From: Candidatus Nomurabacteria bacterium GW2011_GWD2_36_14
Lineage (GTDB): Bacteria > Patescibacteriota > Minisyncoccia > Phycocordibacterales > UBA9973
Direction of reading: 5' to 3'
Length of the DNA: 64,000 nucleotides
Assembly: GCA_000991405.1 (NCBI GenBank)
Contig: LBRL01000001.1
Coordinates: 145,547-209,546, forward strand
Shown here: positions 1 to 64,000 of the stretch, piece by piece
How the letters are laid out: each line of letters opens with the position of its first letter
Numbering within the stretch: position 1 is the stretch's first letter
Position numbers and translations under genes: made by a program
The notes under the pieces: generated by a model
The model's input: only the letters and a program-made list of their open reading frames with translations
What the model was told of the DNA's origin: nothing
The model's database searches: none

Positions 1-334
1 GTCTTGCCTTCTGGGCTTGTATGAGCAAAGTAGCCCTTGGTAGCCATGTCTTCAGCTTTCATAGTGGCGGCTTTTACCAAGATAGGATTGGTGGTTAGAC
101 TTTGTAATTTCTCTGAATGACGTTCTTCATTTGTAAGGTTTGCTAGTACCGCTGGTAAGACTGCAGCCATGCCACCTGTTCTCTTGATATAAGTAAGAGT
201 TGGTATAAGGAAAGTGAAAATTTCTAGAAATATAATTAGAAAGACGATATTACGAGTATTGTTGCTTCGTAATATATGGGGACGATGATCGTTGCCATTG
301 TGTGGAATGAAGTGATTTTTAATCCAAGATATCA
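1..334 (-). CDS. CAP/YkwD-like secreted protein, 3'-partial (N-terminal part only; start ATG at 334)
   Basis: Manual translation of the minus strand gives MISWIKNH...TM segment...AAVLPAVLANLTNEERHSEKLQSLTTNPILVKAATMKAEDMATKGYFAHTSPEGKT. The GYFxHTSPxG stretch resembles CAP/YkwD-family proteins. The ORF runs off the window edge and is not in the supplied ORF track. Confidence 0.35.
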
Positions 335-353
335 TGTGTACATTATAACATAA

Positions 354-381
354 TAAAGTGCCACCTGTAAAGGTGGCACTT
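354..381 (-). terminator. Hairpin aaagtgccacc-tgtaa-ggtggcacttt downstream of the 390..1106 gene
   Basis: Perfect 11-bp stem directly after the stop codon of the minus-strand gene. Confidence 0.5.
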
Positions 382-389
382 TATGTAGT

Positions 390-1106
390 TTATTTGTTTA
401 GTGTTGCTCGTGTTGCAGGACCTACTAGACCATCACCTTTCAAGCTATTTGCAAGTTGGAATTTAATGACAGCTCCTTTAGTTTTAGGTCCAAAGAAACC
501 ATCGGCTTCTCCACAATTATATCCTGATGCATTCAATAATTTCTGAAGCTCTATGACCTCATTGCCCTTTGAGCCATTCTTCATTGGTTGTGTGAAGTGG
601 AACTTAGTTGCTCCTAGAACTGATCCTGGAGAAGTAATAATTCTTGTATCTCCAGAAAGATTGGAATTTGTAACAGAGAGAATCTGACCATTGTTCAAGG
701 TTACTTCTGCTACTACCTTAGAAGGAATTAGATTTTTACCATATTCACTTTCTCTGGTATTGGTAAAGTATCCATCTGCCGTATAATTAAACGAGCCTAG
801 AACATCAAATGGTGTTATGAATTCTGAACCTTTTATTTTGCCACTGACAGCTCGGTTCGTCTGGAGTAGAGTTGATCCTGAGTATAGTTTGATAACTATA
901 GATGAAGCATCGTCGAATTTAGCATCTTTGATACTAAATCCTACGTCGTATCCCTTCACGTTCCCTTGATTCCAAACTATAAAGTTTTGTGAAGACAAAG
1001 TGGCATTTGTAGCAGAGACTGTTTTAATATTTGCGACAAGACCACCTACGGCTAATACAAAAGTAAACATTAAGATAGAAAAGTTTTTAAAATTTATGTT
1101 TTTCAT
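390..1106 (-). CDS. Secreted protein with C-terminal peptidoglycan-binding (PG_binding_1-like) domain
   Basis: N-terminal signal/TM segment MKNINFKNFSILMFTFVLAVGG. The C-terminus, GNEVIELQKLLNASGYNCGEADGFFGPKTKGAVIKFQLANSLKGDGLVGPATRATL, matches the PG-binding repeat pattern. Confidence 0.6.
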   Translation of the reverse strand: MKNINFKNFSILMFTFVLAVGGLVANIKTVSATNATLSSQNFIVWNQGNVKGYDVGFSIKDAKFDDASSIVIKLYSGSTLLQTNRAVSGKIKGSEFITPFDVLGSFNYTADGYFTNTRESEYGKNLIPSKVVAEVTLNNGQILSVTNSNLSGDTRIITSPGSVLGATKFHFTQPMKNGSKGNEVIELQKLLNASGYNCGEADGFFGPKTKGAVIKFQLANSLKGDGLVGPATRATLNK

Positions 1107-1223
1107 GTTGATAAATATGTAATTAATAAATTAGGTCTTCATAATTATAGCACATATGATTAACCCATACCATATAGTATTACACTAAATACATATTTTG
1201 TCAAGCCTTAATAAAGTCATGTA

Positions 1224-1925
1224 TTATTTATTCAAATAATAAAGCCTTTTCTTTTCAGGAAGTCTTTCAATAGCATACCTGAGCATTGTACGTGGCATTT
1301 TATGGCTGTTAGTATCAAGGTATTTAGTAAGCTTATCTTCTCCTACCCTCTTCCCAACTTCTCGAAGCATCCATCCACAAGCCTTATGGATAAGATCGTG
1401 TTTATCATTCAATAGCATACTTACTATTCTGAAAGTCCACTCACTCTCACCTTTATATATAAATGCAAAGGTAGATATAATAGCGACTCTCCTTTCCCAA
1501 AGATTTTTAGACTTTGCTAGTTTTTCTAAAATATTTCTATTCTTATATATTAAATACTCTCCTACTATATATCCTGCCGACAAGTCTACTAGATCCCAAT
1601 TATTTATATACTTTGTATTTTTCAAATAAAATCTGATGATACTTTTTTTATCTTTTTCTAATTTAGCTTTTTTATATTTATGAACTAAAATTAAAATAGC
1701 AATCAATCTCACTTCATGGTATTTATTCTCTAAAAGTTTCGAGAGATCGCTAAATTCCAATTCATTATATTTTTTGGCAATACTTCTAGATACTGGTACT
1801 GTAATGCCTAGGAATTTATCTCCTTCCCCGTATTGACCTTGACCTGTCTTAAAGAATCTAACAAGTAGCTGTGCCTTCTCCTCATTCTTATGTGAAAGTA
1901 TTTCTTTTAAAATTTTGTTATACAT
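1224..1925 (-). CDS. DNA alkylation repair enzyme (AlkD/AlkC-like HEAT-repeat glycosylase family)
   Basis: All-helical, ~230 aa, with a NNWDLVD motif and the repeat pattern typical of the DNA_alkylation family. Confidence 0.5.
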   Translation of the reverse strand: MYNKILKEILSHKNEEKAQLLVRFFKTGQGQYGEGDKFLGITVPVSRSIAKKYNELEFSDLSKLLENKYHEVRLIAILILVHKYKKAKLEKDKKSIIRFYLKNTKYINNWDLVDLSAGYIVGEYLIYKNRNILEKLAKSKNLWERRVAIISTFAFIYKGESEWTFRIVSMLLNDKHDLIHKACGWMLREVGKRVGEDKLTKYLDTNSHKMPRTMLRYAIERLPEKKRLYYLNK

Positions 1926-1936
1926 ACATCAATTAT

Positions 1937-1967
1937 GGAATATAAGGAAGTCGGACTTCCTTATATT
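1937..1967 (-). terminator. Hairpin with core ggaagtcggacttcc between rarA stop and the next gene
   Basis: AT-extended stem around a 15-nt palindromic core. The same core (1 nt different) recurs at 25645..25659. Confidence 0.45.
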
Positions 1968-1988
1968 ATATTCAATATATTTTGATTT

Positions 1989-3158
1989 TTATGATTTCTT
2001 TTTGTTTATTAAGTATTTTCTGTTTTTTAACTTTTCAGGAAGAAGGTCTTTGCTTGTATATTTCTCATAATTCTTGCCGTATCCTATTTCTTTATTTAGC
2101 TTAGTAGTAGGGTTTCGGATTTCTAGTGGGATAGGTAGATTCCCATACTTGACTACGTCTTCCTTTGACTTCAGATACGCATCATAAGCTCGCCTGTCCT
2201 TTGGCGCCTCTGACAAATAGACGACTCCATGAGCCAAGTTTTCCCCACATTCAGGCATGTCTATAGTAGTAACAGCTTGGAAGACTGCATTTGCCACGAC
2301 TAGAGCTGTAGGTAGAGCGAGCCCTATATCTTCACTGGCAAAGACGACCATACGACGAGCTATGAACTTGGGATCTTCTCCGGCTTCTAGCATTCTGTTC
2401 ATATAGTATAGGGCAGCATCGGGCTGTGAGGCTCGCATACTCTTTATAAATGCACTTATAGTATTGTAGTGTTCATCCCCCTTTTTATCATAACGAAGAT
2501 ACTTGGACTGGAGAGTATTTTTAAAATTCTCTATAGTTATTTCTTTATATAAAGATACGGTATTTTCTATCATGGCTAGAGCTTGGCGGGCATCTCCCTT
2601 TGCCATAGATACGAGCCAGTCAGTCGCATCTTTCTTCATTTTGTGTCCGGTACTTTTAATAATCTTTCGCATGTCTTCATCTGTCAGTTCTTCAAGTACG
2701 AAGACTCGGCAACGTGAAAGAAGCGCAGGAATAACCTCAAAGCTTGGATTCTCTGTCGTAGCCCCGATCAATACAAGCCTTCCACTCTCTACATAAGGCA
2801 GGAGGAAATCTTGCTGAGCTTTATTAAAACGATGTATTTCATCTAAGAATAAAATTCGAGGGCCGAGAAGAGCTCCACTTACTTTACCTTCTACAATCTG
2901 ACGAATGTCATCTTTGCCAGCAGAGACCGCGGAAAGCTCATGATAGTCAGCATTTAAGGCCTTAGCATATATTCTAGCCAGAGTGGTCTTCCCTACTCCC
3001 GGTGGTCCCCAAAGTATAAATGAGAAAATATGCCTCTCTTTGATAGCAATAGAAATCGGCCTCCCCTCTCCTACAAGGTGTTCTTGTCCTATGAATTCCT
3101 TTAAACTTTTTGGTCGTAATTTTGAAGCCAGTGGTTCCATGAGTAGATTATATATCAA
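1989..3158 (-). CDS. rarA: Replication-associated recombination protein A (AAA+ ATPase RarA/MgsA)
   Basis: Walker A LWGPPGVGKTTLARIYA, FLDEIHRFNKAQQD, and a C-terminal MgsA-type domain. Confidence 0.85.
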   Translation of the reverse strand: MIYNLLMEPLASKLRPKSLKEFIGQEHLVGEGRPISIAIKERHIFSFILWGPPGVGKTTLARIYAKALNADYHELSAVSAGKDDIRQIVEGKVSGALLGPRILFLDEIHRFNKAQQDFLLPYVESGRLVLIGATTENPSFEVIPALLSRCRVFVLEELTDEDMRKIIKSTGHKMKKDATDWLVSMAKGDARQALAMIENTVSLYKEITIENFKNTLQSKYLRYDKKGDEHYNTISAFIKSMRASQPDAALYYMNRMLEAGEDPKFIARRMVVFASEDIGLALPTALVVANAVFQAVTTIDMPECGENLAHGVVYLSEAPKDRRAYDAYLKSKEDVVKYGNLPIPLEIRNPTTKLNKEIGYGKNYEKYTSKDLLPEKLKNRKYLINKKKS

Positions 3159-3211
3159 TTTGTGATAACAGTGCTACTATTGACTATCTTGTTTAAAAGT
3201 ATTATAAATAT

Positions 3212-3655
3212 ATGGAAATTCACATAAACAGTAACCAAAAAATTACCATTATGGACTCAATTATTTTTATTCTAGTAGTTATTTGTATTTTATTTGTTGT
3301 ATTTAGTAGTGTTTTAAAAACTGCTAAATTAAAGAAAAAAATATTAGATTTCTTCCTTTCTCTTTTGCCTGAAAAGGTAATTATAAGTGGCGAACTTGTA
3401 AGTGTCTTTATAAAAAATGGATTCTATCCATTTTTTGCTTCAGTAGATAACTTAACAATTTCTTTTGATACTTCAAGAGGTGTACCCATTGACTTTTATT
3501 ATATAAAGATATGGGATCCTCAAAAGGATGAATATCATACAATTGAAGTGGATTTTAATTTGTATGAGTCTATGCAAAAGAGATTAGAAGATTTAGAGTT
3601 AAGTCTTTCTATTTTTTGTAAAAAAAATCCATGGAATGGTGAGCTATACATATAA
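3212..3655 (+). CDS. Hypothetical membrane-anchored protein
   Basis: ORF with an N-terminal hydrophobic segment and no recognisable domain. It is the only + strand ORF in a minus-strand block. Confidence 0.3.
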   Translation: MEIHINSNQKITIMDSIIFILVVICILFVVFSSVLKTAKLKKKILDFFLSLLPEKVIISGELVSVFIKNGFYPFFASVDNLTISFDTSRGVPIDFYYIKIWDPQKDEYHTIEVDFNLYESMQKRLEDLELSLSIFCKKNPWNGELYI

Positions 3656-3710
3656 TGTTTTTGTTTTTAAAATAAAATGCCTATCTTTGTAAAAAAGGTA
3701 GGCATTTAAT

Positions 3711-4157
3711 TTATTTCCTATATTTTTTATTCTTCCACTTATCAGCGATTTTGACACGAGTGAGTGAGCGTTCGAGTTCTGTTTCAAAGTGTTCGAAGTC
3801 TACTATCTCTTTGTTCTCTGCAAGCTTTCTCAACTCTTCTGACTTTGCTTTTGCTTTCTCTATGACTTCATCTGAAAGTTCTGATATGTGCTCTGCGAAG
3901 TCTGCAAGTATAGCCACTTCACTCTGGCCTTCTTCATTATTCTTTACTTCTACGAATCCTCCAACGACAGCGATAGGTATATGCTCCCCAGAAACAAAAG
4001 CTACTATATCACCAGATGAAAGTGGAGCTATAAGAGGTACATGATTTGGCAAGATTGTTATCTCTCCTTCTTTGGTAGGAATTGTAACTTGCTCTACCAA
4101 TTCTTCGAGAATTAGTTTTTCGGGGGTGACTATTTTAAGTTGTAGTAATTTTGACAT
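3711..4157 (-). CDS. atpC: F1 ATP synthase epsilon subunit
   Basis: LQLKIVTPEKLILEELVEQVTIPTKEGEITILPNHVPLIAPL matches the epsilon beta-sandwich, and it is the last gene of the atp operon. Confidence 0.85.
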   Translation of the reverse strand: MSKLLQLKIVTPEKLILEELVEQVTIPTKEGEITILPNHVPLIAPLSSGDIVAFVSGEHIPIAVVGGFVEVKNNEEGQSEVAILADFAEHISELSDEVIEKAKAKSEELRKLAENKEIVDFEHFETELERSLTRVKIADKWKNKKYRK

Positions 4158-4185
4158 ATATTTTGTATTTTTCTCCCCCTGCTAA

Positions 4186-4279
4186 GGGGGAGTGCCCGTA
4201 GGGCGAGGGGGTTTGATTAATTAAAATTTTTCTCTTTGAGGCTTGACCTCGGGCTCTCTTGAGGTCAAGCCTCTTCCCG
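4186..4279. repeat. GC-rich intercistronic hairpin cluster (atpD|atpC spacer): ctccccc-tgctaa-gggggag, 22-mer ggagtgcccgtagggcgagggg, and gaggcttgacctc-gggctctctt-gaggtcaagcctc-ttcccg
   Basis: Perfect palindromes in an otherwise AT-rich spacer. The second hairpin has a covarying homolog at 5706..5748. The 22-mer recurs reverse-complemented at 12428..12449. Confidence 0.7.
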
Positions 4280-4286
4280 AAAAATT

Positions 4287-5669
<1,383 letters not shown>

Positions 5670-5705
5670 TTAATAATATTGATAATAATTTTGTTAGGCT
5701 CCTTT

Positions 5706-5748
5706 AGGCCTTGCCTCTGGGCTCCTTTTGAGGCAAGGCCTCTTCCCG
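5706..5748. repeat. GC-rich intercistronic hairpin aggccttgcctc-tgggctcctttt-gaggcaaggcct-cttcccg (atpG|atpD spacer)
   Basis: Same architecture, loop core (gggctc..ttgagg) and 3' tail (cctcttcccg) as 4238..4279, with compensatory stem changes. Confidence 0.7.
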
Positions 5749-5749
5749 C

Positions 5750-6670
5750 CTAGCTCACTGATGCCATTCCCGCACTAATCTCTGATATCTCTTGGGTAAT
5801 ACTTGCCTGGCGAGCCTTGTTGAATACCAATGTCAGATCGTCTATCATTTCTCCTGCAGCTTCCGAGGCATTCTTCATGGCCATCATTCTACTGGACTGT
5901 TCCGATGCGCTCGACTCGAGTATCATGTGGTATATCTGCATTCGGACTAATTTCTCTGCAAGTGATTCTATAATTTCGTTCATATCCCCCTCAAAGATGT
6001 ATGGAATTGGTTGTTTGTTCGTATCTAGCATTTCCATCTTTTTATTTTCACCTAGTCTTTCAATCAATTTCTTTAACTCTAGTTGTTGAATTGGTAGGAT
6101 TTGTTTTACTCGGGGTTTTTGATTTAGGGCCGACACAAAGTCTGTATAAGCAATATAAACTTTATTGTATTTAGTTGATTTAAATTCATCTATAATCATT
6201 TTCGACATAGGTAGAACATCCGAGAGGTTACTATTGTCGGGAAGATCAAGGAATGAAGCAGTGACATTTTGTCCAGTTCTTCGCATTGCATTGTCCCCCT
6301 TCTTTCCAATTGAAATAATGTCTACGTTAGATGTGTCAATTTCCCTTAAGGAAAGAATGGACTTTTTAATTATTTGAGAATTATATGCTCCACAAAGGCC
6401 ACCATTGGAAGTAATCAGAACAAACAATGTTTTATCTACTTTGTTTTTTGTTTCTTTGTGACCGTTAAAGAATGGCTGATCGATATCTCCCATTCTTTCA
6501 GATAAGGAAGTCAAAAGTTCCCAAGAATAGTTCGCATAAAGACGAGAAGAAAGAGCCTTGGAGATAGCACGCTTCATCTTCGAAGCTGCTACGAGTTCCA
6601 TCGCTTTTGTAATCTTCTTTGTGTTCTTCACACTCTTTATTCTTTGTTTTATTTCTTTTGTACCGGCCAT
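5750..6670 (-). CDS. atpG: F1 ATP synthase gamma subunit
   Basis: 306 aa with N- and C-terminal helices (MAGTKEIKQRIKSVKNTKKITKAMELVAASKMKRA ... ARQASITQEISEI). Confidence 0.9.
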   Translation of the reverse strand: MAGTKEIKQRIKSVKNTKKITKAMELVAASKMKRAISKALSSRLYANYSWELLTSLSERMGDIDQPFFNGHKETKNKVDKTLFVLITSNGGLCGAYNSQIIKKSILSLREIDTSNVDIISIGKKGDNAMRRTGQNVTASFLDLPDNSNLSDVLPMSKMIIDEFKSTKYNKVYIAYTDFVSALNQKPRVKQILPIQQLELKKLIERLGENKKMEMLDTNKQPIPYIFEGDMNEIIESLAEKLVRMQIYHMILESSASEQSSRMMAMKNASEAAGEMIDDLTLVFNKARQASITQEISEISAGMASVS

Positions 6671-6672
6671 AT

Positions 6673-8175
6673 TTATTTATTAAAACTTATTACGAATTCT
6701 TCAATTACTTTTTTAAGTTCAGCTTCACCTGCATCTGTCCACATCTTTGTGTCGGTAACTTCTTTGTAGAAAGTCTTTGCATTCTTTCCGGCGTACTCTG
6801 CGAGGCCTATTTCAAACTCTTTTATCTTTTCTACTTTCACTTCATCCATATATCCATTAATAAGAGCATAAAGAGTTACGACTTGGTCTACAGTTCCTAC
6901 TGGTGCGTACTGAGGTTGTTTCAAGACTTCTACAGCTCTCTTTCCACGTTCTAGTTGCTTCTTTGTGCCTTCATCAAGGTCTGAGCCGAATTGAGCGAAA
7001 GCTTCAAGTTCACGATATTGAGCAAGCTCAAGCTTGATCTTACCTGCTACTTTCTTCATAGCTTTAATCTGAGCTGTTCCTCCTACACGTGACACGGAAA
7101 GTCCAACGTTTACAGCAGGGCGAATACCCTTGTAGAACAAGTCCGTCTCTAGGAATATCTGACCGTCAGTAATAGAAATAACATTTGTTGGAATATAGGC
7201 AGATACATCTCCAGCTTGAGTTTCGATAATTGGCAATGCTGTAATAGATCCACCACCGTATTCTTTGTTTCTTCTACAAGCACGTTCAAGTAAACGTGAG
7301 TGCAAATAGAAGACGTCCCCTGGGTACGCTTCACGTCCTGGTGGACGACGAAGTAGAAGTGATATCTCACGGTAAGCCACAGCGTGCTTGGATAGGTCAT
7401 CGTAAATAATCAGAACATCCTTTCCTTGATCCATGAAGTATTCAGCAATAGATACTCCAGTATAAGGTGCAATGTATGCTAGAGATGCAGGCTCGGAAGC
7501 TCCAGCTGATACCATAATTGTATAGTCCATAGCGCCACCTTCTTCTAGACGAGTTTGTAATTTACGAAGTTTTGAGTCTTTCTGTCCAATAGATACGTAA
7601 ACACAAATCATGTTTTGACCCTTCTGGTTTAGGATTGTATCAATAGCGATAGCAGTCTTACCTGTCTGACGGTCACCAATGATAAGCTCACGCTGTCCAC
7701 GTCCAATAGGAATAAGAGCATCAATAGCCTTGATTCCGGTTTGAACTGGCTGGTCAACTGATAGACGGGTAATAACTCCTGGAGCAACTTTCTCAATAGG
7801 ATTTCTCTTGTCACTTTTGATAGTGCCTTTCCCATCAATAGGCTCACCCAATGCATTTAGAACTCTTCCTATTTGTGTATCTGATACTGGAACTGAAAGA
7901 ATCTGTCCTGTAGCCTTTACTTCTTCACCTTCATGAATTTTTGAAAAGTCACCGAGAATAATAATACCCACAGTATCTTCTTCAAGGTTCAAGGCCACAC
8001 CGCTTGCTCCACTAGCAAATGTCACCATCTCTGATGCTTTCAAGTCTGAGAGTCCAGAGACACGAGCAATACCATCAAATATTTCAACTACGTGTCCTAC
8101 CTTCTCTGACTTTGTGTCTGACTGGAATTTCTCTATTTGCTTTCTTAAATTTTCTACAATGTGATTTTTGCTCAT
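6673..8175 (-). CDS. atpA: F1 ATP synthase alpha subunit
   Basis: [19 protein letters not shown] Walker A, 500 aa. Confidence 0.95.
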
Positions 8176-8176
8176 A

Positions 8177-8584
8177 TTAGTTTGTTATTAAATAAGTTTG
8201 TAATTGATGTATTTTATTGGCTAATGTTGTGTCTATGATGTCGTCTCCTATTTCTATCTTTATTCCTCCGAGAAGTTTTGGATTAATGATACTTTCTAGT
8301 ATTACTTCTTTCGCTTTGTATTTCTTCTTTATGGATTCCTTTACTTCTTGCTCCATCTTTTCGTTCAGTTTTGAGCTAGTGCTGACTTTCGCTTTAACTA
8401 TTCCCTCTTCTTTGTCGATAATATCTTCTAGTGACTTCAATATTTCTTTCTTCTTACTCATCAGACTTTTGTCTCTCATAAATATGACACTTTTGGACAA
8501 TACAGAGTCTAGCTCTGCCCCACCTTTATCTAAAGATGATTCATATATTGCACGAGCTAAGTTTTTAATGGATATACTTGCCAT
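8177..8584 (-). CDS. atpH: F1 ATP synthase delta (OSCP) subunit, short form
   Basis: Sits between atpF and atpA and has an OSCP-like C-terminus ([22 protein letters not shown]). Confidence 0.6.
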
Positions 8585-8590
8585 AATGAT

Positions 8591-9085
8591 TTAACTAATT
8601 TTCTTTATTTCTTCTAAAGCTTTCTTGTCGAAAGATTCATCCTTGTGAGTTTCTAGCAATTTCTCAGTTGCTTTCACTACTAGAGACACTATTTCAGTCT
8701 TGGCTTCCTCTATCATTTTATTCTTTTCCGATTCCAAGACTTTTTTGCCATTTACTATCATGTTTTCTACCTCAAGACTTGCACTGGCAAGCATTTCCTT
8801 CTTCTTCTCTTCGGCTTCCTTTTTGCCATCTTGGAATATAGTATGAGCTTCTTGTCGAGCTTTTGCTATAACTTCATCGTACTCAGCCTTTGTGCTTTTT
8901 AATATTTCAGCATTTTTTACTGCATCATTTAGACCACCTTCTATTCTTTCTGATCTTTCTTTCATTAACTTCTTAAGAGGTTTAAGTGCTAGGTATTGCA
9001 ATATGAAAAGAACAACTACAAAGTTGATAGCTTGGGCTATTATAATTTTCCAATCTATATGAAATGTCTCGATAAATGAATCCAT
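8591..9085 (-). CDS. atpF: Fo ATP synthase subunit b
   Basis: N-terminal TM segment followed by a long charged coiled coil. Position in the operon fits. Confidence 0.75.
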   Translation of the reverse strand: MDSFIETFHIDWKIIIAQAINFVVVLFILQYLALKPLKKLMKERSERIEGGLNDAVKNAEILKSTKAEYDEVIAKARQEAHTIFQDGKKEAEEKKKEMLASASLEVENMIVNGKKVLESEKNKMIEEAKTEIVSLVVKATEKLLETHKDESFDKKALEEIKKIS

Positions 9086-9193
9086 GGGTATTTTAATTAA
9101 AAATTAAGAATTAATAATTGAACAAAAGAAGCTTTGCTCCTTACTCCTAGTCATTTGTGATAGAAACAAACGACCAGATGTAAATAGTAAAAA

Positions 9194-9424
<231 letters not shown>

Positions 9425-9446
9425 CTAATAATGATTGACCTTTAAA

Positions 9447-10340
9447 TTAATGTGCTTCTTTCAGCTCTCCTTTATTACCATGATCCTTAGCCTCGTCATG
9501 CTCCTCATGATCGGTACTAGAGATAGTATAGTAAACGAGAGTTAAAATAGCGAAAATAAATGCCTGTATTACTCCTACCATTACTTCTAAAAGTAAAAAT
9601 GGTGTAGGTAAGAGATAAGCCATAATAGCACCCATAGAAGCTAGAAGTACTTCTCCAGCAAATACGTTACCGAAGAGACGGAACGAGAGCGAAGCTACTT
9701 TAGCAAATTCACCCACTAATTCTAGTATTCCTACCGCAAACATGATAGGAGCTGTCATTAGAATCATTGGGTCCTTTTTAATCTTGGTAAATATACTCCC
9801 AAGCGCACTTAGATTAACATATTTATTGATAGTTTTCCAGAGACCGATAGAAATAATACCGAAAATATTGGCTCCAATGACGGACATAATAGCTAAGGGT
9901 AAGGTTCCATTAATATCAGCTGTTCCTGAGCGTATAAGAGGAATAAACATTTTTCCATGCTCACCCATTTCTACAAGTCCAAATCCACCTAGAGGGAAAA
10001 TTCCTATCCAGTTATTGAATAGAACGATTATGAATACTGTGAAGACTATGGGGAATGCTTTGTTCGTAATGGCTCGGCTGTTTGTAACTTGGTCGCAGAG
10101 AGACTCTGCTCCTTCTATAACTATTTCAAATATATTCTGTATTCCTCTTGGAACTTTTTTAAGTTTAGATTTTATAACAACTGCCAAGGTGATTAAAATG
10201 AAGACCACTATCCAACTAGTAAAGAGAGCGTTGGTGACAGTAAAATCTCCTATATGGAAGATTGGTTCTGCAAAAAGTGTTGATTCGTGAGTTATTTCGT
10301 TATTTGCACTTAATTCGTTTGTTGGAATTTCTGTAGACAT
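9447..10340 (-). CDS. atpB: Fo ATP synthase subunit a
   Basis: Polytopic membrane protein carrying the conserved R in ...SLSFRLFGNVFAGEVLL. Confidence 0.85.
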   Translation of the reverse strand: MSTEIPTNELSANNEITHESTLFAEPIFHIGDFTVTNALFTSWIVVFILITLAVVIKSKLKKVPRGIQNIFEIVIEGAESLCDQVTNSRAITNKAFPIVFTVFIIVLFNNWIGIFPLGGFGLVEMGEHGKMFIPLIRSGTADINGTLPLAIMSVIGANIFGIISIGLWKTINKYVNLSALGSIFTKIKKDPMILMTAPIMFAVGILELVGEFAKVASLSFRLFGNVFAGEVLLASMGAIMAYLLPTPFLLLEVMVGVIQAFIFAILTLVYYTISSTDHEEHDEAKDHGNKGELKEAH

Positions 10341-10341
10341 A

Positions 10342-10602
10342 TTATTTATTATTTAAATTTTCTTCTTTTTCTATTTTCTTTTTATAAATTTTCATTTCTT
10401 TCCATATTAGATAAATTGTCGAAAGGAAAGCTATACCTATTAAAACTAAAAACAGTAAATTGCCAGTATTATATTTTTGATCTAGATATTTTCCAGCAAA
10501 TGAAGCTATTACAACGGGGGCAGCAATATATGCTGAGACTTTTACAAAGATAATCACCCCATCTCTCCACCAAGGTATTTTGTTGTTTTTGTTATTTTCC
10601 AT
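10342..10602 (-). CDS. Small two-TM protein at the head of the atp operon (AtpZ/AtpI-like)
   Basis: 86 aa with two hydrophobic helices, immediately upstream of atpB. Confidence 0.4.
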   Translation of the reverse strand: MENNKNNKIPWWRDGVIIFVKVSAYIAAPVVIASFAGKYLDQKYNTGNLLFLVLIGIAFLSTIYLIWKEMKIYKKKIEKEENLNNK

Positions 10603-10635
10603 ATTAATAACACCAAGAAAAGGCTAAAAGCCTTG

Positions 10636-10707
10636 TGCGTGTGCTTGGAATCGGACCAAGGACCTCTGTCTTATCAGGACAGCGTTCTACCACTGAACTA
10701 CACACGC
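10636..10707 (-). tRNA. tRNA-Ile (anticodon GAU)
   Basis: Reverse complement folds as a cloverleaf: acceptor GCGTGTG/CACACGC, D-arm GTTC-AGTGGTA-GAAC, anticodon stem CTGTC/GACAG with loop CTGATAA, T-arm CTTGG-TTCGATT-CCAAG, discriminator A. No CCA is encoded. Confidence 0.85.
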
Positions 10708-10834
10708 AATAACACTAACAAAATCTATCCTTAAATATCAAAAGAACAGCCACATTGTATCAAAAAATCCTTTGTTTTGCAAACTAAAATCCCCCACTCT
10801 TGCGAGTAAGGGATTTTAGTTCAGGATAATATAA

Positions 10835-11119
10835 TTATCTGCGGAAACCTCCACCATTTTGTGGACGCTCTTCCATAGGACGAGCTTCGTTCACTGTAAG
10901 ATTTCTTCCTCCGAAATCTTTACCATCAAACATTGAGATTGCTGTAGCTGCATCGGCATCGTTTTCCATTTCTACGAAACCGAAACCTTTTGAGCGACCT
11001 GTCATCTTATCCATAATAATGGTTGCTGAAGCGACAGCTCCTGCAGCACTGAAATGAGCACTAAGCTCATCATTTGTTGTTGAGTAAGGTAACCCACCAA
11101 CATACAACTTTTTTGCCAT
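10835..11119 (-). CDS. RNA-binding protein with a single RRM domain and a Gly/Arg-rich tail
   Basis: MAKKLYVGGLPY (RNP2) ... KGFGFVEM (RNP1). The track ORF starts at 11140, and MAKKLYVGG at 11119 is the more likely start. Confidence 0.8.
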   Translation of the reverse strand: MAKKLYVGGLPYSTTNDELSAHFSAAGAVASATIIMDKMTGRSKGFGFVEMENDADAATAISMFDGKDFGGRNLTVNEARPMEERPQNGGGFRR

Positions 11120-11289
11120 ATATGACAATGTGCTTCTCATAGCGATACTTTCATATCCACTACTTGAAGAAAACTAATTTATAAATGTAATCGCGAAGCT
11201 GATTTCATTTACATACCTCAATGTCCAAAAGAATTTAGCACAACGAAGAATGAAACTAATACCAAAACATAAGCTAACTACTGGGCGGA

Positions 11290-11318
11290 ATTATACCAGA
11301 GATAGGAAAATATAGCAA
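11290..11318 (-). promoter_or_regulatory. Candidate sigma70-type promoter for the RRM gene (-35 TTGCTA, 17-nt spacer, -10 TATAAT)
   Basis: Read on the minus strand: TTGCTAtattttcctatctctggTATAAT. This implies a ~160-nt leader. Confidence 0.4.
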
Positions 11319-11324
11319 CACCCC

Positions 11325-11345
11325 GAGCTAGGCAAGACCTAGCTC
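11325..11345 (-). terminator. Hairpin gagctagg-caaga-cctagctc
   Basis: Contains the 15-mer ctaggcaagacctag. This 15-mer is also the core of the cysS terminator in the opposite orientation and, with 1 mismatch, of the trpB terminator. Confidence 0.4.
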
Positions 11346-11353
11346 AAAGATAG

Positions 11354-11433
11354 CGAAGTAGGATTGTTAAAATTTTTATCCGTGTCGGAGCCCTTTAGGG
11401 TAAAGCGGGAAAAATTTTAATAATCCTACGAAG
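11354..11433 (+). repeat. CGAAG-bracketed covarying hairpin element, copy 1 (invariant apex GTCGGAGCCCTTTAGGGTAAAGC at 11384..11406)
   Basis: CGAAG at 11354-11358 and 11429-11433. The ~23-nt AT-rich arms taggattgttaaaatttttatcc and ggaaaaattttaataatccta pair with one G-T. The element begins 4 nt after the prfA stop. Confidence 0.8.
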
Positions 11434-11437
11434 CGAT

Positions 11438-12409
11438 CTAATCTTCTTCCTCTTCCCCTATTACTCCAGCTGAAAGTGCCTCAATAATTTTAGTTATATT
11501 TCCTTCCATGATTCCGGGGATATTGGACCAAGATTGCTTTATACGGTGGTCGGTGACGCGATCTTGAGGAAAGTTGTATGTGCGGATCTTCTCACTTCTG
11601 TCATTTGTACCTATTTGAGCTTTTCTATCCCCTGAATATTTTTTAGCATCTTCCTCATCTTTAATCATTTGAAGCTTAGAAGTAAGCATCATCATAGCCT
11701 TTTCTCTGTTGCCAAGTTGGGTTCTCTCGGTTGTACAACGTACGTCTTCACCTGTTGGCTTATGTATCAGGCGAACAGCTGTCTCTACTTTGTTCACATT
11801 TTGCCCTCCTGCTCCACCAGAGCGTGAATACTCTATCTCTATATCGGCTGGGTTTATGATTATTGTTATCTTCTTTTTCAAAGGAAGCACAGCCACAGAT
11901 GCAGTAGAAGTATGTATTCTGCCATTCTTCTCTGTGGCGGGGATACGTTGAACTCTATGAACTCCAGTCTCATAGCGTAGAAGTTTGTATACATCTTTAC
12001 CTTTTACTTCTATAGAAGCTTCTTTGTAGCCCCCAGCACTACTTAAGGATTCATTGAGGATTTTCCAGTTCCAATTTTTCTCTTCAGAGAATCTTTCGTA
12101 CATATGTGCCAGCTCCCATGCAAAAAGTGAAGCTTCATCCCCTCCTGCTCCAGCTCTAACTTCTAGAATAATTTCATTGGGGAATTCTTCTTCCTCTTTT
12201 TCACTTTTCATTATTTCTTCTAGTTGTCTTTCTATTGCCTCCTTTTGAAATTTAATATTCTGGATTTCTTCTTCTGCTAAGTCGCGTAGACTTTCATCAG
12301 CTCTCACCATTTCATTTACTTTCTCTTCCTCACTCAAAAGGCGCTCATATTCTAGAGCGAAGTAACTAGTCTTGTGATCTTTCTTAAGTTGTTCTAAGTC
12401 TAATTGCAT
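11438..12409 (-). CDS. prfA: Peptide chain release factor 1
   Basis: [20 protein letters not shown] (GGQ), a PAT tripeptide ([17 protein letters not shown]) diagnostic of RF1, and an RF-1 domain. The track ORF begins with GTG at 12430; ATG at 12409 (MQLDLEQL) is preferred. Confidence 0.85.
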
Positions 12410-12412
12410 GAA

Positions 12413-12421
12413 AATATTATA
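12413..12421 (-). promoter_or_regulatory. Extended -10 box (TGcTATAAT) 6 nt upstream of the prfA ATG
   Basis: On the minus strand the sequence reads gtgTGcTATAATattttcATG. The spacing implies a leaderless or near-leaderless prfA mRNA. Confidence 0.4.
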
Positions 12422-12426
12422 GCACA

Positions 12427-12504
12427 CCACCTCGCCCTTCGGGCACTCCTCCTCCTCCGAAAGGAGGAGAGGAATTCAAAGCCCCCTCCTTGTGGAGGAG
12501 GGGG
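12427..12504. repeat. GC-rich triple stem-loop spacer between rpmE and prfA
   Basis: Three hairpins: gccc-ttcg-gggc, cctcctcctcc-gaaa-ggaggagagg and ccccctcc-ttgtgga-ggaggggg. The 22-mer ccacctcgcccttcgggcactcc is the reverse complement of the one at 4189..4210. Confidence 0.7.
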
Positions 12505-12517
12505 TTGGGGGTGGTGG

Positions 12518-12745
12518 TTACTTTTTTGTTTTTGTTGCCTTTGCACCTGCAGCTGCACGCTTCTTGAAGCGGTCTACACGTCCTGCTGTGTCGAGAACCT
12601 TTTCGTTGCCAGTATAGAAAGGGTGGCATTGACTGCATATTTCAACACTGATTTCGTCCATTGTAGAACCTACAGGAAAAGTTGCCCCGCATGCGCAAGT
12701 TACGACTGAAGCACTGTTATATTTTGGGTGTGTATTCTTTTTCAT
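12518..12745 (-). CDS. rpmE: 50S ribosomal protein L31
   Basis: MKKNTHPKY...CxC...[10 protein letters not shown]: the full-length L31 signature with a zinc ribbon. Confidence 0.9.
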
Positions 12746-12772
12746 ATGTTTTGTGATATTATCATGATTTTG

Positions 12773-14149
12773 TTAGTTTTGCAATGGGTCGATCATAGTT
12801 TTCTGGATATTGGCGGCTTTCTTCATAACGCTGTCTCCATAGAAGCTATTGTTGGGCTTTTTGGTATCACATTTACGTCCTGAATAGTATCTACAAGCAG
12901 CATTTCTCTCACTGGTATAACTTTCCCCTTTTGCCCCTAAGTCTGTCAAATATATAGCCGAGGCTATGAATGCGTCCTTTGCATACCAAGGATCTGGGGT
13001 CTTTATCCCTAGCAAGTCTGCAATACGATTCTTCAACAGTACCCAAGTAGAAGGTATGAATTGTGCTGGCCCCATAGCTCCACCATATCCTGATCCACCA
13101 ATTGGACAAGATACAAGAGTTTTATAAGGGTCGCGTCCAACAGATGTAGTTATATCGAAAAATGGTTTTACATCTCGTGTGGGCTTCATAACATTAGCAA
13201 AAACTTTTCCACTTTTGGAGCTCACCCCTTGTCCTGTATCCATATTGGTAACATAGCAAGATCCTTGGTCAGTACCTAGGTTACTTTCCTGAGTCAGTAT
13301 GGCTAGCAAGAAGGCTGGGCGGATTCCTACTTTCTCTTCAGCAACTTTTGCATACTCTAAAGCTTTTCCAAAAGGAATTGCAGAAGCATCACGAAGATTA
13401 AAAAGTACAGCTAGGATTTCCGATCGTCGTCTAGCCTTATCGTCAAGCAATTTCTGATATTCCTTCTCTTTGTTTTTACTTATAGACAGAAGCTGTTGTT
13501 TATCCTTCTCACTTAGTTCAACTTGCTTCTTTGCATTTTCTAATTGAATTTTTGTATCGACTTCTTGATTCTTTTTTTGCTCGAGGATACTTTTCTCTAT
13601 TTCTGTTTCAGACTTTACGCCCCTTATCTCATCAACTGACTTACTAATACTTTTCTTCAGAGAAGAGAATGTATCAATGTCGCCATATGCTTCAGAAATA
13701 GTACTCTTTGATAGGACCAATGCTAGTACCGACTTATTGTCTATTTCTCTGTCTTTACGAATGAGCTGAGCAAGGGATTCCTTTATGTTATCGATTCTTG
13801 TATTTAAAATATTGATGGTTTTACTTTTCTCTACTATTTCTCCTCCCAACTTTTTGATAACCAAGCCCTTAGCTTGGATGTCGAGCTTCGACTTCTTGAT
13901 CTGAGTCGTAAGTATGGCTATGTCTCGTGAAAGTGAAGTAGACTGACCTTTCTGAGAAGAAAGCTCCTTCTGCTTAGCGGCTATTTCGTTCTCTAGATTG
14001 GCAAGCTCCTTCTCTAATCTGGCTCTATCTGCTTGAGCATTTTCAAGCTCTACGCCTGCATATGCGGGCGTCACTTGGTAAACGAAGTTACCAAAGGTTA
14101 AGCTAAATATAAAAATTAAAGAAAAAAAGTATAGAATGTATCGATTCAT
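12773..14149 (-). CDS. Secreted coiled-coil protein with a C-terminal MltB/Slt35-like lytic transglycosylase domain
   Basis: Signal peptide, then ~230 aa of heptad-rich sequence. The C-terminus carries LAILTQESNLG (catalytic Glu-Ser) and GPAQFIPSTW, which resembles the MltB GPMQFMPSTW motif. Confidence 0.65.
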   Translation of the reverse strand: MNRYILYFFSLIFIFSLTFGNFVYQVTPAYAGVELENAQADRARLEKELANLENEIAAKQKELSSQKGQSTSLSRDIAILTTQIKKSKLDIQAKGLVIKKLGGEIVEKSKTINILNTRIDNIKESLAQLIRKDREIDNKSVLALVLSKSTISEAYGDIDTFSSLKKSISKSVDEIRGVKSETEIEKSILEQKKNQEVDTKIQLENAKKQVELSEKDKQQLLSISKNKEKEYQKLLDDKARRRSEILAVLFNLRDASAIPFGKALEYAKVAEEKVGIRPAFLLAILTQESNLGTDQGSCYVTNMDTGQGVSSKSGKVFANVMKPTRDVKPFFDITTSVGRDPYKTLVSCPIGGSGYGGAMGPAQFIPSTWVLLKNRIADLLGIKTPDPWYAKDAFIASAIYLTDLGAKGESYTSERNAACRYYSGRKCDTKKPNNSFYGDSVMKKAANIQKTMIDPLQN

Positions 14150-14214
14150 GTCTTCATTATAGCATAAAACACTCTCTAACCGAAGTTGGAGAGTGTTTTA
14201 TCTTAAGGTTTATA

Positions 14215-14901
14215 TTATTTTGCAGATTCTTCGGGTGCTGATTCCTCTTCTTTCTTGCCCTTCTTCTCTACTTCTATCGCAGATAGATCAACAACTACTT
14301 CCTCTTCCTTTTCTTCTTTAGCTGCTGCTACTAGAGCTACAACTTCACTAGCTTCTGTTATAAGGATTACTCCCTTTGGAAGTTTAATGTCTTTTGCGTG
14401 GATGAAGTCTTCGAGAGTTGAAATAAATGAGACATCTACTTCTATATCATGAGGAAGATCTTTAGGAAGAGCTTCTATTTCTATCTCATGTAAGACTTTT
14501 ACAAGAGTACCTAGTCCATCCTTTTCTGCCTTAGCGTGACCCACAAATCTAAGTGGAACTTTGACTTCAACAGCTTTATTCATATCAACAGCAAGGAAGT
14601 CTACGTGTATTGGAAATCCTTTTACAGGATCAACTTGCACTTCGTGGATAAGAACGTCAACCTTTGTTACTTTTCCTGCCTTTGCATCTGGCAAATCTTT
14701 TTCTGTTGCATCGACGATGTTAAGTACGATTGTACTTGTCTCACCTGCTACTTTTAAAACTTTTATAAAATCGGTACTCAAAACGGAAACTAGTTGGTTT
14801 TCCACTTGAGCGCCATAGACAACAGCTGGGACCATACCGTTAAATCGTATAGTTCTAAGCTTGTCCGCCTTACTTCGCTTTGTTGCGGTTAATGTATTCA
14901 T
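14215..14901 (-). CDS. rplY: 50S ribosomal protein L25 / general stress protein Ctc form
   Basis: LTATKRSKADKLRTIRFNGMVPAVVYG plus a Ctc-type C-terminal extension with an acidic tail. Confidence 0.85.
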   Translation of the reverse strand: MNTLTATKRSKADKLRTIRFNGMVPAVVYGAQVENQLVSVLSTDFIKVLKVAGETSTIVLNIVDATEKDLPDAKAGKVTKVDVLIHEVQVDPVKGFPIHVDFLAVDMNKAVEVKVPLRFVGHAKAEKDGLGTLVKVLHEIEIEALPKDLPHDIEVDVSFISTLEDFIHAKDIKLPKGVILITEASEVVALVAAAKEEKEEEVVVDLSAIEVEKKGKKEEESAPEESAK

Positions 14902-15028
14902 GGGGGCAATATAACACTAAAACCTCAAATTTGCAAGTTTAAACATTTGACAGAAACACAATTTAACTGTATTCTCAAGAAAAATTGAAATTATGTTTTA
15001 AAATATAAACCCTTAAAAATAAACTGCC

Positions 15029-15415
15029 ATGGATGCAAATATCATTTTTGTATTATTAATGTTTTCTATTTTCATTGTTCCCTTTTTGATGATTATTAGA
15101 AAAAATAATTTTTTGAAAAGAAATTTAGAGAAAAAAGATCAGGAGATTATTTTTCTTAAAAAAGAGAACATGATTGTAAAAAAGAAAAACAATAAGTTTT
15201 TCTTTGAAAAAATAGATCGCAGTCGCGGTTTACGAAAGAGAAAAAAAGTGACTTTCCTTCTTAAAATGGAGCGAATTAACCACTCGCGAAATCAACGGAA
15301 GCACAAAAAACTCATCACCTCTCTTCAGGAAAAAATTAAAGATCTGGAAATTACAATTATAAATCATAAAGAAATTTCAGATCACTGGAGGGATAAATGC
15401 ACGCGACTTCACTAG
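15029..15415 (+). CDS. Hypothetical protein: N-terminal TM helix plus a basic coiled coil (FtsB/DivIC-like architecture, unverified)
   Basis: MDANIIFVLLMFSIFIVPFLMII followed by a Lys-rich heptad region. There is no diagnostic motif. Confidence 0.3.
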   Translation: MDANIIFVLLMFSIFIVPFLMIIRKNNFLKRNLEKKDQEIIFLKKENMIVKKKNNKFFFEKIDRSRGLRKRKKVTFLLKMERINHSRNQRKHKKLITSLQEKIKDLEITIINHKEISDHWRDKCTRLH

Positions 15416-15663
15416 AGTTTTTTTAATTTAATTAATTTATGTAAAATAATAATACACTTCGCTCACAAAGCAGGTGTATTTTTATTTATATAAAGATAGT
15501 TATTATTCCTTTCTTCTCCAGTTTATTTCAAAAGAAATAGAATATTTATTTGGGATTTTCCATTTTGAGAATCTAAAACAAAGAAACTGAAATTTATTTT
15601 CATTAATTTTTCCAAAACCAAACCTATTCAAAGTAAGCTCTATATCTATAACCATATATTATT

Positions 15664-16203
15664 TTATTTAAATATTTTAAAAGTTGGACTAATGCTAAAT
15701 AAAAAATAACGTCTATTATTTATATTTAAATAATGTGGATTTGATTTTATTGCTTTTTCTTTAATAAATTTAGTTACTTGTAATTCAACAGTATTAAATA
15801 ATGTATCGCGATAAGTATATTTTACAGAGTTTTCTTTTTCTGGAAATACAAGAATTACTTTTAATTTATTTGTTTTTATATCTAGATACCACAAGACAAG
15901 ACCATATCCATTTTCGTATCTTAAATTATATACATAAACAATATTTTTATACTCAATTGTTTTTTTATGATTAATTAAAATACAATCTTCACTAACTTCA
16001 ATATATTTTAATTTTAAGATAGATTCAAATTCTGAGATAAATAGACAAGAAAAACAAATAAAAAGAAAAATAATAAAAATTAAGTTAAAATTACTATGCG
16101 ACACTATTGCAATAATTAAAAACAAAAAAAATGCTATAGAAAATGGCGTAATAATATAATAAGAATAAGTAAAATATTTTGAACTTTTATACAAAATAGG
16201 CAT
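15664..16203 (-). CDS. Hypothetical polytopic membrane protein (I/F/K/N/Y-rich)
   Basis: 179-aa ORF in the most AT-rich part of the window, with no recognisable domain. Confidence 0.3.
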   Translation of the reverse strand: MPILYKSSKYFTYSYYIITPFSIAFFLFLIIAIVSHSNFNLIFIIFLFICFSCLFISEFESILKLKYIEVSEDCILINHKKTIEYKNIVYVYNLRYENGYGLVLWYLDIKTNKLKVILVFPEKENSVKYTYRDTLFNTVELQVTKFIKEKAIKSNPHYLNINNRRYFLFSISPTFKIFK

Positions 16204-16209
16204 AATTTT

Positions 16210-17124
16210 CTATAAATTATTAAATAATTTTAGGCGATTATAAACTACTTTTTCCATTGCATCTACTCCACCTTTTAAGAATTTATATGGAGCGACTTCG
16301 TTTGGATTTTCTTTTAGGAATTTCTCTAAGGCTTCTTTATAAGCTACACGGATTTCGGTATTTATATGAATTATAGATATTCCTGCTTTTATTGCATTTG
16401 TGAAGTCAACATCTGCAATACCTGAGCCTCCGTGAAGAACTAGAGGTGCTCCACAAGCTTCACTTATCTCTTTTATTCTCTCTATGTCTAGTCTTGGATT
16501 GCCACCTTTTACCATTCCGTGAATATTACCAACAGAAGGGGCAAGTAGATTTATACCAGTTTGCTCTACGAAGTATTTTGCATCTTCAGGTTTTGTCATG
16601 GTCGCTTCACTTACACCTTCTGGAATTGCATCTAGAAGTTTAGAAGACTGACCTATGAATCCTAGCTCGGCTTCTATGAGGATATCTGATTCTGCAGAAT
16701 CATGTCGCGTAGTGTCCTTTGAAACGCGACTTCTTTTTTCGCTTAATTCTTTTGCATAATCCACACACTTTTTAGTAAGTTCTATATTCTCTTGTAGTGG
16801 CAATTTAACCGCATCTATAATTGCAGAGTCATATCCAGCATCCAGTGCTCTCTTTACAGATTCAAAACTATAATGGTGATCTGCATTTAAAAATATTGGA
16901 TAGTTATCTCTTTCTCGAATCATTTTTACCAATACAGCCACTTCATCTCTACCTATAAATTCTTCCTCGCCTTCAGATACACCTATAATAACTGGAACAT
17001 TTAATCTTTTCGCTGCATTGTATATACCATGCAAGGCTTCTATGTTTGAAATATTAAAGTGCCCAATTGCTACCCCCTTTTCTCCTGCTTCTTTTATATA
17101 TTCTCTTAAAGTTTTCATATACAA
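16210..17124 (-). CDS. fba: Fructose-bisphosphate aldolase, class II
   Basis: GVAIGHFNISNIE, NVPVIIGVSEGE, LHGGSG. Confidence 0.9.
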   Translation of the reverse strand: MYMKTLREYIKEAGEKGVAIGHFNISNIEALHGIYNAAKRLNVPVIIGVSEGEEEFIGRDEVAVLVKMIRERDNYPIFLNADHHYSFESVKRALDAGYDSAIIDAVKLPLQENIELTKKCVDYAKELSEKRSRVSKDTTRHDSAESDILIEAELGFIGQSSKLLDAIPEGVSEATMTKPEDAKYFVEQTGINLLAPSVGNIHGMVKGGNPRLDIERIKEISEACGAPLVLHGGSGIADVDFTNAIKAGISIIHINTEIRVAYKEALEKFLKENPNEVAPYKFLKGGVDAMEKVVYNRLKLFNNL

Positions 17125-17156
17125 AATTATACCACAATGTGTTATAATTACGGAAT

Positions 17157-18152
17157 ATGGATAAACAAATAGATTTTCTGGCCATAGGTGATATAGTCAC
17201 GGAGCCATTTATAAAGATTACAGACGCAGAAGCCAATTGTGATCTGCAAGGAGAACATTGCAAGATATGCTTTCGTTTCGGCGAGAAGATTCCCTATGAG
17301 TCTGCAGAAGTTTGCTGTGCTGTAGGCAACAGTCCCAACGTAGCAGTGGGTATAAGCAAGCTTGGCATCAAGTCCTCCCTAGTTTCTTATATTGGAGATG
17401 ATACCATAGGAAAGCAAAATCTTGAGTCCTTAATGAAAGACGGAGTGAATATAGACCACATGAAGATTGTTCCTGGGATGGAGTCCAACTATCACTTTGT
17501 CCTTTGGTACGAGACAGAGCGTACTATCTTGGTGAAGCATACGGAATTCCCTTATTTTTTTACAAATGATATACCAGAGGCTAGGTGGGTGTATCTTTCA
17601 TCTTTAGCTTCAAATTCCCTAGACTATCATAAAGAAATATCTGAATACTTGAAAAAATTTCCAGAGATAAAGCTAGCATTTCAGCCTGGTACTTTCCAAA
17701 TAAAGCTTGGCACAGAAGTTCTAAAAGAAATATATGAAAGGACAGAAATTCTCTTTTGTAACTTTAATGAAGCCAAGAGAATATTACAAACAGAGGAAGA
17801 TGATAAGATCAAGCTTATGGAAATGCTTCGAGCTCTTGGACCAAAGAATGTAGTGATGACAGATGGAGTAAGAGGTGCATACTTGGATGATGGAGCAAAT
17901 GTATGGTTCATGCCTGTCTATAGTACGACTGCTTCTGTAGAGTCCACTGGTGCCGGTGATGCTTTCGCTTCGGCTATGATATCAGCACTCATATTAGATA
18001 AGGATATCAAAGAAGCACTGACTTGGGGGCCCATAAATTCAATGTCCGTAGTGTCTTACGTTGGTCCACAAAAGGGACTCCTCTCAAGAGAAAAGTTGGA
18101 AGAATATTTAGCAAATGCGGGAGAAGATTATAAAGTAAGTCAAATTAAATAA
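17157..18152 (+). CDS. PfkB-family carbohydrate kinase (ribokinase-like fold)
   Basis: C-terminal TGAGDAFASAMISAL anion-hole motif and N-terminal GG-type lid. Confidence 0.75.
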   Translation: MDKQIDFLAIGDIVTEPFIKITDAEANCDLQGEHCKICFRFGEKIPYESAEVCCAVGNSPNVAVGISKLGIKSSLVSYIGDDTIGKQNLESLMKDGVNIDHMKIVPGMESNYHFVLWYETERTILVKHTEFPYFFTNDIPEARWVYLSSLASNSLDYHKEISEYLKKFPEIKLAFQPGTFQIKLGTEVLKEIYERTEILFCNFNEAKRILQTEEDDKIKLMEMLRALGPKNVVMTDGVRGAYLDDGANVWFMPVYSTTASVESTGAGDAFASAMISALILDKDIKEALTWGPINSMSVVSYVGPQKGLLSREKLEEYLANAGEDYKVSQIK

Positions 18153-18153
18153 T

Positions 18154-18435
18154 ATGGAAGAATTTAAATTTATACCCAATGTGAATCTAGAAGAAAAAGA
18201 AGTTTTAAAAAAAGAATTAGAAATTCTTACTAAAAAATTAGAGTTATTAAAAGATTTCTTAAATGGAGTAAGAGATAATTATAATGAGTATGAGGCTAAC
18301 TTTCCTGATGACAAAAAATTTTTGGAGGACTCAAAAGCTTTTGGATTAAAAGTTACAAAAGAAATAGAAAGAATTAATATTGAAATTGTAAAAAAGGTAG
18401 CGAGTGTTTCTACTAATTACGGTGGGGCTAATTAG
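18154..18435 (+). CDS. Hypothetical coiled-coil protein
   Basis: 93-aa charged helical ORF immediately after the pfkB-family gene. It overlaps the 3' end of the convergent transketolase gene by 8 nt. Confidence 0.3.
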   Translation: MEEFKFIPNVNLEEKEVLKKELEILTKKLELLKDFLNGVRDNYNEYEANFPDDKKFLEDSKAFGLKVTKEIERINIEIVKKVASVSTNYGGAN

Positions 18436-19420
18436 ATAATATCTTTCTTACAGCTCTAAATATGGCCTCTTGGTCTATTTCGTAATATTTTGCGAGTTCT
18501 TCAGGATTACCTGATTGACCGAATTTATCTTTTACCCCTATAAACTCTATTCTCGTAGGGTAATTTTGTGAGAGGCATTCAGCAACAGCTCCCCCCATAC
18601 CCCCAGAGATTTGGTGGTCTTCCACTGTTACTATCTTTTTGGTTTCTTTTGCTAAGGCTATAATAGCATCACTGTCTAAAGGTTTAATAGTGGATAGATT
18701 CATAACTTTTACCTTTATTCCTTCACTCTCTAAATTCTTAGCTACTATTAGTGCGTTGTACACTGAAGGTCCTGTAGCGATTATTCCCAATGAAGCGAGT
18801 CCATTTTCCGGCTGGAAGATTATTTGTGCTTTACCTATTTCAAATGGAGTTTCTTCTGTCGTTATTATAGAAGTATCGTTCCGAGCACACCGCAAGTATG
18901 TAGGACTTTTTATTTTAGACATAGCTATAGTTGCCTTCTTAGCCTCTATGGCATCACAAGGAGAAATAACTACAATATTAGGAAGTACACGAGTCAGAGC
19001 TATATCTTCTAGGCATTGGTGACTTCCTCCATCGGGGCCCACAGAAAGACCTGCATGTGTACCGATAATTTTAACAGGTTCTCCGTTAAAACAAATTGTT
19101 GTACGTATTTGCTCCCAGTTACGTCCAGGACTATATATTGCATAAGAGGCAATAAAAGGAATTTTCCCCATAGAAGCCATTCCACTAGCGACAGATGCTA
19201 AGTTTTGTTCAGCAATTCCTAATTCTATAAATCTGTCAGGGAATTTGTCCGCAAATAGATTCATTTTAGTAGATTCTACTAAGTCAGCACAAAGTCCTAC
19301 TATATTTTCATTTTGTGTTCCAGCAATCAGTAATCCTTCGCCAAAGCCAAGGCGGGTGGATTTCTTTTCAACATCAACGTTCCAAACTTTTGTATTCAAT
19401 TTTAATTTTGGATTTAACAT
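18428..19420 (-). CDS. Transketolase, C-terminal subunit (pyrimidine-binding plus C-terminal domains)
   Basis: Split-tkt arrangement: the 330-aa product starts within 7 nt of the N-terminal subunit gene. Confidence 0.85.
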   Translation of the reverse strand: MLNPKLKLNTKVWNVDVEKKSTRLGFGEGLLIAGTQNENIVGLCADLVESTKMNLFADKFPDRFIELGIAEQNLASVASGMASMGKIPFIASYAIYSPGRNWEQIRTTICFNGEPVKIIGTHAGLSVGPDGGSHQCLEDIALTRVLPNIVVISPCDAIEAKKATIAMSKIKSPTYLRCARNDTSIITTEETPFEIGKAQIIFQPENGLASLGIIATGPSVYNALIVAKNLESEGIKVKVMNLSTIKPLDSDAIIALAKETKKIVTVEDHQISGGMGGAVAECLSQNYPTRIEFIGVKDKFGQSGNPEELAKYYEIDQEAIFRAVRKILSN

Positions 19421-20253
19421 ATCTTTTCTAATTCTTTAATTGCCATGTCCCTCTCTTCTTTATTTGGTGCTATTCCATGCCATTTATAATTTCCTTCCCA
19501 TGCTTTCACTCCCTTACTTGGAATTGTCTTTGCAACTATTACATAAGGTCTTTCTTTGTTATTTTTAGCATTGTAAATTGCGTGATTGATTTGAATGAAA
19601 TCGTGTCCATTTATCTGCTCACCATTCCATCCAAACTCTTTAAATTTAGAAAGCATATCTCCCATAGGCATAACTATTTCAGTACTACCATCTATTTGAA
19701 TAAAGTTTCTATCTACTATCACAATTAAATTATTTAATTTTTCTTTACTTGCGAGCATTATTGCTTCCCAGTTCTGTCCCTCGTTTAATTCTCCATCACC
19801 AACAATACAATAAATCTTCCTATCTACTCCTTTCTCCATACGGGATGCAATAGCCATACCTACTGCTTGTGAGAGTCCTTCACCAAGTGGACCAGAAGAG
19901 GTCTCTATCATGGGTAAGAATTCTCTATGTGGATGTCCTTGTAGTCTACTACCAAATTTGCGGAGTGTATTAAGTTCTTCTACTGGGAAGTATCCTGCAT
20001 GAGCCATTGTGGCATAAAGTACTGGACAAATATGACCATTGGACAATACTAATCTGTCCCTATCTGGCCAGAATGGGTTCTCGGGCTGATGTCTCAAAGC
20101 TTCGAAATATAAATAAGTAAATATATCTGTCATACCAAGAGCGCCGGCTGTGTGTCCAGACCTTGCTTCACAAAGCATATTAATAATACTCTTACGGATA
20201 TTATTCGCTATTATTTGTAATTCTAAAATTTTATCTTCATTTAAATGTTCCAT
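19414..20253 (-). CDS. Transketolase, N-terminal (TPP-binding) subunit
   Basis: GHTAGALGMTDIFTYLYF...GDGELNEGQNWEA TPP motif. Confidence 0.85.
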   Translation of the reverse strand: MEHLNEDKILELQIIANNIRKSIINMLCEARSGHTAGALGMTDIFTYLYFEALRHQPENPFWPDRDRLVLSNGHICPVLYATMAHAGYFPVEELNTLRKFGSRLQGHPHREFLPMIETSSGPLGEGLSQAVGMAIASRMEKGVDRKIYCIVGDGELNEGQNWEAIMLASKEKLNNLIVIVDRNFIQIDGSTEIVMPMGDMLSKFKEFGWNGEQINGHDFIQINHAIYNAKNNKERPYVIVAKTIPSKGVKAWEGNYKWHGIAPNKEERDMAIKELEKIC

Positions 20254-20283
20254 ATTTTATTTGTATTTACTAACCACTAGAAA

Positions 20284-20982
20284 CTAATTACTAGAACCTA
20301 ATTCACTTAATTCTTTGATTGTTTCTTTGACATCAAAACTTTTCATAAGTACACTCCCTGCTACAAGTCGGCTGGCTCCTGCTTCTACTAGTAGTGGAGC
20401 AGTTTCTTCATTCACACCCCCGTCTACACTTACAATCAAATCTGGATATTTTTCTTTTAAACTTTTAATCTGTTCTATGACTCTTTCATCAAATGCTTCA
20501 CCTTGGAATCCAACATGCTCTATCCCCATACATTGTACAAAATCTATTGAATTTATGTAAGGGAATAATTCTTCTATCTTAGTTGTAGTGTTTATAGCTA
20601 TGCCTATGTCGAGATTTTCTCTTGTGTAGGGATCTATGGAATCGATAAATTCTTTCAATTCATTCTTGTCTTCTGCTTCTAAGTGAAAGATTATTCGCTT
20701 TGCTCCAAGACGTACAAAGAAGTCGAATTGCTTGATAGCATCCTTAACCATCAGATCAAATTCGAAATCCAAATCTTCCCAATACGGCAATCCTTCTTCC
20801 TCTTCTAGTATAGGTGCGACACTTTGCGCATCATAAGGACTCATGGGCCAGCTTGTAGATTCTACAAATTTGCCATCGCAGATATCTATCTGGACTATAT
20901 TAGTTATGTTTACAACGTTGGCAATCTTTTGCCTTAGGTCATTTATATCTTTAGCTAATACTGCTGGTATAACTTCTATCAT
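20284..20982 (-). CDS. rpe: Ribulose-phosphate 3-epimerase-like TIM-barrel protein
   Basis: N-terminal IPAVLA...IDICDGKFV, C-terminal VDGGVNEETAPLLVEAGASRLVAGS, and pentose-phosphate neighbours. Confidence 0.6.
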   Translation of the reverse strand: MIEVIPAVLAKDINDLRQKIANVVNITNIVQIDICDGKFVESTSWPMSPYDAQSVAPILEEEEGLPYWEDLDFEFDLMVKDAIKQFDFFVRLGAKRIIFHLEAEDKNELKEFIDSIDPYTRENLDIGIAINTTTKIEELFPYINSIDFVQCMGIEHVGFQGEAFDERVIEQIKSLKEKYPDLIVSVDGGVNEETAPLLVEAGASRLVAGSVLMKSFDVKETIKELSELGSSN

Positions 20983-21025
20983 TGTATTTAAAGGTTTTAC
21001 CGAAGCAAGGCTTCGGTGGATTTAA

Positions 21026-21481
21026 TTAATTATTAATTTCTTCATTCTTAATTTCTTCTAATCTTCGAACATGACGTTCATCATTTGTAAAAGGAGTATT
21101 TATAAATATTATAATAGCATTCTTCGCTTCATCTTCCGTTATAAATCTTGCCCCAAGAGACAGTATGTTGGCATTATTGTGTTCCCTGCCCAACTTCACT
21201 ATTTCTAGATTGCCTCCATAGAATTCTATGGCTCGGATGCCGTCTACTTTATTTGCAGATATTTGCTCCCCTTCTCCGCTTCCACCGAGAACGATACCAA
21301 GCGATTCACTATCTTGGGCGACAGCTTCTGCTACTGGAACTATAAAGTCAGGATAATCATCCTCATTATTTAAACTAAAAGCACCTTTGTCTATAATTTC
21401 TATATTAAGACTTTGGATATATGTTTTTAACTTTTCTTTAAGTTCGTATCCAGCGTGATCAGAGCCTATATAAATTTTCAT
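21026..21481 (-). CDS. rpiB: Ribose-5-phosphate isomerase B (RpiB/LacAB family)
   Basis: MKIYIGSDHAGYELKEKL...GGSGEGEQISANK. The track ORF extends to 21526; MKIYIG at 21481 is preferred. Confidence 0.8.
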   Translation of the reverse strand: MKIYIGSDHAGYELKEKLKTYIQSLNIEIIDKGAFSLNNEDDYPDFIVPVAEAVAQDSESLGIVLGGSGEGEQISANKVDGIRAIEFYGGNLEIVKLGREHNNANILSLGARFITEDEAKNAIIIFINTPFTNDERHVRRLEEIKNEEINN

Positions 21482-21502
21482 ATTTATATTATAATACATT
21501 TT

Positions 21503-22315
21503 ATGATAATATTCCATAAATATCACGGTGCTGGGAATGATTTTATTATGATTAATAATCTGGATAAAAGCTTAGTTTTAACACCAGAGCAAATTAAGCA
21601 TTTTTGTGATAGAAACTTTGGAATAGGTGCTGACGGAGTGATTCTTCTCGAGCCATCCGATAAGGCTGACTGTTTTATGAATTATTATAATTCCGACGGA
21701 ACTCTAGCTGAAATGTGTGGCAACGGTGCCCGTTGCACTGCCAAATTCTTCCTAGAACAAACTTCTGCGTTAGGCCTTGCCTTACGCAAGATTGAATTAA
21801 ATATAGAAACTCGTGCTGGTATAAAAAATATAAAAGTAAACGAAGATGATACTTATTCTGTAAATATGGGTGCTCCTATATTTGAAAGTGCAGACTTTCC
21901 TGTGGGTACTTTAAATTTAGAGGGTTTTGATTTTAATTGCGTTTCTATGGGCAACCCTCATGCTGTTGCCTTGGTGGAAGACTTAAATAAAATAGATTTG
22001 AAAACTATTGGCCCAAAGGTAGAAAACAATGGAAACTTTCCACACAAAATAAATGTGGAATTTGTAGAGAAAATGAGTGAAGACTATTACAAAGTAAAGG
22101 TCTGGGAGCGTGGATGTGGAGCCACTCTCGCCTGTGGCACAGGTGCTTGCGCAGTATATTCTATAATAAAAAGTGATTACCCCACAGGCAAGGCCTGTGG
22201 GGTAGAAGAAATAACACTTGAATTCCCTGGTGGAAAGCTCTACCTGTCTAACAACGAACAAGGCCACGTAATTCTACGTGGCGAAGCTACTTTTGTGTTT
22301 AAGGGAGAAATATAA
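21503..22315 (+). CDS. dapF: Diaminopimelate epimerase
   Basis: FHKYHGAGNDFIMINN and MCGNGARCTAKF (catalytic Cys), with a second GTGACAVY motif. The start was chosen at MIIFHKYHG; the track starts at 21455. Confidence 0.8.
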   Translation: MIIFHKYHGAGNDFIMINNLDKSLVLTPEQIKHFCDRNFGIGADGVILLEPSDKADCFMNYYNSDGTLAEMCGNGARCTAKFFLEQTSALGLALRKIELNIETRAGIKNIKVNEDDTYSVNMGAPIFESADFPVGTLNLEGFDFNCVSMGNPHAVALVEDLNKIDLKTIGPKVENNGNFPHKINVEFVEKMSEDYYKVKVWERGCGATLACGTGACAVYSIIKSDYPTGKACGVEEITLEFPGGKLYLSNNEQGHVILRGEATFVFKGEI

Positions 22316-22443
22316 AGTATATCAAAAGGATATTTGTTTTAATTATTATTTACAAATATTATGCCAATAACATAAATATATGCTCACAATTAGACCAACA
22401 ATAATTAATATAATAAATATTAATTTAACATAATTTTTCATAA

Positions 22444-23481
22444 TTATTTGTTTATTGTATTCCCTGTTTTAATAACGTGATCTACTAGTGTATATGTATA
22501 CCCCATTTCGTTGTCATACCAGCCGAGAACTTTCACAAGATTGCCACCAACTACGCGAGTCATTTCTAGGTCTGCGATACAAGGGTGACTTTCTCCTAAT
22601 ATATCTGAAGAGACTAGGTTGTCTGTTGTGACAGTGAAAAGATTGTGCCAACGTGGATCTTCTGAGGCCTTCTTCATGATCTCATTTACTTCTTCTTTGG
22701 TAGTATCTCTCTTTGCTATGAAAGTTACATCTACTATTGAGCCTGCTGGTACTGGCACACGGATGGATATACCATCAAATAGTCCCCTGAGAACTGGGAA
22801 GGCTTCTGTCACAGCGATAGCTGCTCCTGTAGAACTTGGAATGATGTTTTGAGCGGCTGCACGACCTTCACGAAGATCTTTTTTGCTTGGACCGTCTACG
22901 AGTGCTTGAGTGGCTGTATATCCATGGACTGTGTTTAAGATAGCCTTCTCTATTCCCAAAGATTCATGCATTATAGCTATAAGAGGACTAGCTGCATTGG
23001 TAGTACAAGAAGCATTGGAGGTAATATCGCAAGTGCCAAACTTATCTTCGTTGACTCCTAGAAGGATTGTTTCGCCGTGAACTGTACTCTCACCGCCCTT
23101 GGAAGGTGCAGATATCACTACCTTCTTTGCTCCTTGTTCTAAGTGAAATTTTGCTTTATCAAATGAAGTAAAGAGGCCTGTGGATTCTACTACTACATCA
23201 ATATCTAAATCTTTCCAAGGAAGTTTAGTTGTATCTTTTTCTGAAATAAATTTAACTTCCTTTCCATCAATAACCAAGTCAGTACCCACAACTTCTACTT
23301 TATGTCCCCAATTTCTATAAACAGTATCATGACGAAGTAAATACGAAAGACTTTCAAGAGAACCTAAGTCATTCACAGCTACTATTTCTATATCGTTTCT
23401 CTCCCATGCAATTTTCAAAAATGCTCTTCCAATTCTCCCAAAACCATTTATCGCAACTTTTATTTTTTTTGTATTTTCCAT
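22444..23481 (-). CDS. gap: Glyceraldehyde-3-phosphate dehydrogenase
   Basis: KVAINGFGRIGR, SNASCTTN, 345 aa. Confidence 0.95.
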   Translation of the reverse strand: MENTKKIKVAINGFGRIGRAFLKIAWERNDIEIVAVNDLGSLESLSYLLRHDTVYRNWGHKVEVVGTDLVIDGKEVKFISEKDTTKLPWKDLDIDVVVESTGLFTSFDKAKFHLEQGAKKVVISAPSKGGESTVHGETILLGVNEDKFGTCDITSNASCTTNAASPLIAIMHESLGIEKAILNTVHGYTATQALVDGPSKKDLREGRAAAQNIIPSSTGAAIAVTEAFPVLRGLFDGISIRVPVPAGSIVDVTFIAKRDTTKEEVNEIMKKASEDPRWHNLFTVTTDNLVSSDILGESHPCIADLEMTRVVGGNLVKVLGWYDNEMGYTYTLVDHVIKTGNTINK

Positions 23482-23505
23482 ATAAATAAATTATATCATA
23501 GATAA

Positions 23506-23585
23506 CGAAGCAAGAATATGTGAATTATGAGTCGCGTCGGAGCCCTTTAGGGTAAAGCGTGAATAATTCATATATTCTTGCGAAG
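23506..23585 (+). repeat. CGAAG-bracketed covarying hairpin element, copy 2 (apex 23536..23558)
   Basis: CGAAG at 23506-23510 and 23581-23585. Arms caagaatatgtgaattat / ataattcatatattcttg pair with one G-T. The element lies 2 nt after the gatB stop and 27 nt before the gap ATG. Confidence 0.8.
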
Positions 23586-23587
23586 TT

Positions 23588-25048
23588 TTATTTTAATAAT
23601 TCTTTTAATAATTTCTGAACCATTTGTGGGTTTGCACTCCCCTTACTTTCTTTCATAACTTGACCAACTAGGGACATTATAGCATTTTCTTTGCCCCCTT
23701 TATATGTCTCTACGACGGCAGGATTAGCATCTATGACTTTCTGTACTATTTCTTTAAGTGCGCCTTCGTCGTGGTTTTGAATTAAGCCTTTTTCTGTAGC
23801 AATCTTTAGAGGAGATTCATCTTTTAATACAATAAAAGCAAGTATATCCTTGGCTCCACGAGAAGAGACCTTATCTTCGCTTACCATATTTATAAGTTCA
23901 GCGAAATTTTTAACATGTGGAAGTTGGACTTCCGAATTTATCTTTTTAAGACCTAAATAATCAGATGTTATATAGTTTGATGCAGTTTTGATTAGATCTT
24001 TATTTTTTAAAATATTTGCAACTTCTTCAAACCAAGTACCAAGTTTTTCGTCTAGAATATAACTCTCTATGTCTTCGTCTTTAATACCATAATTATTTCT
24101 GTATCTATTCCTTCTTGTTTCTGGTAGTTCAGGAAGTTCGCTACGCATCTTCTCTATATCGAAAATTTTATTCAAGAATAACTTTGGCAAGTCTGGATCT
24201 GGGAAGTAACGGTAATCGTTCGCATTCTCTTTTGAACGCTGAGAGAAGGTGGATTGCTTGTTCTCATCCCATCCACGAGTCTCTTGGACTATTTCATCAC
24301 CACGACCTTCTTCTAGTAATTCAGTCATTCTTTTCGTTTCGTATAGGGCTGCACGCTCCATGGCACGGAATGAGTTAATATTCTTCACTTCAACTTTGGT
24401 ACCGAAAACTTTTGGATCTTCTGATATAGAAATATTTAGCTCAACACGCATTTGTCCCTTTTCCATATTGGCTTCTGATACTCCTAAATATCGCAGTAGT
24501 ATCTGTAATTCACGTCCGAAGTCTCCTGCTTCTTTTGCAGAGTGTATAACTGGCTCAGTCACAAGCTCCATAAGAGGTACTCCAGCACGATTGAAGTCTA
24601 CAAGTGAATAATCACCCCTGTCGTGCTTGCTTGTAGCTGTATCTTCTTCTAAGTGTACACGAGTAATATCTACTCCTTTAAGGGAGCCCCCTTTAACTAT
24701 TGGGTACTTGTATTGTGATATCTGGTACGCTTTCGGTATATCTGGATAGAAGTAATTTTTACGATCAAATTCTGTGAAGTCAGCAATGTTGGCTCCGAGA
24801 GCAAGTCCTACCTTTATAACGCTTTCTACTGCCTTCTTGTTTATAACAGGAAGAGTTCCAGGATGGGCCATACAAACTGGGCAAATATTTACATTTGGTT
24901 TTATTTCATCTGGATCATTCTTGCACCCACAAAACATTTTAGAATTGGTGTTAAGTTCTGCGTGGATCTCTAGGCCTATGGTAGTATAATATTGTTTAGA
25001 CATATAAGGAGTATAGCAAAATTTTAGAAAATTAGAATTGGTATACAT
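23588..25048 (-). CDS. gatB: Asp-tRNA(Asn)/Glu-tRNA(Gln) amidotransferase subunit B
   Basis: YTTIGLEIHAELNTNSKMFCGC ... FDRKNYFYPDIPKAYQISQY. Confidence 0.9.
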   Translation of the reverse strand: MYTNSNFLKFCYTPYMSKQYYTTIGLEIHAELNTNSKMFCGCKNDPDEIKPNVNICPVCMAHPGTLPVINKKAVESVIKVGLALGANIADFTEFDRKNYFYPDIPKAYQISQYKYPIVKGGSLKGVDITRVHLEEDTATSKHDRGDYSLVDFNRAGVPLMELVTEPVIHSAKEAGDFGRELQILLRYLGVSEANMEKGQMRVELNISISEDPKVFGTKVEVKNINSFRAMERAALYETKRMTELLEEGRGDEIVQETRGWDENKQSTFSQRSKENANDYRYFPDPDLPKLFLNKIFDIEKMRSELPELPETRRNRYRNNYGIKDEDIESYILDEKLGTWFEEVANILKNKDLIKTASNYITSDYLGLKKINSEVQLPHVKNFAELINMVSEDKVSSRGAKDILAFIVLKDESPLKIATEKGLIQNHDEGALKEIVQKVIDANPAVVETYKGGKENAIMSLVGQVMKESKGSANPQMVQKLLKELLK

Positions 25049-25079
25049 GTAATCATGTGTTATAATAAGCGTATACCTT

Positions 25080-25562
25080 ATGAATAAGAAAAGAAGATGG
25101 ACCGAAAAACAATTAGAAGAAGCTGTTACCCTTTCTAAAAGTTACAGAAATGTAATTAAACTTTTAGGGTTAAAACCTACGGGAGGTAATTATGATCAAG
25201 TTAAAAAATATATTAAACAGAGTAGATTATCTGCTGATCATTTTACTGGCAAGGTGTGGAATAAAGGATTAAAATTTCCTGATAGAAATTATATAGAATT
25301 AAAAGATATCCTAATTAAAGATAGTTCTTATCAGAGTCATAAGTTGAAAAAAAGACTATTCTCTGCTAGAATAAAAGAACCTAAATGTGAGATTTGTAAA
25401 TGGGCTAAATATTCTATAGACGGAAGACTCCCTTTAGAATTAGACCATATTAATGGGAATAGACATGATAATAGATTAGAAAATCTTAGGGTATTATGTC
25501 CAAATTGCCATAGCTTGCAAGTGACACATAGAGGTAAAAATATAAAAGCCCGGGTGGTGTAA
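25080..25562 (+). CDS. Free-standing HNH endonuclease
   Basis: ELDHINGNRHDNRLENLRVLCPNCHSLQ (H-N-H with zinc-binding Cys pairs). The last 15 nt overlap the 5' end of tRNA-Leu. Confidence 0.8.
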   Translation: MNKKRRWTEKQLEEAVTLSKSYRNVIKLLGLKPTGGNYDQVKKYIKQSRLSADHFTGKVWNKGLKFPDRNYIELKDILIKDSSYQSHKLKKRLFSARIKEPKCEICKWAKYSIDGRLPLELDHINGNRHDNRLENLRVLCPNCHSLQVTHRGKNIKARVV

Positions 25563-25631
25563 TTGGTAGCCACGAGAGACTTAAAATTTCTTGCCATTTA
25601 TGGCGTGTGGGTTCAAGTCCCACCCCGGGCA
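25548..25631 (+). tRNA. tRNA-Leu (anticodon UAA), type II with long variable arm
   Basis: GCCCGGG acceptor stem, anticodon stem AGAGA/TTTCT with loop CTTAAAA, variable hairpin TGCCATTTATGGCGTG, T-arm GTGGG-TTCAAGT-CCCAC, discriminator A. It is near-identical in layout to E. coli tRNA-Leu(UAA). Confidence 0.9.
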
Positions 25632-25636
25632 CAATT

Positions 25637-25667
25637 AAAAAAATGGAAGTCCGACTTCCATTTTTTT
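25637..25667. terminator. Bidirectional hairpin aaaaaaatggaagt-ccg-acttccattttttt
   Basis: Perfect stem with A and T tracts on both sides, between tRNA-Leu (+) and the M23 peptidase gene (-). Confidence 0.7.
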
Positions 25668-26940
25668 ATTTCTTTATCATACTTGCTAGTAATTTAGGTA
25701 AATATAACCCTGGATTTAAATAAGCACTTAGGGCGGAAATAGGCTGAGTAAAGATCTTGCCACCACAACTCTTACTAGGCACTGTGGCAACTTTGACTCC
25801 ATCAGAGGCATATACTGCCACATGTAAGTGTGGGCCTGTAGAAGATCCAGTATTTCCCGAATAAGCTACCACATCTCCTGCTGTCACACTCTGTCCTACA
25901 GACGCAGATATAGATGACAAGTGGCCGTAGGTACTTGAAAGCCCATTGTTGTACTTTATGAATACCCACTTACCAAAGGAAGCTCCCTTGCAAGCTATGT
26001 CTGTATCCCCTGTGCCCATGACTGTACCAGTAGCCATCGACTTCACAGGAGTACCTATAGAAGCTCTGAAGTCTAGTCCATAGTGGAATCTTCCCCATCT
26101 AGAACCGTAATGTGAAGTTACTAAAATACTATCAAGTGGCCAAGAAAGTACCCCCGATCCTTCCTTTGGAATAAGTTTCGGATTTAAAATAAATTGAATC
26201 TGAGCTTCGTAGTCTTCTATGGCTTTTTCAAAAGCATCTTTCCTCTTTTGAGTTTCAGCAAGAAGCTTCTGATAGTTAGATTCTTTGTTCTTAGTTTCTA
26301 TCAAGAGAGTATTCTTCTCTTTCTTATTGGCAGTTATTTCTATCTCCTTGGCCGTTAGACTTGCTTTCAAGGTATTCAAATTCTTCTTCTCATCTTCTTT
26401 TTTGACTTTAGATATAGTTAGATTCTCTTTTTGCGTAGATACACTATTTATATACTTTTTGATTTCTGTATTTAGACTAATTACATTGTTGTATTCACGA
26501 CTCAGATCGCTCATGGTACTTTGAGACAATAATTTCTGGAAGACTGTTTGGTCATCTTGTTGATTGAGGTTTTTAATCAAGCTAGCTAGAGATTCCTTAG
26601 ACTTATCTAGGATACTACTTTTGACATCTATTTCACTATCTAATGTCTTGATGACAAGACTTGCTGTAGTAATCTTCTTCTCTGTCTGCTCTCTTTCCTT
26701 TATGAGTTTATTTCTCTTAAGAGTCAAGTCTTTAATAGCGTTCGACAAGGTCTTCTTCTGTAGCCCAGTCTCTGCAATCTGGTTCGAAAGAGCCTGTATC
26801 TCCTTATTGAGCTTCTCGATCTGGTTATTTGTATTATTTATCTGAGCCTGAAGCTCTTCTATGCTCTGTGCAGACGAGCGCAAAGAAAAAGCGAAAATAG
26901 CTAAAACAACAAAAATTGTACTGAATATAATCTTCCTCAT
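25666..26940 (-). CDS. M23-family metallopeptidase with an N-terminal coiled coil (EnvC-like architecture, catalytic motifs intact)
   Basis: Signal peptide, ~230 aa of coiled coil, then HYGLDFRA (HxxxD) ... GPHLHVAVY (HxH). Confidence 0.8.
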   Translation of the reverse strand: MRKIIFSTIFVVLAIFAFSLRSSAQSIEELQAQINNTNNQIEKLNKEIQALSNQIAETGLQKKTLSNAIKDLTLKRNKLIKEREQTEKKITTASLVIKTLDSEIDVKSSILDKSKESLASLIKNLNQQDDQTVFQKLLSQSTMSDLSREYNNVISLNTEIKKYINSVSTQKENLTISKVKKEDEKKNLNTLKASLTAKEIEITANKKEKNTLLIETKNKESNYQKLLAETQKRKDAFEKAIEDYEAQIQFILNPKLIPKEGSGVLSWPLDSILVTSHYGSRWGRFHYGLDFRASIGTPVKSMATGTVMGTGDTDIACKGASFGKWVFIKYNNGLSSTYGHLSSISASVGQSVTAGDVVAYSGNTGSSTGPHLHVAVYASDGVKVATVPSKSCGGKIFTQPISALSAYLNPGLYLPKLLASMIKK

Positions 26941-26961
26941 TACTCTTTCTATTATACCAGA

Positions 26962-28404
26962 TTATAAACTTAAGATAGAAATTGCTTTGTTTATACGTGT
27001 TATAGTTTCCTTTTTGCCTAAAATATCAGCTAGAATAAATGGATCAGGTGATTTATCGAGTCCAGAGAGAGCAAAACGTATAGGATGAAGCACTTCACCT
27101 CTAGAGTCCATATGATTCGCTATATCCATAAGGAGAGCTTTGATCTTCTCGAAAGTAAAGTCCTCCTCTTCTGTCATTTGAAGACTATCTAATGCTTCTT
27201 CTAAATTACTTTTAATTTTTTGAGAAGAAACATCTTTATATATTAACTTAGATGCTTCATATGCAGGCTCTTTGTAGAAGAAATCAAGTTCACCACTATC
27301 CACCATTGTCTTAATATCGCTAAATTTAGAAATCCGTTCTACTATAAGAGGAATTAATTTTTTAATATGTAATTCTTGTGGAAGCCAAGCAAAAATATTC
27401 TTCTCTAGTTCTTCTTCTGGCAATCTTTTGATGTGCTCCTTGTTTATCCAATCAAGCTTTTCTTCGTTAAAACCACCTCCACTTATATGAATTTGTTTAA
27501 TGTCAAATAGATTTATAAATTCTTCTTTAGTTAAAATTTCCTTTTCTCCACCCGGATTCCATCCTATAAATGCCAAGAAGTTAATCATTGCATCTGGCAA
27601 GTATCCCTCATTCCTATATTCTAAGAAATCTTTTGCTCCATCTCTTTTACCCAATTTCTTCTTACCATCGGCTCCCATAATTGGAGGCAGTGTGACAAAA
27701 GAGGGTCTTTCTAATTCAAGTGCTTCATAAAGTGCAAGAAACTTTGGAGTTGAAGATATAAATTCATCAGCTCTCATTATATGGGTTACTCCCATTTCAA
27801 GGTCATCTATAATATGTGCAAAGTTGTAAGTTGGATAGCCATCACTTTTTATTAAAATAAAATCATCAAGAGCTTCTGGCCCTGCTTTTAACTTTCCTCT
27901 AACTTCATCTACCCATTCATAACTTTTAACGTCTGTGATTTTAAATCGAAGAGGTTTAGTACCATCCCACACAGGAGGATTCTCGGGTCTATGGTCACGA
28001 TATAGAAATGGCCTCTTTTCTTCCTCAGCTTTTTTCCTGAAAGATTCCACCTCTTCTTCTGTGTAAGGATCAGCATAAGCCAAACCTTTCTCAACTAAAA
28101 TTTTGGCATATTTCTGATATGAAGCTAGTCTCTCAGATTGCTTGTATGGAGCATTGGGCCCACTTATATCTGGACCTTCACTCCAATCTATACCAATCCA
28201 CTTAAGTGATTCAATAATATGATCTATAGAACCTCCTACCTCTCGAGCCTTGTCGGTATCCTCAATTCTTAATATAAAAGTGCCATTATTTTTCTTAGCA
28301 TAAGCCCATGCATACAAAGCAGTTCGTATTCCACCAATGTGTAAAAAGCCTGTAGGAGACGGGGCAAAACGAGTAACTACTTTTTGTTGTTTGTTTTCTA
28401 TCAT
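26962..28404 (-). CDS. gltX: Glutamyl-tRNA synthetase
   Basis: VVTRFAPSPTGFLHIGGIRTALYAW (HIGH) and KLGKRDG (KMSKS-like). Confidence 0.9.
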   Translation of the reverse strand: MIENKQQKVVTRFAPSPTGFLHIGGIRTALYAWAYAKKNNGTFILRIEDTDKAREVGGSIDHIIESLKWIGIDWSEGPDISGPNAPYKQSERLASYQKYAKILVEKGLAYADPYTEEEVESFRKKAEEEKRPFLYRDHRPENPPVWDGTKPLRFKITDVKSYEWVDEVRGKLKAGPEALDDFILIKSDGYPTYNFAHIIDDLEMGVTHIMRADEFISSTPKFLALYEALELERPSFVTLPPIMGADGKKKLGKRDGAKDFLEYRNEGYLPDAMINFLAFIGWNPGGEKEILTKEEFINLFDIKQIHISGGGFNEEKLDWINKEHIKRLPEEELEKNIFAWLPQELHIKKLIPLIVERISKFSDIKTMVDSGELDFFYKEPAYEASKLIYKDVSSQKIKSNLEEALDSLQMTEEEDFTFEKIKALLMDIANHMDSRGEVLHPIRFALSGLDKSPDPFILADILGKKETITRINKAISILSL

Positions 28405-28414
28405 AAATATACAG

Positions 28415-29545
28415 TTATTGTTCTTCGTGGCTTAAGGCTATTATAATAGCTTCCTCGGCAATTTTCTCTGCGGCTAGAGGATTTGCAAAGGCTAGAGCTG
28501 ACTCTTTCATTTTGTCCAATTTTTCTTTACTATTCATCATTTTGTCAATTTCTGAAATCAGTAAATGAGGAGTAAGATTCGCTTCATCTATAACTTCACA
28601 AGCACCGGTACGTGCATAATTGTAAGCATTCTTCCTTTGATGGTCACCATTTGACTTCGTAATAGGAATTATAATCGAAGGTATACCCCATGAAGATATC
28701 TCAAATATAGCAGAGCCTGCTCTTGAGATAATGATGTTTGCGATGCCTGCCGCTTTCCTTGTGGCTAGATTATTAAGGTAAGGAAGTGCTACATATCGAG
28801 CTATGTTTGCATTATTCTCCATTACAAGCTTTGACCGTCCTAGCACATCATCAATATTATTTATTCCTGTCTGGTGAATTATTTGATACTTAGAAAGCAA
28901 GTCAGGTAATACTTCTATCATAATGTTGTTAATTATCTCCGCGCCAGATGAACCACCAACAACCAAGATAACTGGGAGCGTTGATTCCAACTTGAAGAAT
29001 TCATAAGCACCCTCACTATCACCGTGTAAAATGTTTTTCCTTATTGGCTGACCTGTGAGAGCTGTCTTCTCTTTGGGTAGATATTCTATAGCTTCAGGCC
29101 AAGAAATGGCTACCTTCTTGGCAAACTTGGCAGTCCATACATTGAGTCTACCAGGGAAAGAGTCTGACTCATGTACAATGACAGGTATGCGTAGCAACTT
29201 AGCAGCAAAAACTGCAGGGAAAGCAGCATATCCACCCTTGGAGATAACTACATCAGGGTAAATAAAGAACATACTGAAGAAGCCTATGAACATACCAGAA
29301 AGTGTTTTGAAAAAGTCTGAAATATTCTTGAGGGAGAAATACAAACGCATTTTGCCAGCTGGCACTTGGACAAAGTTGATACCATTTTCAGTAAGCATAC
29401 GCTTGTCGTAGGGCTTATCGGACATATAATAAAGCTTCAGATCCACTATCTTTTGTTTGTCTGTTTGCTCTATTAATTTCTCTGCTATAGCTATAAGCGG
29501 GTAAAAGTGCCCACCAGTCCCCCCTCCTGTAAGTAATATTTTCAT
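28415..29545 (-). CDS. murG: Undecaprenyldiphospho-muramoylpentapeptide beta-N-acetylglucosaminyltransferase
   Basis: MKILLTGGGTGGHFYPLIAIAEKL, GT28 N- and C-terminal domains. Confidence 0.9.
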   Translation of the reverse strand: MKILLTGGGTGGHFYPLIAIAEKLIEQTDKQKIVDLKLYYMSDKPYDKRMLTENGINFVQVPAGKMRLYFSLKNISDFFKTLSGMFIGFFSMFFIYPDVVISKGGYAAFPAVFAAKLLRIPVIVHESDSFPGRLNVWTAKFAKKVAISWPEAIEYLPKEKTALTGQPIRKNILHGDSEGAYEFFKLESTLPVILVVGGSSGAEIINNIMIEVLPDLLSKYQIIHQTGINNIDDVLGRSKLVMENNANIARYVALPYLNNLATRKAAGIANIIISRAGSAIFEISSWGIPSIIIPITKSNGDHQRKNAYNYARTGACEVIDEANLTPHLLISEIDKMMNSKEKLDKMKESALAFANPLAAEKIAEEAIIIALSHEEQ

Positions 29546-29579
29546 ATTTTGTAATTATAGCGTATTTATGTAATTTTTT

Positions 29580-30689
29580 CTAGGTTGTCTTCTTTTGGAA
29601 CTTTGAAATATTGAGGACTATGCCCATTAGACCTATATCTAGGAGGAGTGCGGTACCACCGTGCGACATGAAGACGAGAGGTACACCAGTCAGTGGAAAG
29701 ACTCCAATGATAGATGCTATGTTCATGAAGGATTGGGCAGTGATGATAGTGATAATTCCAATAACAAAAAGTTTAGAGAATGAGTCTGGGGCATAGTGAG
29801 CAATACGATATCCACGCAAAGCGAAAGCCACATACAAGCAGACAATAATAGCAGAACCAATAAATCCGACTTCTTCCCCAACCACTGCAAAGATAGAGTC
29901 CCCTTGTGGCTCTGGCAAATAGTTAAACTTCTGAATACTCTGCCCCAAGCCTCTACCAGCTATACCTCCTGATCCTACAGCTATGAGTGACTGCTGAATC
30001 TGATAAGAGGAGGTACTTCCATTGGCACTTGGATTTATGAAAGTATTAATTCTACTTCTCAGATAAGGAGTCGTAAGAGCAAGAATTATGAAGGCCATAA
30101 CAGCAACTAAGAATAATCCTAAAATATATTTCCAAGGAGTACCTGATATAAAAAGCATTACAAGTCCTGTGACTGTAATAAGTATTAGACTCTTGGTGTC
30201 CGGTTGTCTAATAAGGACAGCAGAAATAACTCCAAGCAATACGATTAGAGGAAGTAGTGTAAAACGAAAGTCTTGTACTCTGCCTTTGACCCAAGAGAGC
30301 CAAGCAGCAAAATAAATAACGAATCCAATTTTCAAGAATTCAACTGGCTGTAATGATACTCCGAAGAATTCTATCCATCTTCTCGATCCTCCGTGAGCCA
30401 TGCCGAGTCCTGGTACGAAGACCAAGGTTGTAGCTATGATGGAGACAATGAAGAGAGGCAGTGAATACTGTCGCCAGAATTTATATGGAATCTTCAGTCC
30501 AAAATAAAATGCGACAAGCCCACCAATGAGTCCAAAGATTAATTGATTGAAAATGACGGCGTAGAACTTGGATTCATTTTTGTTCAATATTCCAAGCGAT
30601 GCGGAAATAAACATAACCACTCCAATTAAAATAAGTGAGAGAACTATACCAAAAAAAATTCTATCTATTTTATTACTATTAGATGCCAT
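29580..30689 (-). CDS. ftsW: SEDS-family peptidoglycan polymerase (FtsW/RodA), FtsW by context
   Basis: 10-TM SEDS pattern, between mraY and murG. Confidence 0.75.
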   Translation of the reverse strand: MASNSNKIDRIFFGIVLSLILIGVVMFISASLGILNKNESKFYAVIFNQLIFGLIGGLVAFYFGLKIPYKFWRQYSLPLFIVSIIATTLVFVPGLGMAHGGSRRWIEFFGVSLQPVEFLKIGFVIYFAAWLSWVKGRVQDFRFTLLPLIVLLGVISAVLIRQPDTKSLILITVTGLVMLFISGTPWKYILGLFLVAVMAFIILALTTPYLRSRINTFINPSANGSTSSYQIQQSLIAVGSGGIAGRGLGQSIQKFNYLPEPQGDSIFAVVGEEVGFIGSAIIVCLYVAFALRGYRIAHYAPDSFSKLFVIGIITIITAQSFMNIASIIGVFPLTGVPLVFMSHGGTALLLDIGLMGIVLNISKFQKKTT

Positions 30690-30702
30690 ATTGCCCTCTC
30701 TA

Positions 30703-31761
30703 TTAACTTATAATCGAAATGATAACTCCGAGAATAGCTGTGATGATACTTACAATCCAGTAACGCATTGTGACTTTGTATTTAGGCCAGCCGAGAGCTT
30801 CAAAATGGTGGTGAAGTGGTGCAAAAAGGAAAACCTTCTTGCCATTGCGAAGTTTGCGGGAGCCTATCTGGATGACATTTGAAAGAGATGTAATGAAAAG
30901 TGGAAATGCAATTATAGGTAGTAGTAGAACTGTATGCGTTAGGAAAGCAATGACCGAGAGAGTTACAGTGAGCCCTATCATGCCCGTCTCTCCCATATAG
31001 AATCTGGCAGGAGGAATGTTGAACCAGAGGAATGCAAGTGTACCACCAGTAATAACAGCACAGAAGGTGGCTAGTTCAACTTGATTATTGAAAAATGCAA
31101 TAAGTGTATAAGCAGTAAATATAGAAGCTAGAACTCCACCAGAGAGTCCATCTACTCCATCTATAACACTAGATGACCACAAAGATATCATGACAAGAAT
31201 GAAGAATGGAATAAATAAATATCCAAGATTTACAAATCCATACCAAGGAATATAGATACTAGAATATCCAAGCTTCACATAAAACCACATACCGATGATA
31301 ATTCCTAGAGACAGTATAATTCCAATCTTGATGTACCTTAGTACCATGGGATCGGTCGTCCACTTTCCCTTTCCAAATATTTGCAGGAAGTCGTCTCCTA
31401 GTCCTATCAGTGAGGCCACTATTAAAGTGAAGAATGGCAGAAGCGTCTGACTACGACTGATAAAGTACATCTTGTTTGATAATTCACTTACAAATAAATA
31501 ATCCAGAAGACTTACGACCGCCAGCGTCAAGATAACTGAAATCCAGATAATCATACCACCAGTTCGAGGAGTAGAAACTTCAGCATTGTGATCGTGGATT
31601 TTATTGAAAACATTATTTGAATTTTCAGGTAGGTTGTTGTCTCTGGAAATTCTGCGCCACATTCTGTACTTGTAAAAGTAGTGTGTAGCTATAGGAGTCA
31701 GTATTATACCTACAATGAAGCTGATAACAGCCGGCAAGAAAATTTTGATAGCGTTAGTCAT
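30703..31761 (-). CDS. mraY: Phospho-N-acetylmuramoyl-pentapeptide transferase
   Basis: GT4 polytopic protein with the DDxxD-like motif GDDFLQIFGK and a VIDGVDGLSGG signature. Confidence 0.85.
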   Translation of the reverse strand: MTNAIKIFLPAVISFIVGIILTPIATHYFYKYRMWRRISRDNNLPENSNNVFNKIHDHNAEVSTPRTGGMIIWISVILTLAVVSLLDYLFVSELSNKMYFISRSQTLLPFFTLIVASLIGLGDDFLQIFGKGKWTTDPMVLRYIKIGIILSLGIIIGMWFYVKLGYSSIYIPWYGFVNLGYLFIPFFILVMISLWSSSVIDGVDGLSGGVLASIFTAYTLIAFFNNQVELATFCAVITGGTLAFLWFNIPPARFYMGETGMIGLTVTLSVIAFLTHTVLLLPIIAFPLFITSLSNVIQIGSRKLRNGKKVFLFAPLHHHFEALGWPKYKVTMRYWIVSIITAILGVIISIIS

Positions 31762-32302
31762 TGGTATTTTCGTTTTGATTTATAACACCTGATAAGGAAG
31801 CCACTACCTCTCTATAATTTGGAAGTTCTGTAATGGAAGTGACATTCATATAAGAGAGAGTTTCGAATGTAGGACGATAAAGTAATCTTCTACTGTCCTT
31901 ACTATCTACTACCTTCTCTATGAGTCCACGCACAAGTAAATTGCGAAGTATGAAGCTTGAATTCACTCCACGAATATAGTCGATCTCGCTTCGAGATACG
32001 CCATTTTTGTATAGAATGATAGACAGAGTCTCGAGAGTTGCCTTGGAAAGTTCCTTGGTAATTTCTTCTTTGCGGATTGATTCTATCAAGCTTGAAAGCT
32101 CGCCTGTAATACCTAGTACGACTCTATCATCCTTGCGTACAAGTACTAGTCCACGACCAGTCAGAGACTGCTCTAGCTTACCCAAGGCTTCATTTATTTC
32201 TTCTTCGCTCACATTCAGAAGTTCTGCCAACTTCTTGATAGAGACATCTTCCCCTTTATAGAAAAGCAAACCTTCAATTTTTGATTCTAAATTAATTTCC
32301 AT
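31754..32302 (-). CDS. scpB: Segregation and condensation protein B
   Basis: Tandem winged-helix ScpB pattern (EGLLFYKGEDVSIKKLAELL...). Confidence 0.8.
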   Translation of the reverse strand: MEINLESKIEGLLFYKGEDVSIKKLAELLNVSEEEINEALGKLEQSLTGRGLVLVRKDDRVVLGITGELSSLIESIRKEEITKELSKATLETLSIILYKNGVSRSEIDYIRGVNSSFILRNLLVRGLIEKVVDSKDSRRLLYRPTFETLSYMNVTSITELPNYREVVASLSGVINQNENTND

Positions 32303-33053
32303 AATTTTCTTGTTTATTTATATTAATATCACCATAAGTTGCATTCTGTATTACATCTATCAATCCTTCTCTTACCAATTCTAACATAGCGAGAAAAGAA
32401 ACGATAACGTGCACCTTGGCCTCCTCAGCATCTCCTGCCCCATGACTTTTAGAAAATTCTCGGAATGAAAGGTTCATGGCTGTCTGTATGCGACTCGTCA
32501 GACTATTGATAACTTCATCGATATTTATAATCTTCTTCACTTCAACTTCTGGCAACTTGGCCTCTTTCTTGGGAACTTCTGCGAGGACGTCTGCTATGGA
32601 CTTGGCAATGTTGGCTACTGTGATAAGTGGATCTGGAGCAAATATTGGCTCACTCCAGATACGATCAGTAGGTGTAAATATAATCTTTGCTCCGAAATTT
32701 GCCTTAATATCAATTCCAGCATTTTTGATAATCTGGTAAAGTCGTAGTCTTGCCTCAAGATCTACTATCTTTTCATTTTCATCTTCAGTCAAAGCCAGAT
32801 TGGGAAGTAAAGACTTAGACTTGATCAATATCAAAGTTGCCGCTATTAGTACAAAGTATGATACATCATTTATGTTTCTACTTTCTTCACTTAAAGACTT
32901 CACATAAGCTATGTAGTCGTTGGTCACATCTCCCAGTGATATTTCATTCACAAAAAGCTTCCGAGCCTCTATAAGCGAAAGCAATACATCAAGTGGCCCC
33001 TCAAAGGTCCCCGCCCGAACTTTATAGGTAGATGTGATACCTTCCGTCTCCAT
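32292..33053 (-). CDS. scpA: Segregation and condensation protein A
   Basis: Kleisin-like, directly upstream of and overlapping scpB. Confidence 0.7.
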   Translation of the reverse strand: METEGITSTYKVRAGTFEGPLDVLLSLIEARKLFVNEISLGDVTNDYIAYVKSLSEESRNINDVSYFVLIAATLILIKSKSLLPNLALTEDENEKIVDLEARLRLYQIIKNAGIDIKANFGAKIIFTPTDRIWSEPIFAPDPLITVANIAKSIADVLAEVPKKEAKLPEVEVKKIINIDEVINSLTSRIQTAMNLSFREFSKSHGAGDAEEAKVHVIVSFLAMLELVREGLIDVIQNATYGDININKQENYGN

Positions 33054-33054
33054 A

Positions 33055-34470
33055 TTACTTTTTAATTATATTGATACCAAGTTCTTTAAGTTGCTTTTCT
33101 GATACAACAGATGGTGATTCCATCATTAAATCTTTGCCTTCTCCTGTTTTAGGGAAAGCAATAACTTCACGAATATTTGGTTCATTTTCAAGAAGCATTA
33201 TAAGTCTATCGAACCCCCAAGCTATACCACCATGAGGAGGTGTACCTGTTTGGAAAGCATTCAACATATGACCAAAATTCCTATCAATATCTTCATCTTT
33301 ATGACCAATAATATTTAAGACCTTGCGCAAAGTTTCTGCTTCATGAGCTCTTATACTTCCACCGCCGATTTCATAACCATTCAAGGTTATGTCGTACTGA
33401 GTCGTAAGAATATCTCCCAACTTTTCCCCTTCTAAAAGCCACTGTTTGTGATCCTTAATTGGTTCAGAAAATGGATTGTGAGTAAACGTCCATTCTCCTT
33501 CTGTGTTTGGATTATCAGACTTATCAGTTCTTTCAAAAAATGGAAAATCTACAACCCAACAAAAAGCAAGCAAATCTGGATCATTTTTATCATTACGTAT
33601 ATCTGGACGATCATTGCCATACTTTTCTATTGCATCTTTATATGAAATTCTAGGAAAAGGAATTTCTTGAATTTTTTTATGTGGATATAAATTGGAGACT
33701 AACTCAATTAAAAGTTTCTCATTCACAGCCATTACATCTTCTTTCTTTACAAAACTCATTTCCATATCGAGTTGAGTAAATTCAGGCTGTCTGTCACCTC
33801 GAGTATCTTCATCTCTCATACATCTAGCAATTTGGAAATATTTTTCCATTCCTGATGCCATAAGTAATTGCTTGTATTGTTGAGGAGATTGTGGAAGTGC
33901 GTAAAATGTACCCTTATAAAGTCTTGAAGGTACAATATAATCTCTGGCTCCTTCTGGAGTAGACTTGGTTAATATTGGAGTCTCTATTTCTATGAAATTT
34001 TCTTTATCCAAAAAGTCACGAACAAATTTTGCTATTTTGTGACGGTTACGAATATTCTTTTGCATTCTAGGTCTTCTTAGATCTAAGTAACGATAAGTAA
34101 GTCTAGATTCTTCATTAATTTCTTTCCCATCAGAAGTTACATCGAAATTAGGAGTCTTAGCTTTATTTAAGATCTCAATATCTGTTATTTCAAGTTCAAT
34201 ATCACCATTTAGAACTCCTTCTTTTATATTTCTCTCAGGGCGTTTATTCACTATGCCAGTTATAGAAAGTACCCACTCTGTACGCACTTCTTTGACTTGC
34301 TCCATGGCTTCTACATGGTTAGGCAAGACTACGCATTGTACCTTTCCAGTCATATCTCTCATGTCCATGAATACCATCTTCCCTTGATCGCGACGTACAT
34401 CTACCCAGCCAGAAATGGAGACAGTGGAACCGATAAAATCTTTTAAATCTTTAATATAAGTACGTTGCAT
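33055..34470 (-). CDS. aspS: Aspartyl-tRNA synthetase, short (archaeal/non-discriminating-type) form
   Basis: Class II motifs FYALPQSPQQYKQLLM, FQIARCMRDEDTRGDRQPEFTQLDMEMSF, GGGSIRAH. At 471 aa it lacks the bacterial insertion domain. gatB is present in the window. Confidence 0.8.
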   Translation of the reverse strand: MQRTYIKDLKDFIGSTVSISGWVDVRRDQGKMVFMDMRDMTGKVQCVVLPNHVEAMEQVKEVRTEWVLSITGIVNKRPERNIKEGVLNGDIELEITDIEILNKAKTPNFDVTSDGKEINEESRLTYRYLDLRRPRMQKNIRNRHKIAKFVRDFLDKENFIEIETPILTKSTPEGARDYIVPSRLYKGTFYALPQSPQQYKQLLMASGMEKYFQIARCMRDEDTRGDRQPEFTQLDMEMSFVKKEDVMAVNEKLLIELVSNLYPHKKIQEIPFPRISYKDAIEKYGNDRPDIRNDKNDPDLLAFCWVVDFPFFERTDKSDNPNTEGEWTFTHNPFSEPIKDHKQWLLEGEKLGDILTTQYDITLNGYEIGGGSIRAHEAETLRKVLNIIGHKDEDIDRNFGHMLNAFQTGTPPHGGIAWGFDRLIMLLENEPNIREVIAFPKTGEGKDLMMESPSVVSEKQLKELGINIIKK

Positions 34471-34505
34471 ATGTTTAAATAAGTGATAATTTGATAATAA
34501 AATAA

Positions 34506-34721
34506 TTAATGTATATCCCTAGCTATGATGAATTCATACGGCACAGAAATGATGAAAGTGATGGCTACGATAATCCAGTAGAATGGAGTGAATAGATACC
34601 AGATGATTATATCCTTCTTCTTTTCTGCAAAGTACCATTTCTGGACTTTTGTATGGACAATATTCACCGGCCAATAAATAATACCGAACGCTATTGTAAA
34701 TAAAATTCTGATATATTTCAT
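34506..34721 (-). CDS. Small two-TM protein, unknown function
   Basis: 71 aa, overlaps the trpS stop by 4 nt (translational coupling). Confidence 0.4.
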   Translation of the reverse strand: MKYIRILFTIAFGIIYWPVNIVHTKVQKWYFAEKKKDIIIWYLFTPFYWIIVAITFIISVPYEFIIARDIH

Positions 34722-35689
34722 AAATTTACTCCTACATTATTTCTAATAAGTTGCATTTTTGCATTAATATTATTTTTAGCTTTTTCGCCTCCCTCTTTCA
34801 AAATACTTTTAACTTCATCTATATTTTTCTCATAATATTCTCTATTTTCACGCATAGGTTTTATAAAAGAAACAATTTCTTCATAAAGCATATCTTTAGA
34901 TTCTTTGTATCCTAGTCCACCATCTTTATATCTTTTCTTCAAGTTTTCAAGTTCTTCTCCTTTCAAGAAAAGTTTATGAAGAGCGAAGATGTTGCACTCT
35001 TCGGGATTCTTAGGTTCAGATGGACTCTTCGAATCTGTTACTATACTCATGACAGCTTTTCTGATTTGCTCGTCTGTACCGAAAAGTGGAATTATGTTGC
35101 CATAGCTTTTACTCATCTTCCGACCATCTGTCCCTGGTACGATAGCAACTTCTTTCATTATTACAGGTTCTGGAAGTTTAAAAGTCTCTCCATAAATATT
35201 GTTAAACTTTATTGCTGTATCACGAGCATATTCTATGTGTTGCTTTTGATCTGAACCCACAGGTACAACGTCGGCATCTTGTATTAAAATATCGGCAGAC
35301 ATAAGGATAGGATAGTCGAAAAGTCCAACGTTTACTTCTTTGGCTTTCATTCCTGCATCTTTATATGCAGTAGCACGCTCTAGGTATGGCATTGTGGTAA
35401 TGCAATTAAAGTACCAAGCAAGCTCTGCTACTTCAGGAATATCTGATTGTTTGAAAAGGCATACTTTCTTTGGATCAAGTCCGCAAGCCAGGTAATCCAT
35501 AGCCACACTTAATATATTGGACGATAAAGTACTCTTGTTTTGTACTGTCGTGATGGCGTGCAGGTCTGCTATAAAGATAGAGGAATCGTACTGATCTTGA
35601 AAGTCGACAAACTGCTTGATAGCTCCAAAATAGTTACCAATATGTATAGTTCCTGATGGCTGTATGCCAGATAATAAACGTTTTTTCAT
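34718..35689 (-). CDS. trpS: Tryptophanyl-tRNA synthetase
   Basis: LSGIQPSGTIHIGNYFGA (HIGH) and KMSKS. Confidence 0.85.
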   Translation of the reverse strand: MKKRLLSGIQPSGTIHIGNYFGAIKQFVDFQDQYDSSIFIADLHAITTVQNKSTLSSNILSVAMDYLACGLDPKKVCLFKQSDIPEVAELAWYFNCITTMPYLERATAYKDAGMKAKEVNVGLFDYPILMSADILIQDADVVPVGSDQKQHIEYARDTAIKFNNIYGETFKLPEPVIMKEVAIVPGTDGRKMSKSYGNIIPLFGTDEQIRKAVMSIVTDSKSPSEPKNPEECNIFALHKLFLKGEELENLKKRYKDGGLGYKESKDMLYEEIVSFIKPMRENREYYEKNIDEVKSILKEGGEKAKNNINAKMQLIRNNVGVNL

Positions 35690-35794
35690 ATACCCTATAT
35701 AATATCAAAAATATGAAAGTTTTGCACATATTAGTAACACACTTATCCTGAAAAGTAATTTGGTACTATCAATCCGAACTGATACAATGACAAA

Positions 35795-37189
35795 ATGGCA
35801 TCAAACAATAAATCAAACATCCGTATCCCTCCACAAAGTATCGATGGAGAAAAGGCCGTCTTGGGTTCTATAATGCTCCGCCCATCTGCAATACATGAAA
35901 TCAACGATATAGTAAATGAAAGCTCTTTCTACGTCGCCAAGCATGCCAATATTTACAAAATAATGCTGGAGCTTTCTAGTAAAGGCGACCCTATTGACCT
36001 CCTAACAGTCTCCCAGAAATTAAAAGAGAAAGGAATGCTAGACTCTGTAGGTGGCAACAGCTACCTGACTGAGCTTAGCAACTCTGTCCCCGCTTCGACC
36101 AATATTAAATATTATGCAGACATAGTCTCTCAGAAGCATCTATTGAGGAAAATAGTTGATGCTGGTTCTGATATATCTGAAATGGGATTCAAAGAAGAAG
36201 TAGAAAATGTATTTGAAGTTCTAGATCAGGCCGAGAAGAGAATGATGGGTATCAACAACAATATGTCCGGACACGCCTTCGCCTCTTTGAAGGATAGCTT
36301 GCCTGAAGCGTGGGAGCGCTTGGAGAAGCTTCATGAGAGTAAGGGGGAGCTTCGTGGAGTACCGACAGGCTTTCATGATCTTGATCAATACCTTTCTGGA
36401 CTTCAGAAGTCCGACCTTATCATCCTTGCTGCTCGTCCTTCTATGGGTAAAACGACCTTAGCTCTCGACATCGCTCGCCAAGCTGCTATGAATCACGGCA
36501 CACCTACTGTCATCTTCTCGCTTGAAATGAGTACTCAGCAACTCGTCGACAGAATGCTAGCCGCTCAGTCACGCGTTAATGCTTGGAATCTACGTACTGG
36601 TAACCTTACAGCTGAAAGTGAGTTTGCTAAAATCCGCGACTCTCTCGATAGTTTATCGAAGGCTCCTATCTTCGTAGACGACATGGCTGGTAACTCTATT
36701 GTTCGTATGCGTTCCGTCTGTCGTCGTATCAGAGCTGAGCATGGTATAGGACTTATCATAGTCGACTACTTACAGCTGATGTCGACTTCAAAGAATTACG
36801 ACAACATGGTGAACCAAGTTACAGAGATATCTCGTTCGCTCAAATCACTTGCGAAAGAATTTGACGTACCAGTCCTTGCGCTCTCACAGCTTTCTCGTGC
36901 TGTGGAGTCTCGTGGAGGACGTCCTCGCCTTTCTGACCTTCGTGATTCAGGATCCATTGAGCAGGATGCCGACATCGTGATGTTCATACATAGAGAAGAT
37001 AAAGGTAAAGATGAAAGTGAGAAGACAAACATCGCCGAAATACTTATCGAGAAGCACCGTAATGGACCAGTCGGTAAGGTTGACCTTTACTTCGATGAGA
37101 AGACAACAACTTTCGTATCTATTGATAAAACGGGTGGACATCAATTTGCTCCATCTGGTAACACAGGTGGTGGAATGGATCAATTTTAG
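35795..37189 (+). CDS. dnaB: Replicative DNA helicase
   Basis: IILAARPSMGKTTLALDIARQAA Walker A, SLEMS, RecA-like C-domain. Confidence 0.9.
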   Translation: MASNNKSNIRIPPQSIDGEKAVLGSIMLRPSAIHEINDIVNESSFYVAKHANIYKIMLELSSKGDPIDLLTVSQKLKEKGMLDSVGGNSYLTELSNSVPASTNIKYYADIVSQKHLLRKIVDAGSDISEMGFKEEVENVFEVLDQAEKRMMGINNNMSGHAFASLKDSLPEAWERLEKLHESKGELRGVPTGFHDLDQYLSGLQKSDLIILAARPSMGKTTLALDIARQAAMNHGTPTVIFSLEMSTQQLVDRMLAAQSRVNAWNLRTGNLTAESEFAKIRDSLDSLSKAPIFVDDMAGNSIVRMRSVCRRIRAEHGIGLIIVDYLQLMSTSKNYDNMVNQVTEISRSLKSLAKEFDVPVLALSQLSRAVESRGGRPRLSDLRDSGSIEQDADIVMFIHREDKGKDESEKTNIAEILIEKHRNGPVGKVDLYFDEKTTTFVSIDKTGGHQFAPSGNTGGGMDQF

Positions 37190-37280
37190 TCCCGTACGAA
37201 ATTTACGTGATATTAAAATAAATAATAAATATATTAAACAATAATTAATAATAAAATAAAAAGAAAAAATAATTTTTATT

Positions 37281-37904
37281 TTGTACGGGATGAATCCAAT
37301 AGAAAAACTTACAGAATATTTTAAGGAATTCCCAGGGATTGGCGAAAGGCAAGCCAAGCGTTTTGTGTATTTTCTGCTTCACAAGAATCCCACTTATGTG
37401 AAAGAGCTTGGAGACAAAGTTCTTGACTTGAAGAATACTATTCACCAGTGCCCATCATGCTTCCTATTCTTCCAATCCACGCAAGACCAACTTTGCGACG
37501 TATGTAGCAATCCAAAGACTGACAAGTCTTCCCTTCTAATAGTTGAGAAAGATGCAGATTATGAGAATATAAAAAGAAGTAAAAATTATAGTGGTATGTA
37601 CTTTATACTTGGCGGACTTGTACCAATAGTTACAAAGGATACTCCAACTTTCGTCCGCACGAAGGAATTACTTCGAAATATTGAGAAGCAAGCCAAAGAC
37701 CACAGTCTCAAAGAAGTTATCCTTGCCCTCTCTCTCAACCCTCAAGGTGAACACACTGACATGTACTTACGCGAAATACTCGACACACTAGAGAAAACTT
37801 ACAAATTCAAAATAGTCTCCCTCGGCCGTGGCCTTTCCACCGGCACCGAACTCGAATACTCCGACTCCGAAACAATCAAAAATGCATTAAGAAATAGAGC
37901 ATAA
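37281..37904 (+). CDS. recR: Recombination protein RecR
   Basis: HhH FPGIGERQAKRF, C4 zinc finger CPSC...CDVC, Toprim. Confidence 0.9.
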   Translation: MYGMNPIEKLTEYFKEFPGIGERQAKRFVYFLLHKNPTYVKELGDKVLDLKNTIHQCPSCFLFFQSTQDQLCDVCSNPKTDKSSLLIVEKDADYENIKRSKNYSGMYFILGGLVPIVTKDTPTFVRTKELLRNIEKQAKDHSLKEVILALSLNPQGEHTDMYLREILDTLEKTYKFKIVSLGRGLSTGTELEYSDSETIKNALRNRA

Positions 37905-37938
37905 AAAAATCACCGACTTGATGTTTCGGTGATTTTTT
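37905..37938 (+). terminator. Hairpin aaaaatcaccga-cttgatgttt-cggtgatttttt after recR
   Basis: 7-bp GC-containing stem followed by T6. Confidence 0.7.
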
Positions 37939-37958
37939 AGTTAATAAAAAAGGTTCAT

Positions 37959-38546
37959 TTAATAGAAAATTTTAGCGAGTCTACCAGACTTCTTGGCATC
38001 TTCAGTGATCTCTTTTGTAGAAATTTTTAGTTCTGGTGGAATAAGCATTGTATCCAATTCTTCTATTTGCTTTTTTATCTCTTCAATTGAAGAACCAGAT
38101 ATTTTTGATAGCTCCTCCATAAAGACATTTATGTCTCCAATATTCCCAAAAGCACTGATTTCATCTGCATCATCAATAACAGCAATAAGTCTAAGGGATG
38201 TAAATTGTTCCCCTTGTCCGCCATATTCACAAACATCAACTTCTTCTTGAAAAATAAGACGCATAAAATCAGAATAGAAATCAATCCTTTCAAAAGTGTG
38301 AAATGAAAAATGCTCTTCACCTTCCCATGAATAGAAAGTTAAAAGTTTCGTTCCTTTTTCCAGAGAAAGAATTTCTTTTAGATGTAAAGGATCTTTGTAG
38401 TCTAAATACCTTACATCTGTATGATTTTCATAAGGACAACTACACTCATCCCTGTAACCGCCAATACGCCATTCACTACCATCTTTTTCAAATGGCTGAT
38501 GCCAAACCTTGAAGGGTAAACATCTATAAATTCTAAATTTCTTCAT
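37959..38546 (-). CDS. Hypothetical protein (Cys/His/Trp-rich N-terminus, acidic middle)
   Basis: 195-aa ORF with no recognisable domain. Confidence 0.35.
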   Translation of the reverse strand: MKKFRIYRCLPFKVWHQPFEKDGSEWRIGGYRDECSCPYENHTDVRYLDYKDPLHLKEILSLEKGTKLLTFYSWEGEEHFSFHTFERIDFYSDFMRLIFQEEVDVCEYGGQGEQFTSLRLIAVIDDADEISAFGNIGDINVFMEELSKISGSSIEEIKKQIEELDTMLIPPELKISTKEITEDAKKSGRLAKIFY

Positions 38547-38628
38547 AACTTATAACATTTAGTTTTTGATTAAAAAAACAATTTTTTCTTCCACATTACA
38601 ACTTATGGATATATTAGTCAAATACAGA

Positions 38629-38668
38629 ACCAGCCCCGAAGCAAAGCTTCGGGGCTGGTGGTTTTTTA
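38629..38668. terminator. Hairpin accagccccgaag-caaa-gcttcggggctggt followed by T6
   Basis: 13-bp GC-rich stem immediately downstream of rplU (minus). The T-tract lies on the + side. Confidence 0.55.
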
Positions 38669-38675
38669 ACGAGTA

Positions 38676-39038
38676 TTATTTGATTGCGGAGATTTTGACT
38701 TCCATGAATGGTTGGCGGTGACCGTTCTTCTTCAAGTATCGGCTTTTTTGGAGGTATTTAACTACTTTGACTGTTTTGTGTTTACCAAGCTTAACGAAGA
38801 GGGACTCTACTGTAGCTCCTTTAATATAAGGGCTTCCGATAGTGGTATCTACGCCGTTGTCTACTAGAAGGACTTTATCAAAAGTTATTTTGTCTCCAAT
38901 TGCGAATTCTCCATCAAGCTTTTCAACCTTTAGGATGTCCCCAACTGCGACTTTGTACTGCTTGCCACCAGTAAGAATAACTGCAAATTCCTTGCTTTCT
39001 GCCTTCTTTTCTTTGATTGTTTTTTTAACTGTAGCCAT
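38676..39038 (-). CDS. rplU: 50S ribosomal protein L21
   Basis: FAVILTGGKQYKVAVGD...VKYLQKSRYLKKNGHRQPFMEVKI. Confidence 0.85.
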   Translation of the reverse strand: MATVKKTIKEKKAESKEFAVILTGGKQYKVAVGDILKVEKLDGEFAIGDKITFDKVLLVDNGVDTTIGSPYIKGATVESLFVKLGKHKTVKVVKYLQKSRYLKKNGHRQPFMEVKISAIK

Positions 39039-39143
39039 AATATTTATGTGTTATAGAAAGCCTTTAAATACATAGGTTTTCCACAGGACTCATAATACAC
39101 AAAAATTTTGAAAAAAGCAATAGGGGCTGTATACTAGAAGAAT

Positions 39144-39638
39144 ATGATTTCAAAATACAACCATAAAGAGCTCAATTGGATTGATTTGGAATCACCAAGG
39201 GAAGAAGAGATCGAGCACGCCTTTGGAGAGTACCCTATACCAAGTATTATAAAAGATAGAATCACCAGCAGTAGACGAGAGGACTTTGTGGATATCAATT
39301 ACGACTATATTTATATATCAGTTGCGGGCAAGCTAGTCTTCTTTGTAAATGACAACTTTTTCCTTTCTATTCACAACGAACCCATGCAAGCATTCAGCGA
39401 ATTCTCCAACGAAGTTGAGCTTGATGTGGTAGGGGGAGAAAAGATAAATAGCCACAGATTACTCCTAGCTTACTTAATCAAGAACATTCATTTGAATAAT
39501 CACAAAGATTTAATATCGAAGGTAAATGAAGTCCAGAATCTAAAAGAAGCCTTAAATAAAAACAAAAGAAAGATTAAAAGGCAAACAATCATTATCATTT
39601 CATTAATAATACTACTCATTATATTCATATGGCTTTAA
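39144..39638 (+). CDS. CorA N-terminal-domain-like protein with a single C-terminal TM helix (no GMN pore motif)
   Basis: [30 protein letters not shown]...DYIYISV resembles the CorA cytoplasmic funnel domain. The protein ends [18 protein letters not shown] and overlaps the cysS start by 10 nt. Confidence 0.4.
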
Positions 39639-41011
39639 AATTATACAACACACTATCCAGAGAGAAAGAAGAATTCAAGCCAATATCAGGTATGGATGTA
39701 GGCTTGTATACTTGCGGGCCTACGGTCTACAACTATGCCCACATAGGCAATATGCGTACTTATGTATTTGAAGATGTGTTGAAGAGAGTGCTAGCTTACA
39801 ATGACTACAAAGTGAAGCATGTCATGAACATTACCGACGTCGGGCACCTAACTGGTGACCGAGACATGGGCGAAGACAAAATAGAGAAGGAATCCAAAAA
39901 GGAGAACAAGTCAGCTTGGCAGATAGCGGAATTCTATACGGAAGGATTCAAAGAAGATTTGCTAAACTTGAATATCATTTTCCCTGACATATTCTGTAAA
40001 GCAACAGAGAACATAGATGAGCAAATAGAAATGATAGAAGTATTAGAAAAGAAAGGTTTTACTTATAAAACAAGTGATGGAATATATTTTGATACAGGGA
40101 AAGTGAAGGATTATACCAAGCTTTCTCATCAGAAGTTGGAAGACCTAAAAGAAGGCGCACGGGTGGAAGTAAACGACGAGAAGAGGAACGCTACAGATTT
40201 CGCTCTTTGGAAATTCTCACCAAAGGATACCAAAAGGCAAATGGAGTGGGAGAGTCCTTGGGGTGTCGGTTTCCCCGGCTGGCACATAGAATGCTCGGCT
40301 ATGAGTGTGAAGTACTTGGGAGAACATTTCGATATTCATGCAGGAGGAGTAGATCATATAAGTATTCACCATACCAACGAGCTTGCCCAAACAGAAAGTG
40401 CTACTGGCAAGGAGCCTTGGGTCAACTACTGGATTCACGGAGAATTTATGAATATCAAGGATGGCGAGAAAATGGCCAAGAGTACTGGCAATTTCCTCAC
40501 TCTCAAAAGTGAATTCTTAGATAAAGATATTAGTCCTCTTGTGTACCGTTTCGCTACGTTTGGAGTGCACTATAGAAAGCAAATGGAATGGAATAGTGAG
40601 ATAGTAGTGCAAGCAGAAACAAGTTACAACAATCTTTTAAATAAGGTGAAAGCTTTAGGTAAGGATGTAGGTTTTGTAAATATGGAGTTAAAAGAGAGAT
40701 TCCTAGATAGTATCAACGATGACTTGAATATGCCGAAGGCTCTAGCTGTCCTCAATGAAGTATTCAAGTACGGCATTTCCAATGCAGACAAACTTGCCAC
40801 CATCCTCGACTTTGATAAAGTCTTGGGGCTTGGTTTGAGTAATATAAAGGAAGAAGTAATACCAAATGAAGTTAAAAACTTAGCCGAAGAGCGACTCCTC
40901 GCCCGCAATCAGAAAGACTGGCAAAAGAGCGACGAGCTAAGAGACCAAATAAAAAAAATGGGCTATGAAGTAAAAGATGTAGAAGGAGGATATGAAATAA
41001 GTAAAATGTAG
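39629..41011 (+). CDS. cysS: Cysteinyl-tRNA synthetase
   Basis: [13 protein letters not shown] (HIGH), KMAKSTGN (KMSKS), WHIECSAM zinc site. Confidence 0.9.
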
Positions 41012-41023
41012 CATGAATAAATT

Positions 41024-41054
41024 AAAATGCACTAGGTCTTGCCTAGTGCATTTT
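41024..41054 (+). terminator. Hairpin aaaatgcactagg-tcttg-cctagtgcatttt after cysS
   Basis: 13-bp stem plus T4. The core 15-mer ctaggtcttgcctag is the reverse complement of the one at 11328..11342. Confidence 0.7.
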
Positions 41055-41342
41055 AATGGTATTGCAATAAAGATATTTATATTTTATAATCAAAATATGG
41101 TTAAACAAGCAAATTATACCAATATAGCATGGTGGACAGCTCACATAAGTGGGTAATCTTTTGTTGTATTTATAATTTATTTCTAAAATATTAACAAGAA
41201 TATACCCACAAAACGTGGGCTTTTTTTATTTGTAACTTATTAAATTATGGAAAAATTTATTTTTAAACAACATTGTACTGAATTCTGGCGCAAATAACAT
41301 TGTGTTTATTGCTTATAAATTATTATTTTAAACTTAAATTAT

Positions 41343-42548
41343 ATGAAAAACAATATTAAATCATTAAAGAATTTACCAGATGAAAGTGGATATTATGGAA
41401 AATTTGGCGGAAGTTTCATACCTCCACAGCTAGTAGAGCCTCTTAAGGAAATAGAAAGAGAATATATAAAAGCAAAAAATGATCCTGATTTCCAGAAAGA
41501 ATATAGAGACTTACTTACAAATTATGTTGGGCGTCCTTCCCCTCTTTACTTTGCTAAAAATTTATCAACAAAGCTTGGTGGAGCAAAAATATATCTTAAG
41601 CGAGAAGATCTGAATCACACTGGTGCCCATAAAATAAATCATTGTCTTGGAGAAGTATTACTAGCAAAAAGAATGGGTAAGAATAAAGTTTTAGCAGAAA
41701 CTGGAGCAGGTCAGCATGGAGTGGCTCTAGCTACCGCTGCTGCCCTACTTGGTCTTGAGTGCGAAATACATATGGGTTCTATTGATATAGAAAAGGAACA
41801 TCCAAATGTAATCCGTATGAAATTACTAGGTGCTAAAGTTGTAGAAGTTACGTCAGGAGGTAAGTGTCTCAAGGATGCAGTTGATAGCGCTTTTGCAACA
41901 TTTATAAATGAATACAAGACAACATTCTTTGCTATAGGTTCAGTAGTGGGACCTCATCCATATCCTATGATAGTTAGAGATTTTCAATCTATTGTTGGCA
42001 AGGAAGCAAAAGAACAAATATTGAAACAGGAAGATAGATTACCAGATTATGTAATAGGCTGTGTTGGTGGTGGCTCTAATGCTATTGGATTATTTCATGA
42101 ATTTCTTGATGATGAAGTTAAACTTGTAGGTGTTGAACCAGCAGGTATCGGATCAGGAGTTGGTGAACATGCAGCTACTATTACTTATGGAACAGAGGGA
42201 GTCATACATGGTATGAAGACGATTGTATTACAAGATAAAAATGGAGAACCCAACAGTGTTCACTCCATTGCATCTGGATTAGACTATCCAGGAGTTGGCC
42301 CTATTCATGCTTATCTGAAAGATATTGGAAGAGTAGAATATACTAGAGCTTCTGATGATGAGACAATTAAGGCATTCTTAGAATTGTCTAAAGTTGAGGG
42401 AATTATTCCAGCTTTAGAAAGTGCTCATGCCATAGCTTATGTAATGAATCTAGCTCCAACTCTTAGTAAAGACAAAATTATTATCGTGAATCTTTCAGGT
42501 CGTGGAGATAAAGATATTGATTATGTAGCTAAGTTGTTAAAAATTTAA
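41343..42548 (+). CDS. trpB: Tryptophan synthase beta chain (canonical TrpB1 type), orphan
   Basis: Near-collinear with E. coli TrpB: [66 protein letters not shown]. No trpA or other trp genes are nearby. Confidence 0.9.
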
Positions 42549-42552
42549 TCCC

Positions 42553-42591
42553 AAAAATCTTCCCCTAGGCAAGGCCTAGGGGAAGATTTTT
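42553..42591. terminator. Bidirectional hairpin aaaaatcttcccctagg-caagg-cctaggggaagattttt
   Basis: 17-bp stem between convergent trpB and the histidine kinase gene. Confidence 0.75.
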
Positions 42592-42607
42592 AATTTATAA
42601 TTCCTAA

Positions 42608-44248
42608 TTATTTAACCGCTCCAAGTTCCATGAAGAAGGTCGAGCCTTTGCCCATGCCTTCGGACTCAACGTATACACGGCCTCCATGAGCTTCTGAGAT
42701 CTCCTTGGTGAGGTACAAGCCCAAGCCCGTGCCGGAAGTGTTCATACGAGCACCTTCACCACGAGCAAACTTCTGGAACAGTGTAGCCTTGATCTCTGGA
42801 GTCATACCCATACCTGTATCCTTTACGGAGAACAAAACCTTGTCCCCCACTTTTTCGACTTTCACATTTATCTCCCCTGTCTTTGTGTATTTGATGGAGT
42901 TATCGACAAAGTTTATAACAACTTGGCGAATCTTGTCCTTGTCACCATTAACCATACAATCCTTCACACCTTCTGACAAGAAGTTCATTTTGAGACCCTT
43001 GCCTTCTGCAACAATGGAAAGTTCTTTGGTCACAGACTCTGCAACTTCATTCATATCAAATGGAGCCATATCATACTTCATGCCTCCCTGCTCAATCTTA
43101 GACACGTTCAGTAAGTCTTCCACAATTTTAGCCAAGTTCTGACTGGATTCATATATACGAGAGATAGCATCCTTGGCTTCCTTATTCACTTCACCATAGT
43201 CTCCATCCACAACCATGGAAGCATAACCCTTTATGGCTGTCAGTGGGCTTCGTAGCTGATGTGAAGCCAGCGACACGAATTCACTCTTCAATTTATCAAG
43301 TCCTTTCAACTTTTCATTGGCATTTTCTAGGTCGCTATTTGATTGCTCTAATTTCAATCTTAATACTTCTAATCTTTCACGTTGCCTTATTTCTTTTATA
43401 ACACTACGTATTAGATTTATACCAAAAACAAGGAACAAAAAGAATACACACCCTCTAAATATAATCATTAATAATGTTTCGGAAAATATAACTTCAACGA
43501 GTAGAACAACAGAAAGTATAAATACTAAAACTGCCGTTGCTGCAACTTTTATATTAAATAAATGTCGTTTTAAAATAGCCACAGCTGTAAATATTACAAA
43601 AGGAAATGTAAAAAGTGCTCCAAGGGGTATATATCGTGTATTATCAGACATTACAGGTAAAATAAGATTAAATAAAATTATTGATGTAAACATTATTAAT
43701 ACACCTACAACAATTAAATTTATTTGGGAACGTAGTTCATCTTTAGCTAAATTTAATTTTCTTAAAATTACCACAAATCCACTAATAACCAATGAGAGGG
43801 CTACAAAAATAAATATAAATATTCCTGAAGCTGGAACAGGATGTGACACAACATCCCCTGGAACTCTGGTAATTGAAGAAAATACATAAGGGGTTAATGT
43901 TAAAATAGCTGTAGCAAAAGCAATCGGAATGACCCCAATCTTAAACCATTTAGGAAATATTATGACTTCTTGAGGAAATACAAACATTAATGTAAAAAAA
44001 GACAAAGATTGAAGAACTGCAAAAAATATTACAAATCGAATAGTCCACAAAATTAATAAATCATTATTGATATTATAATTTAAATAATTAGTTACACCCC
44101 ATGCCAATGTAACCATCGAAAAAATAAAAAATATTTTATTCGTTAGACTTTTTCTATTACTAAAATAAACAACAAAACCAAGTAAGCCTGTTCCTGCAAC
44201 AGAAACACCTACCGTTAATAAATCTAAATTTATGCCTGATTGAAACAT
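42608..44248 (-). CDS. Sensor histidine kinase with a ~8-TM N-terminal domain (orphan; no response regulator adjacent)
   Basis: H-box ASHQLRSPLTAIKGY, plus N, G1 (DTGMGM) and G2 (GTGLGLYL) boxes. Its start codon abuts the stop of the upstream gene. Confidence 0.85.
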   Translation of the reverse strand: MFQSGINLDLLTVGVSVAGTGLLGFVVYFSNRKSLTNKIFFIFSMVTLAWGVTNYLNYNINNDLLILWTIRFVIFFAVLQSLSFFTLMFVFPQEVIIFPKWFKIGVIPIAFATAILTLTPYVFSSITRVPGDVVSHPVPASGIFIFIFVALSLVISGFVVILRKLNLAKDELRSQINLIVVGVLIMFTSIILFNLILPVMSDNTRYIPLGALFTFPFVIFTAVAILKRHLFNIKVAATAVLVFILSVVLLVEVIFSETLLMIIFRGCVFFLFLVFGINLIRSVIKEIRQRERLEVLRLKLEQSNSDLENANEKLKGLDKLKSEFVSLASHQLRSPLTAIKGYASMVVDGDYGEVNKEAKDAISRIYESSQNLAKIVEDLLNVSKIEQGGMKYDMAPFDMNEVAESVTKELSIVAEGKGLKMNFLSEGVKDCMVNGDKDKIRQVVINFVDNSIKYTKTGEINVKVEKVGDKVLFSVKDTGMGMTPEIKATLFQKFARGEGARMNTSGTGLGLYLTKEISEAHGGRVYVESEGMGKGSTFFMELGAVK

Positions 44249-45280
44249 TTATTTTTTAATTACACTATTAACTAATAATCTTGGACTATGATGTGGGTCT
44301 TTATTATTATAACCTATTCTAAATAAAAATTCTGGATAAAACTCAGTATTTAAGACTTTTTGTAATTCTTTATTCGATTCACTATAAACACTCACTGACC
44401 CCCATGGAGAAGTTTTTATGTCTTGAGATATAGCATTAAGAGCTATATTTTGATACATTCTTCCAATTATTAATTTATCTTTCTTAGTATTATTTTTTGA
44501 AGTTAATACAATAATTTCTGGAGTATACTTTGTGAATAGAGCAGTATTTTGTTTTTCACTAAACTTATCCATATTAAATAACTTAATGAGATTAGGTACT
44601 ATTAAGGATAATATACCAGGAATTTGCATACCAAAAGCAGGAATACCAACATAAGATTCGGTAAAATTATTCTTTACATGAGTTGATAATTCCCTTCTAA
44701 ACAAATAAGAACTCATTAATTGTATAGAAGCATAATTGGCAATCTTACCAATATCAGCAATAGTTTGAGAATCTTGTATAAGTACTACTTTATGATCTGT
44801 GGTTGAAAATTTTTGAATTTTTTCTAGAAATTCATCTGGGAGATTTCTCTGTTCATATTTACCACGATTAACAATACGTCTTTTAATTTGGTGTATTAAG
44901 TGACTAGAATCTATACTTTTCGAGTGGTCTTGTGTAAATTGTAATATTGCACATAGTTCTATTTGTGGATTTTCTTCATAAACAACACTAACTGTATATC
45001 CAAAATAATCAGCCGTAACAACAATATTTTCTACTGTACATCCTATACTCACATATGATAAGTCATCGTTAGGATCACCAACTGGTAGTACTCGTACTTT
45101 TGATTTAAAAACATTTATAGATAATTTCTCCACGTCAATTTGGAATTCCCATGGTTGAGAATTATGACTCGAAGGGGCAAGAATACCAAACCTTAAGAAA
45201 AAAAGGAGTTTATCGTAATCCGATTTCTGTTCTTCAAAATCAGTGACAGAAACTTTCCAAGCATCGTAGTTGTTTGCCAT
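44249..45280 (-). CDS. Two-lobed nitroreductase-superfamily (FMN-binding fold) protein
   Basis: N-terminal APSSHNSQPWEF NTR motif. At 343 aa it is about twice the size of a single NTR, and the C-terminal half is also NTR-like (IGRMYQNIALNA...FRIGY). Confidence 0.55.
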   Translation of the reverse strand: MANNYDAWKVSVTDFEEQKSDYDKLLFFLRFGILAPSSHNSQPWEFQIDVEKLSINVFKSKVRVLPVGDPNDDLSYVSIGCTVENIVVTADYFGYTVSVVYEENPQIELCAILQFTQDHSKSIDSSHLIHQIKRRIVNRGKYEQRNLPDEFLEKIQKFSTTDHKVVLIQDSQTIADIGKIANYASIQLMSSYLFRRELSTHVKNNFTESYVGIPAFGMQIPGILSLIVPNLIKLFNMDKFSEKQNTALFTKYTPEIIVLTSKNNTKKDKLIIGRMYQNIALNAISQDIKTSPWGSVSVYSESNKELQKVLNTEFYPEFLFRIGYNNKDPHHSPRLLVNSVIKK

Positions 45281-45325
45281 ACAGTAGATATTATAGCATA
45301 AAATATAAACACATACGACAAAACA

Positions 45326-46843
45326 TTATTTTACCCATTGTTGCTTTCCGTTACCGCTAAAATATTTATGATGATGGTATGGCCAGCCAATAATTTTAGG
45401 ATAAACTTTTTTCCCCTCTAGAGAATATAGATAGGCATATTCAGAATTTCTCGAACGTAATTCTTCTACAATATAATCGGCAATTTGTTTTTTTAGCATA
45501 GGTGTCATAAAAACATTCTTTTTTAACTCAATATTTATCTCAAGGACTGAATTTAATGATTTATTTTCTTTCTTTAGAATAGTAGCTTTGCCTGTAATAA
45601 ATTTTGATAATTCTTTTCTATCAAGTGCTGTTCTAATTTCTTCTGAATAAATATTTGCTCCACGAAATACAATAACAAAATCACTTCGCGTAAATAGATA
45701 AACTATAGGCAAATTAAATACTTTGTTTGAAATACCAACTTTTTTCGCTTCGGTCAAAATATCTACTCCTACTGTCTTGCATTTTTCTAACAATTCTTTA
45801 AATGATATAACCCCACCTAAATCTGAAAAAGCATAGCGAACAAGGGGAACAGATGAACTATAGCTTGTAACAACAACTTCCCCGTTAACTTCTTCAAAAT
45901 ATGTTATATGTGGATAATATTGAGCTACTGTCGGCATAGAAATTGCATTTGGAAATAATACTTCAAATATTTTTTTATTTTTATTTGAAAGAGATCGAAT
46001 TAGTGCAGTAAGAGCGGTCTCGTGAGCAATAGTACCTTGTTCCACTGTACCATAAATATTTACAATATCAGTATATTTATTTCTAATTCCGGTCTTTTTG
46101 ATTAAATAGTTACGAAAGTTTTCTGAATACCCTTCCGCTGCTGTTAAAATGCGCATATTATATTCCTCCCAATTGATACCATGCTTTGGTCCATTATCAA
46201 TAATATCTTTTATGAATGGAGGGTAACCCATAATAACAGTATTATCATAAAATGGCATGAATTTTTTACATGAAGTTAAAAATAATTCCTTATTGGTACC
46301 AACTGGGATTATTGTTAATTTGTATCCTTTCTGTGAAAGTTTATTTAAATTTTTATAGGTAAAGACACCACCAATCCAAATACCTAAACCAAAACCTAAA
46401 ACACATAAGGTGGATTTATTCTTAGATAGACCAAACTGATTTACAAAAAATAACTCTAACGCATATTCATAATACGAATCATGCACCTCAGAACGAGGAA
46501 AATAAAAAGATTCTCCAGTAGATCCAGATGTCGCAGAAATTGTTGTTGCTTCATTTAAGGCATTCTTTGGAAAAAGTTGTTCATATGGTAGTTTACGTAA
46601 GTAATTATCTCTTCTAATAAGAGGTAAATTTTTAAAATCTTTAATATTATTTATAGGACTTTTTACATTATTCTTAATAAGAAAATGTGCATAAGCTGGT
46701 ACAGATTGTTTAGTAAAACGAAATATATCAAGAGCATTCTTTTCTCCTTGCAATTCAAGCCTTTGGGAATCAACCAACCTTAAATAATCAATTTCTTTCT
46801 TAATATTATCTGTATAGTGAAATGATAGAACCTTTTTCTTCAT
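45326..46843 (-). CDS. PaaK/CapK/F390-synthetase-like adenylate-forming ligase (ANL superfamily)
   Basis: TISATSGSTGESFYFP (Ser/Thr/Gly-rich AMP motif), GFGLGIWIGG, IYGTVEQG, 505 aa. Confidence 0.65.
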   Translation of the reverse strand: MKKKVLSFHYTDNIKKEIDYLRLVDSQRLELQGEKNALDIFRFTKQSVPAYAHFLIKNNVKSPINNIKDFKNLPLIRRDNYLRKLPYEQLFPKNALNEATTISATSGSTGESFYFPRSEVHDSYYEYALELFFVNQFGLSKNKSTLCVLGFGLGIWIGGVFTYKNLNKLSQKGYKLTIIPVGTNKELFLTSCKKFMPFYDNTVIMGYPPFIKDIIDNGPKHGINWEEYNMRILTAAEGYSENFRNYLIKKTGIRNKYTDIVNIYGTVEQGTIAHETALTALIRSLSNKNKKIFEVLFPNAISMPTVAQYYPHITYFEEVNGEVVVTSYSSSVPLVRYAFSDLGGVISFKELLEKCKTVGVDILTEAKKVGISNKVFNLPIVYLFTRSDFVIVFRGANIYSEEIRTALDRKELSKFITGKATILKKENKSLNSVLEINIELKKNVFMTPMLKKQIADYIVEELRSRNSEYAYLYSLEGKKVYPKIIGWPYHHHKYFSGNGKQQWVK

Positions 46844-46857
46844 AAGAATTATAATTA

Positions 46858-47928
46858 CTATTTTTTATTGATAATCTTTTTAGCTAATTTGTCGGCGATT
46901 CTTTCGGGAGATATATTTTCCTTATCACTATTTTTAATTATCTCACTCATTATTTTTTGTATCTTCTTAACGTTATTTTTTATTCGAGTGTTGTTGATAC
47001 TTGAGTTTTTATATTCATCCACAACACTTATAAGTCCACCCGCATTGACTATATAGTCAGGTCCGTAGAATATACCCTTATCATACAATTTATCGGCTAT
47101 ATCTGCACTCTCTAGCTGATTGTTAGCAGAACCAATTATTATTTTACACTTGAAATCTTTAATGCTCTTTTTATTTAAAGTGTAATACAGAGCACATGGC
47201 ATATAGATATCAACTTTTTGTTTATGAATATTATCAACGTCTATGATCTTTACTTTAGGAAAAAGCTTTTTTATATAAGCTAATCTTTCCTTATTTGTAT
47301 CTGAAATATAAATACTTTTAGCCTCTTTGTATACAATCTTTAGAAATTCAGAGCCCACCTTACCAACTCCTTGAATAGCAAAGGTTCTGCCTTTCATATT
47401 CTTGGTTCCAAATATCTTTTGACAAGTTGTCTCAATAGCAAAGAATAGACCAAGGGCTGTGTACTTTTCTGGATTAGAAAAGTAGCCAACTAGATACTTA
47501 GTATCTTTCTTCATTGAATCTAGGTCAGCAACAGTCAAGCCAACATCTGTCCCAGTGATAAACTGCCCCTTAAGATTGTTAAGCAGAGTAGCGTATGACT
47601 TAAACAAAGCCTCTCTAGAGAACTTCCCCTTAGGCTTTATTAGAACTGCCTTTGCTCCCCCATAAGGAAGCCCAGCTAAGGCACTTTTATAAGACATTAG
47701 TTTGGAAAGCTTCAAGGCGTCCTTTAATGCCTCTTTATCTGAAGGATATTTCAACAATCTTGTTGCTCCAAATGAAGGTAGTGAGCCATTCTTTCGATGA
47801 ATGGCAATGTATCCATGTAATTTTGTTGCTGAATTATTCAACTGTAATACCAGAAAATGATTGTCAAATTCTGGTATTTGCTTTAAAGTTTTTTTAGTTA
47901 ACAACTTACTAGATTTAATTTTATTCAT
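46858..47928 (-). CDS. Leucine/phenylalanine-type amino-acid dehydrogenase (Glu/Leu/Phe/Val DH family)
   Basis: Collinear with Bacillus LeuDH: PYGGAKAVL, AIQGVGKVG, MPCALYYTLN, IIGSANNQL, YGPDYIVNAGGLISVVDE. Confidence 0.8.
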   Translation of the reverse strand: MNKIKSSKLLTKKTLKQIPEFDNHFLVLQLNNSATKLHGYIAIHRKNGSLPSFGATRLLKYPSDKEALKDALKLSKLMSYKSALAGLPYGGAKAVLIKPKGKFSREALFKSYATLLNNLKGQFITGTDVGLTVADLDSMKKDTKYLVGYFSNPEKYTALGLFFAIETTCQKIFGTKNMKGRTFAIQGVGKVGSEFLKIVYKEAKSIYISDTNKERLAYIKKLFPKVKIIDVDNIHKQKVDIYMPCALYYTLNKKSIKDFKCKIIIGSANNQLESADIADKLYDKGIFYGPDYIVNAGGLISVVDEYKNSSINNTRIKNNVKKIQKIMSEIIKNSDKENISPERIADKLAKKIINKK

Positions 47929-48989
47929 ACAGAAAGAGTGTAATGTTTAGTTATGTATAACTTTTTATTGTTTTTAAGAATTTCTTTCACTGCGTATGTA
48001 ACGATAACTCCACCCAAAATTGCTGCACTTCCCAACTGAGACCAAGACACCAATTCTTTGTTAATAACTTTTTTAACTGACTTTATCATATTTGGATCAA
48101 CCTTATCTACTCCTCCGACAATATCGTTTACAATGAGACCACCAGCTTCTTCACGTGTTAACTTATTCTTCATAATATTATTCCAATACGATATATCTTT
48201 ATTGAAAATTTTATTATAACCCAAGTCATATCTCTCAATGTGAAGAACTACTCCATCCCCGTTGTCAGTTATCATCAATACAGGAATTTTATATTTTAAA
48301 GCTAATCTTCGAACTTCAATTTTAACTGGGAAATCATCAATCTCTTCAACAATACAATTCAGCTTTTTATTCTTTAATAAAAGTTCTAAATTTTTAGCAT
48401 TTACACCCTTTTTCATTAAAGTAACTTCCGCAAAAGGATTATCTTCATAAATGCGACGAGATGCAATGACGGTTTTATTTAAACCTATTTGATGAACACC
48501 TGCCAGAATTCTGTTTAAATTTGTTGTGTCTAAATTATCGAAATCAGCAATAGTTATAGAGTTCGATATGCCCGCTTGGGTGAGCACAAAGGCAATGTTA
48601 CTACCTACGCTCATGCCGAAGACCCCAATTTTAAAATTTGATAGCTTCTTCTGTTCCTCTTCTGTTATTAAGTCTCTGTTTCTATTGGTTTTAAGGGTTA
48701 AATAATCATTTTTTTTAACTGACTTAATCAGAGTATAATTCCAAGGATAATAAATGTGTATGAAATTATTCATATTTTCTTTTACAAAATCCAAGAAAGC
48801 TTTATCTTTATATACCTTCTTTTTATCTTCTCCTATGAACTTGTGATTCCTGATAAAAAATAATTCCTTCAACTGGTGCGAAAAAGCATCCACGTATGTT
48901 ACCTGTGAATTCTTCTTGAGAAGCTCTTTAACTTTTTTATAATCTTTAATTAATATCGGCTTATCTCCCAGGCTATCGCTTGTTTTCAT
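47925..48989 (-). CDS. E1-like ThiF/MoeB-family adenylyltransferase-fold protein with a ~120-aa N-terminal extension
   Basis: Rossmann GVFGMSVGS and DFDNLDTTNLNRI (compare DxDxVxxSNLNRQ). No C-terminal rhodanese or Cys-rich zinc motif is evident. It overlaps the LeuDH-like gene by 4 nt. Confidence 0.6.
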   Translation of the reverse strand: MKTSDSLGDKPILIKDYKKVKELLKKNSQVTYVDAFSHQLKELFFIRNHKFIGEDKKKVYKDKAFLDFVKENMNNFIHIYYPWNYTLIKSVKKNDYLTLKTNRNRDLITEEEQKKLSNFKIGVFGMSVGSNIAFVLTQAGISNSITIADFDNLDTTNLNRILAGVHQIGLNKTVIASRRIYEDNPFAEVTLMKKGVNAKNLELLLKNKKLNCIVEEIDDFPVKIEVRRLALKYKIPVLMITDNGDGVVLHIERYDLGYNKIFNKDISYWNNIMKNKLTREEAGGLIVNDIVGGVDKVDPNMIKSVKKVINKELVSWSQLGSAAILGGVIVTYAVKEILKNNKKLYITKHYTLSV

Positions 48990-49039
48990 ATATAAATAAA
49001 TTATACCATAAAGAATATTTTGTGTAAAAATATAGCGTA

Positions 49040-50086
49040 TTATGCTTCCTGCATTGTCATGCAGTGAATGGCTCCGCCACCGTAGATAATTTTCGAGCAG
49101 TCTATGCCTATTATCTTATGATTCGGAAATACAGACTGGATGATAGCTTGTGCCTTCTCATCATTCTTGTCATTGAAAACTGACATCAATACGACAGAGT
49201 TACTTATATAGAAATTCGTATAAGATACTGGAGCCTTTACACCATCGTCATAAGTCATGTGAGGCATAGGTAATTTAACAATTTTAAATTTATTACCATC
49301 TTTATCTAGCGCATTTTCTAGTATTTTGAAATTTGTATCAAGTATTGCAAAGTTTGGGTCACTTTCGTCATCTTCATAAGCACAAAGAATTGTATCTTCT
49401 GATACAAAGCGAGCTATTTCATCTATGTGTCCGTCTGTGTGGTCGTTTACCAAGCCCTCCTTCATCCAGACAATATTCTCTATTCCTAGATAATCTTTCA
49501 AATATTCTTCATACTTTTCTTTGCTCATGTCGCCATTTCTATTGGGATTTAGGAGACATTGTTCTGTCGTCATAAGAGTACCACGGCCATTACTTTCTAT
49601 TGCTCCACCTTCTAAGACTACCTCAGGTCGAAAGACTTCAGACTTCGATTTATTTATAATACTGTTGAAGACTTCATTGTCCTTCATAAGATCAGCAAAA
49701 TATGCATCATGACCTTTCCCATACGCAGTATAATTCCACTTCACAAAAGCTTTCTTGCCACTTTCTTTGTTTAATATTATTATCGGAGCGTAGTCTCTAG
49801 TCCAAACATCAGCATAATCCTCTTCAAAGAAAATAATGTTCTCCATATCGCATCCTGAATCTTGAAGTATCTTCTCTATTCTATTCTTCTCTTCACTTCT
49901 AACTATTAAGCTCACTTGCTCACTTCCTTCTAGCGCTTTGATAATTTCACAATAACTTTTCTCCACTTCGGGAATACTGTCTGGAAAGGTAGTATTGTCA
50001 TAAGGCCATGCAAGCCAAATAACTGAATGCTTTTCCCATTCTGCTGGCATACTGTAACCTAATTCTTTAGGAGTTTTTTGCATCAC
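49040..50086 (-). CDS. aguA: Agmatine deiminase (PAD-fold)
   Basis: C-terminal IYGGGAIHCMTMQE catalytic Cys motif and acidic DTDGHID-type segments. Confidence 0.8.
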   Translation of the reverse strand: MMQKTPKELGYSMPAEWEKHSVIWLAWPYDNTTFPDSIPEVEKSYCEIIKALEGSEQVSLIVRSEEKNRIEKILQDSGCDMENIIFFEEDYADVWTRDYAPIIILNKESGKKAFVKWNYTAYGKGHDAYFADLMKDNEVFNSIINKSKSEVFRPEVVLEGGAIESNGRGTLMTTEQCLLNPNRNGDMSKEKYEEYLKDYLGIENIVWMKEGLVNDHTDGHIDEIARFVSEDTILCAYEDDESDPNFAILDTNFKILENALDKDGNKFKIVKLPMPHMTYDDGVKAPVSYTNFYISNSVVLMSVFNDKNDEKAQAIIQSVFPNHKIIGIDCSKIIYGGGAIHCMTMQEA

Positions 50087-50958
50087 TACTTTTTCTTAAT
50101 ATTTTTATCAACTATCAAATTATAAGTATCAGGTCTACGATTGCGCAAGAATCCCCAACTTTCTCCAATATATTCATTCATTGCCAAGTCAAGAGTAGCT
50201 ACCACTGCTTCATCTTTGCCTTTACTTGCTCTTTTGAGTATTTTACCAAATGCATCTGATACAAATGATTGACCCCAGAATAGAGATTGTCCTTCTGTAC
50301 CAGTCCTATTTACAGCTATGACAGGCAAACTGTTTGCAATAGCGTGACCACGCATGATGGTCTCCCAAGCATTGTGCCAGTCACCTTCTATTTGCTCCTC
50401 ACCTTTGATCGTGCCTATAGCGGTAGGATAGAATATCATCTCCGCACCTGATAACTTGGCCATGCGAGCGGCCTCAGGAAACCATTGGTCAAAACATATA
50501 AGTACAGCGAAAGTAATATCCTTGTGTTTGAAAAGTTGATAGCCATTGTCCCCTTCAGCAAAATAATCTTTTTCATAAAAAGATGGGTCGTGAGGAATAT
50601 GCAACTTTCTATAACTTGGTTGCACTTCACCTTTCTCATTCAAGACTACAACAGTATTAAATAATTTACCTGACTTAGATTTCTCATAAATAGGTAGAAT
50701 TATAGAACAGCCATACTTCTTGGAAATAGATCTGAAGGCTTCTGTAGAAATACCTGGAATAGTCTCTAGAAATGTTTCAACTTTTACTCCCTTTTTGTTT
50801 GGGAAGTACGGGGTCTTGTAAAGTTCCTGCAAGCAGATAATCTCTGCGTCCTTCTTGGCCACACTCTCTACCATCTTGAGAGTCTTCTTCAAGTTTAATT
50901 CTAAATTATTTGATACACTACTTTGTACCAAACCTACTTTTACTAATTTCTTTTTCAT
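50086..50958 (-). CDS. aguB: N-carbamoylputrescine amidohydrolase (nitrilase-superfamily C-N hydrolase)
   Basis: VKVGLVQ..., catalytic-Cys region AVLICFDQWFPE, and the adjacent aguA. It overlaps aguA by 1 nt. Confidence 0.75.
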   Translation of the reverse strand: MKKKLVKVGLVQSSVSNNLELNLKKTLKMVESVAKKDAEIICLQELYKTPYFPNKKGVKVETFLETIPGISTEAFRSISKKYGCSIILPIYEKSKSGKLFNTVVVLNEKGEVQPSYRKLHIPHDPSFYEKDYFAEGDNGYQLFKHKDITFAVLICFDQWFPEAARMAKLSGAEMIFYPTAIGTIKGEEQIEGDWHNAWETIMRGHAIANSLPVIAVNRTGTEGQSLFWGQSFVSDAFGKILKRASKGKDEAVVATLDLAMNEYIGESWGFLRNRRPDTYNLIVDKNIKKK

Positions 50959-50969
50959 ACCAATATTTA

Positions 50970-51992
50970 TTAGGCTAAATACTTCTCGATAAGTTCGTTG
51001 GCTTCTATCGGATTGGATTTACATTCTAGAAGTGCAGTAAGCATGAGTGGGGCAACAATAGTAGCATCGGACTCCACGACGAACATTGGAGTATCTTTGG
51101 TAAGCTTGTCCCAAGTAATCTTCTCATTTGGAGTGGCACCTGAGTACGAACCATAAGAAGTAGTAGAGTCTGAGATCTGACAGAAGTAGGCCCAAGGCTT
51201 TACTTCTTTCTGTAAGTCGTACTTTATTGAAGGAACTACGCAAATAGGAAAGTCTCCTGAGATACCTCCTCCAATCTGAAAGAATCCTACCCCTTCACCT
51301 TTCGAAAGTTCCTGATACTGATCGTAGAATGCCACCATATATTCTATACCCGACTTTACTATGTTAGGACTACATTCCTCGCTCTTCACATATGAAGCAA
51401 AAATGTTGCCAAAAGTTGAATCTTCGTGTCCTGGGACAACTATAGGAATGTTGTTCTCAGCAGCCGCTAGGAGCCAGCACTCTTCAGCCTTGCCTTCGTG
51501 CAATTCTTTGTCAATTCCTTTTATCAAATCATAGAAATACTCATGCCAGAATTTACGAGTGCCATTGGCAGTGTATTCCTTCCAGATAGGTACAATCTTC
51601 TTCTCGACAACACGGAAGGCTTCGTCCTCGGGGATACTTGTATCGGTCACACGACGCATACGATCCTGTAGTATCTTGGTATCATCTTCTTTTGTAAAGT
51701 AACGATAGTCAGGGAAATCTTTGTAACTATGGTGAGCAACGAGACGGAAAAGTGATTCCTCCAAGTTGGCCCCTGTCACAGACATACCAGATATAAGTCC
51801 AGCACGAATAGCTGGAGCTAAGGTAATGCCCATTTGAGCCGAAGACATAGCACCTCCGACAGCCCAGAACATTTTGCCTCCTTTCTCAATATGTCGCCAA
51901 TAAGCAATAGTGGCATTCTTGGTAGCACGAGAATTGAAGTTCTTATAATTCTTTAAAATAAATTCTAATGTAGGTAAATTTGTATTTTGCAT
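50970..51992 (-). CDS. Deoxyhypusine-synthase-like protein (bacterial DHS-like homospermidine synthase candidate)
   Basis: DHS fold motifs: AVGGAMSSAQMG, VTGANLEESL, QIGGGISGD, SYSGATPNEKITWDKL (compare human SGARPDEAVSWGKI). Confidence 0.7.
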   Translation of the reverse strand: MQNTNLPTLEFILKNYKNFNSRATKNATIAYWRHIEKGGKMFWAVGGAMSSAQMGITLAPAIRAGLISGMSVTGANLEESLFRLVAHHSYKDFPDYRYFTKEDDTKILQDRMRRVTDTSIPEDEAFRVVEKKIVPIWKEYTANGTRKFWHEYFYDLIKGIDKELHEGKAEECWLLAAAENNIPIVVPGHEDSTFGNIFASYVKSEECSPNIVKSGIEYMVAFYDQYQELSKGEGVGFFQIGGGISGDFPICVVPSIKYDLQKEVKPWAYFCQISDSTTSYGSYSGATPNEKITWDKLTKDTPMFVVESDATIVAPLMLTALLECKSNPIEANELIEKYLA

Positions 51993-52031
51993 ATTTTTAA
52001 TTCTTAATTATTAATTCTTAATTAAATTATA

Positions 52032-53417
52032 CTACCATCCGAAATTTTTCCCAATATCTTCTGGGGATTCATGCTTACGAGCAACTACTATATGCCCATT
52101 TTCAGCTACTATTTTCATAGGGGAAGAAAGCATACAGTGCTGAGCAGCGAGCGAAGTCTGATAAGCTCCAGTATCGTAGACTACTATGTACATAGGCTCT
52201 CCATCGCCATTGTTGGAATTGTAATCTGGAAGTGTAACTGACCCATCAACTCCAGTATATATATCGTCGGAGTCACAAGAAGAACCAGCTAGCCATACAT
52301 CTGTAAGTTCTCCGTCTCTTTTGTTGTTCACAGGAGAAATAGCCCACTTCTGACCTATAGACCAAGTATCAAGCAGATCGTTCATGAAGCTTCCATCGAT
52401 AACATACCACTTCTTTGCGGGACTCTTTTTATTTGAAATTCTCTTCGTGTCAATAACTTTAAATACTGAAATCTGTGCTGGTGCCACTATGTAGCGACCC
52501 CATTCGCAAACCAAGTTTGGATGTGGAAGTTCCCTCTTCTCTGATTCTTTCTTTATAAGTTCAAGAATTTTTTCCATTAATTTATCTACTGGGTAACCTT
52601 TCGTCCTCATATAAGGTATTGGCATACCTCCACCAATATCGAGAGTATCAAGGGATGGATTCTTCTCTTTAAGTTTAAAGAAGACATCAAGAGCATACTT
52701 TATAGGGCCAAGTACATCAGATAATTTTTCAATTTGTGAACCGATGTGATAGTGAAGAATTTTCAAATTCTTAAATGAACCCATTTCCAGAATTTCTTTT
52801 GCAGAAAATCCAAAACGATCTATTGGCTTATTCCAATAAGAGCTTGCTTTGATAGGCATATCTAAACGAATCCCAACATCAAATTTAGAATATTGTAAAA
52901 ATTTAAGTTCATTGGGCCCTTCAATAAGTGGAAAGATTTTAACACCTTTATGTTGAAGATCATCGATAAGATTTATATAATTGTCAGTCTTAGGTCCTGA
53001 GCAAAGAATACGAATGTTTGGATTGAAAGTTTCTTGTTCGAGCATTTTCTTCACAAGCCAAAGTTCGTTATATGAAGAAGTCTCAAGATGTGCACCCTCA
53101 CCAACGATAGACATCACTATCTCCTTACTCTGGTTCACCTTCATAGGATAATGATAGAAGAATTTACCTTTATAACCCACTTTCTTCGAAAGTGCAGCTG
53201 TAAGGTCTAGGAAGTCTTCAAGCCTTTCCTCAATGACAAAAGGCATCAGTATCTCTAATGATGTTCCGAACTTTTCTGCTAAATATTTAACATTGTATAT
53301 ATTGTGGCCTTCCTTTATGATTAAATCTCCTTCTTTATTAAAATCAAAGTATTGAGTGTTGAAATCATTTATACCGAGCTTCCATAACTTTTTGGAAGCA
53401 ATTGAACGTTTTGTCAT
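52032..53417 (-). CDS. PLP-dependent Orn/DAP/Arg decarboxylase (alanine-racemase fold); arginine decarboxylase by context
   Basis: YPMKVNQ (PLP Lys), LDIGGGMPIPY, SSCDSDD (catalytic Cys). It is the first gene of the ADC/AguA/AguB operon. Confidence 0.6.
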   Translation of the reverse strand: MTKRSIASKKLWKLGINDFNTQYFDFNKEGDLIIKEGHNIYNVKYLAEKFGTSLEILMPFVIEERLEDFLDLTAALSKKVGYKGKFFYHYPMKVNQSKEIVMSIVGEGAHLETSSYNELWLVKKMLEQETFNPNIRILCSGPKTDNYINLIDDLQHKGVKIFPLIEGPNELKFLQYSKFDVGIRLDMPIKASSYWNKPIDRFGFSAKEILEMGSFKNLKILHYHIGSQIEKLSDVLGPIKYALDVFFKLKEKNPSLDTLDIGGGMPIPYMRTKGYPVDKLMEKILELIKKESEKRELPHPNLVCEWGRYIVAPAQISVFKVIDTKRISNKKSPAKKWYVIDGSFMNDLLDTWSIGQKWAISPVNNKRDGELTDVWLAGSSCDSDDIYTGVDGSVTLPDYNSNNGDGEPMYIVVYDTGAYQTSLAAQHCMLSSPMKIVAENGHIVVARKHESPEDIGKNFGW

Positions 53418-53525
53418 TTCATTTTACCAAACCATCTGCACCTCAAAACTTCTCTTGGTACTTAGGCCTGTAATAAACATAATAATAGAATATATCATAA
53501 CAAAATGAACGAATTTGTAAAGAAA

Positions 53526-53556
53526 AACCAGATAGGGGTTGAGCCCCTATCTGGTT
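53526..53556 (-). terminator. Hairpin aaccagatagggg-ttgag-cccctatctggtt after dnaJ
   Basis: 13-bp stem. On the minus strand it is followed by uuuuucuuu. Confidence 0.7.
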
Positions 53557-54643
53557 AGATTCCATCTTCTTTTAGTTTTTCAATAGACTCTTTTGCTTTA
53601 CGGGAAAGTTTGGATGGCATAGTGACGTGAATACGGATGATGGTATCGCCTTTACCGTGAGTAGTCGGCACACCTTTGCCTTTGACTCGAAGCATCTCGC
53701 CGTTGTTTATGCCTTCGGGAATTTTGACTTCCATGTTTTTACCATCCAAAGTTTTTAAATCATAATTCATTCCCAGAAGTGCATCCGTGAGCTTTATGTT
53801 CAAATCCATCATCAAGTTCTGCCCTTCACGAGTATACACAGGGTGCGACTTCACATTGAGCTTCACGTACAAATCTCCGGCTTCTCCTCCTTGTATAGCT
53901 TCGCCTCTCCCACGTACACGAAGAGTCTCAGCATTATTTATACCAGATGGAATATTTAGACTTATCTCTTCATCTTTCCTTACTACGCCAGTACCCTTAC
54001 AGTTACTACACTTTTCAGAAGGAACTTTCCCTTTTCCAAAACAAGTCTCGCAAGTTTTCGTAGTTGCAAAGTTGCCAAGTATAGAACGGCGAACCTCTCG
54101 TACTTGTCCTTGCCCATCGCAAGTACTACAAGTATTCATTTTAGTACCAACTTTCGCCCCTGTACCAGTACAAATATTACAGACTGATTGTTTATTTATT
54201 TTTATATTTTTATCTACACCAAAGATAGCTTCTTCGAAAGACAAATTTACTTCTGTTTGTATGTCTCTGCCTTTCTTAACTTTTTGACTACGCCCCATAC
54301 CCCCACCAAAAAAGTCTCCAAAGATGTCTCCCAAGTTACCCATATCAAACTCTACTCCACCATTTTGCCCGGTGAAGTCGAATCCTCCGAAGCCTCCCTG
54401 CCCTCCGAATCCTCCACCACCAAAACCCTGAGGACCGTCGGCGTTGCCAAATTGATCGAAAGAGGCTCTCTTCTTGTCATCCGAAAGGACTTGATACGCT
54501 TCATTTATTTCTTTAAATTTTTTATCATCTCCTTTATTTTTATCTGGATGATGAGCATGAGCCAGCTTATGGAAAGCTTTCTTTATTTCTTCCTTGGAAG
54601 CATTTTTATTTACTCCTAATGTTTTGTAATAATCTTTGGGCAT
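53555..54643 (-). CDS. dnaJ: Chaperone DnaJ
   Basis: J-domain DYYKTLGV...HPDKN, G/F region, four CxxCxGxG zinc repeats. Confidence 0.9.
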   Translation of the reverse strand: MPKDYYKTLGVNKNASKEEIKKAFHKLAHAHHPDKNKGDDKKFKEINEAYQVLSDDKKRASFDQFGNADGPQGFGGGGFGGQGGFGGFDFTGQNGGVEFDMGNLGDIFGDFFGGGMGRSQKVKKGRDIQTEVNLSFEEAIFGVDKNIKINKQSVCNICTGTGAKVGTKMNTCSTCDGQGQVREVRRSILGNFATTKTCETCFGKGKVPSEKCSNCKGTGVVRKDEEISLNIPSGINNAETLRVRGRGEAIQGGEAGDLYVKLNVKSHPVYTREGQNLMMDLNIKLTDALLGMNYDLKTLDGKNMEVKIPEGINNGEMLRVKGKGVPTTHGKGDTIIRIHVTMPSKLSRKAKESIEKLKEDGI

Positions 54644-54823
54644 AGTTTATATATTAGCATAAAATTAAATGAGAACTATTTTTATCCAGCCTAAATGCGA
54701 ATTCTCAAATAGTCTCTGAAAAATGCCTTTCGCAGACCGACGGGGCGAGAAGAGCAAAATCTCAGCAGAGATTTATGTGTGCATTTTGAAGAGAGCTATT
54801 TGAGAAGAAGCATCGGAATAAAA

Positions 54824-56716
54824 TTATTTCTGTTCTGGATTCTCGTTTACCTCTGCGTCCTTTATTTCAGGACCTTGCTCTTCTGGAGGTTTGGCTTCCT
54901 CTTTAGGAGCTTCGTTCGCCTTGCTCATGGCTTCGCCAATTTTCGACATTTCATTTGAAAGTTCTTCTGTTGCTTTCTTTATAGCTTCCATGTCGTTGCC
55001 TTCTTTTGCAGTTTTTAACGCAGTTATTTTATTTTCAATTTCTGTTTTTATCTCTGGAGTAATTTTATCGCCGTACTCTTTGACAGACTTCTCTGCTGTG
55101 AAGATCATCATTTCAGCTGTATTTTTATGATCAGCTAATTCTTTCTTCTTGGCATCTTCTTCGGCGTGAGCTTCGGCTTCATCACGCATCTTCTTGATAT
55201 CTGCTTCTGTAAGTCCTGATGAAGCTTCAATACGAATAGACTGTACTTTGCCCGAAGCTTTATCCATAGCTTTTACATTTAAGATTCCATTGGCATCTAC
55301 ATCGAAAGTAACTTCCACTTGAGGAATACCGCGTGGTGAAGGTGGAATACCATCTAAGATGAATCTACCAAGAGACTTGTTGTCGCTTGCCATAGGACGC
55401 TCACCTTGAGTGATGTGTATTTCTACACTTGTCTGATTGTCGGCAGCAGTTGAGAATATCTGTGACTTTGATGAAGGTATGGTTGTGTTGCGTTCTACAA
55501 GCTTGGTAGCAACCCCTCCAAGAGTTTCAATACCAAGAGATAGCGGAATGACATCAAGGAGAAGTACATCGCGTACGTCGCCTTGTAGGACTCCAGCTTG
55601 GACAGCAGCACCGAGAGCTACAACTTCATCTGGGTTAATAGAACGATTTGGTTCCTTGTTAAATAACTTTTTAACTTCTTCGACAATTTTAGGCATTCTT
55701 GTCTGTCCTCCAACTAAGATGATTTCATTGATCTCATTCATTTTAAATGGAGAAGCTTCTACTGCTCTTTTTGTAATTTCAATAGAGCGAGTGACGTACT
55801 CTTCTGCAAGAGACTCAAGTACTGCACGAGACATCTTCAAAAGTAAATGCTTGGGACCAGAAGCATCTGAAGTGATAAATGGAATATTAATTTCTGAATC
55901 TGTTGTTGTTGAAAGTTCATGTTTTGTCTTCTCAGCAGCCTCCTTTAGACGTTGAAGTGCAAGGACATCCTTAGTAACGTCAATACCTGACTCCTTCTTG
56001 TATTCATCGGCAATCCACTTCACAATCTTCTGGTCGATATCTTCACCTCCCATGTGCGAGTCGCCGTCTGTAGATTTCACTTCGATAACATCATCACCAA
56101 CTTCTAGAACTGACACGTCGAACGTTCCTCCTCCAAAGTCGTAAACAACTATCTTCTCATTCTTCTTTGTATTGAATCCATAAGCAAGAGCGGCCGCAGT
56201 AGGTTCATTGATAATACGCTTTACATCAAGTCCTGCAATGATTCCGGCATCCTTTGTTGCTTTTCTTTGAGCATCGTTGAAATATGCAGGTACTGTAATG
56301 ACTGCTTCGGTAATCTTCTCGCCGAGTTTTGCTTCTACATCTGCCTTAATCTTACTTAAAATCATTGCAGAAATTTCTTCTGGGCGTAGCCAACTATCTC
56401 CAATCTTTGTTTCTACTCCACCTGTACTTCCTTTCTGAATTTTATAAGGAATAGTCTTCTCATCTTTTTGTATTTCTGGATCATCGTACATGTGACCGAT
56501 GAATCTCTTAATACCGTAAACAGTATTTTCGGGATTTGTCACTGCCTGACGCTTCGCTAGAAGACCCACCATACGATCACCATTCTTGGTAATTGCTACT
56601 ACAGAAGGAGTTGTACGTGCACCCTCAATATTCTCAATAATTTTTGGTTGACCACCTTCAATGATAGCTACTGCACTATTTGTTGTACCCAAATCGATAC
56701 CTATAATTTTACTCAT
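54824..56716 (-). CDS. dnaK: Chaperone DnaK (Hsp70)
   Basis: [23 protein letters not shown], 630 aa. Confidence 0.95.
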
Positions 56717-56749
56717 ATGTTTTTTATAATTAATTAATAATAATTTTAA

Positions 56750-56828
56750 CGTAGCAGAGATATTAAAATTTTTATCAGCGTCGGAGCCCTTTAGGGTAAA
56801 GCTGTGAAAATTTTAATATTTCTGCGAA
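56750..56828 (+). repeat. CGAAG-bracketed covarying hairpin element, copy 3 (apex 56780..56802), in the dnaK leader
   Basis: CGtAG at 56750-56754 and CGAAG at 56824-56828. Arms cagagatattaaaatttttatcagc / gctgtgaaaattttaatatttctg pair with one G-T. The element lies 32 nt upstream of the dnaK ATG. Confidence 0.8.
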
Positions 56829-56857
56829 GTTAATTTATACTTTTAAACACTCTTCTT

Positions 56858-56885
56858 ATTATATACTAACTTTAATTTTTGACAA
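56858..56885 (-). promoter_or_regulatory. Candidate dnaK promoter (-35 TTGTCA, 16-nt spacer, -10 TATAAT)
   Basis: Minus strand reads cTTGTCAaaaattaaagttagtaTATAATaag, so the transcript would begin just upstream of hairpin copy 3. Confidence 0.5.
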
Positions 56886-56910
56886 GTATTTAGCGACCGC
56901 TAAATACTTG
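56883..56910. promoter_or_regulatory. Perfect inverted repeat CAAGTATTTAGCG-ac-CGCTAAATACTTG (candidate operator)
   Basis: 13-bp arms with a 2-nt spacer. It overlaps the -35 of the dnaK promoter and abuts the -35 of the divergent regulator-gene promoter. Confidence 0.55.
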
Positions 56911-56939
56911 TTGAATATTATATACACATATGATATACT
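56911..56939 (+). promoter_or_regulatory. Candidate promoter of the PaaX-like regulator gene (-35 TTGAAT, 17-nt spacer, -10 TATACT)
   Basis: TTGAATattatatacacatatgaTATACT, ending 9 nt before the ATG at 56949. Confidence 0.45.
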
Positions 56940-56948
56940 GTCAATACC

Positions 56949-57473
56949 ATGAAAAAGCGTGATTTTTCAAAGAAAATTATAAAAATCCTATCCGAAAGAC
57001 CTGCTGTTTCTGTGCCAGAATTGGAGGAGAGGATTGTATTGAATAAAGATAGTCAATACGCTCTAAATCGCTCCATAAAGGGTCTAAAGGACGCAGGATT
57101 GATAGAAAGTATATACTCAGGTCAAAACCAATATACAAAGCTCACAAAAGAAGGTAAAAAACGAGCAAATAGTTTAAAACTTGAATGTGAGAATACTCTT
57201 ATTAGCAACACCTGGGACGGATTTTGGAGAATAATTCTGCTTGATATGCCTGAGGATAGAAAAAGTGAACGGGAAGCACTTCGCTACTTACTCAAGAAAG
57301 CAGGCTTCGCCTGCTTAAAGAACTCTGTCTGGATATCTATGTACCCTTTCGAACATCTATTCACAAATATAAAAAAGGATTTAAATTTATCTACTGAACT
57401 TATAATTATAGTCACTGACAAAATCGACAAAGAAACAGAAAAAGAATTCTTTAGCTTATGCCAAAAGGTGTGA
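56949..57473 (+). CDS. Short PaaX-like winged-helix transcriptional regulator
   Basis: N-terminal wHTH (KIIKILSERPAVSVPELEERIV). The C-terminus, WDGFWRIILLDMPEDRKSEREALRYLLKKAGFACLKNSVWIS, matches the PaaX_C pattern (W-G-W...LP...R...LR..L...GFG.L...VW.S). Confidence 0.45.
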   Translation: MKKRDFSKKIIKILSERPAVSVPELEERIVLNKDSQYALNRSIKGLKDAGLIESIYSGQNQYTKLTKEGKKRANSLKLECENTLISNTWDGFWRIILLDMPEDRKSEREALRYLLKKAGFACLKNSVWISMYPFEHLFTNIKKDLNLSTELIIIVTDKIDKETEKEFFSLCQKV

Positions 57474-57602
57474 ACCTTAAGGTCTTGCATAAAATAGCTC
57501 TCCTCGAAGGGTCCGCATAATTTCTTGCTAGAAATTTGCTCATTGCTCGGTCCGTCGACCTCCGCCGGCCCCTTCTCAGAGACTATTTTATTACAGACCA
57601 AC

Positions 57603-58289
57603 CTATTTCTTATATTCGTAAATAGTTACTTTCGCTGGGCGGATGACGCGCTCACCAATTTTGTAACCCACTTGTAAGACTTTCTCTACAGTGTGATCTT
57701 TCTTTTCATCATCAGTATTTACAATACTTATAGACTGATGAATACTGGGATCGAAAGGCACTTCTATCTTATCTATCTTTTCAATGCCAGATTTTTCTAA
57801 GCCAGAAAGAAGTTGCTGGTAGATAGAAGTGATGCCATCTTGCCAATCTTTGTCTATTTTCTCCCAATGTTCTTTATTTGAAAATGCCATTTCGAAGCTA
57901 TCAAGAGCCGGAAGCAACTTCTCTACCATTTTTTCTTTAGTTAAAATAGATATATTCGTACGGGCTAGATCAAGCTCTTTCTGCAAGTTCACATAGTCAG
58001 CCTTGGCTCTCTGCCAACCAGTCAAATACTCCTCCTTTTCTTGGCGACAAACTTTCAAATCTTCACGAATTTTCTTAGTCACATCTTTAGATGATAAGTC
58101 TTCTCCATCTTCTGTAGTTTCTACATAAGTCATTTCTGGTTCACCATGTATACCATTGGCTGTGGCAAAGGGTTCATAATGATCTGTTATAGACTTCTCA
58201 TCTGGGACGATAAGAGGCACTTCTTTGGAATTATTAACCTGGTCTTCTATAGGAGCACCTTCACTATATATTATTTCTTCATCTTTCAT
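57603..58289 (-). CDS. grpE: Nucleotide exchange factor GrpE
   Basis: Long N-terminal helix (LQKELDLARTNISILTKEKMVEKLLPALDSFE) and a C-terminal beta domain (DPSIHQSISIV...VLQVGYKIGERVIRPAKVTI). Confidence 0.85.
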   Translation of the reverse strand: MKDEEIIYSEGAPIEDQVNNSKEVPLIVPDEKSITDHYEPFATANGIHGEPEMTYVETTEDGEDLSSKDVTKKIREDLKVCRQEKEEYLTGWQRAKADYVNLQKELDLARTNISILTKEKMVEKLLPALDSFEMAFSNKEHWEKIDKDWQDGITSIYQQLLSGLEKSGIEKIDKIEVPFDPSIHQSISIVNTDDEKKDHTVEKVLQVGYKIGERVIRPAKVTIYEYKK

Positions 58290-58303
58290 GCTCTTATCTT
58301 ATA

Positions 58304-58335
58304 CAAAAATACAAACTTTTTCAAGTTTGTATTTT
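58304..58335 (-). terminator. Hairpin aaaaatacaaact-ttttc-aagtttgtattttt between rpsI and grpE
   Basis: 13-bp AT-rich stem with flanking A/T tracts. Confidence 0.45.
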
Positions 58336-58355
58336 TTAAAAATATCTTTAGTATT

Positions 58356-58781
58356 TTAACGTTTACTCCATTGTGGGGATTTGCGGGCCTTCTTAAGTCC
58401 GAATTTCTTTCTTTCAACAACACGCGGATCACGCTTGAGCATTTTAGCTTTCTTTAGACTAGAACGTAGTTCTGCATCATATAGAACCAATGCACGTGAG
58501 ATACCATGACGAACTGCTTCGGCTTGAGCATGCGAACCTCCACCCTTGGTAGTTGCTACTACTTCAAACTTCTCTGCTGGTGTTGCAGTTTCAAATGCAC
58601 CTGTAACTATCTTCTTTAATTCTGGGGTTGCAAAGTATTCTGTAAAATCTTTACCATTTACTTTATAAGTGGTCTTGGTGGCCTTATATAAACGTACCAC
58701 AGCTACAGCAGTCTTTCTGCGACCTATAGCTCTGAAATATTCTTTACCTTTCTCTTTTGTTGTTATTTTTTTCTCAGCCAT
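58356..58781 (-). CDS. rpsI: 30S ribosomal protein S9
   Basis: GGGSHAQAEAVRHGISRAL...KKFGLKKARKSPQWSKR. Confidence 0.9.
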   Translation of the reverse strand: MAEKKITTKEKGKEYFRAIGRRKTAVAVVRLYKATKTTYKVNGKDFTEYFATPELKKIVTGAFETATPAEKFEVVATTKGGGSHAQAEAVRHGISRALVLYDAELRSSLKKAKMLKRDPRVVERKKFGLKKARKSPQWSKR

Positions 58782-58787
58782 AATATA

Positions 58788-59138
58788 TTATTCAGTTATT
58801 GTTAAACGTTTCATCATTAATGGTCTTAGTTTGTTTGATGGTAGCATTCCGTAGACTGCAAGTTCATAAAGCCCTATCCAACCCTTCTTCTCTATGATCT
58901 TGGCATTGGTCTTCTGCTTGAATCCTCCTGGCTGACCTGAGTAAGTCTCGTGAAGAGTTTCCTTGAGTCTCTTCTCTGTGACTTTCGTCTTGGATGCATT
59001 CTTGATATAAACGCGAACATCTGAAACTTTGTTTGCAACGTAGGAAGGATCTGTCTTGCCCATAAGAGCCTTGGCAGCTGCACTTGCTACGCGTCCCAAT
59101 ACTTTCCCAGTCGCATCTATTGTATGTACTTTAGTCAT
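58788..59138 (-). CDS. rplM: 50S ribosomal protein L13
   Basis: MTKVHTIDATGKVLGRVASAAAKALMGK. The track ORF starts at 59156 and would overlap rplQ; ATG at 59138 is preferred. Confidence 0.8.
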   Translation of the reverse strand: MTKVHTIDATGKVLGRVASAAAKALMGKTDPSYVANKVSDVRVYIKNASKTKVTEKRLKETLHETYSGQPGGFKQKTNAKIIEKKGWIGLYELAVYGMLPSNKLRPLMMKRLTITE

Positions 59139-59142
59139 AATA

Positions 59143-59499
59143 TTATATAAATTCAATTACTGCCATCTTGCTTGCATCCCCACCAGCACGAGCTCCTAGC
59201 TTCGTGATGCGTGTGTAGCCTCCAGTACGACCCTTGTACTTTGGAGCAATGGTGTCAATTAATTTGGTTGCTTCTGCTGTCAATCCATATAAACGTGCAA
59301 TTACAAGTCTACGTGAGGCTAGAGTACCAACGTTGGCTTTCGTAATAAGCTTCTCAATCATAGGGCGAAGTTCCTTGGCTTTAGCTTCACTTGTTTCTAT
59401 ACGTTCATGAGCAATAAGTGCCAACATAAGACCTTTCATTAAGGCATGTCTCTGATTCTTATTTCTCCCAAATTTTCTTACATTATTTCCGTGTCTCAT
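59143..59499 (-). CDS. rplQ: 50S ribosomal protein L17
   Basis: MRHGNNVRKFGRNKNQRHALMKGL... Confidence 0.9.
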   Translation of the reverse strand: MRHGNNVRKFGRNKNQRHALMKGLMLALIAHERIETSEAKAKELRPMIEKLITKANVGTLASRRLVIARLYGLTAEATKLIDTIAPKYKGRTGGYTRITKLGARAGGDASKMAVIEFI

Positions 59500-59534
59500 A
59501 TGTTAATTCTTAATTATTAATTCCTAATTCTTAA

Positions 59535-60509
59535 TTACTTTAGTGTTATACCATATTCTCCAAGAACTTTCTTAATCTCTTGAATACCTTTATCTCCGAT
59601 ACCATCGATCTCTAGCAAGTCCTCCTTCTTCTTCCTAGCTATACCTCCGATAGTGCGAATGTTGGCGTCTGTCAATGCATTGAGTGTTCGAGTTGAAAGT
59701 GTAAGAGTATCAATACGAGTCTTAAGGATGTCTGTAAATTCGTTGCCTTCACCCTTTTCTTCATTTGATTCTTTGACTGACTTTTGTTCTACTTCTTCAA
59801 TTGGTAGAGACTTGTTCATAACTGTAAAGCCAATGATTGCCTGAAGCTGTTCTACCATGATAACGATAGCCTTCTCGAGTGCTTCACGTGGAGTAAGAGT
59901 ACCATCTGTCTCGATAGTCATACGTAGGCGGTTGTGGTTTGTCTTGTCTCCGACACGCATATTCTCAACTTCATAAGCAACACGACGAATAGGTGTGAAA
60001 ATGGCATCGAGAGATATAGTCCCGACGTCGTTCTTCTCCTTCTGGTGAACTTCCTTTGGTACGAATCCAAGACCCTTCTCTACTGTCATTTCTATAGAAA
60101 GATTAGCTTTAGATGTAAGTTCAGCAATATATAAATCTTTATTCAAAACTTCAACTTGACCCCCTGCTTCTATATCAGCTGCCGTAACTAGCTTTGGGCC
60201 TTTTACGGAAAGCTTTACAGTCTGAGGTTCATCTGTAAGTAAACGAAAACGAACTTGCTTTAAATGAAGCAAGATTGTAATAACATCCTCTTTTACTCCG
60301 TCTAAGACAGAGAATTCATGATCTGCTCCCTCAATCTTGAGAGTTGTAATAGCAGAACCTGATAATGATGAAAGGATTATACGGCGTAGAGAATTCCCTA
60401 GGGTGTGTCCATACCCAGGGTAAAGGCCATCTATTTCATAGACACCTTTTGTATCTACTTCTGAAACGATGGATAATTTGGATGGTAATATGATATTTAA
60501 ATCTGACAT
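59535..60509 (-). CDS. rpoA: DNA-directed RNA polymerase alpha subunit
   Basis: N-terminal dimerisation domain and a C-terminal alpha-CTD helix-hairpin-helix (LSTRTLNALTDANIRTIGG). Confidence 0.9.
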   Translation of the reverse strand: MSDLNIILPSKLSIVSEVDTKGVYEIDGLYPGYGHTLGNSLRRIILSSLSGSAITTLKIEGADHEFSVLDGVKEDVITILLHLKQVRFRLLTDEPQTVKLSVKGPKLVTAADIEAGGQVEVLNKDLYIAELTSKANLSIEMTVEKGLGFVPKEVHQKEKNDVGTISLDAIFTPIRRVAYEVENMRVGDKTNHNRLRMTIETDGTLTPREALEKAIVIMVEQLQAIIGFTVMNKSLPIEEVEQKSVKESNEEKGEGNEFTDILKTRIDTLTLSTRTLNALTDANIRTIGGIARKKKEDLLEIDGIGDKGIQEIKKVLGEYGITLK

Positions 60510-60571
60510 ATTTTATTTACGAGTAAACTCGCAATAGATTATTTATTAAAATTAACCATACTTTACTAATA

Positions 60572-61180
60572 TTAACGACTATAAAATTCAAGCACTGTGT
60601 TTAGATCAAGGAAGCCTTCTATATTCTTTGGCTTACCAGCTATTGTTCCAGTCAAAGTTTCTGCATTCATGGTTACCCAATTTGGAAGTGTATATTCCTT
60701 CATCTTCTTGACCATGTCAGCAAAAAGTACGCTCTTCTGACTACCACCACGAACCGCAATGACGTCTCCAACTTTCACACGCAAGGATGGTACTGTCGTC
60801 TTCTTGCCGTTGACTGTAATGTGTCCGTGAGAAGTCATTTGACGAGAAAGTCTGCGAGTATGAGCAAGTCCCATTCTGTAAACTACGTTATCAAGTCTTG
60901 TTTCAAGTAATTCAAAAAGAGTTTCAGTGGCATGTGCACCCTTGGTAGCAACAGCTTCCTTGATATAGTTTGAAAATTGCTTCTCGCTGATACCATACAT
61001 AAAACGAACTTTCTGTTTCTCTACGAATTGAAGAGCATATCCAGAAAGCATTTTAGGCTTCTTATTCTTTGAATTTTTGGCATGACGAGCTTCGGAAGCA
61101 ACGAACTTGGCTGTCTGGCATTTTTCAAATACACCAGCACCCAATCTTCTACCTATTTTGTATTTTTTGACTGTTTTCAT
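60572..61180 (-). CDS. rpsD: 30S ribosomal protein S4
   Basis: KIGRRLGAGVFEKC..., S4 RNA-binding domain. Confidence 0.9.
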   Translation of the reverse strand: MKTVKKYKIGRRLGAGVFEKCQTAKFVASEARHAKNSKNKKPKMLSGYALQFVEKQKVRFMYGISEKQFSNYIKEAVATKGAHATETLFELLETRLDNVVYRMGLAHTRRLSRQMTSHGHITVNGKKTTVPSLRVKVGDVIAVRGGSQKSVLFADMVKKMKEYTLPNWVTMNAETLTGTIAGKPKNIEGFLDLNTVLEFYSR

Positions 61181-61191
61181 AATTAAAAATT

Positions 61192-61641
61192 TTATACTCT
61201 TCTTGGCTTCTTTGGTTTAGGACCGTTGTGAGGAACTGGAGTGACATCTCTGACTTCTGATATTTCTATATCGTAAGCCATAAATGCACGGATAGTAGGC
61301 TCTCGTCCACTACCTACTCCCTTAACTTTTACATCAACTTCTTTGATTCCAAGTGCTTTTGCTTTCTCACCGACGATTGAACCGGCTTTTGAAGCTGCAA
61401 ATGGTGTACCCTTCTTGGCACCCTTAAATCCTAGAGATCCTGCTGAAGTCCAGAATAGTGTGTTGCCTTCTTTGTCAGAAAGAACCACCTTTGTGTTATT
61501 GAAAGTAGCTTCTACATGCAAAGTCCCTGCCACAACCTTCTTCTTTGGAATTTTGACTCCACTTTTAGGTGTTGCTAGGACTGTAGCATCCTCTGGTATT
61601 ACTTTTTCTTCTTCTTTAGTTATAATTTTTACTTTTCCCAT
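61192..61641 (-). CDS. rpsK: 30S ribosomal protein S11
   Basis: LHVEATFNNTKVVLSDKEGNTLFWTSAGSLGFKGAKKGTPFAA. Confidence 0.9.
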   Translation of the reverse strand: MGKVKIITKEEEKVIPEDATVLATPKSGVKIPKKKVVAGTLHVEATFNNTKVVLSDKEGNTLFWTSAGSLGFKGAKKGTPFAASKAGSIVGEKAKALGIKEVDVKVKGVGSGREPTIRAFMAYDIEISEVRDVTPVPHNGPKPKKPRRV

Positions 61642-61652
61642 ATGATTATAGA

Positions 61653-62033
61653 TTATGTTTTACTTTCTTTTCGGCGACCAGATGCCATTGTCTTACGTAC
61701 GTTACCTCGGATAGTTCTAGAATTTGTCTTTGTTCTCTGTCCGTTGACTGGTAAGCGACGCATATGTCTGACTCCTCTGTATGCCTTAATATCTTTTAAT
61801 CTTTTAACATTGGATGCGATTTCTCGTTTAAGTGTTCCTTCAATGGACATTGTCTCTATGACCTTACGGATAGCATTCTCTTCCTCGACAGATAGAGCAT
61901 CTGCTTTCATGTTGGGATCAATGCCAACTTCTTTCAAGATTTTGCGTGCACGAGAAATACCGATTCCAAAGAGAGCAGTAAGTCCGATATCTAAATGTTT
62001 ATTATTAGGGATTGTTATACCAAGAATTCTCAT
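61653..62033 (-). CDS. rpsM: 30S ribosomal protein S13
   Basis: MRILGITIPNNKHLDIGLTALFGIGISRARKIL. Confidence 0.9.
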   Translation of the reverse strand: MRILGITIPNNKHLDIGLTALFGIGISRARKILKEVGIDPNMKADALSVEEENAIRKVIETMSIEGTLKREIASNVKRLKDIKAYRGVRHMRRLPVNGQRTKTNSRTIRGNVRKTMASGRRKESKT

Positions 62034-62039
62034 ATATGA

Positions 62040-62150
62040 TTATTGTTTTTGTTTATGTTTAGGATTAGTACAAATAACACGGAGATGACTTTCCCGTTTT
62101 ACCATCTTACATTTTGCACAAATTTTTTTTACTGCTGATTTGATTTTCAT
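62040..62150 (-). CDS. rpmJ: 50S ribosomal protein L36
   Basis: Manual translation gives [36 protein letters not shown] with the C-x2-C...C...H zinc ribbon. It is below the ORF-track length cutoff. Confidence 0.85.
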
Positions 62151-62251
62151 ATTTTACTTCATAAAACGAAAGAAAAATAAAGGGCAGAAACCCTATATTT
62201 ATAACTTTGGTGTTACCGAATTATACTACACTATTTAAATAAAAAAGCAAG

Positions 62252-62320
62252 CCCCCACACCTATATTTTTATTGCAGATATAATCTGCTGTTTACAACTA
62301 TTAAAATATAGGTGTGGGGG
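62252..62320. mobile_element. MITE-like inverted-repeat element, copy A, flanked by a 4-bp direct repeat CAAG
   Basis: Perfect 18-bp TIRs cccccacacctatatttt / aaaatataggtgtggggg enclose an inner hairpin gcagat-ataat-ctgc. CAAG lies at 62248-62251 and at 62321-62324. The element abuts the infA stop. Confidence 0.65.
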
Positions 62321-62330
62321 CAAGCCCTCT

Positions 62331-62546
62331 TTACCCTCTTTTAATAATTCTACCCTTACCACCATATGGATCAAGCAAAACTTCAACTCTATCGCCTAGC
62401 AAGACCTTGATCCTATGCATCCTCATCTTCCCAGACAAATAACTGATGATGATTTTACCACCACCTACATCTACTCGAAAGAGTGTATTGGGGAGGGCTT
62501 CCGTCACTATACCCATAACTGTATTGTTGTCGTCTCTTTGATTCAT
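62331..62546 (-). CDS. infA: Translation initiation factor IF-1
   Basis: S1/OB fold: GIVTEALPNTLFRVDVGGGKIIISYLSGKMRMHRIKVLLGDRVEVLLDPY. Confidence 0.9.
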   Translation of the reverse strand: MNQRDDNNTVMGIVTEALPNTLFRVDVGGGKIIISYLSGKMRMHRIKVLLGDRVEVLLDPYGGKGRIIKRG

Positions 62547-62590
62547 TTCTAATGTGCTTTAATCATAACAAAAATTCTATTCTCCGTCAA

Positions 62591-62660
62591 CCTCCACACC
62601 CATATTTTTATAGTTTTCAACGCAGATTTTCAATCTGCAATAAAAATATAGGTGTGGGGG
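62591..62660. mobile_element. MITE-like inverted-repeat element, copy B, flanked by a 4-bp direct repeat TCAA
   Basis: TIRs cctccacacccatattttt / aaaaatataggtgtggggg (2 mismatches) with an inner hairpin gcagat-tttcaa-tctgc. TCAA lies at 62587-62590 and 62661-62664. The element is 45 nt upstream of the infA ATG. Confidence 0.65.
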
Positions 62661-62665
62661 TCAAA

Positions 62666-63841
62666 TTATTTAAGAATTATATTTATATTTTTCTTATCTT
62701 CTGGGAGTTTCTTAGACCAAAATGGAATTATCTTCACACTAGCACTAACTATAGCAGGATCAAGCTTGAATATTTCGGCAACATTGTTCTTGTTCTTTGC
62801 GACAAGTTCTCCTTTCAAGGCCTCAATATCTGGCTTCCAATTGAGAGGTAGATTACCTGTAAGTTCAAAGTTAAAATTATTAATATCTTTACCTACTATC
62901 TGCTCTTTATCTGTGAAGTTGAAAGATAAATCTGAGAGGTTGGGCTGTTTTATTTCTTGTCTTTCTTTGTCTCCTATGTTTGGCAGTAATTTACGAATGA
63001 TTGAATCCGACAATTCACTTTCTTTGAATATATAAGCACTGAGCGACCCTTTCATTTCAACTTTTGTATCGGGAGTCTTTGAAGAGATGTTGTCGCCTAT
63101 ATCATAAGTAAAGTTCATAGCATCAGGATAAAGTATGTACCCAACTGGTACTTGAGCGGAAAGTTTACGAACAAGCTTCTCTTTAAAGTCGGCTGTCTTA
63201 AAGTTTAAACTGGACTTTTCTTTGTCATCCATTAGATACACTAGCCCAGCCATACCTCCTTCTATGGGAGTCTTGGCTTTACCATAAATCTTTTTAAATT
63301 TATCTGTTCCCTTGAAAGAATTTATAGTGAATAATTCTTTGTTGCTATTATAAGCCTCCCCAGGAAGAAAGGCCGTGATACCTACTACCACTTGGCCAGG
63401 TATGATCTTCTTTGAAGAATCCAACTTATAAGCTGGTATTGAGACTGTTTTATCTGTTTTGTATGATACGCCTTTGTCGTCAGACACAAATGAGCCAGCT
63501 GTAATCTTTTGAGCCTTGGTACTACTGTATTCATTGTATAAGGTTATTTGTCCCTTAGCTTTGATTGATACTTCCTTGGCATTCGTAAGTACAATATCCC
63601 TATATTCTTTGTCAGAAACAATTACAAGCTCAAATGGAACACTTGTGCTAGGCTTCCCTGCTGTAAATTTCAAATGCTTTAATTCAAAAGTTTGATCCTT
63701 GGCTACTACTGTCACATTGGCTCTTAAGAACACAGTGGAGAGTAAATAAAATGATCCAACTAGAAGAGAAAAGATGAATATATCTAATAAAGTTTTATTA
63801 AGTAGAGGTCTTTCCCTTGGCATGCGAGGATCTCCACTCAT
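62666..63841 (-). CDS. Hypothetical membrane-anchored, Lys-rich protein; frame stays open to the window edge (possibly 5'-partial, true start beyond 64000)
   Basis: One TM helix (LLDIFIFSLLVGSFYLLSTVFL) then ~350 aa with no known motif. By manual translation, the 53 codons upstream of the annotated Met have no in-frame stop. Confidence 0.4.
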   Translation of the reverse strand: MSGDPRMPRERPLLNKTLLDIFIFSLLVGSFYLLSTVFLRANVTVVAKDQTFELKHLKFTAGKPSTSVPFELVIVSDKEYRDIVLTNAKEVSIKAKGQITLYNEYSSTKAQKITAGSFVSDDKGVSYKTDKTVSIPAYKLDSSKKIIPGQVVVGITAFLPGEAYNSNKELFTINSFKGTDKFKKIYGKAKTPIEGGMAGLVYLMDDKEKSSLNFKTADFKEKLVRKLSAQVPVGYILYPDAMNFTYDIGDNISSKTPDTKVEMKGSLSAYIFKESELSDSIIRKLLPNIGDKERQEIKQPNLSDLSFNFTDKEQIVGKDINNFNFELTGNLPLNWKPDIEALKGELVAKNKNNVAEIFKLDPAIVSASVKIIPFWSKKLPEDKKNINIILK

Positions 63842-64000
63842 GCGTTTTATAGAAGATGTATTAATATTATTGTTTTTCTTTTTTAGAAAATCATACTTAG
63901 AAGAATCGTTCTCAAGGACAAAGTTTGACTTGGGTGTAGGGTTGTGGTTGTCTTCATCTTTGACGACAACATTTGGAATAACAACATCATCCTTCTGTGT

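Follow-up and report, generated by a model that had tools for sequence, protein, structure and literature searches.

Two copies of a hairpin-forming repeat bracket infA in the 64,000-nt stretch of the genome of Candidatus Nomurabacteria bacterium GW2011_GWD2_36_14 that was analyzed here (the window). This raises the question of whether the repeats are mobile elements, as an earlier note on this DNA had proposed, or inherited regulatory hairpins of the infA-rpmJ region and, if mobile, which enzyme moves them. We could confirm the positions given for the two copies, their arms with the two mismatches in copy B, the inner hairpin and the two different 4-bp duplications, CAAG around copy A and TCAA around copy B. 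The distances to infA needed correction: copy B lies 44 nt rather than 45 nt ahead of the start codon and 5 nt past the stop of the upstream gene, while copy A, thought to abut the infA stop codon, starts 10 nt past it. The features of the locus are the following.

62040 to 62150, minus strand: rpmJ, 36 amino acids, the first gene downstream of copy A
62220 to 62250, minus strand: rpmJ promoter-like site, TTGCTT (62250-62245), 16 nt, TAGTAT (62228-62223)
62248 to 62251, no strand assigned: left 4-bp target duplication of copy A, CAAG on the plus strand, CTTG in gene sense
62252 to 62320, no strand assigned: copy A, non-autonomous, 69 bp, missing at the orthologous site of the relative L002; arms 62252-62272 and 62300-62320, stem P2 62274-62279 with 62283-62288, stem P3 62290-62292 with 62296-62298
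62321 to 62324, no strand assigned: right 4-bp target duplication of copy A, CAAG
62331 to 62546, minus strand: infA, 71 amino acids, bracketed by the copies; Pfam eIF-1a in the gene call of the same contig
62562 to 62590, minus strand: infA promoter-like site, TTGACG (62590-62585), 17 nt, TATGAT (62567-62562)
62587 to 62590, no strand assigned: 4-bp duplication of copy B on the infA side, TCAA on the plus strand, TTGA in gene sense
62591 to 62660, no strand assigned: copy B, a 70-bp non-autonomous element inverted relative to copy A; arms 62591-62611 and 62640-62660, P3 62613-62615 with 62619-62621, P2 62622-62628 with 62632-62638
62661 to 62664, no strand assigned: second copy of the 4-bp duplication of copy B, TCAA

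Both copies carry the same terminal inverted repeats of ~20 bp and, in keeping with their opposite orientation, the outer 28 nt of one (62252-62279) are perfectly complementary to those of the other (62633-62660). The arms of copy A are perfectly complementary over 18 nt, or over 21-22 nt if one mismatch is allowed. The mismatch pair in the arms of copy B is a recurrent variant of the family, CCTCCACACCCATAT, which was also found in L015, L025 and L065, and private decay was discarded as its source for that reason. When up to three mismatches were allowed, the 18-mer arm occurred four times in the window as compared to 0.02 times in shuffled sequences, and the terminal 10-mer matched the four arms plus one chance site. 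The inner hairpin GCAGAT..ATCTGC is present in both copies, and a second small one, GTT..AAC, turns the fold into a three-way junction, with folding energies of -38.6 (A) and -36.5 kcal/mol (B) and a z of about -8 against shuffles. Neither of these two copies, the only ones in the window, holds an open reading frame, and both align with 36 other family members of 63-75 nt. Among Rfam models only those for two tRNAs reached threshold in the window; copies A and B matched no family at gathering or permissive thresholds and gave nothing but weak microRNA-hairpin noise.

Insertion is seen by comparison with L002, a close relative with identical RpoA and ~90% nucleotide identity in infA. This genome lacks both copies and has a single CTTG and a single TTGA at exactly the two points in question; once each element and one 4-mer are removed from the window, the two sequences are colinear across both junctions. 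Site B is filled in the present genome only and lacks the element in L002 and all other relatives examined; copy B is an insertion of recent date, specific to this lineage. At site A, seven lineages (InfA identity 77-100%) have an element, with variants and orientations that differ among them, and this filling could reflect long retention rather than repeated targeting.

Both elements landed on signals that were already there, and these were preserved. Without any element, L002 already possesses promoters for infA (TTGACG, 17 nt, TATGAT) and rpmJ as well as a small hairpin that terminates infA. In the window, the infA promoter-like site, in which TG precedes the -10 hexamer, begins exactly at the edge of copy B, and the TTGA duplicated by this copy provides the first four bases of the -35 hexamer. 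Likewise, the TTG of the rpmJ promoter-like site is part of the CTTG duplicated by copy A. The TATAAT noticed earlier just past copy A is located at 62225-62220, overlapping TAGTAT in the rpmJ promoter-like site, which is conserved in L002 and other relatives. Since promoters and terminator exist in the relative without elements, the suggestion that infA became uncoupled from the ribosomal operon through the insertions finds no support. The native terminator hairpin of L002 is missing from the window, and CTTGCTTTTTT follows copy A; given this absence of the native hairpin, the long hairpin of copy A may have assumed the role of infA terminator, a reading drawn from the one comparison of the window with L002.

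The repeat extends far beyond this locus. The exact 18-mer arm matched 95 stretches in species-representative genomes, ~75 of which, from ~37 Patescibacteria assemblies, had an inverted partner; the ~20 unpaired matches in other phyla compare with ~17 expected by chance. Other genomes contained 3-7 loci each by this exact-arm search, and a metagenome scan with the arm gave at least 109 stretches, whereas viral contigs yielded neither exact arms nor a close relative of the GIY-YIG protein described below. Genomes and metagenomes together comprised at least 157 distinct elements. Identical 4-bp flanks were present in 90 of the 157 listed, with perfect duplications of at least 13 kinds, and a perfect duplication was missing in 43% of those listed. 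In the genome set alone, 45 of 82 elements had identical 4-bp flanks, against 0-3 of 82 in shifted controls. Dozens of species have the same element sequence at loci unrelated to one another, where the duplications vary, and tandem arrays occur. The three observations that the earlier note had named as speaking against transposition thus all turned out otherwise: copies exist elsewhere, the infA locus of L002 offers precise empty sites and the 4-bp flanks vary. Together these results strongly support copies A and B as members of a mobile, MITE-like family with true target-site duplications. The family had been thought undescribed, and no description of it, or of its repeat sequence, was found in the searchable literature.

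The sites occupied follow a pattern. Only 3 of 149 short elements lie inside open reading frames, while these cover 71% of the bases. Where the flank carried TTG at offset 0 or 1, TAnnnT followed 16-18 nt downstream in 65 of 74 cases, as compared to only 7.8% for other TTGs. The DnaA-box-like TTAT/CCACA is a further kind of insertion site, and of 53 perfect DnaA boxes 13 adjoin an element (0.33 expected). The symmetrized target consensus is G/YWWR/C. We abandoned the -35 hexamer as the recognized target per se in favor of a preference for G/YWWR/C combined with selection, since CTTG and TTGA sites are one base out of register with each other and the consensus forms a palindrome. With respect to the adjacent promoter, the inner part of the element pointed one way in 16 cases and the other way in 10, without bias, and strand-specific insertion at the RNA or single-strand level was rejected on this ground.

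Family members of 305-321 bp have the same terminal inverted repeats of ~20 bp, CCCCCACACCTATATTTTTAT, together with 4-bp target duplications, and enclose a gene. All eight distinct members of this size in the pooled set, among the matches listed, contain an open reading frame of 84 amino acids, the stop codon of which falls within the terminal repeat. The product is a single-domain, stand-alone nuclease of UPF0213/SLX1-like type (Pfam GIY-YIG, E ~1e-18, profile positions 1-74 of 78) with no other domain. A profile search against the PDB led to UPF0213 (1e-12) and then to SLX1. The catalytic residues Y5, Y16, G18, R26, H30 and E62 do not vary among 20 sequences with identities as low as 46% and, judged by a dN/dS of 0.05-0.2 with dS saturated, the reading frame is under purifying selection; the terminal repeats meanwhile remained unchanged. 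Six homologs picked by protein sequence alone, even at 50% identity, were all bounded by the same repeats, as were all GIY-YIG copies in the DNA examined, and five of the six had perfect 4-bp duplications (CCTA, TGTG, TTGA, TTGA, TTAT). Eight different 4-mers across ten distinct full-length loci dispose of a model in which the duplication is brought from the donor as an inherited sticky end.

The short copies derive from this unit. Each consists of its left end, the junction GCCTGCGTCGTAAATC, which encodes NDLRRRL, and its right end, and a 149-bp member still retains the first 26 codons of the reading frame. The conserved NDLRRRL codons of the parent are the P2/P3 junction that the short elements kept. 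The full-length element folds as P1/P2/P3 (z = -9), and the 70-bp copies are the GIY-YIG unit minus two loops, with the three-way-junction fold kept. P2 pairs without a mismatch in 59 of the 73 distinct short elements, with 38 different arm sequences, and covariation in P2 was seen in full-length copies, too. The family shows the usual features of MITEs: terminal repeats, a duplication of fixed length and varying sequence, an empty site, short non-coding multicopy members and, with the 305-321-bp units, a longer coding element with the same ends. The exception is a recognized transposase (DDE or HUH), the sole enclosed gene being that for the GIY-YIG nuclease and none of the listed copies having a transposase gene nearby.

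We searched for another mobilizing enzyme. In the 76 kb of this genome annotated with Pfam, no gene for a transposase appeared. Repeats paired at distances of 0.4-5 kb were neighboring MITEs only, each with its own partner, and did not reveal a conventional insertion sequence. Clustering of 904 reading frames around copies yielded housekeeping families only (RuvA, RecR, RpsL, RplU, RpsM, UvrA). Elements of the IS1380/piggyBac type have CC ends and 4-5-bp duplications; no support was found for such an origin. The expectation of a cognate DDE transposase was not borne out; the only autonomous-looking relative with the same ends encodes the 84-residue nuclease.

Copies A and B are internally deleted MITE derivatives of the 305-321-bp GIY-YIG element, and we infer that its nuclease is the mobilizer, an account that as a whole we consider likely. 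Parent and MITEs fold, from either strand, into one three-way junction, in which P1 is formed by the two terminal repeats and P2 and P3 are the inner stems that, in the parent, close the two halves of the gene. The nuclease would be provided in trans by a full-length copy located at another place in the genome or in the population, recognizing and cutting the folded or extruded ends; such a source within this genome is assumed because the 76 kb examined, from a scaffold of at least 800 kb, contained no full-length unit. Insertion would proceed at a symmetric 4-bp staggered break at G/YWWR/C-like sites. GIY-YIG nucleases are hydrolytic and we know of none that carries out strand transfer, so joining must fall to host functions, and host repair or ligation would finish the insertion. 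In these compact, AT-rich genomes the tolerated sites are mainly the upstream edges of -35 hexamers (cTTGc, TTGAc) and the DnaA-box-like TTAT/CCACA. Copy B inserted at the four leading bases of the infA -35 hexamer and copy A at the rpmJ -35 hexamer just 3' of infA; both promoters were restored by the duplication, and the long hairpin of copy A would now serve as the infA terminator. The stronger claim that the 305-321-bp unit is a self-mobilizing transposon, its nuclease recognizing its own folded junction or cruciform and making the 4-nt staggered cuts at G/YWWR/C, we regard as a serious possibility that falls a little short of an even chance.

Classical MITEs moved by an unseen DDE-type transposase, with the GIY-YIG reading frame as a passenger or homing-type hitchhiker, would explain terminal inverted repeats, a duplication of fixed length and a palindromic target, all hallmarks of DDE transposition, as well as the random orientation relative to the target. 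Other genomes were viewed as 8-kb blocks around copies, and a DDE element may sit elsewhere in them. However, neither the 76 kb of this genome nor ~1 Mb flanking the 157 listed copies contained a DDE gene, the reading frame is interlocked with the element through its stop codon and the NDLRRRL codons, and all six look-ups that started from the protein arrived at the same ends; we consider this origin unlikely. Even less probable is a domesticated system in which the nuclease is a site-specific single-strand DNase serving the host, for instance in policing DNA that enters the cell, and the hairpins are its recognition sites, their spread being historical or incidental. The precedent would be the Ssn nucleases and the NTS/SRM hairpins (Chenal et al., 2025, Nat Commun, PMC11893778): hairpin repeats lie on either side of Ssn genes and at many other places in the genome, and the authors remark on an IS-like architecture and propose domestication. 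Repeats bracket genes here too, infA in the window and a gene for 658 amino acids in L202. Against this stand the absence of the Ssn-related motif from all 157 listed elements, the closest solved relatives, which are UPF0213 and SLX1, and the signs of ongoing mobility, namely duplications, empty sites, tandem arrays and the recent insertion at site B. Moreover, this explanation concerns the purpose of the nuclease, and a mobilizing activity would still be needed.

That the repeats are regulatory hairpins of the infA-rpmJ region, acting as terminators or attenuators, which were passed on vertically and never moved, might be read from the occupancy of site A in seven lineages, the sequence following copy A and the loss of the terminator known from L002. 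As the sole explanation it is refuted by the empty sites with single 4-mers in L002, the variants and orientations that differ between lineages at site A, and the same sequence at unrelated loci with varied duplications in dozens of species; with site B filled in this genome only, we regard it as very improbable. Hardly credible at all is an origin as REP/REPIN-type palindromes spread by a RAYT (Y1/HUH) transposase. The copies are hairpin-forming intergenic repeats, and L002 has a gene with a weak Y1_Tnp match 5 kb away, but this very genome has no repeat copy in 21 kb, the enclosed gene is GIY-YIG and never Y1, and 90 of the 157 listed elements have a target duplication.

CPR/Patescibacteria have tiny genomes that are thought to be poor in mobile DNA. 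The element family has colonized dozens of their species by settling at promoter edges, the only positions where it is tolerated, and its copies mark promoters and DnaA boxes in organisms without genetics. If GIY-YIG driven and self-mobilizing, the parent unit would be the smallest autonomous transposable element known and the first cut-and-insert element driven by a GIY-YIG nuclease, and the unit and its derivatives of 40-140 bp would seed hairpins at -35 boxes and DnaA boxes across Patescibacteria. For a transposon, a GIY-YIG element of ~315 bp would be of unusually small size and would represent a kind as yet undescribed. If the 84-residue nuclease is the mobilizer, prokaryotic transposons would gain a new catalytic class and autonomous elements a new lower size limit of ~315 bp, and Ssn-type systems would acquire a demonstrably mobile relative, which bears on whether they are domesticated transposons. 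Being small, specific for a structure or sequence and matched to a defined DNA partner, such a nuclease is also a candidate molecular tool.

Among known systems, SLX1/UPF0213 and GIY-YIG homing endonucleases such as I-TevI share the catalytic domain. SLX1 is a repair enzyme that needs partners and cuts branched DNA, and this activity suits an element in which a three-way junction or cruciform is the feature that is conserved. Homing endonucleases have DNA-binding domains and a single allelic site, with neither terminal repeats nor duplications. The I-TevI nuclease domain is reported to prefer a C..G motif, CNNNG (PMC12663268), which is reminiscent of the dominant CTTG/CAAG duplication. REP/REPIN-RAYT systems and IS200/IS605 resemble the present family in that conservation appears to concern the hairpin structure and not only the duplex sequence, in the one small gene between repeats and in the short non-autonomous hairpins dispersed between genes. 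They rely on a Y1/HUH enzyme acting on single strands, insert beside a fixed tetra- or pentanucleotide and, as is true for REPINs and IS200/IS605 relatives, leave no target duplication, in contrast to the duplication, symmetric ends, random orientation and GIY-YIG enzyme found here. The Correia elements of Neisseria are likewise small and intergenic, with terminal inverted repeats, a target duplication and long transcript hairpins able to affect termination and promoters. They duplicate TA, no autonomous parent is known for them, and typical MITEs derive from DDE insertion sequences; the present family differs from both in its 4-bp (YWWR) duplication, its GIY-YIG-encoding parent and its covarying inner stems.

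The Ssn system has a single-domain GIY-YIG protein of similar size (~90 residues, 84 here), with hairpin-forming repeats at either side of its gene; the same repeats also occur dispersed between genes and bracket other genes, and the architecture is IS-like. The SRM sequence, HGTCWYN(0-2)YYVSBRHN(0-5)WNVSBRGN(0-2)RNCYNB, was absent on both strands from the 157 listed elements and from ten full-length units. The present family is characterized by genuine terminal inverted repeats of ~20 bp, which come with 4-bp target duplications, and by empty sites and derivatives of MITE type, whereas mobility has not been shown for Ssn (PMC11893778), and the hosts are Patescibacteria instead of mainly Pseudomonadati. 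Ssn repeat systems are further defined by membership in CDD cd10448 and by cutting single strands only, next to the hairpin and on one strand (PMC11893778). UPF0213 and SLX1 as the nearest solved structures hint at a branch other than cd10448, and random orientation of the copies together with their symmetric ends argues against one-strand specificity. The closest known system is the Ssn GIY-YIG/hairpin-repeat system rather than the Correia or REP elements with which the repeats had originally been compared.

The elements bracketing infA lie in a region in which all genes are on the minus strand, in the order gene of no known identity, infA, rpmJ, rpsM, rpsK, rpsD, rpoA:

62666-63841, minus strand: gene of no known identity, upstream of infA
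62591-62660: copy B, 70 nt, 5 nt past the stop of the upstream gene and 44 nt ahead of the infA start
62331-62546, minus strand: infA
62252-62320: copy A, 69 nt, starting 10 nt past the infA stop
62040-62150, minus strand: rpmJ

The earlier note had described two copies of about 70 bp with inverted ends, each between its own 4-bp repeats, and this was borne out at these coordinates: copy A is flanked on both sides by CAAG and copy B by TCAA. The copies are mutually inverted, their outer 28 nt being a perfect complement. The arm CCCCCACACCTATATTTT occurs four times in the window at up to three mismatches (0.02 expected), and a search of the 64 kb with the terminal 10-mer gave one further chance match only. 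In the fold of each copy, a long stem carries two small hairpins in its interior (about -37 to -39 kcal/mol, z about -8); no Rfam family matched them.

An exact-protein look-up of RpoA yielded three loci: the source contig (L001, a scaffold of 800,830 bp assembled from a Rifle aquifer metagenome), a JGI contig identical to it (L003), and a close relative, L002, with identical RpoA and ~90% nucleotide identity in infA. L002 carries neither copy. It has one CTTG at site A and one TTGA at site B, the respective insertion points, and once each element and one 4-mer are removed the window aligns with it without gaps across both junctions. This comparison is the classic test of filled versus empty sites, and the empty sites that the earlier note had proposed to look for at infA are thus present in L002. 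Among the relatives compared, site A (infA-rpmJ) is empty in L002 only, being occupied in the window and in six lineages with InfA identities of 77-90% (L008, L040, L070, L122, L149 and L163). Its content varies: L008 and L040 share a different 79-nt variant, and in L149 the inner part is in the opposite orientation. Such occupancy would fit either a hot spot or long retention. Site B is occupied in the window genome only, which indicates a recent, lineage-specific insertion. The alternative of a conserved regulatory site, which the earlier note had set aside in favor of transposition, is contradicted by the empty sites of L002 and by the varied 4-bp duplications elsewhere; the copies were correctly observed and their reading as mobile elements is right. 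No repeat copies were found in the 21-kb L002 locus. L002 also has, at 12474-14049, two genes between rpsI and grpE beyond the set of the window genome, an EamA-type transporter and a 216-aa protein with a weak Y1 transposase (PF01797) match. In L163, L040 and L149, a conserved ~100-nt segment starting ATGAATCCCGATAGAAATTTAACAA separates the infA promoter region from the conserved infA body; the window and L002 lack it.

The TTGA of copy B is the start of TTGACG-17-TATGAT, by sequence match the infA promoter, and the CTTG of copy A overlaps TTGCTT-16-TAGTAT upstream of rpmJ, a promoter-like site to which the TATAAT noticed earlier past copy A belongs (it overlaps TAGTAT). Both are intact in the empty L002, from which it follows that the elements landed on promoters and that the duplication restored them; the predicted promoters are not creations of the copies. 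L002 has a small terminator-like hairpin, GAGAGG-GTAATG-CCTCTT, followed by GCATTTTT, with the empty site A at the 3' foot of the hairpin. In the window this hairpin is missing and copy A, with CTTGCTTTTTT after it, takes its place; this comparison with L002, the single basis for the reading, suggests that copy A may act as the infA terminator. The proposed transcriptional uncoupling of infA from the ribosomal operon by the insertions found no support, since promoters on both sides and a terminator exist already in the empty L002. At the infA end, the last codons and 6 nt past the stop (62321-62345, minus strand, AAAAGAGGGTAAAGAGGGCTTG) form a near tandem duplication (AAAGAGGGT / AAAGAGGGC), the position of which is taken by the terminator stem in L002. 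Between the rpmJ promoter and start (62181-62194, minus strand) lies a small hairpin, AGGGTTTCTGCCCT, followed by TTATTTTT, which recurs with changed loop and stem bases in L002 (AGGGTAGAACCCT plus TTATTTTTT) and also in L070, L008 and L122 (cagggt....gccct); it could be a leader attenuator of the rpmJ-rpsM operon.

Further copies and duplications, for which the earlier note had suggested a search, proved abundant. A scan of one genome per species with the exact 18-mer arm matched 95 stretches, ~75 of them (counted by hand) from ~37 Patescibacteria assemblies labelled Nomurabacteria, Paceibacterota, Parcubacteria or Minisyncoccia, with some MAGs labelled Saccharibacteria. In these, nearly every arm has its inverted partner. 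The ~20 matches in cyanobacteria, clostridia and others are unpaired arms, in agreement with a chance expectation of ~17 (2 x 596e9 / 4^18). Metagenomes gave at least 109 stretches, and pooling of both sets with duplicates removed left at least 157 distinct elements, of 29-46 nt (16), 60-75 nt (75), 78-110 nt (14), 121-150 nt (44) and 305-321 nt (8), in loci of 27.6-55.6% G+C. Identical 4-bp flanks were found for 90 of the 157 and, within the genome set, for 45/82 versus 0-3/82 in shifted controls. ORFs of at least 150 aa make up 71% of the sequence, yet contain only 3 of the 149 short elements. In L202, two ~127-nt elements (6552-6678 and 8640-8766) bracket a 658-aa gene, like infA in the window.

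Across the pooled loci, arm pairs 0.4-5 kb apart enclose no gene except where they belong to neighbouring MITEs, and the genes recurring beside copies are housekeeping genes. The cognate transposase that the earlier note had proposed to look for was not found in the annotated 76 kb of the window genome; in the longest elements of the pooled set, the same ends enclose a GIY-YIG nuclease gene instead. The 305-321-nt class carries a conserved ORF of 84 codons encoding a complete GIY-YIG catalytic domain alone (Pfam PF01541, E about 1e-18, profile positions 1-74 of 78), in which the catalytic residues Y5, Y16, G18, R26, H30 and E62 are invariant. A profile built from 20 homologues retrieved UPF0213 proteins (1zg2, 1e-12; 1ywl, 3e-9), then SLX1, a structure-specific nuclease, and after it UvrC and I-TevI. 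A protein search gave 465 relatives, the best 120 of which are nearly all 84 aa long and by source name almost all from Patescibacteria groups; in a broader set of 650 (E <=1e-10), clustered at 50% identity, a handful of representatives stand for the whole subfamily. As an independent test, six homologues were picked on protein sequence alone and their DNA was then examined.

DNA around six homologues chosen on protein sequence
P0032 (L211-214): duplication CCTA, beside a tRNA gene
P0096 (L215): duplication TGTG, in TGTGGATAA
P0090 (L217-224): duplication TTGA, at TTGACA-16-TAGAAT before rplJ
P0002 (L225): duplication TTGA, at TTGACA-17-TACGAT before rpoB
P0029 (L228): duplication TTAT, then CCACAG
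P0143 (50% identity; L227): repeats present, no duplication

The same repeats bound all six, and every GIY-YIG copy in the examined DNA is repeat-bounded and 305-321 bp overall. Comparison between copies gives a dN/dS of 0.05-0.2 at saturated synonymous divergence, with the terminal repeats unchanged; the ends are conserved far past neutral divergence. No full-length unit was found in the 76 kb of the window genome. A 160-aa ORF at 25080-25562 (plus strand), with a weak HNH_3 endonuclease match and ending inside or beside tRNA-Leu (25548-25632), may be another small selfish nuclease gene.

The full-length unit has the left end ..TATTGCAGGCTTTT..., a fixed internal junction at nt 197, AAAAGCCTGCGTCGTAAATCATT, which on the coding strand specifies the conserved NDLRRRL, and the right end ..GATTTACGACTATAAAAATAT.... 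As single-stranded DNA it folds into a three-way junction (-50.4 kcal/mol, z = -9) of terminal repeats (P1) and two inner stems, P2 (GCAGGCTTTT with AAAAGCCTGC, closing ~170 nt) and P3 (GTCGTAAATC with GATTTACGAC, closing ~95 nt). P2 covaries among full-length copies: GTAGGC/GCCTAC (L171), GCAGAC/GTCTGC (L212), CAGACTTCT/AGAAGTCTG (L191). The 70-bp elements consist of left end, junction and right end, that is, the same three-way junction minus both loops; a 149-bp element (L137) retains the first 26 codons, and the stop codon of the ORF lies inside the terminal repeat. Gene and element are therefore interlocked, and the MITEs derive from the GIY-YIG unit. The branched fold is conserved. When the 63-75-nt class was oriented and aligned, the arms were nearly invariant, position 19 covarying with its partner (T-A 20, G-C 10, C-G 4), and P2 was perfectly paired in 59 of 73 distinct elements with 38 different arm sequences (for example GCAGAT/ATCTGC, GCAGGT/ACCTGC, GCGCC/GGCGC, GTAGGT/GCCTAC, GGGAA/TTCCC); P3 is shorter and less regular. 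Structure is conserved in the family beyond sequence alone. The inner part shows no orientation bias relative to the adjacent promoter (16 to 10), making constraint on one transcript strand unlikely.

The duplicated 4-mers are CTTG/CAAG (40), TTTA/TAAA (17), TTGA/TCAA (9), TATA (7) and TTAT/ATAA (6), with few each of others. Insertion occurs with 4-bp duplication at a palindromic type of target: the symmetrised consensus of 79 non-tandem sites is G (57%), then YWWR (each 91-95%), then C, the pattern that a symmetric staggered cut of 4 nt would be expected to leave. Flanks starting CTTG or TTGA resemble sigma-70-type promoters: where TTG stands at offset 0 or 1 (74 flanks), TAnnnT follows 16-18 nt downstream in 65, compared with 7.8% for the 42,654 TTGs elsewhere in these loci. 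In all six cases of a TTAT duplication the next bases are CCACA or CCCCA, so that the site resembles the DnaA box TTATCCACA, and of 53 perfect DnaA-box 9-mers TTATCCACA in ~1 Mb, 13 have an element end no more than 20 nt away versus 0.33 expected (~40x; abutting examples are L006 6955, L036 4157, L081 1233, L133 11546, L191 and L228 4273). In our reading, the insertions that remain, mainly those at upstream promoter edges, reflect such a sequence preference together with strong selection in compact genomes. Tandem arrays with spacers of exactly 4 nt (L094, L058, L074) and GGG or CCC runs directly outside the duplication (38 of 157 elements) suggest a preference for sites like two abutted element ends. 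Head-to-tail arrays with the exact 4-nt duplication between elements (L094 1522-2114, L058 3706-3953, L074 1566-2020, L036 4161-4369) mix size classes, including a full-length GIY-YIG unit, and this spacing suggests insertion beside resident ends. Two full-length GIY-YIG units also lie directly against tRNA gene 3' ends (L046 898-960, L211/L212 3283-3350), with flanks CTTA-ctgggaatcgaaccc and CCTA-tcgagatttgaactcg.

The nearest characterised relatives of the 84-aa nuclease cut branched DNA. The nuclease would recognise the ends of its own element in folded or extruded form and make the cuts; GIY-YIG enzymes are hydrolytic, and joining would hence fall to host functions. Copies A and B are derivatives of a GIY-YIG unit of ~315 bp, bounded by repeats, which behaves as a minimal transposon would, and the main interest lies in this parent, one step past the copies themselves. 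That it constitutes a new enzymatic class of transposon is a tentative proposition, to which we give slightly less than even weight; GIY-YIG genes with hairpin repeats, and MITEs, are already known kinds, and we rate the present family as a variant of these.

The family has every structural feature of a MITE except a known transposase as partner. The likeness to Correia or REP-type elements drawn in the earlier note does not amount to identity with either: REP/REPINs leave no duplication and use Y1 enzymes, whereas the present family has duplications, and identity with Correia elements was likewise rejected. The full-text literature, incompletely covered, gave no description of the repeat, of CPR/Patescibacteria MITEs of this kind or of GIY-YIG genes with terminal repeats or duplications, and Patescibacteria do not figure in a large survey of prokaryotic MITEs. 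Among described systems the nearest is Ssn, a family of single-domain GIY-YIG nucleases of 94 aa which cleave single-stranded DNA beside a hairpin repeat, NTS/SRM, found on both sides of the ssn gene and scattered genome-wide (PMC11893778). Its authors see a likeness of NTS-ssnA-NTS to insertion sequences and propose domestication; the text consulted presents no duplications or empty sites (PMC11893778). Both systems share the architecture of a single-domain GIY-YIG gene with flanking and scattered repeats. However, the SRM motif matches none of the 157 elements, the 84-aa protein looks closer to UPF0213/SLX1 than to Ssn, and the present family, unlike Ssn, has true terminal repeats with duplications and Patescibacteria as hosts.
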